Below, piece after piece: positions 1 to 64,000 of a stretch of 64,000 bases of DNA. Location of the stretch: contig NC_090336.1 of NCBI RefSeq assembly GCF_035084215.1, forward strand, positions 31,806,001 to 31,870,000. Reading direction: 5' to 3'. The DNA is from Heptranchias perlo (taxonomy: Eukaryota). How positions within the stretch are numbered: position 1 is the stretch's first letter; each line of letters starts with the position of its first letter. The notes under the pieces are model-generated. The model did no database searches and was not told the origin of the DNA. It saw nothing but the letters and a program-made list of their open reading frames with translations. The translations under genes were made by a program, and so were the position numbers.

Positions 1-415
1 GCCACCTTGAGCCTGGCCTTCTTGGTGTCAGAGGCAGGCCACTTCCTCCCATCCACCGGGTAAAACAGATCCCTCCTCCTCCTCACCCCATCCAGTAGCA
101 CCTGGAGTGAGGCATCGTTAAATCTTGGAGCAGCCTTGCCCCTGTGCTGCTCCATTGTGCTGTGTGGGTGTTTGCTCCAGGAAAAGCCATTGGAGGACTG
201 GCCCTATAAATAGAGCTCCTCCAGCTGAGAGCCAGTGAGGCAGGTGCGCAGTCCGCCCACTGCACAGCTTTTGGATGGCAAACCCGGAAGCCACATTAAG
301 TGGCACCAATTGAATCATGATCGCGTGGAAAACAGACATTTTTTATTGGGCAGGTTATCCACGCGCCCAATTACCCCCTTGTTGCCATTCCGCCTCCACT
401 CTAATATCGGGGCCC
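1..415 (-). mobile_element. End of a PIF/Harbinger-type element with the start of a Myb/SANT-like ORF (runs off window)
   Basis: Minus strand from ATG at 155 reads MEQHRGKAAPRFNDASLQVLLDGVRRRRDLFYPVDGRKWPASDTKKARLKVA, closely similar to the ORF at 29093; terminus AATATCGGGGCC is identical to the MITE terminus at 39431-39442. Confidence 0.8.
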
Positions 416-419
416 TGCT

Positions 420-1298
420 GTTGAAAGAAATTGAACGACTTGGCCAGAGCAGGCATGGTAACACCCTAACCCTACTCTCCCTTTCATCCTTGCCCACCCT
501 AGGCAATCAGCACACCCTTCACTCTCTTAAAGCAACACTTACACAACTAACCCTTCAAAATGCTCTCTAGTTAAGGGCGCCTCCATCTCCCTGTCCTGCA
601 CCATGGATACACAGCTCTTCTAACACACAGCAACTGCCTTCCACAACGCCAAAACACCTTCCACCAGTGTAACACCCTCACACCCCCACATCTCTTACTT
701 CACCTCCCCCATGGAACTTGCCACATACTCCTTAACTGCCAGCCTTACCCTCATTGACTATCTCTTTGCAAGAAAATTTGGCGCATAATGCCCAGCAAAA
801 GGCAGGCAGCTCGAGGGAGCATCCCTATTTTCAAACCCCTCACCTGCTATGAGGATAAGGCCATGCAGCACATGGACATGCACTCAGCTATTGAAGAGTG
901 TAGTGATGCCAGGGTAGACAAGGACAAGTGAGTTTGTTATCTTGCCAACCCTGGTCTGTGATATCTTGCTAACCATCGGGTTTGCAAATGAACCCCAATA
1001 ATGTAGCCTGCCAGCCCTCTGCAGCCCTTATCCCGAGGGGATCATGTTCAACAACACAGTCCGTAGCGACCCTGGATTCCCATTTTATATGCGTGGGCTG
1101 TTATTCTGGTGAAAACTCATCAGGACTCATTAAATGCTGCAACTGGGAAACTGCTGGGTAATTCCAGCTCTACTAGAAAAGCCACCTGAGATGTTAAATG
1201 GATGGAGACATGGCATAAACGATTTCCATCCATATTTCCAATTGGTTATGCCCACTTACAACTATTAGAATTACACCTATTTATCAGAAAATCTACCT
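420..1298 (+). mobile_element. Older degraded Harbinger Myb/SANT gene relic
   Basis: TTGAACGACTTGGCCAGAGCAGG (LNDLARAG) followed by a GT donor, a C-rich intron and an exon-2-like segment near 770-930; same layout as 29093-29860. Confidence 0.5.
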
Positions 1299-1659
1299 AA
1301 GCTCTGGTTGAATAATCAATTTTTAAAAAATAATTTAAAAGCAGAATGAGCTTTACGAAAACCACCATTAGTTAATTCCAAAAATTAGACAAGGTTCACT
1401 GCTGAACATTCATGCCTTAAAGTCCTATTAAAGTGGAGCATTGTTTTGAAAATGTTGATCATGGTATGAGTCAGTACCAAACAGGTTATGACCAAGTGAA
1501 AGTCAAAGAGCATTTATATCTTTCTTTTGTGCATGTTCTAATTTTTTTTTGCATCAGGCTGCAGGCATTAAGGCCCATTAGTATATTTACTGTGGAGTCA
1601 GTTTCAAATGACTTGTTAGAAAATCCTATGTAGTTAAAATACCCAGCAAATGTGATGCA

Positions 1660-1940
1660 TAGAATTACATTGAATTTACAGCACAGAAACAGGCTATTTT
1701 GCCCAACTGGTCTGTGCCAGTGTTTGTGCTCCATACGAGCCTCCTCCCTCCCTACTTCAGCTAACCCTATCTGCATATCCTTCGTTTCCTTTCTCCTTCA
1801 TGTACTTATCTAGCTTCCCCTTAATGGCATCTATGCTATTCACCTCAACTACTCCTTGTGGTAGCAAGTTCCACATTCTCACCACTCTTTGAGTAAAGAA
1901 GGTTCTTCTGGATTCATTATTGGATAAAATATCTTATATT
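1660..1940 (-). mobile_element. CR1 LINE 3' fragment
   Basis: ORF2 C-terminal and 3'UTR motifs (reverse complement of ...RVVRMWNLLP... and the GGCAAAATAGCCTGTTTCTGTGCTGTAA tail). Confidence 0.75.
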
Positions 1941-2626
1941 TATGATACATGAGTTAAAATGTACTGTTGTGAATTAGGACTGGGCTGGAAACTGAACTCC
2001 TGTGTATTTCATCTGTGATCCAGCCTTCCTGATATTCTTATGCCTGAGCCAAGCAGTGCAATTATAAGGAGTATTTCAGAGAGCAGTGTGAGCAGACTGA
2101 CATGATTATACTTCCACTTATACTTCCAGTCCCTGTTGAGGGAAGCCAAACTCTGCCATTCGTTTAATGCATGACAGAGCTCTATTTACTGGCTCTTGAC
2201 TATTGGTGAAACTTTCAACACTAGAAACAGTTAGGAAGGTAGCTCTTTCCTGCCATTTGCAAATTAAAGGAATTCCTGTGGATTCTCAAGTTCTTTTTTA
2301 TACTTTAAGTTTAGGTATTATCTGTGCACAAAGCTTCAGTGATGTGCATCACCAGTGGGTAGGATTACCAAATTGGGGGATGGGGGAAGGGAGATTTTTT
2401 CTGGTCACTATGGAAACAATGTAAACATAGCCGGAAGATTAATAGCAAAATAGTGTTCTAAAAGAACATAGGAATTCTTCCCACTATCTTTATGATATGT
2501 TGCTAACAAGTAGTGACCAAGAATAATCTTGGGCAGCTAGGGTTGCCAACCCTCCAGGATTGGCCTGGAGTCTCCAGGAATTGAAGATTAATCTCCAGAA
2601 TACTGCTGTGAGCAATCCGGGAGAAA

Positions 2627-5424
2627 AATCATAGAATCATAGAATCATAGAATCATAGAAGTTACAACATGGAAACAGGCCCTTCGGCCCAACATGTCCA
2701 TGTCGCCCAGTTTATACCACTAAGCTAGTCCCAATTGCCTGCACTTGGCCCATATCCCTCGATACCCATCTTCCCCATGTAACTGTCCAAATGCTTTTTA
2801 AAAGACAAAATTGTACCCGCCTCTACTACTGCCTCTGGCAGCTCGTTCCAGACACTCACCACCCTTTGAGTGAAAAAATTGCCCCTCTGGATCCTTTTGT
2901 ATCTCTCCCCTCTCACCTTAAATCTGTGCCCCCTCGTTATAGACTCCCCTACCTTTGGGAAAAGATTTTGACTATCTACCTTATCTATGCCCCTCATTAT
3001 TTTATAGACTTCTATAAGATCACCCCTTAACCTCCTACTCTCCAGGGAATAAAGTCCCAGTCTGTCTAACCTCTCCCTGTAAGTCAAACCATCAAGTCCC
3101 GGTAGCATCCTAGTAAATCTTTTCTGCACTCTTTCTAGTTTAATAATATCCTTTCTATAATAGGGTGACCAGAACTGTACACAGTACTCCAAGTGTGGCC
3201 TCACCAATGCCCTGTACAACTTCAACAAGACATCCCAACTCCTGCATTCAATGTTCTGACCAATGAAACCAAGCATGCTGAATGCCTTCTTCACCACCCT
3301 ATCCACCTGTGACTCCACTTTCAAGGAGCTATGAATCTGTACTCCTAGATCTCTTTGTTCTATAACTCTCCCCAACGCCCTACCATTAACGGAGTAGGTC
3401 CTGGCCCGATTCGATCTACCAAAATGCATCACCTCACATTTATCTAAATTAAACTCCATCTGCCATTCATCGGCCCACTGGCCCAATTTATCAAGATCCC
3501 GTTGCAATCCTAGATAACCTTCTTCACTGTCCACAATGCCACCAATCTTGGTGTCATCTGCAAACTTACTAACCATGCCTCCTAAATTCTCATCCAAATC
3601 ATTAATATAAATAACAAATAACAGCGGACCCAGCACCGATCCCTGAGGCACACCGCTGGACACAGGCATCCAGTTTGAAAAACAACCCTCGACAACCACC
3701 CTCTGTCTTCTGTCGTCAAGCCAATTTTGTATCCAATTGGCTACCTCACCTTGGATCCCATGAGATTTAACCTTATGTAACAACCTACCATGCGGTACCT
3801 TGTCAAATGCTTTGCTGAAGTCCATGTAGACCACGTCTACTGCACAGCCCTCATCTATCTTCTTGGTTACCCCTTCAAAAAACTCAATCAAATTCGTGAG
3901 ACATGATTTTCCTCTCACAAAACCATGCTGACTGTTCCTAATTAGTCCCTGCCTCTCCAAATGCCTGTAGATTCTGTCCCTCAGAATACCCTCTAACAAC
4001 TTACCCACTACAGATGTCAGGCTCACTGGTCTGTAGTTCCCAGGCTTTTCCCTGCCGCCCTTCTTAAACAAAGGCACAACATTTGCTACCCTCCAATCTT
4101 CAGGCACCTCACCTGTAGCGGTGGATGATTCAAATATCTCTGCTAGGGGACCCGCAATTTCCTCCCTAACCTCCCATAACGTCCTCGGATACATTTCATC
4201 AGGTCCCGGAGATTTATCTACCTTGATGCGCGTTAAGACTTCCAGCACCTCCCTCTCTGTAATATGTACACTCCTCAAGACATCACTATTTATTTCCCCA
4301 AGTTCCCTAACATCCATGCCTTTCTCAACCGTAAATACCGATGTGAAATATTCATTCAGGATCTCACCCATCTCTTGTGGTTCCGCACATAGATGACCTT
4401 GTTGATCCTTAAGAGGCCCTACTCTCTCCCTAGTTACCCTTTTGCCCTTTATGTATTTGTAGAAGCTCTTTGGATTCACCTTTGCCTGATCTGCCAAAGC
4501 AATCTCATATCCCCTTTTTGCCCTCCTGATTTCTCTCTTAACTCTACTCCGGCAATCTCTATACTCTTCAAGGGATCCACTTGATCCCAGCTGCCTATGC
4601 ATGTCATATGCCTCCTTCTTATTTTTGACTAGTGCCTCAATCTCCCGAGTCATCCAAGGTTCCCTACTTCTACCAGCCTTGCCCTTCACTTTATAAGGAA
4701 TGTGCTTACCCTGAACCCTGGTTAACACACTTTTGAAAGCCTCCCACTTACCAGACGTCCCTTTGCCTGCCAACAGACTCTCCCAATCAACTTCTGAAAG
4801 TTCCTGTCTAATACCATCAAAATTGGCCTTTCCCCAATTTAGAATTTTAACTTTTGGGCCAGACCTATCCTTCTCCATAGCTATCTTAAAACTAATGGAA
4901 TTATGATCACTGGTCCCAAAGTGATCCCTCACTAACACTTCTGTCACCTGCCCTTCCTTATTTCCCAAGAGGAGGTCAAGTTTTGCCCCCTCTCTAGTCG
5001 GGCCATCCACATACTGAATGAGAAATTCCTCCTGAATACACTCAACAAATTTCTCTCCATCCAAGCCCCTAATGCTATGGCTGTCCCAGTCAATGTTGGG
5101 AAAGTTAAAGTCCCCTACTATTACCACCCTATTTTTCTTGCAGCTGTCTGTAATCTCCTTACATATTTGCTCCTCAATTTCCCGTTGACTATTTGGGGGT
5201 CTGTAGTACAATCCTATCAAAGTGATCTCTCCCTTCTTATTTTTCAGTTCTACCCATATGGACTCAGTGGGCGAACCCTCGGATATATCCCCTCTCACTA
5301 CTGCCGTGATGTTCTCCCTAATCAAGAACGCAACTCCCCCTCCTCTCTTACCTCCTGCTCTATCTTTCCTATAGCATCTGTACCCTGGAACATTGAGCTG
5401 CCAGTCCTGCCCCTCCCTTAGCCA
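2627..5424 (-). mobile_element. Young 5'-truncated CR1-clade LINE (HER1-like)
   Basis: (ATTCTATG)n tail at 2627-2660, short 3'UTR, uninterrupted ORF2. Confidence 0.95.
2725..5421 (-). CDS. CR1 ORF2: partial APE endonuclease plus reverse transcriptase
   Basis: EN motifs YYRPP, GDFNFP, LDLLL, SDHN; RT motifs PGNYRPVSLTS, DFSKAFDKV, GVPQGSVLGP, KFADD; no stops over ~900 codons. The first ~13 aa of the listed ORF come from flanking MITE DNA. Confidence 0.93.
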   Translation of the reverse strand, partial: LREGQDWQLNVPGYRCYRKDRAGGKRGGGVAFLIRENITAVVRGDISEGSPTESIWVELKNKKGEITLIGLYYRPPNSQREIEEQICKEITDSCKKNRVVIVGDFNFPNIDWDSHSIRGLDGEKFVECIQEEFLIQYVDGPTREGAKLDLLLGNKEGQVTEVLVRDHFGTSDHNSISFKIAMEKDRSGPKVKILNWGKANFDGIRQELSEVDWESLLAGKGTSGKWEAFKSVLTRVQGKHIPYKVKGKAGRSREPWMTREIEALVKNKKEAYDMHRQLGSSGSLEEYRDCRSRVKREIRRAKRGYEIALADQAKVNPKSFYKYIKGKRVTRERVGPLKDQQGHLCAEPQEMGEILNEYFTSVFTVEKGMDVRELGEINSDVLRSVHITEREVLEVLTRIKVDKSPGPDEMYPRTLWEVREEIAGPLAEIFESSTATGEVPEDWRVANVVPLFKKGGREKPGNYRPVSLTSVVGKLLEGILRDRIYRHLERQGLIRNSQHGFVRGKSCLTNLIEFFEGVTKKIDEGCAVDVVYMDFSKAFDKVPHGRLLHKVKSHGIQGEVANWIQNWLDDRRQRVVVEGCFSNWMPVSSGVPQGSVLGPLLFVIYINDLDENLGGMVSKFADDTKIGGIVDSEEGYLGLQRDLDKLGQWADEWQMEFNLDKCEVMHFGRSNRARTYSVNGRALGRVIEQRDLGVQIHSSLKVESQVDRVVKKAFSMLGFIGQNIECRSWDVLLKLYRALVRPHLEYCVQFWSPYYRKDIIKLERVQKRFTRMLPGLDGLTYRERLDRLGLYSLESRRLRGDLIEVYKIMRGIDKVDSQNLFPKVGESITRGHRFKVRGERYKRIQRGNFFTQRVVSVWNELPEAVVEAGTILSFKKHLDSYMGKMGIEGYGPSAGNWD

Positions 5425-6559
5425 ATAAAAAATTGTATGTTTTTTTCCATTTTCTTTGAACACTTCTGCTTATTAGTTAGAAAAATATTGGAGATGGGAA
5501 AAAAAATGCTGTTTGACTGACAGTCAAGAATCATCCAATTCATGAGTCTTTTCACTTTCCAATTGGCATGGGAAGGCGGTGCGTCACGAGCATGGGTGTG
5601 TTGGGCGAGCAATGGCAGGAGCATGGAGGAGGAGCAGTTGGAGGCAGGACATCATGTGATGAAACATTCAACTAGAGTTGGCAACCCTATGGAAAGCAGG
5701 AAATGCAGGAGAGATACAGAGATAGCGATAGGGTGGAACAATCCCCTCTGCCCCCATTAGTGCCACAGAATTGGCAGGAGGCAGCCAAAAAATCTAGGCC
5801 TCAGCGCCTGCTCAGGCCTGTCCTCTGTTTGACATGGTCACTTTAGCCCTTCTATTACCGTTCATTTGTAATGGGGGAGTCCTTCCAAGCTCACAACCTA
5901 CAGATACACATTGAGATACTTTTCATTACCGCCTCTTATCTCGCATGTTGGGCACAGTTGGATAGAATAAAAGCAGTTTATTGCAACACAGAAACAGATT
6001 ATCAATTATTACACCAAGCCCACAAGCCATACTGGAATTAAGCTCAACAATACTCATAATTAGATGTGTTTCAACAGGCTCCAATCTGCATTCAACTGAG
6101 CAGGGCACATTGAACCAAATAAATCCTCTTGTTTCATGCACAATGGCATCTCAACTTACCAGCAGCATTCTACGCATCACTGAACCTGGTGTCAAAATAC
6201 CCCTTAAATATTCACATTTTCTCAATATCTGGTGGAAGAGACATTAAGGTAGATCTTGACTTTGTGCGATGTATAAAATGAATAATAGCGAGGCGGCAGC
6301 CGGTTTTACATCTCTCCCGATTTTTATTTCCATTGAAGTCATTTCTCAGTAACATCCCCATTTTTTCTAGTACTACTGCAGCCAATGAAGTAAAACGATG
6401 CAGCTGGAGCCAAAAGTCAGTTCTCCAACTGCTCTATCAAAAACCTTCCAAATTCTGTCAAAAAAATGACTCCAAAAATCCCCAGCAGCCTAAAACGACT
6501 AGCCAGAAGCTTAGCTTAATGGAGGTAGGGATCCCTTTAAAGATCGCTGCTTCAGACTG

Positions 6560-6665
6560 CTTCCTGAGTGTTACTGTACAACAATAACTACACTTCAGAA
6601 GTATTTCATTGGCTGTAAATTACTTTGGAACGTCCTGAGGTCTATATAAACACATGTCTTCTTTA
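6560..6665 (+). mobile_element. Deu-type SINE 3' fragment
   Basis: CTACACTTCAGAAGTATTTCATTGGCTGTAAA...GTCCTGAGG..CTATATAAA tail shared with other copies. Confidence 0.6.
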
Positions 6666-6749
6666 ATTTTCTATGCTGGGTGTGCTTAAGAATGTTCGAA
6701 TCAAAGGCTCCCAGCCACCAAAAAAAGTCCTATTTCAACTGTAGGAGCC

Positions 6750-7800
6750 CTATTTAGATATTTTAATGAGCTCAACGTTCATTTCAGGCGGCCGCCAGCA
6801 ATATCTTAACCAATATGGTGGCCACGGCATTTTGTGCACACTTCCGATGCGGGACGTCCCACCGTGAAATTGATATGTTGAATGGCAATTTAGCACCTGA
6901 AAATTTCTACCCCTCAGATACATCCATGGAGGTTTTGCTGGCTGAAGCAAGGGCTGGAAGGGAATGACTCCTGGGCATTGAAGGCAGGAAACACCATAAC
7001 TGGTTGGTTCAGGTCGAATAGAGGGAGGTTGCAGAAGTGGTCAGTGCAACCACCTCCTTCTCAAGAAGTGCCACACAGTGCAGGGAGAGTTTCAATGACT
7101 TCACAAGGTAAATCAGGGCACTGTACCCAATCCACATCCTGTACCAATGATAGAGGCTTCACTCAGCTCCTTACCTGTCCTATTCTTTCTGTATTATCTG
7201 AGTGTCAGAGAACTGACTTATGCAAAGGGGAACCTCTGGATACACTGAAGCACCATCTGAATACTAAACTGCTTGGATCACACATTGCCTGCCACAAGGG
7301 GTTTTGCTGGTGTTGAAGGACAGTTCATTTAAAGGGACAATGGACCTGCACCTCTCATCAACATGGGATGCATGCACTCATATGAAGCCAAAAAATGTGC
7401 TGTCTCTCTACAAAGAGAAAGATTGCGTACAACCAACAATGAACTGCAACTGAGGGAGGAACACCAATACTGAAAACTCTAAGCCCATACGAACAGCAAG
7501 CTTTGCAGATAACAGGAAAGTGAACAGGAGAAGCTGTGAGAGCCAGTGAGGTTGGAGGTGAGGTGACAGATGGTTGGTAAAGGCAGGGCAACATGCCGAG
7601 TATCAGCTTCATGTACTTTCTTAAAGTATTGCAAAGCCCTTACACTCAGCTGTTATTTCGTCAAGGGCCAAGGTCACAGCTGTACAAGTTCTTCGGTGAA
7701 TCACATCATAGGAGGAGCCATGGAAGAAGAAGCCACGCCAATAACAATCCTGGCACTTCCAGATTCACAACTCTTACCATATCCTCACCAACTCTGTTAT
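6750..7800 (+). mobile_element. Degraded Harbinger Myb/SANT gene relic
   Basis: RSATQCRESFNDFT then AG|GTAAAT donor near 7108; exon-2-like KIAYNQQ*TATEGGTPILKTLSPYEQQALQI near 7415-7510. Confidence 0.6.
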
Positions 7801-8084
7801 GTCCCAAATAAACATTCACATTGGCGTGGTAATAACTAACTGCTTTTTTGAATTTCCAGACCCTCTAGAACATTCCTGTCAAAGAACAACGAAAGCAATA
7901 CAAGAGAAGTGGACCTGCAACAATGTGCTTACTCCCATCAGGGGACCATCTAGTGTTCAGTTAATATACAAGTACCATACATAGCCCTCAGAGTTAAAAG
8001 GTGAAAATAATCATGTCCAAGAATGAGGCTGGTTAATAGCTAAAAAACATCAAGTAAAAAAATTCAGCAACTACATCTTACAAT

Positions 8085-9142
8085 ATCTAGATGTAGGTGC
8101 TGGGGATATGATCTGCAAACTTACAGATGATACCAAGATTTCTGCAAGTGTTGGCACCGTAGACGATGCTGTATTGCTTCAGGTGAATCTTCATGTGTTG
8201 GGGGACTGGGCTCGTGACTGGCAAATTATGTTTAAGTTGGAGAAGTGCAGTGTTATGCTGGTGGAGAAAGAAAGAGATCTGGGAATTCTAGTGCAAAGGT
8301 CTCTAAAGGTTCATGAGCAACGCCGTGAAGCAATAGCTAGAGCAAATAGAGTGTTGGGGTGCATTTCTAGGACAATTGACTATAAGACAAAGCATACTAT
8401 TTTGTCCTTGTACAAGACCTTGGTCAGGCCTCAGTTAGAATACTATGTCTAGTTTTGGTCTCCTCACATGGTGGGTGATATTGAGGCTTTGGAAAGGAAG
8501 CAGAGAAGGGCCACGAGACTAATTCCCAGCTAAAAGCATCTCAAGACAAGCTAAAAGAGCTGGGGGTCTACACTTTAGAGAAGCGTAGACTTAGGGGTGA
8601 TACGATTGAGGCTTATAAAGTGATGAATAGAATAGATTGTGTTCCGGTTGACAGTTTGTTTCAATTAAATATGTTAAAGAGGACCAGGGGGTCACAATTT
8701 TAAGTTGTACAAGATCAGATCTAGCTTAGATGTCAGGAGTTGGTTCTTTTCCCAGAGAATAGTGGACCTCTGGAACAGGCTGCCGGTACATGTGGTGAAC
8801 GCTGATTCACTGAATTCCTTCAAGTGAGAGCTGGACCTGTTTCTGGCTAGGGTGGAGATCACCTCTTACAAAAGGCAGGTAAAGTAATGCATACAATTAT
8901 CAGGGCCAGAGTGATCTCCCGGATTAGTTTCAATCGCCAAAGGGATCGGAGAGAAATTTCCCAGATTTTTTCCCCTAAATTGGCCTGGGTTTTCATCTGG
9001 TTTATCGTCTATCCCAGGAGATCACATTGTGTGGGATGGGGGGTATATATATTGTGATACACAATGTATCACGATTGTGTGGGACATGCTGCGCGGATGA
9101 GAGGGTCTTTTCCTGTCCGTCATTGTTCGTATATTCATATGT
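8085..9142 (+). mobile_element. CR1 LINE 3' portion, older subfamily with longer 3'UTR
   Basis: KLTDDTKI...ERDLGILV...[12 protein letters not shown]; stops and frameshifts downstream. Confidence 0.85.
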
Positions 9143-9244
9143 CGTAATAACAGGATAAAAAAAACACAGCACTCTTCCGGTAGTAGACAGGACAGATGGG
9201 TTATGCCAAGACTAGAACCATAATGAAAACCGCTACACTCATAA

Positions 9245-10160
9245 CTATCTACAAGTCCAAACAATTTGGAGGTTTCCTTGACATTTGAGGATATCTTTCA
9301 TTAGGATTGTGCTGGGGCTAATAACAAGTGCAGTAGATAGGGACTTCTTAGGTTCGGTTTCAACACTGTCAAGGTTCACAACTTTCTTCGGAGACTGCCC
9401 TGGAGAGTTTACACCAGAAACAGGAGCACGAGCAATGTCCTTTGAGGTGGTTGGTTCATTACATGTGGGAATAGGTGAAGCATCTGAAGCTTTCTAAGAT
9501 TGGTAACAGTTAATTCCTTAGTGTCAACTGTCAGCTCCTGAACCTGCTTCATTAACTGTTGAAACATCTGTGGTATGAGCATGTTCAGCATGCTTCTCAC
9601 TCTTTGGAATAGTTCTTGTTATTTTTGTATTTCAGGATCATCAGGAACTCCTCGCTCACTTTGTGACTGCTTTCTAATATATACGTAGTTTGGGACCCTG
9701 GGCAGCAGTGGGAGGGGTCCAAAAGTCTTGTCATTAGTTTGGTGAGCTTAATCTTGTCAAGAACAACATCACTGATTGTTGGCAAACCATCTAGTTTTTA
9801 TACACAGGCTGGCATGAACTGCAACCCAAGGGGAAGTTCCGGATTATATCGCTTCTTGCCCTCAGGATTGAACGATTTCCACTGCTGTTCTTTGAAACCA
9901 CACACGAGACTGTTATCAGGGTTTTCTTTGATATGGGTCTTGGTGTTTTCACTTTCAGAAATGGTCTCCGAACCATTCTGTTCAGGTTTTATCACAGGCA
10001 CGACAATCCCTCTGGTCGATTTTCTCAATTATGCCTCACACTCCATGTGATCTAATTCTGCTGATACCCTTTCCTTTAGAGCAAAGGGTACCGCTCTGGG
10101 CTTAAAAAATTTTGGTTTTGCACCCTCCTTCACATTAAAAGTGTACCTGGATACCTGAAT
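9245..10160 (-). mobile_element. Gypsy/Ty3 pol relic (K02A2.6-like), internally deleted
   Basis: Minus strand NVKEGAKPKFFKPRAVPFALKERVSAELDHME...IVVPVIKP (start of RT) and terminal ERYPQMSRKPPNCLDL* typical of the pol C-terminus; RT core not visible. Confidence 0.65.
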
Positions 10161-10335
10161 AAGGACTGGTAACACTTCCACGAGTGGTGATTTTATTAAT
10201 ACTGGCTTAACTTCAGGCTATGAAAGCGATCACAGCTTGAGCACAAAGTTTTAAGTTCATTTTTTGTGCTTGTAACTTTTTGGAGTTGCTTGATGGTAGG
10301 GGAAATCTACGCCTGTATTATGAAGGAAATAGGAT

Positions 10336-10402
10336 GTGTGTGAGTGTGAGTGTGAGTGTGTGTGTATGTATGGGTGTGGGTGTGGGTGTGGGTGGTGGGG
10401 GG
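10336..10402. repeat. GT-rich microsatellite
   Basis: (GTGAGT)n, (GT)n, (GGGTGT)n runs. Confidence 0.85.
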
Positions 10403-10854
10403 GCTGGAGAATAGACAGATGTGAAGTGATTTTATTTGGTGTGACAACTTTTATTTATTAAGAGCATTGGACTACAATTTTTCTCCTCCTTTCTCTGGAT
10501 GCTAGCACTGCTGAGGCATCTGAGATGAAGGAGGACCACACAAATTTCCTGCCAAGGCCATTTGGATAGTCTGGGTGCACTCCAGGACCAGGCCTTTCCC
10601 CCAGCTGGGTCTTGTGCCTGAACATCGAGCAGGAATCAGAAGTGTAGCTGTATTCCTGGATGCTGTCCTTCGCACTTTTCTATCATTGTGGGGGGAGGAG
10701 GGTGGTTGTAAGAAAATTTACAACTTGCCTGCTTAATCTTCCCTGGGACCCCCGCAGGTCCTGAGGCAAACGTTTGCATCAGGTATCTTCAGATGTCCCT
10801 ACACTTGGATATCCGATGGTCAAAATCTTAGGAAATTGAGGCAGGAGGCTGGGA

Positions 10855-11922
10855 AACCCCCACCTCACCCACCCCCATCCCCCCACTAACCCCACAACCC
10901 CAACCCCCCACTAACCCCAACCACACCCTCCCAATCCCCCAACTTACCCCAACCCCCATCCACCCCCCCGCACCTAGCCCCCCACTAACCCCACCCCCCC
11001 ACCCACCCCCTCCCAACCCTCCCACACCCAACCCACCCACCTACCCCCCAATTCCCAACCCCCACTCAACCCCCCCCACATCCAACCCACCCACCCACCC
11101 CCCAATTCCCAACCCCCACTCAACCCCCCCCCCACACCCAACCCACCCACCCACCCCCCAATTCCCAACCCCCACTCAACCCCCCCCACACCCAACCCAC
11201 CCACCCCCCAACTCCCACCCAACCCCCCCACTAACCCCACAACCCCATCCCCACCCACCCACCCACCTCCTCCAAACCCCAAAACACCCAACCCCACCCC
11301 CACCCCCAACTCCCCCACACCCAACCCCTCTCAACTCCTCCCACACCCAACCCCCCACCCCACCCCCAACCCACCCCCAACTCCCAACCCTCCACCCCCT
11401 ACTAACCCCCCACCCCCCACTAACCCCTCCCAACCCCCCCAACCCCACCCCCCACACACCCACCATCCCCATCCATCCCCCACCCCCACCCCCCACACAC
11501 CCACCAACCCCATCCACCCCCCCCCACCCCCACCCCCCACACACCCACCAACCCCATCCACCCCCCCACCCCCACCCCCCACACACCCACCAACCCCATC
11601 CACCCCCCCACCCCCACCCCCCACTCCCAACCCCCCATCCACCCCCCCACTCCCAACCCCCCATCCACCCCCCCACTCCCAACCCCCCATCCACCCCCCC
11701 ACTCCCAACCCCCCATCCACCCCCCCACTCCCAACCCCCCATCCACCCCCCCACTCCCAACCCCCCATCCACCCCCCCACTCCCAACCCCCCATCCACCC
11801 CCCCACTCCCAACCCCCCATCCACCCCCCCACTCCCAACCCCCCATCCACCCCCCCACTCCCAACCCCCCACTCCCAACCCCCATCCACCCCCCCACTCC
11901 CAACCCCCATCCACCCCCCCAA
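10855..11922. repeat. C-rich low-complexity tract ending in a ~26-bp minisatellite
   Basis: Essentially G-free plus strand; unit CCACTCCCAACCCCCCATCCACCCCC tandem from ~11620 to 11920. Confidence 0.95.
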
Positions 11923-13352
11923 CTTCTGCTTCATTATAATGGGAATAATGGGTCTGCATCTAAACCATTTACATCACCTGGGAAAGCTCGAGACAATTCC
12001 AGGGCAGCACAAGGGTATTGGAGGGGCATGGGGAAAGGGACCCAATGTAATGGGTCTCTGGCCCATTTTCCTCTTTACTGTGTGTGGGGAACATCGATTC
12101 CCCATGCAGTGAAGAGGAAAATCTACCCTCTTTGTGGGTATGCTTGTTCAAACACCTGTGGTCAAAAAATTGGACCACAGTTCCCTTATCAGAAAATAGA
12201 AACCATCACATTAATTGCCATGATGTAAATTTTATGGCAGTTGATACTAATAAAGTAGCTGCATCTTTACCAAATGATGTGTTATCAAATGGGGTAGATA
12301 AAGTTTATAAATCTGAATTTATAAATCTGCATTAGCAAAGATTTTTGAAGGGAAAATGCCATCCTACTGTCCTCTGAGGAAGTTTAGTCAATAAGTCAAA
12401 GCATTGAAGAATTCTTGGAACAACTTGTTCAAACTAGTTGCAGCAAGACAGAAGAGGAAAAAATTGATGACTCCATTAAAAGGGAAGGTGCCTGACTCAA
12501 GGAATTATCTTGTGATAAATATGAGAAGCCCAATCTGCAGGACAGAGCATTGTTCTAAGCTGAAGTTGAACCTTAAGCAAATAGAAAATGTGCAACAAAA
12601 ATTTGATATTAAACACTGGAAAATCATTGGCTAGTAAGTAAAATTTATCGCATCTAAACCTGTTGAACATTAATCGCCCGTATCTTCCACAATCCATTTC
12701 AACACAGGATATTTATTACAGCAGAGCCTGTAAAACATTTTGGGGGGATGAATTTCCACCAGTCTGCCGTAACCCCAAGAAAAAAAAATCACATAAAACA
12801 TCAGTCTGGACTGAATTCAAATCTGGGTAAAATAGAGGAGAAAGCCATTCCTCAAATCAGTTTTTAATAAGGCTTCATTTTGATTTTACAGACAGAACAG
12901 TTCCTTTAAAAAAAATCACCAAACGGTTGAATAATTCACCAGTATGAATTCACATCAGCAATCATTCACCGACTGATCACAACTTTTTTAGTTGATTCAG
13001 TTAAAAAAAATACATTTTATCATGCAATATTTTAAAATTATTTTAGTAATTTTTGTGCTCAACAGGGTGACAGGTATCAGTGATGGGGAACAGAGAATTT
13101 TCTTTCAATATTTATTCACTTTCGCTGTCATTATTAATGACTCTTAGGAGAATTCCCCTATGCTGCCCCAATAACATGCCTTAACCTGAACTTCAGAACA
13201 GCATCTCCAACTGCATTAATGCGACATTTCGATTTCCCACAACAGCGACTTTTGCAGCTTCTAAGTGTGATTGCTAATCTGATACAACATTAGTACTGAG
13301 TTATGGGCACTGTTTGTATTGAACTTGCTTTCCGCTGGGTTGGGAGGAATAG

Positions 13353-13450
13353 AGAAAACATTTGCCTGAGGAAGGAGAAAATCTCCGAAAGCTTGTGAAT
13401 TTAAAATAAAATTGCTGGACTATAACTTGGTGTTGTAAAATTGTTTACAA
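13353..13450 (+). mobile_element. Penelope-like element terminal (pLTR-type) fragment
   Basis: 98-bp insert between perfect 13-bp direct repeats TTGGGAGGAATAG (13340-13352, 13451-13463); carries CTGAGGAAGGAG...CTCCGAAAGCTTG, AATAAA and GGACTATAACTTGGTGTTGT. Confidence 0.75.
13360..13400 (+). ncRNA. Minimal type I hammerhead ribozyme motif
   Basis: Stem I AUUUGC/GUGAAU (two G-U pairs), core CUGAGGA(A), stem II GGAGA-AAA-UCUCC, GAAA, palindromic AGCU stem III. Confidence 0.7.
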
Positions 13451-13548
13451 TTGGGAGGAATAGGCATTTAGTTTGGATTGGTACTTGGAAGTAGTGTTCC
13501 CAATAGGTCATTGCTGGATCCATTTTTGCTCTCAAAGTATATATGTAT

Positions 13549-13555
13549 CTGTGTG

Positions 13556-13602
<47 letters not shown>

Positions 13603-13630
13603 ATAAATTATATATATTATATACACACAC
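13549..13630. repeat. (GT)n microsatellite with AT/AC flank
   Basis: Direct reading. Confidence 0.95.
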
Positions 13631-13758
13631 AAGAATATATGATTTGTATTTGAGCATAGGGAACATAATATCATAATTTGCAGACAACACAAAGGTAAAG
13701 CAGGAGGATTGTATAAGAAGGGGGAAAATGAGAGGATAGTAGACTGGGCAGATGGGTG

Positions 13759-14662
13759 TGTAAGACTACAGATATGGAAAATACTGTAAAAACACTGTAA
13801 AACTGCAAGATATGAAACCGGCTGCGAGGTATGAAACAGTTAACCCCGGGTGCCGGTCAAAGAGACTCCAGCCCATGATTAATTTCGGAGACTCATTTAC
13901 ATCAAACAATGAGACCCTGGCAAAGACACGTTAACATCGAGACAATGTATAATCAAACTGAGCCTCTGAGCCATGCTCAGTCTCGGACAAGAACGGAAGA
14001 CCTTTCACACCTAAACAATGCTGTAAGCCAAGGGCCCATCACAGTGAGGAATACCGCATTGTCCTGATGCTGTGCAGGTAGTAGGGAGGAGATAAGGAGT
14101 TGTCTCTCAACCTCACAGCTCTGCACAACTAAGGTGTTTTGAATCACCGAGATGCCCAAATGAAGAGGTGTGAATATCAAGCAATCCAACAGATTGATAG
14201 CTGAAACCACAGATGAGGCCCAGGTGGAGATTTGCATGGCTGGAACACTATAAGAAGGTACAACAGCAGCACGTGGAGGCTGCAGTCAGATGAAGATGGA
14301 CGGAGACCAGTCACCTCCAGATCCAGGCCTACAATCAACATTGGTAATGACCAGCCACGTAGGTGATTGTAAGTTCCAGGCAAAGCATTAAGGGGTTTGC
14401 ACTGTGGAGGTTGCAGTCAAGAGAAGAAGGACGGAAACCGGTCATTTCCAGGTCCAGGTCTACGATCAGCATCGGTAACGACTAGCCGCATGGGTGATTG
14501 TAAGTTTCAGTCAAATCAGAAGGGTTTGTACTGGGGTTTTCTTGGTCTAATGAGCTAACAAGTTTGGGTTGAGCCAAAGCCTGTTTGTTGTGTGCAATTT
14601 TGTTCTTGTAATTCCGAGGTCCAAGAACCGGTGTAAGGCGGAAGGGAACAGAAAACCTTACC
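13759..14662 (+). mobile_element. Solo LTR, 904 bp (ERV or Gypsy)
   Basis: Starts TGTAAG, ends CTTACC (decayed CTTACA); 4-bp TSD GGTG at 13755-58 and 14663-66; splits a CR1 cleanly; strand inferred only from a TATAA-like motif near 13947. Confidence 0.8.
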
Positions 14663-14983
14663 GGTGACAGATGCAAATTAATGCAGAGAAATGTGAGGTG
14701 ATGCATTTTGTTCAATGGAGAAATCCTGAAAGGTATGGGAGGAACAGATACACCGGGGGATGCAAATACACAGGCGTAGATAAAGCCATAAAAAAAGGCC
14801 AGTAGAGAGGTAATGATAAGTTTGTACAGGGTGATGCTTAGATCACAGTTAGAGTACAGTGTGCGGATTTGGGTACCTCATCATAGAAAAGACATGAAAT
14901 ACATAACGTAATTGATTATACAATGTAAATTCATCAAGATGATATCAGGGATGAGAAATTAGGTATAAGGAAACACTAGAGAT

Positions 14984-15741
14984 TTTTTTATTTTTTATTC
15001 GTTCATGGGATGTGGGCGTCGCTGGCGAGGCCAGCATTTATTGCCCATCCCTAATTGCCCTTGAGAAGGTGGTGGTGAGCCGCCTTCTTGAACTGCTGCA
15101 GTGCGTGAGGTGAAGGTTCTCCCACAGTGCCGTTAGAAATGGAATTCCAGGATTTTGACCCAGCGACGATGAAGGAACGGCGATATATTTCCAAGTCGGG
15201 ATGGTGTGTGACTTGGAGGGGAACGTGCAGGTGGTGTTGTTCCCATGTGCCTGCTGCCCTTGTCCTTCTAGGTGGTAGAGGTCACAGGTATGGGAGGTGC
15301 TGTCGAAGAAGCCTTGGCGAGCTGCTGCAGTGCATCCTGTGGATAGTACACACTGCAGCCACGGTATGCCGGTGGTGAAGGGAGTGAATGTTTAAGGTGG
15401 TGGATGGGGTGCCAATCAAGCGGGCTGCTTTGTCCTGGATGGTGTCGAGCTTCTTGAGTGTTGTTGGAGCTGCACTCATCCAGGCAAGTGGAGAATATTC
15501 CATCACACTCCTGACTTGTGCTTTGTAGATGGTGGAAAGACTTTGGGGAGTCAGGAGGTGAGTCACTCACCACAGAATACCCAGCCTCTGACATGCTCTT
15601 GTAGCCACAGTATTTATGTGGCTGGTCAAGTTAAGTTTCTGGTCAATGGTGACCCCCAGGATGTTGATGGTGGGGGATTCGGCGATGGTAATGCCTTTGA
15701 ATGTCAAGGGGAGGTGGTTAGACTCTCTCTTGTTAGAGATG
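14984..15741 (-). mobile_element. LINE family B (CR1/L2-group), 5'-truncated
   Basis: THLLTPQSLSTIYKAQVRSVMEYSPLAW; A-rich tail; candidate TSD GAGAT at 14979-83 and 15742-46. Confidence 0.9.
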
Positions 15742-16207
15742 GAGATACTGCGACTATTTCCATTAGAGCAGCGAAAACTAAGAAATTTAATAAAGGATTT
15801 AAAATTATGAAGTGTTCTGATTGGCTATTTCCACTGATGGGGCAGTCAGTAATGAAAGGTCATCAAATTAAAAGTGCTACTAAGAGTGAGGAGAGGTTAG
15901 GAGAATTTATGCAAAGCTGTTACAGTATGAAATATTTTGCACACAGTAGTAGGGGTGGTTTAGGCTGAGATGATTGCATTTCAAGAGAAGAGTAGAATTT
16001 AAAGTAGTAGGTACAGGATTATGGGAAGCAGGGCAGTGGGATTGGTTGGGGATTGCTTTAGTAAGAGCTGACATAGACACGATGAGTTGAATGGAATCCT
16101 TCTGTGCTATAAATTTCTATGCTTCGATGTAGGATCCTTCTGGCCAGTAGCAGAAAGAAATTTTCATCTCATCATATGAACTGGATGCAATTCCAAGTCT
16201 GTGAGGC

Positions 16208-18785
16208 ATTAAGTATTTATCCAATTCCTTTTTGAAAGCCAGGATTGAATCTGCTTCCACCACCCTTTCAGGCAGCACAATCCAGATCATAACTACTCGC
16301 TGCGTAAAAAAGTTTTTCCACATGCGGCCTTTGGTTCTTTTGCCATTCACCTTAAATCTGTGTCCTCTGGTTCGCGACCCTTCCGCCAATGGGAACAGTT
16401 TCTCTTTATTTACTTTATCTAAACCCTTCATGATTTTGAACATTTCTATCAAATTGCCTCTTAACCTTCTCTGCTCGAAGGAGAACAACCCCAACTTCTC
16501 CAATCTATCCATGTAACTGAAATCCCTCAACCCTGGAACCATTCTAGTAAATCTTTTCTGCACTCTCTCTAAGGCCTTCACATCCTTCCAAAAGTGCGGT
16601 GCCCAGAACTGGACACAATACTTCAGCTGTGGCTAAACCAGTGTTTTATAAAGATTCAACATAACTTCCTTACTTTTGTACACTATGCCTCTATTTAAAA
16701 AGCCCAAGATCCTGTATGCTTTTTTTAAACCGCTTTCTCAACCTGTCCTGCCACCTTCAAAGATTTGTGCACATATACCCTCAGGTCTCTGTTCCTGCAC
16801 CCCCTTTAGAATTGTACCATTTAGTTTATATTGGCTCCTCGTTCTTCCTGCCAAAATGTATCACTTCGCAATTCTCTGCATTAAATTTCATCTGCCATGT
16901 GCCCGCCTATTCCACCAACCCGTCTATATTCTCTTGAAGTCTATTACTATCCTCCTCATTGTTTACTACACATCCATGTTTTGTGTCATCTGCAAATTTG
17001 GAAATTGTGCCCTGTACACCCAAGTCCAGGTCATTAATATATATAAAAAAAACCAGTGGTCCTAGTACCAACCCCTGGGGAACACCACTGTATACCTTCC
17101 TCCAGTCCGAAAAACAACCGTTCACCACTTCTCTCTGTTTCCTGTCACTTAGCCAATTTCCTATCCATGCTGCCATTGTCCCTTTTATTCCATGGGCTTC
17201 ACTTTTGCTGACAAGCATATTATGTGGCACTTTATCAAATGCCTTTTGAAAGTCCATATACACAACATCAACCGCATTGCCCTCATCAACCGTTTCTGTT
17301 ACCTCATCAAAAAACTCAACCAAGTTATTAAACATGATTAGCCTTTAACAAATCCGTGCTGGCTTTCCTTTATTAATCCACACTTGTCCAAGTGACAATT
17401 AAATTTGTCCCAGATCATCGTTTCTAAAAGCTTCCATACCACCGAGGTTAAATTGGCCTGTAGTTGCTGGGTTTATCCTTACACCCTTTTTTTGCGGGAA
17501 CAGGGAACTGAGTTAGACGATCAGGCATGATCATTTTGAATGGCGGAGCAGGCCCGAAGAGCCGAATGGCCTACTTTTGCTCCTATTTTCTATGATGCTA
17601 TGAACAAGGGTGTAACATTTGCAATTCTCCAGTCCTCTGGCACCACCTCCAAATCTAAGGAGGATTGGACAATTATGGCCAACACCTCTGCAATTTCCAG
17701 CCTTACTTCCCTCAGCAACCTAGGATGCATTCTATCCGGACTGGGTGACTTATCTACTTTAAGTACAGCCAGCCTTTCTAGTACCTCTATCAATTTTTGG
17801 CCCATCCAGCATCCCAACTACCTCCTCTTTTATTGTGACTTTGGCAGCATCTTCTTCCTTGGTAAAGACAGATGCAAAGTACTCCTTTAGTACCTCAGCC
17901 ATGCCCTCTGCCTCCATGCGTAGATCTCCTTTTTGGTCCCTAATCGTCCCCACCCCTCCTCTTACTACCCGTTTACTGTTTATATGTCTATAGAAGACTT
18001 TTGAATTCATTTTTATGTTAGCTGCCAATCTATTATCATAGACTCTCTTTGCCCGTCCTATTTCCTTTTTCACTTCTCCTCTGCACTTTCTATATTCAGC
18101 CTGGTCCTCACTTGTATTATCAACCTGACATCTGTCATTCGCCCCCTTTTTCTGCTTCAACTTACTCTCTAGCTCTTTCATCAACCAGGGAGCTCTGGCT
18201 TTAGTTGCCCTACTTTCCCCCTCATGGGAATGTTCCTAGACTGTACCCAAACCATCTCCTCTTTAAAGGCCGCCCATTGTTCAATTACAGTTTTGCCTGC
18301 CAATCTTTGATTCCAATTTACCCCGGCCAGATCCGTTCTCAACCCACTGAAATTGGCCCTCCTCCAATTAAGTATTTTTACTCGAGATTGCTCCTTATCC
18401 TTTTCCGTAACTAATCTTAACCTTATGATACTATGATCGCTGATCCCTACATGTTCCCCACTTGCTCCACTTGACCCACCTCATTCCCCAGAACTAAATC
18501 CAGCAATGCCTCCTTCCTCATTGGGCCAGAAACATACTAATCAAGAAAGTTCTCCTGAACACACTTCAGAAATTCCTCCCTCTCTTTGCCATTTACACTA
18601 TTACTATCCCAGTCTATATTGGGATCGTTGAAGTCCCCCATTATCACCACTCTATAGTTCTTGCACCTCTCTGTAATTTCCCTGCAAATTTGCTCCTCTA
18701 TTTCCTTCCCACTAAGTGATGTCCACCAACTTTATTCACCATGCTTCGTGCGTTTACGCACATGCATACTAAACCTATCTAAGAC
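16208..18785 (-). mobile_element. Degraded CR1 LINE ORF2 (EN+RT) with internal deletion
   Basis: GLVCMCVNARSMVNKVG at the 5' end, DFQKAFDKV, GVPQGLVLGP, KFADD; multiple frameshifts. Confidence 0.9.
17496..17602 (+). mobile_element. Short CR1 3'-tail insertion inside the minus-strand CR1
   Basis: GAATGGCGGAGCAGGCCCGAAGAGCCGAATGGCCTACT...TTCTATGATGCTATG interrupts the host sequence TTTT|GAACAAGGG. Confidence 0.75.
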
Positions 18786-19061
18786 CTAATAAAATAGCCC
18801 AACTATGAATTGTTCTTGCGTGTATACTTAATATATGAAAATATCCATATTCCCCAGTGGCTCATTCATGTGCTCTGTCAGCAGACATTTGTTTATAATT
18901 GTTATTCATATCAATGAATATTTGCCTAAGGACATGTATATATGTTTTGATATATAGTAAATTCCATCCATTTAAGGTCTTAAAAATGCCCATGTGCCAA
19001 GCAGATTTTAAAATTCCCTAACCAACAGCACCATTACATGTGTTGTTCTTTCTCAATCATT

Positions 19062-19946
19062 GGGCTCAATTTTAAAACAGAGCCGGGAAGGGGGCGGGGG
19101 ATCAATTTGAGGTCAGGAAACCCATTAGTACAGGTTTCCCGGATGTCCTTATGATTTTGACGTAAGGACGTCTTTTTTTTTGTCAGTTTTCCATCTGACT
19201 GACCAGCCTGATTGGCAGGCTAGTCTCAAATGGATGGGAGACCAGACAGGGGGAGGACGTCTTCAGGTAAGTCTGCAGGTAAGTCTTTGTTTTTATGGAT
19301 GGGGGCATGGGTGGGCGCGGGGGCATGGGTGGGCATGGGTCATCACGGGGGTCATGAGTCATGGGGAGGTGGGATCGGGGGTCAGTCACGGTGGGGTGTC
19401 CAGATCGGGGGGTCATCGCGGGGTCTGCGATCGTTGAGGGGAAGGATCAGGGGTCGGAGGATCGGAGTGGGGGAGGATCGGGGTCAGGGGTTGGGGGTCC
19501 GCGATCAGGATAGGGTCTGCAATCGGGGGCCGGGGGACCGCAATCGTTGTGGGGGGGGGGGTTCAGTGCAGGTAGGCTTGTTGGGCCTGGGGGAAGCACT
19601 TCTGCTCCTCTCGGATCACAAGCTGTGCCTTTCTAGGCACTTACCTATTAGTCTCGGGCCTTCTCACCTCCTTTCAAGAGGCATAAAACAGAAAGCCCGG
19701 GAATCCCGGCCCCCCGGGTTGAAACTGGAAAGTCCAGAAAATTGGAGGCCCGAAGCCTCCTTGAAAGGTTTGAAGGGCCGACCCGCCTCCTGGAGGCGGG
19801 TTGATCGCCCGCCCCTCTTCCTGCCTCGGTGAAAACCGGAAATGGACGGATTGGAGGCGGTTTGGGGGCGGGTCTGAAATGGGAGCAATTTTCAATGCCA
19901 CCCTCACCCCCCAACCCACCTGTTTTTCAATGTTAGAATTGAGCCT
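19062..19946. mobile_element. Harbinger-type MITE, 885 bp
   Basis: TIR GGGCTCAATTTTAA / TTAGAATTGAGCCT; 3-bp TSD ATT; GC- and CpG-rich interior. Confidence 0.8.
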
Positions 19947-20071
19947 ATTGTGTTTTTTAATACAATAGTTTAATAAAAATATGCTGGAATTTATTATCTC
20001 AACACTTGCGCACATGTAAAGCAACAAAGATTGAAGTTTAGAGGAAGGGGAACTCTGATGTATCTGACACA

Positions 20072-20480
20072 CATTTATATAGCACCTTGTCTTGTCCTTG
20101 GGGCATCCCAAAAGGCTTTACAACCAATGGATTACTTCTTTGGTGCAGCCATTTTTGAAGGGCATACAAACACAACAGTCAAATTGAGCACAGCAAGTTC
20201 CACAAACAAAAATGAACAGCTAATCTAGTTTTAATTGAGGGTGGAATGTTGGCCAAGGAAAGCTCCCTGCTCTTCTCCAAATAGTGCCACGGGATCTACA
20301 TAGGCATAAAGAGCTCCAGTTTAATGTCTCATCAGAAAGATGGCACCTCCAACAATGCAGCACTTCATCAGTGCTGTACTGAAATGTCAGCCTAGATTAT
20401 GTGCTCAACTCTGTAGTGTGGCTTGAACCCACAACCTTCTGAGTCAGAGGCACAGTGCTTCCAATTCATCCAAGCTGACA
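20072..20480 (-). mobile_element. Near full-length tRNA-derived Deu-type SINE (SacSINE1-like)
   Basis: B-box GGGTTCAAGCC on minus strand, central GATCCCGTGGCACTATTT...GAAGAGCAGGGAG domain, tail GTGCTATATAAAT. Confidence 0.7.
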
Positions 20481-21134
20481 ATTGAGTGCTGAATTATTGA
20501 TTTGTCTGATTAAAAATGTTAGTTAGGTTCACTATTTAGTTTTTAATTTTTGTCAAATATCAATCATTTCACAGAGATCTACAGGAACATCTGAATATAC
20601 TTTTAAACTATTTTTAATATTAATTGGCAGATTTAAACAGAGATAGTGGAATAAGCTAAACAGACAGCAAAGGAAGACGGAGGGCAAGCAGTGTGAGATG
20701 GGACACAGCTGTGTTAGGCATACACCAGGGATCAATGGGAAAATTAAGGTGTGCATAAGACAACAATACAATGTGGTCTGCCCTGGATCAGCTGTTCATG
20801 TTTAATTATAAGGCTTTTTTCCTTAAATCTCAGGGTTTTTTTCCCTACATTTTCTTTAACGAAATGAGCTCTTACCCCATGTGCCTTAGTATTGTTAACA
20901 CTCCATAAAACATGTTGATTGATTTCACCTGTACAAGAACCAAAGGCAAGGAATTCCAGTACTTTTGACTTGGGCCCGATGTACTCTAAAGTGTATGTGA
21001 AAGCATGAGAAACCACTACTGAAACTACTCTTGAAGATCTACTGACTGTTCAACTACAGTAGGGAGCTTTTAAAATTATACATCACGTGCTATTGCGTGG
21101 GTAAAACTGTTTTATGTTGTAAAGATATTACAGC

Positions 21135-21400
21135 AAGGTCCCATCTGGCTGTTCTGGTGATTCAAATAGAGGCTAAAGATTCCATGGTGCTGTTCGAAGA
21201 AGCATAGGATGTCCTGGCCAACATTCTTCCCTCAACCATTACCATCAAAAACAGATGAGCTGGTCATTCATCTTATTTCTGTTCATGGAAACTTGCTGTG
21301 TGCCAAATGACTTCCATATTTACTAACATAACAGTCAGCATATTGTAAAAGAACTCATTGTGTGTATCTGAGAGATGTGATAAGGGATTCTATAAGTTTT
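21135..21400 (+). mobile_element. Deu-type SINE, partial
   Basis: AAAGATTCCATGGTGCTGTTCGAAGAAG...GTCCTGGCCAACATT central domain. Confidence 0.6.
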
Positions 21401-22829
21401 CCCTGAAAAGAAACAATTATTGCTACTTTAGCTTGTGGAGTACTTCTGATAAAATGACAAGTGTCAAACCTTCTCCCTTAAACATACAGACATCCCACTG
21501 ATTTTCATAGTTACTTTGTCCATTGTATGTTGAATATTGATGAAGATGATCTTGTAGAATACATAACAGAGTGACTTTTTGCCAATGTGCACTTCTAATA
21601 CAGCAGTCAGTTTGAAAAGAAACACTCGGCGAGCACTGCAATACCAGATATCTTAGCTGGAAAGATCAATGGAAGAAATGGGGTCAAACTATTAATGCAT
21701 TAGCTGAAATATAACTACGATGTCTGTGCCTTAAGTTCCAACACGGTTGAATTTTCCCCAGACAAGTCCAGCACATATTTGTAACACAACGAACCACTGC
21801 GGTCCAAATTGTAATAAAATAAGTGGTCATTTTTCACTGTTCCCCTTTCCAGTTTTAGACACATCTAAACCTCATTACCTGGCCTCTCGATACAGAACGT
21901 GTGGAAAAAAAAACAAATGGACTGCAATACTGTAAAAAGAGTAATTTTTCATCAACAGTTTCCAGCTCCATAAGCAGACCTCTGATTTTTAAGTCACTCT
22001 GAACTCTCGCTACAGTGCACACTGCACAGCCAAGCAGCCCATATAGTAATACTATTTACAAGGGGTAATTTTTCAGTCTCTTTCTTTTCCAGCTCCGTAG
22101 ATAGATCTGCTCACTGCAATGTACATATGACCCAGCCAAGCAGGCACTAATAAAATAAAGACTTTTTTTACACAGATCCTATCAAACCCACAAATTTTCA
22201 GACTTGTTCTCTGGTTACAAATGGGTGGATAATTTCTTACCCTCAATGCCTGGATTCTCGCTAACATCCACGTCACTATAATACACAGAACAATTGGCTC
22301 TTGTGAGGGCGAACTGTACTTATGATTTATACAGTGCAAATATTGTGCATGTTCCAGCTATGCATCTGTACAGTAGCTTCAGTTATGCAACTCAAACCAT
22401 TCATTATAGATCTTTCAGTAATGAAATGTGGGTTTCTTACCAACCCTACAATGTAATATATTATGCGTGGATTAAATTTAAATACTATATAGTGCAATTT
22501 TAATATCATTGTTTGCATTTCCAAAAACCCTCTACATTTTCTTGCAGATAACTTTCTCTGCACCTACTGTTAACTATGAGGAGACAGTTTCCCCTGTTGT
22601 CTAAGGACTATGAAGGCAGAAATGGGCATTAAAACAAGTGCAAAATTGGGAGATAAACTGAAATTGCCAGTTTTTTTCCTTTTCTGTTTAACTCCATGTT
22701 TTCCATCTCAAAAATGGGGAGTGAAATTGGTATTGAATCTTTTTTGGGGAATATCTGGTGTTGTTTGTTAAGGCCTATTAATGAGAAAAATGTGGCAGTA
22801 ATCCACTGGAGGAAAGTTATAACGACAAT

Positions 22830-23490
22830 CATAGAAACATAGAATGTAACAGCACAGAAGGAGGTCATTTGGCCCATTGTGCCTGTACTGGCTCTTTGAA
22901 AGAGCTATCCAATTAGTCTCACTCCCCTGCTCTTTCCCCATAGCCCTGTAAATTTATTCTTTTTAAGTATATATCCAATTCCCCTTCGAAAGTTACTATT
23001 GAATCTGCTTCCACCACCATTTCAGGTAGCACATTCCATATCATTACAACTTGCTGCGTAAAAAATTTTCTCCTAATCTCCCCCTGGTTCTTTTGCCAAT
23101 TATTTTAAATCTGTGTCCTCTGGTTATCGACCCTTCTGCCACTGGAAACAGTTTCTCCTTATTTATTCTATCAAAACCATTCATGATTTTGTTCACCTCT
23201 ATTAAATCTCCCCTTAACCTTCTCTGGTTTAAGGAGAACAATCCCAGCATCTCCAGTCTCTCCACATAACTGAAGTCCCTCATCCCTGGTATTATTCTAA
23301 TAAACCTCCTCTGCATTCTCTCCCAGGCTTGACATCCTTCCTAAAGTGTGGTGCCCAGAATTGAACACAATACTCCAGCTGAGGCCTAACCAGTGATTTA
23401 TAAAGGGTTAGCATAACTTCCTTGCTTTTGTATTATATGCCTTTTTATAAAGCCCAACTTTACCTGCCAACTTCAAAGATTTGTGTATGA
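22830..23490 (-). mobile_element. CR1 LINE 3' fragment
   Basis: [28 protein letters not shown]...RGDLIEV; tail TTCTATGTTTCTATG. Confidence 0.88.
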
Positions 23491-24139
23491 CAAGGTAAGA
23501 ATTAGCTCACCTGTTTAGCTGGAGTTAATTCAGTGATGCGGCAACCAAACTCTTTGGAAGAGTATCTGTTCAACTAGTGTTGCCATTGGTGAGAAAGGCT
23601 GATCAGGGCGCAGGCTCCACCAACCACCATCTGACATTGAAACAGTTCACTGCTTTGTGATCAGTTGAATGGTGCTTGGCTGAGGGCACTTTAAACAAAC
23701 AAGCTGTGAACTGTTTATAAGCCTTCGTTACTGTCCAGCTTTGTATTTCATTATCCCTCGTGGAAAATCAAAAAAAAAATCTCAAGGTATGGATGTTTAA
23801 GTAATTCATTGCAAATACAATGAAGGCCAGAACTGACCAAAATATAATTTAAATATAATCTTCAATACAAACTACATAAGCAGATGATGCATTTGTTTTT
23901 AAAACTTGAATTGTAGTTTTCTCTTTGTCAGAACTGTTGATTACACACATAAAAACAAGTACTATGGTTCCAAAGCCATTAATCTATGAATCAGTCATTC
24001 TAAATCAGGAAATGGCTGTGTTAATAAATAAGGATGTACAAATTTGCTGCTCAGCTTAATTTCCTAGTTTCCTGCTCTTCAGAGCTATATTAATGTGCTT
24101 GTCCATTACTTCACTAGTTGAGTGGCTGTTAAGCTACTT

Positions 24140-24390
24140 GAGATGAAATCAGGAAGCACTTCTTCACACAGAGGGTAGTGGAAATCTGGAACTCTCTCCC
24201 CCAAAAGGCTGTGGATGTTGGGTCAATTGATACTTTCAAGACTGAGATCGATTGATTTTTGTTGGGTAAGGGTATCAAGGGATATGGAGCAAAAGCAGCT
24301 AAATAGTATTGAGGTACAGATCAATCAAGATCTAAATTAATGGGTAGAACAGGCTTGAGGGGCTGAATGGCCTACTCCTGTTCCTATGAG
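24140..24390 (+). mobile_element. CR1 LINE 3' fragment
   Basis: FFTQRVVEIWNSLP...; tail GAATGGCCTACTCCTGTTCCTATG. Confidence 0.8.
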
Positions 24391-24937
24391 ATATACAAAA
24401 TAAACATTATTGTAGGCAAGTCCTGATTGGCTAGATTCTTTTCTATAAGGCTAACAGAATTCTATAGAACACCTCACCCAGCAGAAAACTGAAGAAATGA
24501 ACATTTCTATTGGTTAAAATGAACATAACATGGCAAGATCAACAGCCTTGTTTCTAAAAGCAGAAAACATGGCCCACAGGGTTTAAATTGCTATCAGTGG
24601 TATCTGCAATGAATATGTTACAGCGACATTTCTCTGTGCTATTTTAACTCATTCGTTAATCCACTTAAAGTAAATGGGTTAGCAAATGTGTTAAAATAGC
24701 AGAGAAGAATTTTTTACAAGCACATTCACACATTTGTTACAAACACCACTGAGTGTAATTTCAACTCTAATAACTGTTGTTGGGAGGGATTTTCTGCCCT
24801 CCCTTCATCTTGTGAAGGCATTGACTTCGAGTTGAGGTACAGTTCCACAGGTACCAAATACCCTCCAATACCTGTCGTCTGGTCAAGTCATGTGAAAGCC
24901 TTAACAGTGACAGTTGGCAGACTATTTGGCTGGGTGG

Positions 24938-25777
24938 GGGGGGGACGGAGATGGGAACAGCGGGGGGGGGGCGGAGATGGGAACAGCGGGGGGGGCGGAG
25001 ATGGGAACAGCGGGGGGGGCGGAGATGGGAACAGCGGGGGGGGCGGAGATGGGAACAGGGGGGGGGGGCGGAGATGGGAACAGGGGGGGGGCGGAGATGG
25101 GAACAGCGGGGGGGGGGCGGAGATGGGAACAGCGGGGGGGGGCGGAGATGGGAACAGCGGGGGGGGGGGCGGAGACGGGAACAGCGGGGGGGGCGGAGAC
25201 GGGAACAGCGGGGGGGGCGGAGACGGGAACAGCGGGGGGGGCGGAGACGGGAACAGCGGGGGGGGCGGAGACGGGAACAGCGGGGGGGGCGGAGACGGGA
25301 ACAGCGGGGGGGCGGAGACGGGAACAGCGGGGGGGCGGAGACGGGAACAGCGGGGGGGGGCGGAGATGGGAACAGCGGGGGGGGGCAGAGATGGGAACAG
25401 CGGGGGGGGGCAGAGATGGGAACAGCGGGGGGGGCAGAGATGGGAACAGCAGGGGGGGCAGAGATGGGATCAGCGGGGGGGGCGGAGATGGGAACAGCGG
25501 GGGGGCGGAGATGGGAACAGCGGGGGGGCGGAGATGGGAACAGCGGGGGGGGCGGAGATGGGAACAGCGGGGGGGGCGGAGATGGGAACAGCGGGGGGGC
25601 GGAGATGGGAACAGCGGGGGGGCGGAGATGGGAACAGCGGGGGGGGCGGAGATGGGAACAGCGGGGGGGGGCAGAGATGGGAACAGCGGGGGGGGGCAGA
25701 GATGGGAACAGCGGGGGGGGCAGAGATGGGAACAGCAGGGGGGGCAGAGATGGGATCAGCGGGGGGGGGGGGGGGGG
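24938..25777. repeat. G-rich minisatellite, ~24-bp unit
   Basis: Unit (G)n-CGGAGATGGGAACAGC with variable G-run length; blocks of GAGACGGG and GCAGAGAT variants. Confidence 0.97.
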
Positions 25778-26729
25778 TAGGATCACAGCTGAGACAGATT
25801 CAATCCACACAGATTCATTTCCAGCAGGAGTCACTGGAAAGTCTTCAGGAGCCGAAACCCTGGTTGCAGCAATTGTAGCTAACTCTACGGCACCCCAGCC
25901 AATATCAGTTAATTCATGCATCGTTTTCTCAAACATATGATCAGTACCAAGTTCCTCTTTGCTACCTCTTCATTCCCTTTTACTGCTCATTTTCACTCTT
26001 TCTCTCCCACTTCATCTCGCTGTTTCTGTTCCCCCTCCACCCCAATTAAATAGAAGTGACCCAAAAGCAAAATCGTCAATAACGTCTCCACCCTGCTGTT
26101 CAGTTTTTCTCGATTTTTTTCGATCTGTTCTACAGAAATGAGGCTAACTGGGACAGAGGGAAAAAAACAATACACAATTGAAATACCCAAGTGAAATGGC
26201 ATATGAAGAAAATAAAACCTTCAGCCCCACCCCCCAAATAACACGCGCACAGTTTTAGGATCGCAAATCAAGATTTCGTTCTGGTGTAACTTAGATTAAA
26301 ATGTTCTCCGAAAATGACTACTTAAAAATACAGTGTAGTGAAACATGAAAAGACTTATACTGCTTACTGCAGCGAGAAATATTTTTTAATAATGTGGAAA
26401 TGAATGCATTTTCCCAATAAAATTTGCGGCAATTTTATTTTATATGGAAGCAACTTGTGCATCCTGCTGCTGTACTTACTTTTTCTAATATATTGCATTT
26501 TTGAAGCAAAAAAGGTTAAAACGTTGGTAATTAATTAAAAATGTTTAATGTTTTAATACTGAATTTCTAAAATCAAAATCCTACAAATGAAGCTGGTTCA
26601 AATGTTTCAAAACAAATTCAAAAGAAAAGAAAGTAAGCCATTTAATTAAAAGGTGCAGAAGCAACATCTATAGAATTTATGCATTTTTACAGTGGAATAT
26701 ATTATTAACCCTCAAGTGACAGTAAGCAG

Positions 26730-27260
26730 CAAACAACAAAGCAAATATAATGCTGAACTATACAGCCAAAACAGGTCAGACTATACTCAAGTGCTGTGTC
26801 CACTCTTGGTCACCGAGACACAATAAAGACATTCATGTCCTGGAGGTACCTCAGAGAAGACTCACAAGACTGATCCCTAGTGGTGGAAGTCTGAGTTATG
26901 AGCAAAGACTGGACAGACTTATGCTTTTTGGCCTAAAAAGAAGGTATCTGAGAAGTGATCTTACAGGGGTGTATAAGATATTAATGATGCAGACAAGGTA
27001 AATCCTGAATGCTGCTTCAAGCTGGGGAACACAGGTTTAAATTGGTGAAAGGCAAATTTAGGCCTGATGTCAGGAAGTTCAATACAAATAATGATCAACA
27101 CCTGGAATGGACTTTCAGGTAAAAACCCTGGAATCAGTTGAAAAACGGATACTGTTGTGGGGGGACTTTAGGCTCTTTCTGGATGGATGGAATGGGATGG
27201 GCGGAATGGGATGGGCCGAATGGATTTCCTCACCCGTGTATCTTGTGAACTTTCCGTCAT
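26730..27260 (+). mobile_element. Old CR1 fragment
   Basis: CCVHSWSP...QRRLTRLIP...LSYEQRLDRL...RSDLTGVYKI. Confidence 0.75.
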
Positions 27261-28194
27261 GTTCTGTTAAATCCTGCATTCCACATCTAAGCTGCCAGTA
27301 TTCTATCGACGCTACAAATTTGAAGGGAATTAAGATTCTAGTAGCTTTTTCTACCCTGATGAGGGTAGCATGGAAGGCAGGCAATCTCTGGTGATGAGAC
27401 TGATAAGTATGTTATGATGAACAGACGGCCATCAGTACAGGGTATAAATGTGAGGAAAATCTGATGTTGCCAATGTTTGAGAGGCTGACATATGGCAAAT
27501 CCACTTAATGGTAATGTTGGTCTTTGGAATCATTGGCAGCTTCCTCATTCCATGGAAATGTTCTAATTAAATGGATTGTGTGACAGATCTTTCTGATTGG
27601 TTCGTGATTATCTTGTGCCATTAAGCAGAGTGTTTAATGCAAATTGATTAGTGTAGAAAGAGGTACATTTTTTAATACACTTTGTAATACTTGCATTTGT
27701 AACATAAACACACACATCATACACCAATGAATTCTCAATATAGAATCACCAACATGTAACTCAGTTATGCTGCAAACTGGCATGGAAATGTGACTCTAAG
27801 GCAGGAACTTGGTGACAATCACCCCATTTGATTTCACTGTCAGCCCACTTTTGTATCTGTTCTAATTATAATTTAACACACGCTTCTTTTATCTATGTTT
27901 AAAACACAATTTTACCTAACCTCTGTTAATATTTTTAAAGGAAACTTTTATTTTCTTGAACCAATAAACTTCAGCAGCACTCAACCAATACTGAGGTCTC
28001 ATGGCTTGAATACCTGCTGATTGGCATCCAGTGGGAAAACCTACTCATCTGTTTGCTGGTTAATCTCTCACTGAACATCTTTCTGCTCCATCTGGCAACT
28101 TGAAATAACTGGTCTTTATTTATCTGGAATTGGGGGCGGGGGGAGTATTTTATATTATAATACAATAAGAAAATGTTCTATATAAATGCAAGTT

Positions 28195-28850
28195 TAACAT
28201 AGAACATCCCAAGCACTTCAAAAAGGGGTACATTTTAAAAAGGGGAATAGATGCTGAACTATAATTGAAGAGTTAAGAGAGGTGACTGAAAGCTTGGTCA
28301 AAAAGATGGGCTTTAAGAAGGGTTTTAAGAGTGGAGAGAGAAGTAGACAGGAGACGGTCACCAATGTCGGGATGAAGGTGGGAAATGTACAGAAAGCCAC
28401 AGTGGTGGTAAGAGTTTCAGCAGCAGTGGGGGGGTGTGGTAGGGATGGATGATGTTGCAGAGTGGAAGTAAGAAATCTTGATGGATAGGATGTGTGTTTG
28501 AAACACAACTCTGGATTGAACAGGACACCAAGGTTTTGCATGGCATGATTCAGTCTGACTGAATGACCAAGGAGGGGGATAAAATTAGTGGCAAGGGAGT
28601 CGAGTTTATGGTGGGAGCCAAAAATAAACTTTGGTCTTCCCAGTGGTCCGTGGGAAGAATTTGACACATCCACTTAATGTCAGTCAGGCAGTCTGATAGA
28701 ACAGAGGGGGTTATAGGGTTAGGGAAGTAATGGGCAAGTACTGGGTGTCATCAGCAGACAGGTGGAAGCTGACTTGATGCATTTACATGATGCCGATGAG
28801 GAAGAGGAAGGGACCATTTATGCTTGGAGATCTCGAAGGGTGACTCAAGG
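28195..28850 (-). mobile_element. Degraded L2 LINE 3' fragment
   Basis: GGTGACTGAAAGCTTGGTCAAAAAGATGGG.. resembles the L2 3' region at 32410-32430; minus strand VRLNHAMQNLGVLFNPEL. Confidence 0.6.
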
Positions 28851-31800
28851 GCCATGATTTTAGCATGGCGGTGGGAGGTCAGTGGGTGGGTGGATTTGCG
28901 CATGGGGAACCCAGAGGCAAAGTGAGCACGTTGAAATCTGCGATCATATCTCGACTGCAGGCAATTATCTTTGCTTCCAGGCTTCACGTATCCAAGCTGC
29001 GCAGCGGGCCTACTCCTCACTCGAATGACGCGATTTAAAGCCCACTGTTTAAAGGGCCAGTCCAAGAATGGATTTTGAAGGAAAAAGTAGAAATGGAATC
29101 CAGGAAAGCAAAGGCTGCCCCTAGATTTAATGATGCCTCCCTGGGTGTACTGCTGACTGCAGTGAGAGCCAGGAGGGAGGTAATGTTTCCAAAGGATGGC
29201 AGGAAGAAACCTGGCTCTGTAACCAAAAATGCTTGGCTGGAGGAGGCAGAAGAGGTGAGCAGCAGGAGCACGGTGCCCAGATCTTGGGTTCAGTGCAGGA
29301 AGCATTTTAATGACCTAACCAGGTCAGGAAAAGTGAGTACAGTTGCTGATTCACTGATTCACCCATGTCCTGTGTTGTTCAACAAGCCCCGACACCCCCC
29401 CCCCTCACACCGTCTGTCACTCTGTGTTGGCTCGCCTACCTCATCACATAACTCCTTACACCCACTTAAGTGTCAGCAGCAGCAATCATCCTTCACTGTC
29501 TGTGCACCTCCTCAACTGCCCATTTATTCACCCACCACTGCCACTCACCCCAATCCTGATGCAATGTGATGTATCTGTCTGATCGTCACCCTCTGATTCA
29601 CCTCTTTCATGGTCAGCCTCACCCAAGGCAATGCATTCATAGGATGAATACGTCACCTTCAGTCACTCACAGGTCTGTTCTTTCTCCCCTTGTAGGAGAA
29701 GAGAGCACAAAACGCAAGGGAGAGGAACAGAACTGGAGGTGGCCCACCACATAGTTGAGGTGACAGATGTGGAGGAGGAGGCCATGGAAATAAGTCGTAT
29801 CATCGCATGCCTATCCATCGGAGATGGAGAGACTGGACACCCCCAGATAGCTGGAGACAGAACTTCAACATCCTTCACACACATGATGAATTGATTTTAT
29901 CAATGATGTAACTGGGTCAGACCTCAGTATGCTCACTGGAAAGATTGTCACTTTTGCGATGAATCATTATTATTGCTTTCTGTTGTCTTCACGAGGAATC
30001 AGCAGAAATGGAAGAAAGTGATTCCTCAGAGGAGCTCATTCCTTCTGAGGGTGCACCGTCACAGGACATACAGCCATGCACCAGCACTGATACTCACACT
30101 TCGGTGGGCCCTGATGGACAGTTAGTTGGGTTGTCACCTGGTGATTCACTACAAGTGAGCACGAGCAGACACTGGTGGCAGGGGCAGCTGGGGAGAGTCT
30201 GCGTCGGTGAGCACTCTCGTCTCCAAGCTCTGCTCAGCTGGTGATGAACCCAGGGGGCCAACATTGAGCATGAGAATGATAGAGGTGCAGCAGTAACTTT
30301 GCGAGGTAATGGAAAAAGTGCCATGCACACTCTCCACAATAGCAGAGTGGATGGAGGAATCCAACTCCATCGCTAGTGAATTGGTGGCACGGGTAAGTGC
30401 GAGAATGTCTGCAATGGAGAGAATGGAATCCTCCATTGAGCTTCAAGCATGGCTCTCAAATGAGTCCATGCAGGCCATGACAATGGCCATGTGGACTCTG
30501 GATGCCAATATGTCTGCTGCCTTAAACAGCCAGACAGTTACGTTAGCTGTGGCCTTACAATGCAGCATATCTGCTCACCAACCTGCTGGCCAGCAGGGTG
30601 GTGGGAGTGATGTTGCGCTTGCCCAGGAGAGGGATAATGGCAAGAGGGGACATGGAAGTGAGGACTCCACTCAAAGTGTTCCCACATCTCACCCATTGCC
30701 CCGCCTCAACCAGTACTTGCAATGCTGCCTTCTCTCCCGATGTACGAGTCTGCCCCTGCACAGGTGCAGGTGGAGCAGTCTTTGGTGGAGCCCTCAAGGG
30801 CTCCAAAACCCAGAGATCATAGGCCAAGAGCATCTCAGCAGTCAGGGCAGGGATCTGAGCAACCTGCCACTACCTCTGCTGAAGCCATAGGGGATGCACC
30901 ATGTAGAAGCGATAGAAAGAAAAAGGCTAAGCAATTGTAATTCACCAAGAGTATGCACAAGGGCATTTGATGAGCTGTCATGTTGTTCATTTATATATTT
31001 CTTTTGTTATGGTACATTAAATTTAATCATTATCACCACCACTGCCACATCTTGGCCATTATTGAGTCCCTTTTGTGAATTCGCCCTGTCATGTGCTTCA
31101 TCATGAATGCCAAGACATGATGCCACCCATTGGGCGCATGTGAAATGGGTGTATGCGTGGGTGAAGGACTATTTTGTGCAAAGGGAGAGGGGGATGGGTT
31201 GGTGATGGTTGTTGTTCCAGGCGGCCTGAGTATTTCAAAGTCTTCGATTTGCACATCTCATTATGAGAACCTGTTAGAGATGAGGGCATCCCTGGCATCA
31301 CAGGTGCCAATGTGCACAGCTGCTCTGGCGATGGGTTCCCCATCTTCACCTGCCTCCTCCTCAGATGTACTGTGGAATAGATCCATTGTGACCCCCATCC
31401 TGCTCATGTCAGTTGGAGGGGCTCCAAAATGTAGATAAAGTTTGTCTGAACACAAGAATTCTCAGACTCAACAAAGAAATCTCAGTCTAAACACAAAGAA
31501 CTCCCAGCCAAAGCCAAAGGTTTGTCCGAAAGAATTGATTGCCCAGCTGCAATACCTCACCTTTTATTGAGATGTGCCAATCACTGGTTTAAAGGGCCAA
31601 ATAAGCTTCCGCTGCAACTCGCCTCCGTTTTAATAGCATGTTTCAGAAGCCATGGGAGACATGTTCAGGAGTAGTTAAATCTGTTTCTGTTGCAGAATCC
31701 ACAAAAAGTTAAGTACCTAAAGTGTTTCCAATACCTGAATTGGCCCTTTAAATAGCAGTACAATGGTTTTAAGTGGGGACGGGACTTCCCGGTTTCTTTT

Positions 31801-31925
31801 GTGCGTGCATCCTAACGCGCCTGGGTTAAACCTGGAAGTGGACATGTTGGAGCCGGGATGTGGTTCCGCTCCAAAAAACTGCTACTTATCCTCCCACCCG
31901 ATATTGGGGGTTAAAATTACCCCCC
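28849..31925 (+). mobile_element. Non-autonomous Harbinger element: 3-exon Myb/SANT gene plus deleted convergent transposase
   Basis: Imperfect termini GGGCCATGATTTTAGC / GTTAAAATTACCCCC; Myb gene on plus strand; transposase C-terminus ARDALISNRFS* on minus strand at 31261. Confidence 0.8.
29093..30940 (+). pseudogene. Harbinger Myb/SANT (Myb_DNA-bind_5-like) DNA-binding protein gene
   Basis: Exon 1 29093-29332 intact (KAAPRFNDASL...NAWLEEAEEV...RSWVQCRKHFNDL, AAA|GTGAGT); exon 2 from TGTAG|GAG at 29696 (EKRAQNARERNRTGGGPP, then frameshift); exon 3 ~29995-30940 acidic/coiled-coil ending RKKKAKQL*. Confidence 0.82.
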
Positions 31926-32295
31926 ATGTGTGAGCAGAGCGAATCAAACATGCTTGCCTTCGTTCCAGCAGAGGTTGCCAATGTGTGTGTTCTTGTTTTC
32001 AAAAAGATGGATAGGGCACCTCACTTACACTGGTATCTTTGTGATCAGAGACTTTACACAACACAGATCACTGTCCACCAGGCCAGGAATTGCTACAGTA
32101 AGTACGATCACCATTATCTTAGGGCTAATAGCCATCACTAGCATTCAACAAGAAGCCAGCAGCGTTGAAAGGTGAAGGGCAGCTAGATTTTTGGTTTAGC
32201 AGCTGATCTCTGACCAGTTGTTGTCAAATTGGCACTGAGTCTCCCAGTTACCAACCATATCAACATGGTTTTCCATTAAATTGTTTCCCACTAAA

Positions 32296-32495
32296 CAACA
32301 ACAACAACTTGCATTTATATAGCGCCTTTAACATAGTAAGACGTCCCAAAGCGCTTCACATAAGTGTTATCAAACAAAATTTGACACCGAGCTGCATAAG
32401 GAGATATTAGGACAGGTCGGTCAAAGAGGTAGATTTTAAGGAGCATCTTAAAGGAGGAGAGAAAAGTAGAGAGGCAGAGAGGTTTAAGGAAGGAA
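32296..32495 (-). mobile_element. L2 LINE 3' end
   Basis: Tail reads GGCGCTATATAAATGCAAG(TTG)n on the minus strand. Confidence 0.8.
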
Positions 32496-34974
32496 GTACA
32501 AATAGTGCAAGCTGAGAAGAATAGAAAATGGTTTGTTTTCTCCCCAAATCAATTCCTCTAAGAGAACTTCAGCATTAAATAAGGATTTTTTTTAAGATGA
32601 AGCTGTCCTCGTACTTTTTAGAAAAATGCTCCAGTTACATTGTGCTAGTTGAATTTTAATGGCACCAGTAAAGTAAGAGTCACCATCAGAAACCGTAAAG
32701 TGTAAAGTTTTAATGAGCTTCATGAAAAGAATCTAAAGATAAAAGTCAAAACAGCTGATACTTAAAAAAAGAAACTAGGAACAAGTCACATAGAAATCAA
32801 ACAAAACAGTCCATCATCAAAGAAATACAGAGCCCAAAAGAAAAGAGCCCAACCAGGAACCAGAAGTGAAGTTAAAACTTAAGACCAAATCCTTAGGGAA
32901 ATAAATGTGAGGTGCACTTCAAAGAAAAAGAAATCCAAATTTGACTGCTAAGATAAAAAGAAGAGACTGGATGGCTCAGCTGATTAAAGCAGTTTTATTT
33001 TACAGGTGTGGTCAGTAATTTCACTGGCCATAGGATGAATAATTAATCAAAAATGATAACTCATACTTTTGAACTAATACTCTGCAAAAATACATGGTGC
33101 TCAAGACTGATTTAAAGGAGTTGTTATTGTACCAAACACAGACTAATGTACAAGTGACAAGGTGTAATTTGTGAAAGAATATCGTAAGTAGGAGTCTTTT
33201 TGCTCTTGAGATCAAACTGTACTCACTAGCTAAGGTAAGATATCTACCATTTTCTGTAGTAATAGTCAAGTACTTCTGGGTCCCCAGTTACATTCCAGAT
33301 GAAGAAGCTGGTATGAAAATGTCCTCTCATAATCTGTGCAATCAGCAAGAAAAGTCAGAAGGTATAAGATAACTCCAGTAATAGTGACGGGTCATCCACA
33401 TTTCCAGTTATTGTGTCCTGCCGCACAACTATGGAACTAAATGCTGAATGTGGAATTCCTGGCAGAACATTGACAGACTGGCATAACCGGCCTAGAAATT
33501 AACAGATATTAGGGTAAACTCTCAGATTCCATCCTCCCAGTAAAGAGTCTTGCTCAAAATGAGTGCAGGTCAGAGACAGGGCTACAATGCTAGAGTGCAC
33601 CCTCTCAAAACTGCATTCCCATTAAGTGTGTAGCTCCCCATAGGGAGCATAGATTGGTGAATACGCCTTATGATTCCTTCCTAAAATATCTGAAAGTTGC
33701 ACTTAAGATCTTTATGTCAGATTTGCCAGTGAACAATCATTTGAACTTCCCTCAAGAGGTTCTTTTATAACTTTCAGTAACAATATAGGCCATTTTCACA
33801 GTGAAGACAAGGAATATGGTACAAATTTACAAGTTCTCAAGTCTGATGGTAGGTGACCAAAATTGGAGACTGGGAGCTGATACCTGTAGTATCAAAAGCC
33901 ACCTGAAGCTGGATTCAACAGTTTAATCCTTTAATAGCAAAAGATTAGAGACAGGTGTATACATTTTCCACAAGATATGCTAGTAGCGTAATCTTTGGAC
34001 CTGATAAGTGGCATTCTACTAAACCATGACAAGAAAGGTCTGATAAGGCACCAAGAATGATGCAATATTCTTCTTGTATTATGTTTGCGCTGCTTGTGGA
34101 ATGAAAAATAAAACTTCAATACAATACAATGAGATTATTTCATGACCCTGAAATAAAACATGACAGGAATTAATCCTCCCATGATCACCAGCGTTTCAGC
34201 TGTCATCTTGAAAATCCCCTACGCATAATTTACATAAATGGTCCATTACATCCCCCAAAATTAAAAGATAGTTGTATTTGAACTCGCAGAGTGAAAGTAT
34301 TCTTATATGAAAGAAATTTCAATTTAAAGAAATGACTATTTATAATTTATATTTTTAATGGTGTGATGTTAAAATGGATTTTACTTCAAAAATGTGAACA
34401 TTTCCAGTCACACAACAAAGGGAGTTAATTTCCTCTGGTAGTATACCGATTACCACGTTTGTGTTAAATTCTTTTGCGATATTTTAATGCTGTTGTTAAT
34501 CCATTTATTTTAAACAGCTTATCAAATACATAAAATAGCTCACAAAAGAACTGTATGCAAAGGTCTTAATTAGTGTGCTATCAGAGCAAACTAATGTTTT
34601 CATTACCCCTGTGATGAACACTAAAACTATCTTTAATCCTAGGTGGTGTAACAGCTCCCAATTTAGGAAATTTTCTATATAGCTGCCAAAAACTCCAAAA
34701 TAAATTTTAAGCAGCCGTATAGAAGTAAAGGAAGAGAACTGAAGTGATCTGCACCTCATAACTAGTGCTCAGCAGATCATGAGAATATAAGTCTTGAAAT
34801 ACAAGTGCAGCCAGGATTGGACGTACCAAGTGCTCATGCAAGATACATTTAACTAAGATACATTCAGCTGATCTGTTAAGAAACCCTCCAGTCTAAATGT
34901 TGAAATAAAGTGGCCCAAAACACCAACACCATCGTCTTCTGCACTTCCTCCACTACAATCAAATCCTTTGCTGC

Positions 34975-35110
34975 GCTGCTGCCTTGGCTGTCATGTTTCC
35001 CGATATTACCACAATGACTACAGTTCAAAAATAATGCATTGGCTGAGAAGTGCTTTGGGACCATCCTGAGGGTATGAAAGTTGCTATGTAAATGCAAGTT
35101 CTTTCTTCTT
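34975..35110 (+). mobile_element. Deu-type SINE 3' fragment
   Basis: CATTGGCTGAGAAGTGCTTTGGGACCATCCTGAGG...GCTATGTAAATGCAAGTTCTTTC. Confidence 0.65.
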
Positions 35111-35249
35111 CCCTTATTCTATCCGGTCACAAAGAAATCTCGGCACACAGTAGAAATTGAGCTTAATCAAGAGTTTACCTCCCTACATTTTGTCATGTGT
35201 GAGTGATGTGAGTGTACTGGACAATGGTGCTTCCCCAAAGTGCTGATGG

Positions 35250-38200
35250 CTTGTGTACATCATCTAACCCCTAAATTATTACATCTTCTAAATACTTTCC
35301 GTGTGGAAGGAGTAAGCATGCTGGCTGGCTCTAGCATTTCAGGGACAGGAAGCCAGGACTCTGGAGGTCCTATACCTCACTGGTGGTCCTTTAGCTGTTT
35401 CATGCAATGGTCCTGCAGCAGATTCAGCCATGTACACTGCTGTTATGGCTGACTGGTCTAGCCCATTCTGTGGCACACCTACTATCACTTACATGGATGC
35501 CAGATGGGCCAGATGCAGAGGCACCCTGAGAGGCAGAAGCCTCTTCTGTATCCATTTTAGCCATGCACCACTGCTGGACACTCCCTCGGCATGTCCACTG
35601 ACACATGTGGGAGTAGACGTGTGGGCAGCAGTGAGGTCTGTGAATCTTTGCCTCAAGGTGCTCTCTATCCAATCATCCAGCATATTGAAGCAGACAAGAA
35701 AGTCTGTTTTAGTTTTGAGCTCATGGCATTTGTAGCACCTGTCTGAGCATTCATGGGAGATACTTTCAATGTGCTCAGGACCTGTGCCACGGAGGGCTAT
35801 GTTGCAGATGCGAAAGATGATGCCAGAATTTGCATGGTAGACTGCTGCAGAGCAAAAAATCATTTATCTCTGACTGTAGATCCAGCTAATTGAGTCCTCC
35901 ATACTCGTAGGCCAGACCTTGCAATGTTTTTGCATTGGCACAAATGATTCCTGCAGATGATCCTGCTCAGAGATCAGCCTCCTTTTCTAAGCAGATCCTA
36001 TGAGTTCCTAGGTGCTATGTCAGAGGCAGAAAATATGCTAACTCTGCAGGCAGCAGGTGCCTGCTCTTTAGCTGTTACCAGCACTTGCTCCTCACCCTTG
36101 CACATTGACTTACCCAGTAGAAGTTCCTCAAACTCTCTATCTAAGTTCGTCCAGTGTTTATATAGCTCTGCTGGTGCTTGGCAAAGATAGTGAGAGTAAT
36201 GTAGGGTGTTGTTTGGTGCTAGCTTCCTTAGGGACACTGATTCTCTATTTTGTCATGCCCAGAAAAACTGAAAAGGAACAATATCAAAATATTGCCTTAA
36301 AGAAACACCTTCAAGCAATCCCTGCATTGCAATCTATTGTTTGAGAAGTTATTGAAGCTGCCCATTAGTGATTGAGTATGGAGATAAGACAGAACAAGAC
36401 AGAATGGTATTAGATCTGAAGTTGCAGGAGGTCTCCAGCTTCAAACATCCCTATTCCCTCAGTGCTCTCATATCCAACGATGTCCCAGGTGGCCTCCTCA
36501 AATGGGCTCTACTCCAGATCTCATCTACTCCTTTCTATTTTACGTCTTTTTGTCCTACATGCAGAATCGGGGAAAACTCTCCAGTGACTGGAGTCATACC
36601 TAGCACAAAGGACGATAGTAGTGGTTGTTGGAGGCCAATCATCTCAGCCCCAGGACATTGCTGCAGGAGTTCCTCAGGGCAGTGTCCTAGGCCCAACCAT
36701 CTTCCGCTGCTTCATCAATGACCTTCCCTCCATCATAAGGTCAGAGTGGGGATGTTCGCTGATGATTGCACAGTGTTCAGTTCCATTCACAACCCCTCAG
36801 ATAATGAAGCAGTCTGTGCCTGCATGCAGCAAGATCTGGACAACATCCAGGCTTGGGCTGATAAATGGCAAGTAACATTTATGCCAGACAAGTGCCAGGC
36901 AATGACCATCTCCAACAAGAGAGAGTCTAACCACCTCCCCTTGATATTCAACCGCATTACCATCGCCGAATCTCCCACCATCAACATCCTGGGCATCACC
37001 ATTGACCAGAAACTTAACTGGACCAGCCATATAAATACTGTGGCTACAAGAGCAGGTCAGGGGCTGGGTATTCAGTGGCGAGTGACTCACCGCCTGACTC
37101 CCCAAAGCCATCTACAAGTCACAAGCCAGGAGTGTGATTGAATACTCTCCACTCACCTGGATGAGTTCAGCTCCAATAACACTCAAGAAGCTCGACACCA
37201 TCCAGGGCAAAGCAGCCCGCTTGATTGGCACCCCATCCACCACCCTAAACATTCACTCCCTTCACCACCGGTGCACAGTGGCTGCAGTGTGTACCATCTA
37301 CTAAATGCACTGCGGCAACTCGCCAAGGCTTCTTCGACAGCACCTCCCAAACCCGCGACCTCGACCATCTAGAAGGACAAGGGCAGTAGGCGCATGGGAA
37401 CACCATCACCTGCATGTTCCCCTCCAAGTCACACACCATCCCGACTTGGAAATATATCGCCGTTCCTTCATTGTCGCTGGGTCAAAATCCTGGAACTCCC
37501 TTCCTAACAGCACTGTGGGAGAACCTTCACCACACGGACTGCAGCAGTTCAAGAAGGCGGCTCACCACCACTCGCTCAAGGGCAATTAGGGAGGGGCAAT
37601 AAATGCTGGCCTCGCCAGTGATGCCCGCATCCCGTGAATGAATACAAAAGAAGATAAGTATTCTTAAATTGTGTAAGTTTAGGTAGCACGGACAGCGACA
37701 AACAACATCCCATCCTCCATCTTGTCTGACACTAAGCGCACATGCAGCTAGGTTGGTTTACAAGGATTTCTTATGTCAAGTCACTTTAAGATCTTTTAAG
37801 TGCCCACAGTTTGAGTTATACAATTGCGGTTACATTTCTTGCAAGCTGCAATATTGCCACACATGGTAAGCATTCAGTGTTCTGTTTCTTACAGCAAGGC
37901 TCCACAGAATAATCTGCTACTGGTTATTATGGTTCAGCACAAAATGATTTATGGGTTATGAGGGTTCACTTTGTGACATATGTACTTGGAACAGGTGCTT
38001 GGAAATGAAAACTTTACTGTAAACTTACCTTAGCTGCTTGTTTGACATCAGCTGACTTCTTCCTGATATGTGTCCAGGTCTGCTGTGTTCTGGAGTGGTT
38101 TGTTCTCAAGCCTGCTGTACTGGATGCTTCTGAAGGTGCTCTTCATTTCCACAGAGAACTGACCTGCTTGTCCCTTATTTGCTGGATGATCACCTTTAGC

Positions 38201-38300
38201 CCCCATCACCAACAAGGCACTTATGAGCCTGAGTTGCCTGCATTTTCCAGAGATACCGCAAAGTAAACTGCTGACCAGCTCTCCACAGTGAAAATCAGGG
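35250..38300 (-). mobile_element. Highly degraded Harbinger Myb/SANT gene relic interrupted by LINE B
   Basis: Minus strand near 38030-38090 reads ..TWTHIRKKSADVKQAAK|GTAAGT, like the end of Myb exon 1; downstream exons only weakly recognisable. Confidence 0.4.
36564..37653 (+). mobile_element. LINE family B, 5'-truncated
   Basis: GVPQGSVLGP, MFADD, frameshifts; tail CGCATCCCGTGAATGAATACAAAA. Confidence 0.92.
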
Positions 38301-38397
38301 GTGTAAATGCCTCCTTGACGTAGTTATGATCTGCTCAGCTTTGTTGTTACATTTGTCATTCCACTGGAGTACTGTGTACAGTTGTGTGCTCACTGCT

Positions 38398-39610
38398 ATA
38401 GGAAGGATTTTGAGGCAAAAGAGTGGATGCAGCACAGATTCACTAGGATACTGCCCGGTAGGAGGAAATAGGATAAAAGACTTGAAAAACTGGGGCTCTT
38501 TTTGTTAGAAGAGAGGAGGTTATGGGGTGATTTGATTGAGGTGTTTAAAATTATGAAGGGATGGCTAAAGTAATTAGAAAGAGACTGTTTCCAGTGACTG
38601 AGGGACCTAAAAGGAGGAAACACAGATATAAGATTAAATGTAAAAGATTTAGGACAGAGAGTAGGAGAAACCTTTTTACACAGAGGCTTGCGAGGCTGTG
38701 GAATGTGTTGGTGATTGAAGCAGAGACCATTTTAACCCCCCAGGATGGGCAGGAGGGGTGCGGGGTTGGGGAAGGCGTTAAATTCTGTTTCACCAGAATG
38801 GGTTGGGGGGGGGGGGGTGGGCGGGCGAGTAACCTGCTCTCGAGACACGGGTCAGTAATTTAAATATGTTAATGAGGCTGCGAGCCTCAGATTTTGTCAA
38901 CCATTTGGATTTAACGGCTGCGGGCCAGGTTTCCCAGGGCATGGAAATCCGGCAGCTAAAGGGAGGCGAGAACTGCCAGATCCAGCAGGTAAGTGCTTTT
39001 CCAGCACTGCTTGTGGGCCAGGAGGAGCAGAAGTGCTTCCCCCCGGCCCCTCAAGCTAACCTGCTACGATCGGCCTTCCTCCCTATGATCCGACAAACCG
39101 CCCCCCCACCCCGAACCACGGGATCTCCCAGCCAACCCGTGATCTCTTCTCCCCCACCCCCCCACCGCGATATCTCCCCCCTTCAGCGATCCCTCCCTCC
39201 CTTCCTCCCTCCCTCCCTCCTCTCCGGTCGTTGGCTGCGACCTTGTACCGCAGGTCTTCCCACCTGCCAGGCAGCCAGCCTTTCAATCTGACTGACTGCT
39301 GGCAGGGAAACTGAGAAAAAAAATTCAAACGAGGTCCTGCCGTTAAATTCGGCAGGACCTCCGCGTTCCCTGTACTTCCGGGTTTCCCGGCCGTTACAAG
39401 TCGCCCTTGCTTCCTCTCCGCCTCCCCGTAAATATCGGGGCCCATGTGAATGTTTAAGGATAGATTAGATAGGTTATTGAAAGAAAGAAGGATAAAAGGA
39501 TATAGGAACAGGATGGGCACCTGGGATTATGACTATTGCTCATATGCAGGATAAACTCCAACACGGACTGGTTGGGCCGAATGGCCTGAATCCATGTTGT
39601 AATTTCTATA
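38398..39610 (+). mobile_element. CR1 3' fragment split by a MITE
   Basis: RRNLFTQRLARLWNVLVIEAET continues after 39445 as ..FKDRLDRLL; tail GGGCCGAATGGCCTG...TTCTAT. Confidence 0.8.
38731..39442. mobile_element. Harbinger-type MITE, left TIR incomplete
   Basis: Flanked by CAT/CAT; right end AATATCGGGGCC; interior homologous to the 19062 and 62.7-kb elements. Confidence 0.7.
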
Positions 39611-40599
39611 TATAATTAACCAGCCCACTGTGTGGGCATTGTAACGCAAAGTTTACTCCTTCTACTGAAACCAGCAATTTCATGGGTTAATAGGCAAGTA
39701 TTCATTCCCAAAACTTATGTAGCTCACAGGCTAATCCTAAATAACATTCCAATAACAATTTTCTAGGCTTATGAATGAGTGTGTGTTTGTATGTATGTGT
39801 ACATGCAACATAAATACCTAAAGAGCAGAAGACACGCAGAGAGGTAGTTACAGGAAGAGACCGGCAATTATTTTTTGTCTGAAGCAAGAGAAGCAGGTGG
39901 AATGTTGGAGGAATAACTCGGCAGCCAACTTCTGCCCCTATGCACCCTGACACTGCCCGGAAACAGATGGTAATGGGGAGCAACATTTAGCTCCATAAGT
40001 CTAGATATTAATTTGAAAAACGGAGGTACTTAAAACAGCTGCAAAATGAGATACAAGGAACAGACATACAAACGAAATAATAAATAGAAGCAGAGAAGGA
40101 AAGGTTGGAGTAAACTGGAAATCAAATGTAAAAAATGCATTAAGAAGGAATTCTTATTTTCTTCAATTTTTAAAATTGCTGATTTTTCACTTTTTCTTCC
40201 ATCAGAGTTCATATTTCTCTTTCAGTTGCATTTGTTTTCCATTTTGTAATCCTCTGGTTAGACACGGTAGCTTAATTTTTCATCATTTTCTACTTTCCTG
40301 TTTGTTCTTTCGCCATTTGGCCAATATGCCTTTATTTCATTGCACAATTTGCATTCTTTCCTCTGGAGTTTTTTTTTCCAACTTCCATTCCTGTTCTGTT
40401 TTCATTTTGGGAGATAGATCAATCCAGATCGATGCAGGCTGCTTTCATATCCGGAATGAGAAAAGGCCATTGTGGCAAAAGAACTTTGGGCATTCCTTGG
40501 ATAGGAGAAGCAATGAATGGCAGGTAGAAAAAATGAGCAAGAGCAGGGAATAGGGGCCCTTATGTCCAGCAGACAGTGGGCAGGCAAACAATGCCTAAT

Positions 40600-41268
40600 C
40601 TTCAGTGCTGATCAGCTCAGGTCAATAACTTTCGTCAAGAAAGACGGATAATGCAATTGCCCGCCTCGTCTGCTTTTCAAGCATTTTTATGAATAATCAG
40701 GTCCTTATCTTGACAATCACATCTGATCTATGCTGTAGTGAATATAGAATGACAGAGTAGGAAATAGGGTGAATTAGAATTTAAATTAAATACAGAAAGA
40801 GAAATAAAGAGAGGGATAGAAAGAGAGTGGATTAAGAGGGAAAAAAGACAGAAAAGAAAAGTAATTTTAAATTTTAAGTTTAAAAAACCTCTAGGAACAA
40901 TTTACCACCTGTGGGAGTGAGACTCCACAGTTTCACTGTTACCTTTCTGGGTCTCCAAGGTTGAGCGGCATGTCAGGACCATAAATCATGTCATTAACAG
41001 GGTCCTTACGACATGAATTACCAGCCCTAAATGGCTGTGGCGAGATTAATTCGTATTAACGGCAAATCCAACAATTTCGTGACACACAATGGTAATTTTT
41101 TCGGTTTTGGCGAGGCCAATGGCGGAGTGGTGCAAATTGTCCAGCAATCTGTGGTGAGTCAGAATTTGTGACGTATCTCTCATTTGCCACAAATTGTTGC
41201 GTTTTGTATGGGCTAATAATGATGGGCGTTGTGAACTCGCCATTATTGTTCCAGCAATTTCTGGTCCA
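40600..41268. mobile_element. Non-autonomous DNA transposon fragment
   Basis: Terminus on minus strand GGACCAGAAATTGCTGGAACAATAATGGCGAG resembles the terminus at 45036. Confidence 0.5.
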
Positions 41269-41289
41269 AAATAACTGCATCTCTTGCTC

Positions 41290-41450
41290 CCATAAACAGC
41301 AAATGAAGCACCGGATAATGTGTTTCTGGCGGTGTTAGTTGAGGGAAGAATGTTCGTCAGGATATCAGGAGAACTCCCATCTTTCTTTGAAAATGTTCCA
41401 TGGGATCTTTTACATTTTTCAGAATAGGCTGATGGGGGCCTTGGTTTAAC
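41290..41450 (-). mobile_element. Deu-type SINE central fragment
   Basis: GTTGAGGGAAGAATGTT...CCATGGGATCTTTTAC...CCTTGGTTTAAC matches 20235-20325. Confidence 0.6.
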
Positions 41451-41889
41451 ACTGCCAGTCACAAACTTCCAAAAGCAAAAAGTACATGAAAGAAAGTGCG
41501 ACTTCATCTTAGAGAACTTACATTTTTTTCTTTTCCAGACTGACTTCTCGGAGCACTTGATGTTTTTGCACCCACGGTTGATGGGAGAGAACAAAGACCA
41601 AATGACAGGAGGAAAAAGAAAGTGATCACCTCAGGTTCTTTTTCCTCCCATCATTTGGTCTTTTGTTCTTTCCTGGATTCTGGAAGGACTCTCTTGGCAT
41701 TTTGCCTTTAATAATTCAGCCCCAAATTGTAATCCTCAATACAGTCAGGCACTTTGGTGGTTGAGGAAAAAAATTAAAACTTTTTAAAGAGTTTAATCTA
41801 TATTTATTAACTAAGTAATATTGCACGTTCCCTATCTAATGAAAGCCTATAGACCCTTATTTAATTAAATTAATGCATCTGTATGCAAA

Positions 41890-42575
41890 GAACAATTAAA
41901 CTCTGTTTGACCTCACCTTATCTTTACGAAACAGCATTAAACTGTCCATCATGAAGACCTCAAAACATTGCCCTTTTCTGCTGTTACTTTAGTCAACTGA
42001 TGCTGAAACCTCATGTATGTCTTCATCACCTCCGTGTTCAACTTCTCCATAGGTCTTCTTGCTGGTCTAAATTGTGCCCGATATAAACTTCAAATCAGCC
42101 ACCAACATCCTATCCTGCACTAAGTCCCAGTCCCGTATCAACCCTGTCCTCGCAAACCTCCACTGCTTCCCCATGCCCCACTCCCCCCCAATGCACTGAA
42201 TTCAAAGACCCCATCCTCATTCACAAATCCATCGATGGCCTTGACCCTCCCTACCTCTGCAACCTCCTCCAGCCCCACATGCCAGCTCTTCTGACTTTTG
42301 CTTCCTTTGTATTGCACTTCCCTCTGCTCTATCTTCAGTGGCAGAGCCATTAACTACTTTAGCCCTTCAATTTGGAATGTTCTTGCCAAACCCCTCTGCC
42401 TTGCCACCTCTCCCTTAACTTCAGAAACTTTCTTAAAATCTATTTCTTTGACCAGTCCTTTGGGCAATTCCTCTAATTCTTCCTTTACCACTACTCAGTA
42501 TCTGTTTTTTCCTTTATGAAGTACGAGGGACATTTTACTAAAAGTGCTATAAAATTTAAGTTGTTCTTGTTGATC
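41890..42575 (+). mobile_element. Degraded L2 LINE 3' fragment
   Basis: GATGCTGAAACCTCATGTATGTCTTCATCACCTCC (AETL..F.TS-like), PVLANLH..P, tail GTGCTATAAAATTTAAGTTGTT. Confidence 0.6.
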
Positions 42576-42824
42576 TTTAAACTGAGTTGCTACTTCTACA
42601 CCATTGTGATCATGATTTGGCTGAAAATAAGAATAAAAAGTGATAAATGGATGAGAAACCTTAACTTACAATTTTACACTGTATCAATGATCACTTTTAT
42701 TCATTTCGCTGCCTGTGAGACAGTCATTTAATACAGCAACTTTTAACAGTCCGCAGCAGTTCATACTGCTTCAGAATTCACTGGCATAAATGTACTTTGG
42801 GAGGTGCATCCCATTGAGGAACCA

Positions 42825-42945
42825 TAGAATCAGAGAATGATGCAGCACAGAAGGAGGCCGTTCAGTCTTTTTGAAAGAGCTATCCAATTAGTCCCACTCC
42901 CCTGCCCTTTCCCCGTAGCTCTGCAAAATTTTCCCCTTCAAATAT
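42825..42945 (-). mobile_element. CR1 3' tail
   Basis: Near-identical to 22830-22960. Confidence 0.7.
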
Positions 42946-43229
42946 AAGCCTAACATCTCTGCAGAAAGTTAGCAAAATGTAAGATTGTCACTAGAACTTG
43001 TGAGTTGCTTGAAGGGATAGGTACAATTCCTGTCACCACTGAGACAGTCTCCATATAATTGTGAATTGGTTTGTTGGAATAAAGTATTTTTAAAAATGAA
43101 ATTCTGATTTAATTTTGATTGAGATAATGCAAGTTTTTGGCATATTTTGTGTTTCAAAATAATTCATCTTTGCCTTTAAAGAGCAATTAATAAAGTTTCT
43201 CCTTTACTATGTGCTTGAAGAAGAAAAAT

Positions 43230-43342
43230 ACTAAAGGGCAGGGAAATAAGATGCGAATAGATTGCTCTGATGTGCAGCTAGCATGGCACAGGCACGACAG
43301 ACCAAATGGCTTACTTTTGTGCTGAAATTTCTATAATTCTAG
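43230..43342 (+). mobile_element. CR1 3' tail
   Basis: GGCACAGGCACGACAGACCAAATGGCTTACTTTTGTGCTGAAATTTCTATAATTCTA. Confidence 0.6.
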
Positions 43343-43385
43343 GATGTTATTAGATTTGAAATTTTAAGAAAGTATTCACAATACC

Positions 43386-44982
43386 ATGTGTTATCAAGAA
43401 ATGGCTGAGTGCACTGGATACAGCTAAGGCTATGGGCCCCAACAACATCCCAGCTGTAGTGCTGAAGCCTTGTGCTCCAGAACTAGCTGCGCCTTGAGCC
43501 AAGCTGTTCCAGTACAGCTACAACACTGGCATCTACCCGACAAATTGGAAAATTGCCCAGGTATGTCCTGTCCACAAAAAGCAGGACAAATCCAATCCGG
43601 CCAATTACCGCCCCATCCGTCTACTCTCAATCATCAGCAAAGTGATGGAAGGTGTCGTCGACAGTGCTATCAAGCGGCACTTACTCACCAATAACCTGCT
43701 CACCGATGCTCAGTTTGGGTTCCGCCAGGACCACTCGGCTCCAGACCTCATTACAGCCTTGGTCCAAACATGGACAAAAGAGCTGAATTCCAGAGGTGAG
43801 GTGAGAGTGACTGCCCTTGACATCAAGGCAGCATTTGACCGAGTGTGGCACCAAGGAGCTCTAGTAAAATTGAAGTCAATGGGAATCAGGGGAAAACTCT
43901 CCAATGGCTGGAGTCATACCTAGCACAAAGGAAGATGGTAGTGGTTGTTGGAGGCCAATCATCTCAGCCCCAGGGCATTGCTGCAGGTGTTCCTCAGGTC
44001 AGTGTCCTAGGCCCAACCATCTTCAGCTGCTTCATCAATGACCTTCCCTCCATCATAAGGTCAGAAATGGGGATATTCGCTGAAGATTGCACAGTGTTCA
44101 GTTCCATTCACAACCCCTCAGATAATGAAGCAGTCCAAGCCCGCATGCAACAAGACCTGGACAACATCCAGACTTGGGCTCATAAGTGGCAAGTAACATT
44201 CGCGCCAGATAAGTGCCAGGCAATGACCATCTCCAACAAGAGAGAGGCTAACCACCTCCCCTTGACATTCAACGGCATTTCCATCGCCGAATCCCCCACC
44301 ATCAACATCCTGGGGGTCACCATTGATCAGAAACTTAAATGGACCAGCCACATAAATACTGTGGCTACAAGAGCAGGTCAGAGGCTGGGTATTCTGTGGT
44401 GAGTGACTCACCTCCTGACTCCCCAAAGCCTTTCCACCATCTACAAGGCACAAGTCAGGAGTGTGATGGAATACTCTCCACTTGCCTGGATGAGTGCAGC
44501 TCCAACAACACTCAAGAAGCTCGACACCATCCAGGACAAAGCAGCCCGCTTGATTGGCATCCCATCCACCACCCCAAACATTCACTCCCTCCACCACCGG
44601 CGCACTGTGGCTGCAGTGTGTACCATCCACAGGATGCATTGCAGCAACTCGCCAAGGCTTCTTCGACAGCACCTCCGAAACCCGCAACCTCTACCACCTA
44701 GAAGGACAAGAGCAGCAGGTACATGGGAACAACACCACCTGCACGTTCCCCTCCAAGTCACACACCATCCCGACTTGGAAATATATTGCCGTTCCTTCAT
44801 CGTCACTGGGTCAAAATCCTGGAACTCCCTTCCTAACAGCACTGTGGTAGAACCTTCACCACACGGACTGCAGCGGTTCAAGAAGGCGTCTCACCACCAC
44901 CTTCTCGAGGGCAATTAGGGATGGGCAATAAATGCTGGCCTTGCCAGCGACGCCCACATCCCATGAACAAATTTTTTTTAAA
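43386..44982 (+). mobile_element. LINE family B, 5'-truncated RT with frameshift and stop
   Basis: ANYRPI, DIKAAFDRVWH, GVPQ, IFAED (mutated); tail CACATCCCATGAACAA. Confidence 0.93.
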
Positions 44983-46974
44983 TGAAGCTGTAGACCAATA
45001 CTGACATGTTAACATCACCTTATGGAAAACACAATGGGCCGGATTTTGCTCTGAAAATAATGGTGAGGCTAACAGGGCTCATTGTTATTTCAGTGCATCT
45101 GGTACCGCAACTTCTGGCGACCGCACAAGTGCAGTCAAATGCGGAAATCCAGAAGTTGTTCTACTGGATACCCTGCTCCTCCGTAAGCTTCCCGAGAACC
45201 GCATCTCGCCGGCTGACTCATTGTTCAAATGAATGGATCAGCATAAAGTTGCTGCACTGCCCTGATGGAGATGAACTAATCTCACCAAAAAAAAGGGTAC
45301 GTCAAGCTTTTAAAGTCTGAGCACACTTTTAACAGCATGGTAAGCCTTAATTACTGCGAAACAGCCTCTCTGGCACTGAAAATTAATTTTTATAAGTGTG
45401 GCCCTCCAGCTTCATTTGCCTAAAATAGGCAGGTTACCGCACTACTCGTGCTGTTCATTGGCAGCTCGCCTAATGGTGAGGGCGGGGGGGGGGGGGGGTT
45501 GGGACTATCGGGTCTCCCTGACGCCATTTAAAGGCAGCTTGCACCTCTTAAAGGGGAAATGCACTTTGGCTGCTATGAGCTATAATTACAGATTTCTACA
45601 AATGGCAGGCAGAGGAGGGGCTGGAAGGGCTCCCTTGTTTTTGGACGCTGCTTTGGAGGTGCCGGTGGGCCATCTTAATCCTCATTCCCTTCTGACTGAA
45701 ATCTCACCCTCACACACTGTGCAAAACAAAGTGCTGCTGCTTTGAGCAGCCACTCATTTGTCTCTGCTTATCTTTGCCATTGAATGCTAACTCTTGTCCC
45801 TCTCTTCCATTTCATGTCCAGTAGCTCAACAGGGCCCTGAGGGAGCAGAGGGAGAAGAAGGCAGCGTAGTTGAAGTTGAAACATCACCCAGCCTTACCCT
45901 TGCAGGCATCAGCTCAGAGTCTAGCACCCTGCGTAGTTCACAGGGTAGGCTAGAGGGGTCTGCACTGGGAGATGCACCCAGCACTAGGGGGATAGGATGG
46001 CCCAGGAAGCAGCTCCACAGAGGTTGAGCTCACATTCTAGCCTCTGCTGCAGAGGGCACAGATGAAGAATTCAAGGCCTAGCCTGCAGAAGAAGACTAAT
46101 GGCTATACACCAGGACCTTCCAAGTGCACTGGCCTGCTGACCAGTGAGCCTGCACACAACATTGGAGAGCATGGAGAGTCCAGTTCCAACTTGTCTGGGG
46201 CCTTTGAGCATGGAATCGAGACCATGCAGTCAACCATGGAGCGAGTGGTCAGCTCTATGAACATTGCAGGGGCCCCCACAGTGATGGAGCCTCTGGTGAC
46301 AGCTCTGAAGCTTCGGTGGGAGCTCAGACTGATGCCATCCTGGCTCTGGGGACCAGCATCTCTTCAGGCTATCAAGCCATGAAGGGGAGCCTGGGTAGTG
46401 GCTTAGAGCGTGTCACATCACTTCTGAACCCTGTTCTTGTATGCTGCCCCATGAGATTGGCATTGGCTCCATGGGAGAGGCACTGCTTCGAATGACACCT
46501 GCCAGCTTCTCAACCAGTGCCCTTGTTGTGTGCCCGGCAGCCAGCTGGACCAGATTGACCTGGCTGACGCCAAGAAGCAGCAGTCTGCAGCCAGGTCCTT
46601 AATGCTATGAGCTCCTTAAGGTTGCCCACCATGACTACCTCAAGTGCCCTCGTCGGAAGTTCTGCAGCCTTGCATCTCCCAAGTTGTAGCCAGTGGGGAA
46701 CCACCTCATATGCGCACTTAAATAGATAAACGAACACACAAGACAGGCACCAGGCATTGCACAAGGTGATTTTTAGTTTTCTATCTTCAATATAAGCATT
46801 TGTCATATGAAGAGTGATGAAGTATGTTGGAGTAATAAACTTTTTTTTTGGATTGCTGTTGGTCTTGATAGTCATAGCAATATAACAGCAACACCCATAA
46901 AGTTGTACTGATTGAGGGCATTCAGATGGTGGGTGAGATGATAGCAGGCACTGTTGGGGAGGGGAGGGATTCTT

Positions 46975-49600
46975 CAAGTGAAACTCTCCAATATTTGCTG
47001 CCTTAGAGCTCTAGTAGATAGCAGCATTGCTGGGCTTTCTGCTTCCTCTGGAGTATCTGCTTCTTCATCCCCTTTTTGTTATTCTTCCTCCAGTTCTTGC
47101 TCCTCTGACAGCTCCAAGGCTTTCCCCCTTTGTATTGCAAAGTTGTGCAGCATGCATCAGATGACTACGAAGCTTGAGACTCACTCGAGACTTGTATTGA
47201 AGAACGCCTCCAGATCTGTCCAGGAAATGGAACCTTTGCTTTAAGGCCCCAATGGTCTGCTCTATCAGAACTCTTGTTCTTGCATGCGTCTTGTTATATC
47301 AAAGCTCCGCATCTGTGCCCAGGTTCCTGACAGGAGTCGTGAACCAAGTGTTGAAGGGATACCCCTTGTCCCCAAGCAGCCAGCCTCTGACCTGATGATC
47401 TGGGTGGACGAGAACCAGTATTGCGGAGTGGTGTATGATGAAAGCATCATGACTACTGCCAGGAGAGGGAGCACAGACCTGCCTGATTCTCTGCCCGCGG
47501 TCACAGGCAAGTTGAACTTTCAAGGAATGGAAGCCCTTCCCATTATAGAACATTGCTGGTTGGTGATAGGGAGCACACAGGACTACGTAGGTGCAGTCTA
47601 TGGTTCCCTGCACCTGTGGGAATCTAGCAATTCTGGCAAATCCTACAGCTCTTTTCTCTTTCTCGATAGCCTCCATGGGGAAGGCGATGGATCCTTGCCG
47701 CTTCGCAAAGAAACTGCCTGCTGGAACTGTGCTGAAGACTTGTGCTCCAGAATTAGCTGCGCCTCTATCCAAGCTGTTCCAGTACGGCTACAACACTGGC
47801 ATCTACCCGACAATGTGGAAAATTGCCCAGGTATGTCCTGTCCACAAAAAGCTGGACAAATCCAATCCAGCCAATTACCGCCCCATCAGTCTACTCTCAA
47901 TCATCAGCAAAGTGATGGAAGGTGTCATCGACAGTGCTATCAAGCGGCACTTACTCACCAATAACCTGCTCACCGATGCTCAGTTTGGGTTCCGCCAGGA
48001 CCACTCGGCTCCAGAACTCATTACAGCCTTGGTCCAAACATGGACAAAAGAGCTGAATTCCAGAGGTGAGGTGAGAGTGACTGCCCTTGACATCAAGGCA
48101 GCATTTGACCGAGTGTGGCACCAAGGAGCCCTAGTAAAATTGAAGTCAATGGGAATCAGGGGGAAAACTCTCCAGTGGCTGGAGTCATACCGAGCACAAA
48201 GGAAGATGGTAGTGGTTGTTGGAGGCCAATCATCTCAGCCCCAGGGCGTTGCTGCAGGAGTTCCTCAGGGCAGTGTCCCAGGCCCAACCATCTTCAGCTG
48301 CTTCATCATTGACCTTCCCTCCATCATAAGGTCAGAAATGGGGATGTTCGCTGATGACTGCACAGTGTTCAGTTCCATTCGCAACCCCTCAAATAATGAA
48401 GCAGTCCGAGCCCGCATGCAGCAAGACCTGGACAACATCCAGGCTTGGGCTCATAAGTGGCAAGTAACATTCGCGCCAGATAAGTGCCAGGCAATGACCA
48501 TCTCCAACAAGAGAGAGTCTAACCACCTCCCCCTGACATTCAACGGCACTACCATCACCGAATCCCCGACCATCAACATCCTGGGGGTCACCATTGACCA
48601 GAAACTTAACTGGACCAGCCATATAAATACTGTGGCTACGAGAGCAGGTCAGAGGCTGGGTATTCTGCGGCGTGTGACTCACCTCCTGACTCCCCAAAGC
48701 CTTTCCACCATCTACAAGGCACAAGTCAGGAGTGTGATGGAATACTCTCCACTTGCTTGGATGAGTGCAGCTCCAACAACACTCAAGAAGCTCGACACCA
48801 TCCAAGATAAAGCAGCCCGCTTGATTGGCACCCCATCCACCACACTAAACATTCACTCCCTTCACCACCGGCGCACTGTGGCTGCAGTGTGTACCATCCA
48901 CAGGATGCACTGCAGCAACTCGCCAAGGCTTCTTCGACAGCACCTCCCAAACCCGCGACCTCTACCACATAGAAGGACAAGAGCAGCAGGCACATGGGAA
49001 CAACACCACCTGCACGTTCCCCTCCAAGTCACACACCATACCGACTTGGAAATATATCGCCGTTCCTTCATTGTCGCTGGGTCAAAATCCTGGAACTCCC
49101 TTCCTAACAGCACTGTGGGAGAACCGTCACCACACGGACTGCAGCGGTTCAAGAAGGCGGCTCACCACCACCTTCTCGAGGGCAATTAGGGATGGGCAAT
49201 AAATGCTGTCCTCGCCAGCGACGCCCACATCCCGTGAACAAATAAAAAAAAAGAAAAAAATTTACTTACGTTGCTATTGTCCCTTGATGGAGTCTGGGAT
49301 GACCCAAAGGCATAAAAGTTGAGAGTTACAGTGACTTTCACCGCCACAGGCAGCACTATGGTGCTATCGGTGACACAGTTCAGTCACTGCCTCCCCGCTG
49401 AACTGGACCCACTTGACACACTGCTCCTCTGTCAGGTTCAGGTGAGAAAGTTGGTTTCTGAAGACCCACATGCCGTAAAGCCTCCTGCACCCTCCCCTTC
49501 TTCGCCCTCTTCTAGCAGTCTCTCCAGGTCTGTGCTGCCTTCATTGGTGCTGCTGCTCTTCCTCCTCATTTGGCAGCCTCAAAAGCAACCCAAGCAGCAT
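46975..49600 (-). pseudogene. HARBI1-like PIF/Harbinger DDE transposase, split by LINE at 47729-49260
   Basis: N-part LNLTEEQCV...LPVAVKVTVTLNFYAFGSSQ (49270-49450); core FPQVQGTIDCTYV, YNGKGFHSLKVQLACD, PGSSHDAFI, WLLGDKGYP (47299-47720). Confidence 0.88.
47729..49260 (+). mobile_element. LINE family B, 5'-truncated, open RT frame to the stop at 49189
   Basis: NPANYRPISLLS, DIKAAFDRV, GVPQGS, MFADD; A-rich tail. Confidence 0.95.
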
Positions 49601-51531
49601 ACCTATCTTCCACGATTGTGCTGAAGCCACTTCTGAAAAAGACTACAGCACCTCCCAAAGCTCACTCTCCAAAACTAGTGAATAAGCAAAACACCAGCCA
49701 AAATAGCCACATAACTGGCCCACAAGCACATCAGCAGGTTATAAAGACGAACCAGACACTTACTTTAACAAAGGCGAGGATCCCGCTGAGTTTTGCTGCC
49801 GCAGCCTGTTTCCCGACTGTAACCTGGGCGGGGTTAGGAACTGACGAATCAGGTGCTCCCAGACACCAATTTCACAAAAGGGTCCTGATTCAGGCTCAGG
49901 ACCCTTATTTCTATATTTTAATTAGGCCAGCGTGGCCACTGGGGACGCCTAAAAAGTGCCCGACCCAATATGGTGTCAGATGTACTTTCGGCGTTAATCA
50001 GGCGCGGGACATCGCACTGCTAAATTGGTCATTTTTGCCCCATTTTACACTTGGAAAATGGGTGAAACAGGTTCCAATTTCTCCCCCGTTGAGTGTATCG
50101 TTGCATATATGCTATTAATAAATCTTGAGGTGAGTCAAAATGAAAGTCAATCACGAACCAGGGACCTTTATTGTTGATATAATGGTCTCTGTCAAGCAAG
50201 TGGGTGGGGTGGGGGGAGGGGGTGGAGGGGAGAAGAAAAAAATATGAAATATCACTTTAGTTAACGACAAATGGACATTCATTAATTTTATTTTCTGAAA
50301 GAACTGTTGGACAAATGGTCCATTCTCTTTGTTTGTCTGGACGGGCTGTTTTGTTACAAAGTATTAGCTTTGGAATTTTCCATAAATCATGCAAGCAGCT
50401 GAGAAAACGAACCCTGCACTGTCACAATGAACATACTAATACCTACAGTGGAAACACCTCAGCAAGAACATTCACCATATTCACACAGTACACAGAGGTA
50501 CATGTCTGACAACAAACGTTGTCCCAGTGAAAAGTGTTTATGTCGAAAGTTTTTGCGGTCTCGTTTGAAAAACACGGCCACCTTAATCTAAGAAGGTACC
50601 TTATTTGTTGTACCTCTATTTGACTTACTCAGTACACTCGTTTAGTGACCGTCTTATTTACTTTACAAAGAACTGGCAGTCACCCACGAACATACAGTGC
50701 TGGTAGCGTTTGTTACAAATGACTAGTTCTTTCCGATAACGCATGAAGAACAAAATAAAGAATATTTTAAATTTCCAAACCACTTGGCAACACTGATCCT
50801 GCTTTACTTAAGAGAAGTGAATGGAGGATCTGGTTACACTCACACAATGATCTTTGGGCAAAAAATAAAATAGACACCCTCAGCTAAAAAAGATGCTGAT
50901 GAGATTATATTACTTTCCAGCTGGACAGGGATCAAGCAGCGAGATGTCAAAGCATTATAATGAACTGTTCAGTCACAGATTCTGTTTTAAACAAAAAAGG
51001 AGCTGCAGAAGAACTGGCAATCTCCTGACGATTTTCACTGTACAGTTTATCAAAAAATATTCCTTTTATGTAAAGTGGGACCAGGAGAAAGATTTTTTTT
51101 TGCACTTTGAATTTTCTGGGGCAACCATATTCAAAACTCTTTGCGTTCCCACTATACAGTATATCACTTTTGTTGCCAATTTGATGCATGCCCTTAAAAC
51201 ATCCTGTGTGTTAGCATTCAGGTATGTGCAGGGTAACATGCCCTGACGATTGTGGGACCAGAACCAAAATGAAATTTGAAGAAGAAAGAATCAGCTTATA
51301 GAGGTATAACCACACAGGACTAAAGGTTAAAAAGAAATCATTATCCTTGGAGGGTGTTGTCATTCGGTACATCTTTAGAAGCCCAAAACCGCTGTCTCAA
51401 CACCAACAACTATTTTTAACTTTTCCACATGTATTTAATACAAAATGGCTTCTAAAACAGGCACCGAAGGAGAGCTTAGTGGTGTAGATGTGTAGCAGTT
51501 GCGATGCTTACCTCTGTTGCAAGTTTAAGCC

Positions 51532-52601
51532 TTTTTTTATTCGTTCATGGGATGTGGGCATCGCTGGCAAGGCCAGCATTTATTGCCCATCCCTAATTGC
51601 CCCTGAGAAGGCGGTGGTGAGCCGCCTTCTTAAACCGCTGCAGTCCGTGTGGTGAAGGTTCTCCCACAGTGCTGTTAGGTAGGGAGTTCCAGGATTTTGA
51701 TCCAGCGACGATGAAGGAACGGCGATATATTTCCAAGTCGGGATGGTGTGTGACTTGGAGTGGAACATGCAGGTGGTGTTGTTCCCATGTGCCTGCTGCC
51801 CTTGTCCTTCTAGGTGGTAGAGGTCGCGGGTTTGGGAGGTGCTGTCGAAGAAGCTTTGGCGAGTTGCTGCAGTGCATACTGTGGATGGTACACACTGCAG
51901 CCACAGTGCACCGGTGGTGAAGGGAGTGAATGTTTAGGGTGGTGGATGGGGTACCAATCAAGCGGGCTGCTTTATCTTGGATGGTGTCGAGCTTCTTGAG
52001 TGTTGTTGGAGCTGCACTCATCCAGGCAAGTGGAGAGTATTCCATCATAATCCTGACTTGCGCCTTGTAGATGGTGGAAAGGGTTTGGGGAGTCAGGAGG
52101 TGAGTCACTCGCCGCAGAATACCCAGCCTCTGACCTGCTCTTGTAGCCACAGTATTTATATGGCTGGTCCAGTTAAGTTTCTGGTCAATGGTGACCCCCA
52201 GGGTGTTGATGGTGGAGGATTCGGCGATGGTAATGCGGTTGAATGTCAAGGGGAGGTAATTAGACTCTCTCTTGTTGGAGATGGTCTTTGCCTGGCACTT
52301 GTTTGGCACAAATGTTACTTGCCACTTATCAGCCCAAGCTTGGATGTTGTCCAGGTCTTGCTGCATGCGGGCACAGACTGCTTCATTATCTGAGGCGTTG
52401 CAAATGGAACTGAACACTGTGCAATCATCAGCGAACATCCCCATTTTTGACCTTATGATGGAGGGAAGGTCATTGATGAAGCAGCTGAAGATGGTTGGGC
52501 CTAGGACACTGCCCTGAGGAACTCCTGCAGCAATGTCCTGAGGCTGAGATGATTGGCCTCCAACAACCACTTCCATCTTCCTTTGTGCTAGGTGTGACTC
52601 C
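51532..52601 (-). mobile_element. LINE family B, 5'-truncated, open frame
   Basis: GVPQGSVLGP, MFADD through to ...KKAAHHRLLRGN*; tail at 51532-51560. Confidence 0.94.
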
Positions 52602-54076
52602 TCAGCAGGATAGACAGTGCAATCTAACATTCCCATTTATTAGTCAAGTGACCACTATAATGTATGTCAGGTATCACATCTCAAGGGGTTCAAATAAAAC
52701 ATTCTCCATCTTTGTCACAAGGTTGTTGACATCAAAATCAGGTTGTAAGATTCTGCAACCTGCTCAATAAGAGTTGGGGAGCTGTGGGATGAAACATGGA
52801 AAAATTGGGGCAGGAAGAAAGAGCTTCAAACTTAGTTTTTAAAAAACTGTTTGCAAATAAATGAATGAAAATGAAATATAATCAATATACTGGAGTGAGA
52901 CACATTTAGGCTGGTCCTTCAGAAAAATACACAACCAGACATTCTGCTCCACCTTGGGGTAAAATTCTGGTGCAGTTGAAGTGGAGGCACTGGAATTTGG
53001 CGTGGAACCTGGAACTGCTTGGTTTCTACCCCTTCGGTTCACCAGTAGCAAATTCAGATCAGAAGTGGTGGTAATGGTAGTTTCCTCTGCCTGTTCTCTA
53101 TACATCCCAGCGGCAGTTTGGGGTTATTTCCCAACTACCCCAGGCCTCTGGTAGGCCCAACAAACTATACATCTGCTGAGAACAGGCGCAGGTGCTGTTC
53201 TGGGCCACAAGTGAGCCCAACAAAGATGAGTTGTAATGGCAAATGATCCCAGAGAGATGGATTGCTGTTCCTGTAATGGCCTACTATCAATGGAGTGGCC
53301 AGTGGAGAAAGCTTGATGCTGCAAGGTCTGTTGAAGTCCCATTGGAGAGACAAGCAGCCGTTCTGAAATCCCGGAAGGCATGTGAGATGGACACCCCTGT
53401 AGAGCCAATACTGGTGCGGGCACCTGCCCCCGATATGGTAATGACCCTATTCCTGGATTTGATCCCACTGACCCACCACAATTTTTATTCTATAGTCTTT
53501 GTAAAACGAGTTTGCTGTGGATTTCTTTCCATATATAAATGTACAGAAAGTCAAACAGCCTCTGTTGAGGCCAACATTAACCAAGTACTGCTCTGCATTA
53601 TCATTGTTGTATCATGCGACTGCCAATAGAGGAACTAGATGGACTTTGGTCTTTTTTCCTAAAGCAATTCCTATATCCTTATGTTCCACTCATTTACGTA
53701 TGATGATTATAAAAATATTACCACCATGTAATAGGAAGAAATTAATTTACCTGGTTAGGATTCACAACAAGATTAATATTAGTTAACTATAACCAACAAA
53801 AAAAGCAACTGACCTTTTTTCAGCACAGTATTAAGTCAATATTGTCTGTCTTTTGCAAACAGACTTAATATAGAAACAGAGACAGATGATCAAATTTCCC
53901 AGAAAATAAATGGGTACAAGAATTTCATAGGAAAGCATTAATTACTAATATCGCACTGCACAATTTCCTAAGAGTTCAAGATTACATTTTAAATACAAAA
54001 TAATTTTTCACTTAATACAGTAATTGCTGCTAAGAGATTTTAATTCATGTATTTTATTATACTAATTAGCACACGT

Positions 54077-54255
54077 TGGGGATAATTTTAACTTTTATCA
54101 TTGGGCGAAAAATGGGTGATAATGAATTGGCAGCCCATTTTATACATTGTCCGATTTTCTTTTACATTGAAGTTCATGTTCTACTCGCGTTAATGGGGGT
54201 AATTTTAATTTTATCATCCGCTTTTCGCCTAGTGATAAAAGTTAAAATTACCTCC
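54077..54255. mobile_element. Short fold-back MITE
   Basis: ~34-bp imperfect TIR GGGGATAATTTTAACTTTTATCATTGGGCGAAAA / TTTTCGCCTAGTGATAAAAGTTAAAATTACCTCC. Confidence 0.7.
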
Positions 54256-54766
54256 ATTAACACCAGTATAACATTGGTCCCAAAGAGCTAGCTTTATTGA
54301 AACACGGTCATTTCCTAGATTCGGACATGCATTCCCCTTTAAGAAATGGTGCTGCAGACCGATAGGATTACGTTTCTGCTTTAACTCAACCCATTTAGTC
54401 TCCCTCTCTAGTAATCTTTCTCACTTCACTGCCAATGTCTGAAAACTATGCAATGGTTGGCAATAGTACAAATAAATAATATTTCCATTTATATAGTTCT
54501 TTACCATGTCAAATGTCTCAAAGCACTTCCCACAATAAATACTGTTCAATTACAGTCTCTGTTGCTACGTAGGCAAATACTTGTGATGAGGAAATTGAAA
54601 GTAAAATGAGAGATGTGGCTGCTATCTTAGTACCTTGCATTTAAAGAAGAAAGTCTTTAGAATACTAAATGCCTGAGCTTTGATGAGCTTAATGGTCTTT
54701 TCAAATCCCTGACTTTGTTATGTTGTTATATATTCTCAACATGATGAATTATGGAAGGAATATAAG

Positions 54767-55349
54767 GGCCCTGAAATTCCACGGGTCGTGATCCTGGCAG
54801 AACCTGTGGGGTCAGTTGGAAGACACCTCATTTGTATGGGGTAAGCAGGTGCAAGCGCCATTTTGGGTGCATCTTTGCTATCCATCTGCCCATGCCTGCT
54901 GGAAACAATGGAACCCAGCCCCCATTGAGGGGTGGAGGGGCAGGGGGGGGGTTGTAGAGGCCCTCCCCCTTTCAGGCCCCCTGATAATATCTCTTCAGCA
55001 AGGAGGCTAAATCTCCAAAAAAAATGTTTAATTTGGTGGTTTTCGGGGGCCCAGGCTGCTTGCCTGGTCTTGAATCCCTAAGTGGGGCTCACATATGTCC
55101 TCCAGTCACTCAGCATACCCGCCACCACTACTACGCTGTTCCCAACTGAGGATCAAGAGCGGGAACTCCCAGTTCTCCCCCCTCCTGGCCCCAACCCCCT
55201 GTCTCTCATTTGCTGTGTAAGGGGTGAACGGAAGTTCACCCTTTACAAGGTATTAACAAAATTCCCGTACAAAATGCACACTGGCATAACTGGATTTCTG
55301 CCATTTTCCTGGAGGTTCTGCCAGGCACCCACCATGGGATTTCAGGGCC
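54767..55349. mobile_element. Harbinger-type MITE, 583 bp
   Basis: TIR GGCCCTGAAATTCC / GGGATTTCAGGGCC; 3-bp TSD AAG. Confidence 0.8.
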
Positions 55350-55849
55350 AAGATTTAAAACAGATAAAGAATAGACTCTACCCTTTATTTTAAATTCTTT
55401 CCAAACACAGAAACAGAGTTTAATGTTCCAACTACTTGCAAAGTATTGCAATATGCATAGGAGCAGCCACAATTAAATTTAAACACCACAGTCTACATCA
55501 CTGATGAAGTCAATTCATCAAACAGGACATGTACTATTGTTGTACTTGATTTTGCTTTAATCCTTTCAAGAGTGTAGTAAATAGGATCACCACTTTCTGC
55601 CAATTCCAAAATTAGATGGAGGCTGGATAGGGTTGGGGCAGAGGTACAATCATTACTTAAATTCTGGTGTTTTCTTTGCCAGCGTTAAGAACTGATTAAA
55701 GTTTTCTTAGTCCAGAGCGAGTGGTGCTGGGCATGACCATGGCACTAGGACATCCACAAGGAAGCCCGAAAGGAGTGCATGACCAATGTAAAAACTGAAG
55801 GCCTGTCCAAACTGAAAAAAATGTGTGATTAAAATATTTATGTATCACA

Positions 55850-56235
55850 ACTTGGAGGTTGCCTCTGAATCAGAATGTAGTGGGTTCAAGTGTGATAAGC
55901 ACATAATCTTGGCCTGACCCTCCTGTACAGTACTGAGGAAGTGCTGCATTGTTTTGTCCTTTCAATGAGATGTAAAACCAAGGCCGTATTTACCTGTTCA
56001 GGTTGCTATTTAAGATTCCACACACTATTCATAATGCCAAAATTCCTCCTGCAACCATTCCTACCAAAATCAAATTCATCCTGTTTCTATTTGTGAAATC
56101 TTGCTGTGCATCAAATGGCCGCTGCATTTTTCTATAAAACAACAGAACTTCAAAGCAATTCATTGTATGTGAAGTACTTTGAGACATTTCTGAAGGATGT
56201 CTTACAGTGCTATATATAAACAGGCGTTTATTTCT
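55850..56235 (+). mobile_element. Deu-type SINE, near full length
   Basis: GCCTCTGAATCAGAATGTAGTGGGTTCAAG head, CAGTACTGAGGAAGTGCTGCATTGT, tail GTGCTATATATAAA. Confidence 0.7.
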
Positions 56236-57575
56236 TTCAAAGACATTTTCCACCCTAATTTAATCCATCCTAAAAAATGATTTCCTTTTACTTACTTTAT
56301 TTCGTCTTCCTCTTGTCTCCTACCATCCTGTCTATTTTCTGCGTAGCGCTCAGTCAGAACAGTGAGCTACACTAAAAAGGACCATCATCCTTTTAAGAGC
56401 AGCAACAGTTTAAGAGCTGCTGCACGCCCTATTCCCCCACCCACTTGTAGCATTAGCAATCCTCATGCACACATGGAAAATGAACAGTGAGCACATTATT
56501 TAGAAGAGTTGATCTTGCTGAATCCTGTGATCGCAGAGTTGGCCTTATAGGGCCTTATTCTGGAGTATATGTCTTTTAATAATGTGTTTAAAATCTCCAA
56601 ATGATGTGAAATTCACACATTTCTGTGAACCGATGTTTGATGTATTACTTAAGGAGGTGCAACAGAGGAAGGTCTCCAATTCTGGAGCAGAGGAGAACTC
56701 TCCTCTTCGAGTCAATATGCAGCAAGCATGGCAGAAGGTTGACCTTCTGAATGCAGTGAATGCAGTCTCCACGTCCACAAGTCATGGGAACAGATGAGCA
56801 AGAAGTTCTCTGCATGTTTTGCGACTAAGTCTAAATGGCACCTCATGCTGTGTAGTCATCCCTTCACACAAAGTGGAATGTAGGCTGGCATTGGGGTATG
56901 TCCCATGTTAGCTCCAAATGCTTAAAGCATTTTTTTTTGTCTGTTTTTATACAGGTTTGCACACATAGAGAGAAACTGCACTGGTGGCAGCCCCGCCAAT
57001 CTGCATCGCCTCACCCACCATGAAGGTGGAGCATTACAAATTATCAAGTTGAATGAAATCAAGAGAGTGGGTGAGGGAGTATTTGATGACTATGTGATGT
57101 CCCAACAAGGTAAATGTTCTCTTCTACCCCTTCTTCTTACATGCCCTTCACATTCACCCAGTAGCATACTTGCACATCTGCCCAGCAACAACATGGCACT
57201 GTATTGGCCTTACTACTGTACTCAGAACCATCAGAACATTACAGATGGTGAGAAACAGAGGGGGATGGTAGTAAAGGAGTGGCAATTAGGCTGATAATTT
57301 TCAACACCTTCTCAGAGCTGTGGAGCAGTATTACACCAGATTTGTTCAGACGGACGAATCTCTTTTTCAAAATTCCAATTGTATGTTTCAGCAGAATTTG
57401 GGAGGAGACTTGAGCCTCATTTTATTTCCCATTGACCTCTGTTCAAGGATTCCTCACTGTTGTTAGGAGTTAGGGCTCCAAGCAGTAGGTCTGGTCTCAC
57501 GTCAACTATCCAGGCTACCCACTTCTTGTCACACTGGACAGGCTGTCGCTGGGGTAGCACATATTCACCTACATT

Positions 57576-57705
57576 AAAGAAAGAAAGATTTGCCTTTATA
57601 TAGCGCTTTCATGACCTCAAAGAGCTTTACACCCAATGAAGTACTTTTGAAGTGTAGTCACTGTTGTAATGTAGGAAATGCAGCAGCCAATTTGCGCACA
57701 GCAAA
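57576..57705 (-). mobile_element. Deu-type SINE 3' fragment
   Basis: AAAGAAAGATTTGCCTTTATATAGCGCTTTCATGACCTC...CCAATGAAGTACTTTTGAAGTGTAGTCAC. Confidence 0.7.
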
Positions 57706-57807
57706 TTATCCTATTCCTGTAGTCCAATATATCTGCATGTTGATGAAATAAAAGTTTCTCCTATTCATTTATGCCATTGGGTTGTTGTTAGGAGCCTTGA
57801 ATGGCTA

Positions 57808-58570
57808 CATAGAAATTATAGAACATTTACGGTACGGAAGGAGGCCAATTGGCCCATCGTGTCCCCGCCGGCTGAAAATGAGCCACCCAGGTTAATCCCA
57901 CTTTCCAGCACTTGGCCCATAGCCTTGTAGGGTATGGGATTTCAGGTGCATATCCAGGTACTTTTTAAATGTGATGAGGGTTTCTGCCTCTACCACCTTC
58001 CTGTCATGTGGTGACCAGAACTGTACGCAGTGCTCAAGCTGTGGCCTAACTAGTGTTTTATATAGTTCTAGCATAACCTCCCTGCTCTTATATTCTATGC
58101 CTCGGCTAATAAAAGAAAGTATTCCGAATGCTTTCTTAACCACCTTATCTACCTGTCCTGCTACCTTCAGGGAACTGTGAACGTGCACTCTAAGGTCCCT
58201 CTGTTCCTCTATACCTCTCAGTATCCTCCCATTTATTGTGTATTCCCTTGCTTTGTTTGCCCTCCCCAAATGCATTACCTCGCACTTCTCCGGATTAAAT
58301 TCCATTTGCCCCTTTTCTGCCCACCTGACCAGTCCATTAATATCTTCCCACAGTCTATAGCTTTCCTCCTCATTATCAACCACACGGCCAATTTTTGTAT
58401 CATCTGCAAACTTCCTAATCATGCCCCCTACATTTAAGTCCAAATCATTAATATATATCACAAAAAGTAAGGGACCTAGTACTGAGCCCTGCCGAATCCC
58501 ACTGGAAACAGCCTTCCTTCCTGCCATTGAGCCAATTTTGGATCCAACTTGCCACTTTCCCTTGGATCCC
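57808..58570 (-). mobile_element. CR1 LINE 3' part with internal deletions
   Basis: QGSVLGPLLFVIYINDLD, KFADD, LVRPQLEHCVQFWSP joined directly to VVEAET. Confidence 0.9.
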
Positions 58571-59144
58571 ACAATACATATGTACCACCAATGAGGCTCT
58601 AAACTATAGGCAAGTCTGCCACCTGGTTAAAGTTCTACACCCTCTCGTGCTGCTGCCTCCATTCATTGGAAAAATGACAAAGTGTTTCCCAGGTCAAACA
58701 AAGCGTCTGTGATCTGTTTCATGCATCAGTGGACCAAAATCTGACTAATGTGACAAAATGTGGCTTGAAAAAAATCCATTCACATAAAAGTTCAGTGCTG
58801 TGGTGACTTTCACAGCACTGGGAAGGCCTGACCCTGTGTTACATGATGTCTGCAGGTTGGGCTCCAGTAAAGAGCAGAACTCGGTGGCCGCCTCACTTGT
58901 GAAGCATAAACGGCAAAGGCAGGTTTCCTCAGATACAGCCAATTAGGTGTTCCTGCGTCTAAACACTTGAGTTCTTGGCCGAGTCCAAGTGCGCATCAGG
59001 TGCCTGAGTTGCAAGGACAATTCCAGTTCTTCCCTCTGCCTGAATTCATCTTTGGCCTAAAAAACCATAACCGCCATTGGAAGGCCCAGTGGAACGCCCA
59101 TGCTGAGCAGCATGGTTAGTGTTCAGGGGGTAGAAACTGGTTAT

Positions 59145-59561
59145 GGCCCATGGATACGGTAATGCAGTGGTTATGTTCTAGATCGGGTAACCCAGAGGCC
59201 TGGACAAATAATTCAGCGAATGTGAGTTCAAAATCCACCACGGCAGTTTGAGAATTTGAATTCAGTTTTAAAAATCTGGAAATAAAAATCTGGTTTCAGT
59301 AAGAAGTGACCATGAAGCTGCCGGATTGTCGTAAAAACTCAACTGATTCATTAATGCCCTTTATGGAAGGAAACCTGCTGTTCTTACGTGGACTGGCCTA
59401 TATGTGGCTCCAGTTCTACACCAACATGGTTGACTCTTAACTGCCCTCTGAAGCAGACTAGTAAACCACTCAGTTGTATCATCACCTTCTCAAGGCTACT
59501 AGGGATGGGCAATAAATGTCGGCTTTGCCAGCAATGCCCACATCCTGGGAATGAATAAAAA
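59145..59561 (+). mobile_element. tRNA-derived SINE with LINE-B 3' tail
   Basis: A-box-like GGTAATGCAGTGG, B-box-like GAGTTCAAAATCC; 3' CACCTTCTCAAGG..TAGGGATGGGCAATAAATG..GCCCACATCC..GAATGAATAAAAA. Confidence 0.8.
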
Positions 59562-61899
59562 GGACAACAGGAGGCTTAGCCGCAGTGACTGTTGACGAAT
59601 CCTGAGCAACCTGCTCTTCTCAGCAACAGCTAATTTAGCAGGCGTTAGGCCTCTCATTTACATTTGTACGGGGCCAACGCCTTTTTTAGGCATCGGCCAG
59701 GGACGCCTGAAACATCGCCCAACCCAATATGGAGTCAGCTCTTGCATGCATCCTTGGGGCTTGGGGCATTGCCCCTAAAAATTGGAACATTTTGCATCCA
59801 TTGTCTGCCCAGAAAATGTATAATTTTACTTCTAACAATAAGTTGAATTTAATTGCATTGGCCTGACATGTCTGTATGTATGGCATGGTGTTTTTATGTC
59901 AATTGTAAGTGATCAGTATATAAGTTGTATTCTACACTATTTCTGGTACATACCTCCATGGTATAATGGTTAATTGTTCACCCTGTACCACACTATCATA
60001 GCTTTTTCACACATCAGTTCAAGTTTCAGTTCATAGGAAACATAGGGTTGGCTATGAAAGCTGGCCTTTTGCAGAGTGCCTGAATAAAGAGCATTGGGAA
60101 GTAGCATGGAATATAACAGCTTTATTGCCTTGTAACATACTCAGACTGTGTACTATTGTACATGTAGTCTGTATTCGTTAGAGTCAGGAGACATAAGCTT
60201 GTTTTCATTTAATGTGGTCCAGCAAATATTGGAAAAAGTCATTGTCATTGCGCTGTGGAACATTCAAACAGACTTTGTGTCTGGGACTGCCAGGAATAAA
60301 TAGCTCCAAACGCTCAGCTGAACGTTTGCCATGCTGGCTGTTGACTCAGATTTGCATTGTAGCAGACATTAGACGCTAAGTCTGTTGTAATACAAACATT
60401 TGCCAATGCATTCTTTTTTAATATGCCTTTGTTTTGCAATCCAGTATGGCAACATGCAAGGCAACAACCCCCTTTATGGTAATATACTCCAAGATAAGGT
60501 TCTACCACGGCCTTTATCTATGGGCATTCATTTGAAAAATACCCTGGAGATTTCAAAATAACTATTAAAAATTGGAATCTTTGGTAATTTTTTGATTTCC
60601 AATACTCTTTTGTTCACATCAAACTGCATAAATAAATTGTTTTTTTAAAACTTCAAGCCTATGAATAAACCACAGATTGTCACACATCTGCAGCACACAC
60701 TCAATCCATATGCTGGCAATATTCTGATGGGCAATTTCTAGCAGTTCAAAGCTTGTTCCTTTCTTTCTTCTCTGTCAGCTTTTTTCTTCCCGTTCCCTTT
60801 TGTCTTTTTTCAATATGATTATAATTATCCTTTATATCTAAAAAAAAAATCCTTTTGTATATCTCTTATTTTTCTACTTATTGTCTATTTTTTTTCCTCC
60901 TGTGCCACTTCTCATTTTCTCTCTTTCAATTTCTTTATTTCACTTTCATAACCTAAAACCTACAGAGATGTTAAGAAAGATCAAGGGTAGCACAGCCCAG
61001 AAGGACTGTGGGTGGCCAGGACCCCACAGGGCTGGATACTCAGAGTTGAATGGGAAGGATTGAAGCTGGCAACAGTTAAAAACTACAGGGATCAGAGGAT
61101 GCAGAAAATAGAGGGATCACACCTGGTCCCACAACCAGTCCAATTCCATCTTGTAGTCTTTTTGGCTTGGTACTCAGCCCCACGTGATCAGGCAGTCATC
61201 TTTACTGCCTTGTGTTCCATCACATGCTTCAGACACACATGTACTCTAAGATTAATTGAAGGACTGCAGCCAGTTACATTTTAGGAATTTAAATTGTGTG
61301 GGTTTTTTTTTAAAATCATTTTGTTTTTTTCTTCATGTTTTATTTTCTGTTCCCTTCTCCATTTTTTGGTGCACTTTTTCGTTTGCAGCGGCCTATTTTC
61401 CATTCTCTTATTTCTGCCTTATTTTTTCTCTCTGTCGTATTTTACCTGTTTCATTTACTCTTCTGCTATTTTCCTTTTTATTTTTGATTTCCTGATTTTT
61501 ATCCCACGTTCTTTCACTAAAACTGATTGTCACCATTTGACTTTGAACTGAACAGCAGTGGAAATTTCTAAATCTTAAACCAGCCAGGCTGTTTTCTTTT
61601 CATGCAAATGAACTGCTTCCATTTACTTCTGTGACTTATGATGCAGACATTAATTATTAAGGTTTCCATAACATTTCGTCATCAGCAAAGTAAACATCAA
61701 AACTCAAGTCACGATCTCATCTGACTCCCTGTCCGATTTTAGAAGTGGCCAAAGAGAGTAGTCAATGCTTTCTTTACACCTCTTATCAAGAACAAGTGGA
61801 GAAACTAGTTCCTAGCTGGAATAAACATATCTCCCTGAAGAACAAACATGCTGCATTAAGTTGGTAGATGTGTATTTTTAACCTAAATCTACAAAGGGA

Positions 61900-62345
61900 G
61901 AGCAAAAACAGCCTCCAACTTAACATAATATTTTGCATCTGTATATCATGTCAAAATATTTCAAAACATAAAGTGCAGTAGCTGCAGTTACACCAGGGAA
62001 TAAGCCAGGCGTTCTGTGCCAGCAATATCCTGCAAACAAGAATGAGGTGAAGGACCAGTTAATCTGATTTGTTTTATGGCATTTACTGAGAGAAGAATGT
62101 TGAGGAGGATGTCAATAGAATGCCTTGCCCTTCTTCAAATGGCACTATTGGATTTTAGCATCCACCTGAACCCACCAGAGTAGACAGTTGCGATCTATAA
62201 TCTCAATCAAAGGATGACACCTCCAATAAATTGGCATGTCCTCATCAGTTGACTAGAGTGGCAGGCTAGTTCATGAGTTCAAACCAAAGTGGGGTTCAAA
62301 CCCATACTCCGACCTGGGGGCGGAAGTCTTCCAACTGAGCCAAAC
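61900..62345 (-). mobile_element. Degraded Deu-type SINE
   Basis: CTTCTTCAAATGGCACTATTGGATTTTAGCATCCACCTGA...CCAACTGAGCCAA. Confidence 0.55.
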
Positions 62346-62604
62346 TAATTCACCTTATAACACATAACTGTTCACACAAACATTCAGGAATTCATGTGTC
62401 TGTGCATCATATACTGCTATGTTATGCAATGTAGTTCAAATACAGTTAAAACTTTGGGCATCTACCATCCCCAATATATAGCTATCTGTAAATCAGAAAT
62501 CAAACAAGTGTTTCATTATGAGGAACAGCTGAAGATGCAGGCTTTAGTCCCTTCACTTTAACCGCCCAAAAGACACAACTATCAAAGCATTCAAATCATA
62601 AATC

Positions 62605-62730
62605 ATTAGTTGGTAGCAGTTTTACCTCTAGTTCAGAGGTTTTGGGTTCAAGACCCACATCAGGGTTTGAGCTTCTAACCTAGGTTGAACTTCAATGTAA
62701 TATGAGCGAGTACTGTATTATTGGAGGTCA
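62605..62730 (+). mobile_element. Deu-type SINE tRNA head
   Basis: AGTTGGTAGCAGTTTTACCTCTAGTTCAGAGGTTTTGGGTTCAAGACCCAC. Confidence 0.55.
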
Positions 62731-62734
62731 GTAA

Positions 62735-63100
62735 ACGGGAGGGCTGGGGGGGGGAGAGGGGGGAGGCTGGCAATCAGGGCTGGGGGAGGCCGAAGGCTTC
62801 TTGAAGGGCCAAGGGGAGCACTCCGACTCCCTCACAAGGGGGCTGAAAAAGACACTTACCTTGTGGAGCCGGTAGTTTCTGCTTCCCTCTCAAACCCCAG
62901 TTTTAAATCAGGCTCCCAACTGCACCACAGGAGCCCGATTCAAATATGTTAATTAAGTGTCCCACCTCTCCATGGCACAACACTCGGACACCCCGATATC
63001 TGCCGCCGTAAAAAAAGCAGCGGGCGCGTGTGCAACATGTTGGGGATGCGTTCCCCGTATTTAACTCTTTAACCCCTTCCCCTCTGATTCACTGGAGAAG
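62735..63100. mobile_element. Harbinger-type MITE fragment
   Basis: GGAGCACTCC..CACAAG..CACTTACCT block shared with 19590-19646 and 38986-39040. Confidence 0.6.
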
Positions 63101-63147
63101 GGGACCTATAGTTTAGAAAGAAACCAGTGCTGTAAATAGAATCATAA

Positions 63148-63570
63148 ATGCTCACAGGTCGCTATTCAAGATTGTATAGCAAAATGGGCGAAAAAAATTA
63201 CAACCACACTTATTTTAAAACAGAAAGTGGACTTCATGAGAAGTTTATGAAAGACATTTTGATTACCTGGAAAATGTTGCATATGAGAAACTGGAATGCT
63301 CAAGAAGTGGATAATCAGGAAGCACACAATTGATCTTAACACTGGTATCCTCCCTGGCAGTCTGAAAAAAACGACTGCAGCTATTATGGACTTGATGCAA
63401 ACAGCTTGAATAGGGGTGAACTAGAAAACATGAAAAGCCACACGAAAGATCACATAAAGAAACAGCTGGCGGTAGAACATGGAGTCCATCGTATACTGAA
63501 GAGTCTCGCTGAGACCACAACTCTGTATCACTTGAGATAAAGAATGTTTTCAGACCTGCGGTTTGGGACT
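63148..63570 (+). pseudogene. Probable ancient pogo/Tigger-like DDE_1 transposase relic
   Basis: Ordered degenerate motifs across frameshifts: ESGLHEKFMKDIL, VDNQEAH, ILPGSLKK.LQLL..DAN, KN.F..CGL, resembling GWMD..M..WL, LD...AH, IPGG.T..LQPLD..VN and F.KCGI. Confidence 0.4.
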
Positions 63571-64000
63571 ATCAGCAGCAAAGTCAGGAACAGAATAAAA
63601 TGGAGAAATGCAACTTCGTAAGTACAGTCACAGACAACTGTGATCCAAAGGGTCCTACAAACAGTGATGTAGTATCACATAGAGTTCTATTTCTGAAAAC
63701 TTGAAAGGAGATGACCAGTTGGTTGAAGCTGAAGTCCTTTGAATCCTTTTTGCAAAGGCAACATGATGTTATGTAACAAACTCACTCGTTTTTCCTTCAA
63801 ATTTTTCAGGGGTGAATTTTGCGCTCATCAAAGTGAAAAAGCTCCTTATAGGAGAGCGGAACTATTATTTTAGTTCCTTCTATTCTGCTCAGTACCATGG
63901 CCCCAAACTCAGAGGACCACCTGACGTTTCATTTTTCACTCTTAATTATGATATCACTTTAATGCGAATTAATGTCTAATTGGCTACTGCCCACTAGGGA

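What the first reader, a model, noticed from the sequence alone, without database searches (positions are those of the whole stretch)
13340..13463. 98-bp insertion that is little more than a hammerhead ribozyme plus poly(A) signal, with a perfect 13-bp TSD
Seen: direct repeats TTGGGAGGAATAG around a 98-bp insert that folds as stem I AUUUGC/GUGAAU, CUGAGGA(A), stem II GGAGA/UCUCC, GAAA and a palindromic AGCU stem III, followed by AATAAA. Known: Penelope-like retroelements carry minimal type I hammerheads in their pLTRs that cleave as dimers through a palindromic stem III. Inference: a recent insertion (identical TSD) of either a truncated Penelope end or a tiny non-autonomous ribozyme element; a single copy would need a partner in trans, with cleavage predicted after CUU at 13394.
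Basis: partly seen in the sequence, partly recalled or inferred. Interest (0 to 1): 0.7.

Follow-up and report, generated by a model that had tools for sequence, protein, structure and literature searches.

The report
Penelope stub marking its RNA start
This 98-base insert is an exact piece of the end of an ordinary, very abundant protein-coding Penelope-like jumping gene, not a ribozyme element of its own, and it begins at the spot 30 bases after a TATA-like box where about a thousand sister copies also stop, so it is likely a dead-end DNA copy of the uncut front end of that element's RNA.

Summary
In detail: 13-bp direct repeats flank a 98-bp insert with a minimal type I hammerhead motif and AATAAA. 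It is not a discrete mini-element. Window 13356-13453 is 100% identical to the terminal repeat of an intact 902-aa RT + GIY-YIG Penelope-like element (Neptune/Nematis type) found in 3.08-kb tandem units in this genome. One 29-mer occurs 47,490 times; only 32 places share this copy's 5' junction. 3' ends fall at two sites about 37 nt apart; 47 of 49 inverted pairs use one of each. 5' ends vary but drop sharply 29-30 nt after a TATA box in two subfamilies: 17% and 27% of copies are lost over two bases, against 2% and 8% over the next two. This copy starts there, 39 nt upstream of the predicted cut. Likely mechanism: reverse transcription starts inside the RNA and runs off its uncleaved 5' end. 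No RNA evidence of the start or of cleavage. The scan noted the same reading before, in this genome and others.

The parts
13340..13352 (+). Left copy of the target-site duplication (10-13 bp; first 3 bases are ambiguous)
13353..13355 (+). Three junction bases not colinear with the element; possibly re-copied from loop II of the hammerhead, or untemplated
   Evidence: origin is inference
13356..13450 (+). 95-nt piece of the pLTR of an intact Penelope-like element, from the modal 5' stop (30 nt after the first T of TATAAA in long copies) to 3' end site 1
13360..13400 (+). Minimal type I hammerhead motif: stem I 13360-13365/13395-13400, core 13366-13372, stem II 13374-13378/13382-13386, GAAA 13387-13390, palindromic AGCU 13390-13393; predicted cut after 13394
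   Evidence: activity untested
13405..13410 (+). AATAAA, followed by a GT-rich stretch at 13427-13436; candidate poly(A) signal of the element
   Evidence: function not shown
13431..13453 (+). Predicted short hairpin whose 3' base is end site 1 of the family; likely first internal start of reverse transcription
   Evidence: fold; 3' ends; role inferred from PMC11167929
13451..13463 (+). Right copy of the target-site duplication; 13451-13453 also match the element's continuation

Best explanation
The insert is a short, one-armed copy of the terminal repeat of an autonomous Penelope-like retroelement, likely made when the element's enzyme cut the target, started reverse transcription inside its own RNA and ran off the RNA's uncleaved 5' end after 95 bases. 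Shown: identity to the intact element, the target duplication, two fixed 3' end sites, and a sharp 5' stop 29-30 nt after a TATA box in two subfamilies. Inferred: that the stop is the transcription start; that 13356-13450 is the first 95 nt of a 131-nt leader with the hammerhead in its first 45 nt; that the template was not cleaved, since the copy runs 39 nt past the predicted cut; that longer copies come from read-through of tandem units or from a template jump. The copy has neither TATA box nor ORF and is likely dead.
For: Window 13356-13453 matches the unit of L093 at 98 of 98 bases, and an array of such units ends at the same base as the insert. The unit holds a 902-aa ORF with RVT_1 (E 3e-10) and a GIY-YIG match (E 2e-4, 22.0 bits, just under the 22.6 cut-off). 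3' ends of 174 arms: 90 at -5..+8, 75 at +33..+47, 2 between, 7 run into the ORF; two internal start sites that bound the tail were shown in vitro for the anole element (PMC11167929). Genome-wide exact counts as the pattern is extended upstream: subfamily A1 6,351, 5,250, 5,130; subfamily B 5,977, 4,363, 4,010; losses 17.3% vs 2.3% and 27.0% vs 8.1%. The stop lies 4 nt before stem I in A1 but 11 nt before it in B, yet 30 and 29 nt after the TATA T; in B it is the A of an initiator-like TCATTT (motif recalled). It is seen in one-armed copies too (4 of 15 A1 arms at -94; 2 of 9 B arms). In 17 of 30 loci with this copy's junction, both arms reach -94 with a fill between.
Against: No RNA data show the start: only contigs were available. 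Junction microhomology also makes peaks: 5 of 87 A1 arms end at a palindrome at -102, and 7 of the 15 arms at -94 are direct AAA/TTT folds, so part of the spike could be a joining preference. Only 15 of 87 A1 arms end exactly at -94 and 40 run beyond -130; the loss from -86 to -94 is also high (about 5% per two bases). 7 of 93 unselected arms end at -58..-48, near the predicted cut, against 3 at -79..-59, so some templates may be cleaved. D. virilis Penelope uses an internal, TATA-less-type promoter (PMC2377424), so a TATA promoter is not general. The empty site was not found.
Confidence: 0.7

Rival explanations
1. Same parent element, but the 5' stop is a pause or a joining hotspot on a longer RNA (AAA/TTT microhomology, or the foot of the hammerhead fold), not the RNA's start.
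For: 7 of 15 arms at -94 are direct AAA/TTT folds with a partner at -89; a palindrome at -102 gives 5 of 87 arms; 46 of 93 unselected arms end in the broad zone -105..-80 around the start of stem I.
Against: The stop keeps its distance from the TATA box, not from stem I, across two subfamilies with different upstream sequence; it occurs in one-armed copies and in both arms with a fill between.
Confidence: 0.24
2. A discrete non-autonomous ribozyme element (a mini-retrozyme or SINE-like unit) of about 98 nt that is transcribed and mobilised on its own and cleaves with a partner in trans.
For: 34 of 40 scored candidates match all 98 bases at 100% (includes this copy); many short copies start at one base.
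Against: Only 32 places share the 5' junction, and in 26 of 30 read the extra bases belong to a local duplication of element sequence. No diagnostic base separates it from the autonomous element. It lacks the TATA box and the ORF start, which the anole element needs on the template (first 172 nt of the ORF, PMC11167929). No regular short head-to-tail array: 8 same-strand neighbours under 1 kb, at irregular spacing, in the loci L031 onward.
Confidence: 0.04
3. The 5' end of the copy is set by ribozyme cleavage, or the direct repeats are chance.
For: A small excess of family ends near the predicted cut (7 of 93).
Against: This copy starts 39 nt upstream of the cut; none of the 7 starts exactly at -55; chance for the repeat is about 4e-5 and it sits exactly at the family's ends.
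Confidence: 0.02

Closest known systems
Insertions of endonuclease-bearing Penelope-like elements, Neptune/Nematis type (PMC8557442, passages; PMC3846280, passages)
   Same: pLTR, tandem units, 5' truncation, inverted 5' arm, optional 30-40-bp tail, variable target duplication, C-terminal GIY-YIG with two inner cysteines and the CX2-5CxxC linker.
   Different: This copy is one-armed and tail-less; the passages read describe truncation as variable and do not tie it to a fixed base after a TATA box. PMC3846280 favours self-priming on an antisense template for the inverted arms.
Minimal type I hammerheads of metazoan PLEs (PMC4209133, parts 1-2 of 4)
   Same: Core, unpaired base before stem II, G-C first pair of stem II, palindromic 15.2-16.2, most copies single and ascribed to truncated PLEs.
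   Different: Stem II is 5 bp and stem I 6 bp with two G-U pairs; activity of this variant is untested.
Anole element PAc, Poseidon clade (PMC11167929, parts 1-2 of 4)
   Same: Two internal start sites bounding the tail; both strands cut and extended; uncleaved RNA is the main template in vitro.
   Different: Different clade; there the ORF begins inside the hammerhead, here 131 nt after the inferred start and about 90 nt behind the ribozyme.
Non-LTR retrozymes (PMC7229834, passages; bioRxiv 10.64898/2026.07.22.740005, parts 1-2 of 5)
   Same: Non-coding, type I hammerhead, linked to PLE terminal repeats.
   Different: Retrozymes are tandem repeats with a hammerhead in each unit and give circular RNAs; this is a single stub identical to the coding element's end.

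Membership tests
EN+ Penelope-like element (parent) | Single ORF with RT and C-terminal GIY-YIG endonuclease | tested here: met
   902 aa; RVT_1 E 3e-10; GIY-YIG E 2e-4 on the last 120 aa, slightly under the curated cut-off; YIDD 532, DKG 296, VVY 790, YIG 805 with C796 and C800 between
EN+ Penelope-like element (parent) | Tandem units forming pLTRs, with inverted arms and an optional 30-40-bp tail | tested here: met
   3,081-bp units; two 3' end classes; 47 of 49 inverted pairs carry one of each
EN+ Penelope-like element (this copy) | Insert is pLTR sequence flanked by a target duplication | tested here: met
   98 of 98 identical; 10-13-bp duplication; empty site not seen
Neptune/Nematis type | [quoted passage not shown] | tested here: met
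   C753-X4-C758-X2-C761
Neptune versus Nematis clade | Placement in an RT tree with reference elements | not tested
   no reference sequences in hand
Penelope/Poseidon clade | Absence of the CX2-5CxxC linker | tested here: not met
   motif present; my early label 'Poseidon' was wrong
Minimal type I PLE hammerhead | Core CUGANGA..GAAA..UH, stems I and II, extra base before stem II, palindromic stem III | tested here: met
Minimal type I PLE hammerhead | Compensatory changes in the stems | tested here: inconclusive
   24 of 42 variants aligned; 96.6% of cells paired (slid controls 24-48%); one pair changes on both sides (GC 15, AU 3, GU 3, other 3); 415 of 500 shuffles reach one such pair
Minimal type I PLE hammerhead | Self-cleavage as a dimer | not testable with these tools
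   AGCU self-duplex only -2.5 kcal/mol, and the unconstrained dimer fold swaps stem II instead
Non-LTR retrozyme | Short tandem repeats with a hammerhead in each unit | tested here: not met
   single copy in the window; no regular short array in fetched loci; whole genome not scanned for arrays
Discrete non-autonomous element | Copies share both ends and form their own lineage | tested here: not met

The most novel reading that the evidence does not exclude
Penelope-like elements start reverse transcription so close to the front of their own mRNA that they mass-produce a strong-stop-like copy of the leader. Thousands of such stubs map the transcription start to the base from the genome alone and show that the ribozyme is uncut on the template. 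Inverted insertions would be two such copies, one primed from each target strand at a different fixed start site, and full-length copies would need a tandem read-through RNA or a jump.
Probability: 0.62. Interest if true: 0.5.

Novelty: new member of a known kind. Interest (0 to 1): 0.27.

Why it matters
The insert itself is ordinary debris of a very abundant retroelement. Its value is as one of many records of how Penelope-like elements copy themselves, a cycle that the papers read call undefined. If the fixed 5' stop is the RNA start, it explains why animal genomes hold masses of single minimal hammerheads without any ribozyme mini-element, argues that cleavage is not what defines these insertions, and gives a simple test (5' RACE, run-off assay) with a young, intact element. 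The scan has reached the same reading on other copies, so this copy adds counts, not a new idea.

Tried and rejected
Rfam scan: no hammerhead family hit at E up to 10; not taken as evidence against, as minimal forms lack stem III. RNA evidence: no RNA holder on record was listed; laying contigs of four runs on the window and four on the pLTR showed no spanning contig, no start, no poly(A) end among the rows shown and no empty site; uninformative. Paralogous empty site: the left flank is unique next to the insert; 28 other hits cover only an old repeat at about 13155-13280. PDB search with the ORF: one weak RT hit, E 0.84. Atlas search of the C-terminus: eukaryotic clusters, one set with GIY-YIG in 13% of members; a lead only. 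Covariation as proof of the fold: inconclusive; the core letters were imposed by my search pattern, and I left out 18 of 42 variants, most because a junction cuts stem I but some with a longer loop or a broken pair, which leans the count towards pairing. The first end-mapping used two references and misplaced some ends; it was redone with 14. The first DNA search selects for the exact junction and cannot be used for end statistics. The label Poseidon was dropped. Luense et al. on dimer cleavage is not held; I saw only a review's account of it (PMC6765202, passages).

Full report
Coordinates: 0 is window 13450, the last base of the insert; negative numbers run upstream in the element.

Observation. 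Stems I and II are in the minimum-energy fold, but the fold is not unusually stable (z -0.94), a loose core pattern turns up in 12 of 100 shuffles, and Rfam gives no hammerhead hit. The duplication is real: the 10 bases not shared with the element have a chance of about 4e-5.

What it is. The window lies in a 3.25-Gb genome. A 29-mer from the insert's 3' half occurs 47,490 times and this exact hammerhead variant (A1) 7,842 times. Following copies led to tandem units 3,081 bp apart with a 902-aa ORF. It has RT, a GIY-YIG domain just under the Pfam cut-off, and a C-X4-C-X2-C linker, which PMC8557442 (passages) gives as the mark of Neptune and Nematis elements. Units at other loci are 99.2-99.7% alike, so the family is young. 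Window 13356-13453 equals the unit's terminal repeat at 98 of 98 bases, and one array ends at the same base as the insert. The element's start codon lies 131 nt behind the base equal to 13356.

Ends. I mapped arms in two samples: an unselected one (the first 100 listed places of the 29-mer, all in the first 5.5 Mb of one contig, 93 after removing duplicates) and one picked by the A1 variant (70 loci or stretches covering most of the first 100 listed places; 97 arms, 87 of them A1). Neither is a random genome-wide sample. Ends beyond -130 were only binned, because extension fails at T-runs and locus edges. 3' ends are bimodal: of 174 arms, 90 at -5..+8, 75 at +33..+47, 2 between, 7 continue into the ORF. 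In 47 of 49 inverted pairs one arm ends at each site (P 2e-12 against a 50:50 draw). This matches the two internal start sites and the cutting of both strands shown for the anole element (PMC11167929). 5' ends of the 93 unselected arms: 1 above -48, 7 at -58..-48, 3 at -79..-59, 46 at -105..-80, 7 at -130..-106, 29 longer. Among 87 A1 arms the mode is -94 (15), then -89 (8) and -102 (5); 40 are longer than -130.

The fixed stop. Long copies carry TATAAA with its first T 30 nt before -94. Subfamily B has a different sequence between TATA and hammerhead, and its mode is at -101, 29 nt after the same T, on the A of an initiator-like word (the TATA spacing and initiator consensus are recalled knowledge). 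Genome-wide exact counts confirm both: A1 falls from 6,351 to 5,250 between -94 and -96 and only to 5,130 at -98; B falls from 5,977 to 4,363 and then to 4,010. These losses include point mutations. The stop keeps its distance from TATA and not from stem I (4 versus 11 nt). Against: 7 of the 15 A1 arms at -94 are direct AAA/TTT folds, palindromes make smaller peaks, and the zone -86 to -94 also loses about 5% per two bases. For: 4 of 15 A1 and 2 of 9 B arms at the stop are one-armed.

The exact 98-bp form is not a family. 34 of 40 scored candidates match it in full, but only 32 places genome-wide carry the same junction with a G in front. Of 30 read, 26 have it as part of a local duplication of element sequence, and in 17 an inverted arm also reaches -94 (the script's inverted flag missed at least three loci that are inverted by eye). 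Four, including this copy, have no such duplication. The three extra bases here may be re-copied from loop II or untemplated; this is not settled.

Hammerhead. Among 165 motif copies there are 42 variants. Position 7 of the core varies between G and C, as expected of a free position (recalled). On 24 variants, 96.6% of cells pair and one stem II pair swaps between G-C and A-U, which shuffles reach easily. The geometry is that of the minimal PLE hammerheads of PMC4209133, which cleave weakly and as dimers, and which that paper already reports as mostly single and probably from truncated PLEs. This copy spans the predicted cut, so its template was uncut or religated; the anole work found cleavage unnecessary for insertion in vitro. 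The small excess of ends near the cut is a weak hint of occasional cleavage; two pairs among those short arms belong to the same inversions and none starts exactly at -55.

Mechanism. Most likely (0.7): the element's protein nicks the target, starts copying at site 1 about 95 nt from the front of the mRNA, runs off the 5' end, and the end is joined to the other target strand, leaving a 10-13-bp duplication. When both strands prime, one at each site, an inverted insertion results. Identity, ends and the stop are shown; the transcription start, the state of the RNA and the joining step are inferred. That the insert derives from the autonomous element is near certain (about 0.95).

Literature and novelty. 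Read: PMC11167929 parts 1-2 of 4 and a word search of its three text supplements (no hits; its supplementary figures, which plot genomic coverage, were not seen and may show the 5' stop); PMC4209133 parts 1-2; bioRxiv 2026.07.22.740005 parts 1-2 of 5 (its supplements are closed); PMC2377424 parts 2-3 of 4; passages of PMC8557442, PMC3846280, PMC7229834, PMC6765202. A promoter in the pLTR is known, and PMC3846280 notes a putative TATA and initiator there. Searches listed no paper that links short copies to the transcription start, but two key reviews cited in those papers (Arkhipova 2006; Evgen'ev and Arkhipova 2005) were not read, so absence from print is not established. I noted the TATA idea, before seeing earlier scan notes; searches then showed the same reading many times, including a 95-base insert in this genome. 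These are unchecked AI notes and are not counted as support. Verdict: a new member of a known kind, interest 0.27.

Noticed in passing
L159, around 467-640: A subfamily B arm ending at site 2 is followed within 3 bases by an A1 arm starting exactly at -94, head to tail: a jump between two RNAs or an insertion into an earlier copy.
   Followed up: no
L187 (= L027), 1430-1600: The first 23 bases of the leader are repeated head to tail three times at an inversion point, as if re-copied repeatedly.
   Followed up: partly
L081/L082, L136, L143, L084/L085: Inversion points at short palindromes upstream of the modal stop (-102, -114), and three one-armed copies starting at -127 beside the TATA box.
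   Followed up: no
flanks of L011, L059, L098, L130, L161, L203; L036, L037, L101: Several independent insertions sit in the same short AT-rich words of what looks like another abundant repeat (identical right flanks); possible target preference.
   Followed up: no
window 2725-5469 (-), 47591-49189 (+), 51593-52636 (-): LINE-type frames: a 914-aa open frame with endonuclease and RT, and two RT fragments.
   Followed up: partly
window 13155-13280: Piece of an old dispersed repeat, 71-87% alike to 28 other places.
   Followed up: no
window 13545-13631: GT/AT microsatellite next to the insert; gives spurious microRNA-family scores below threshold.
   Followed up: no
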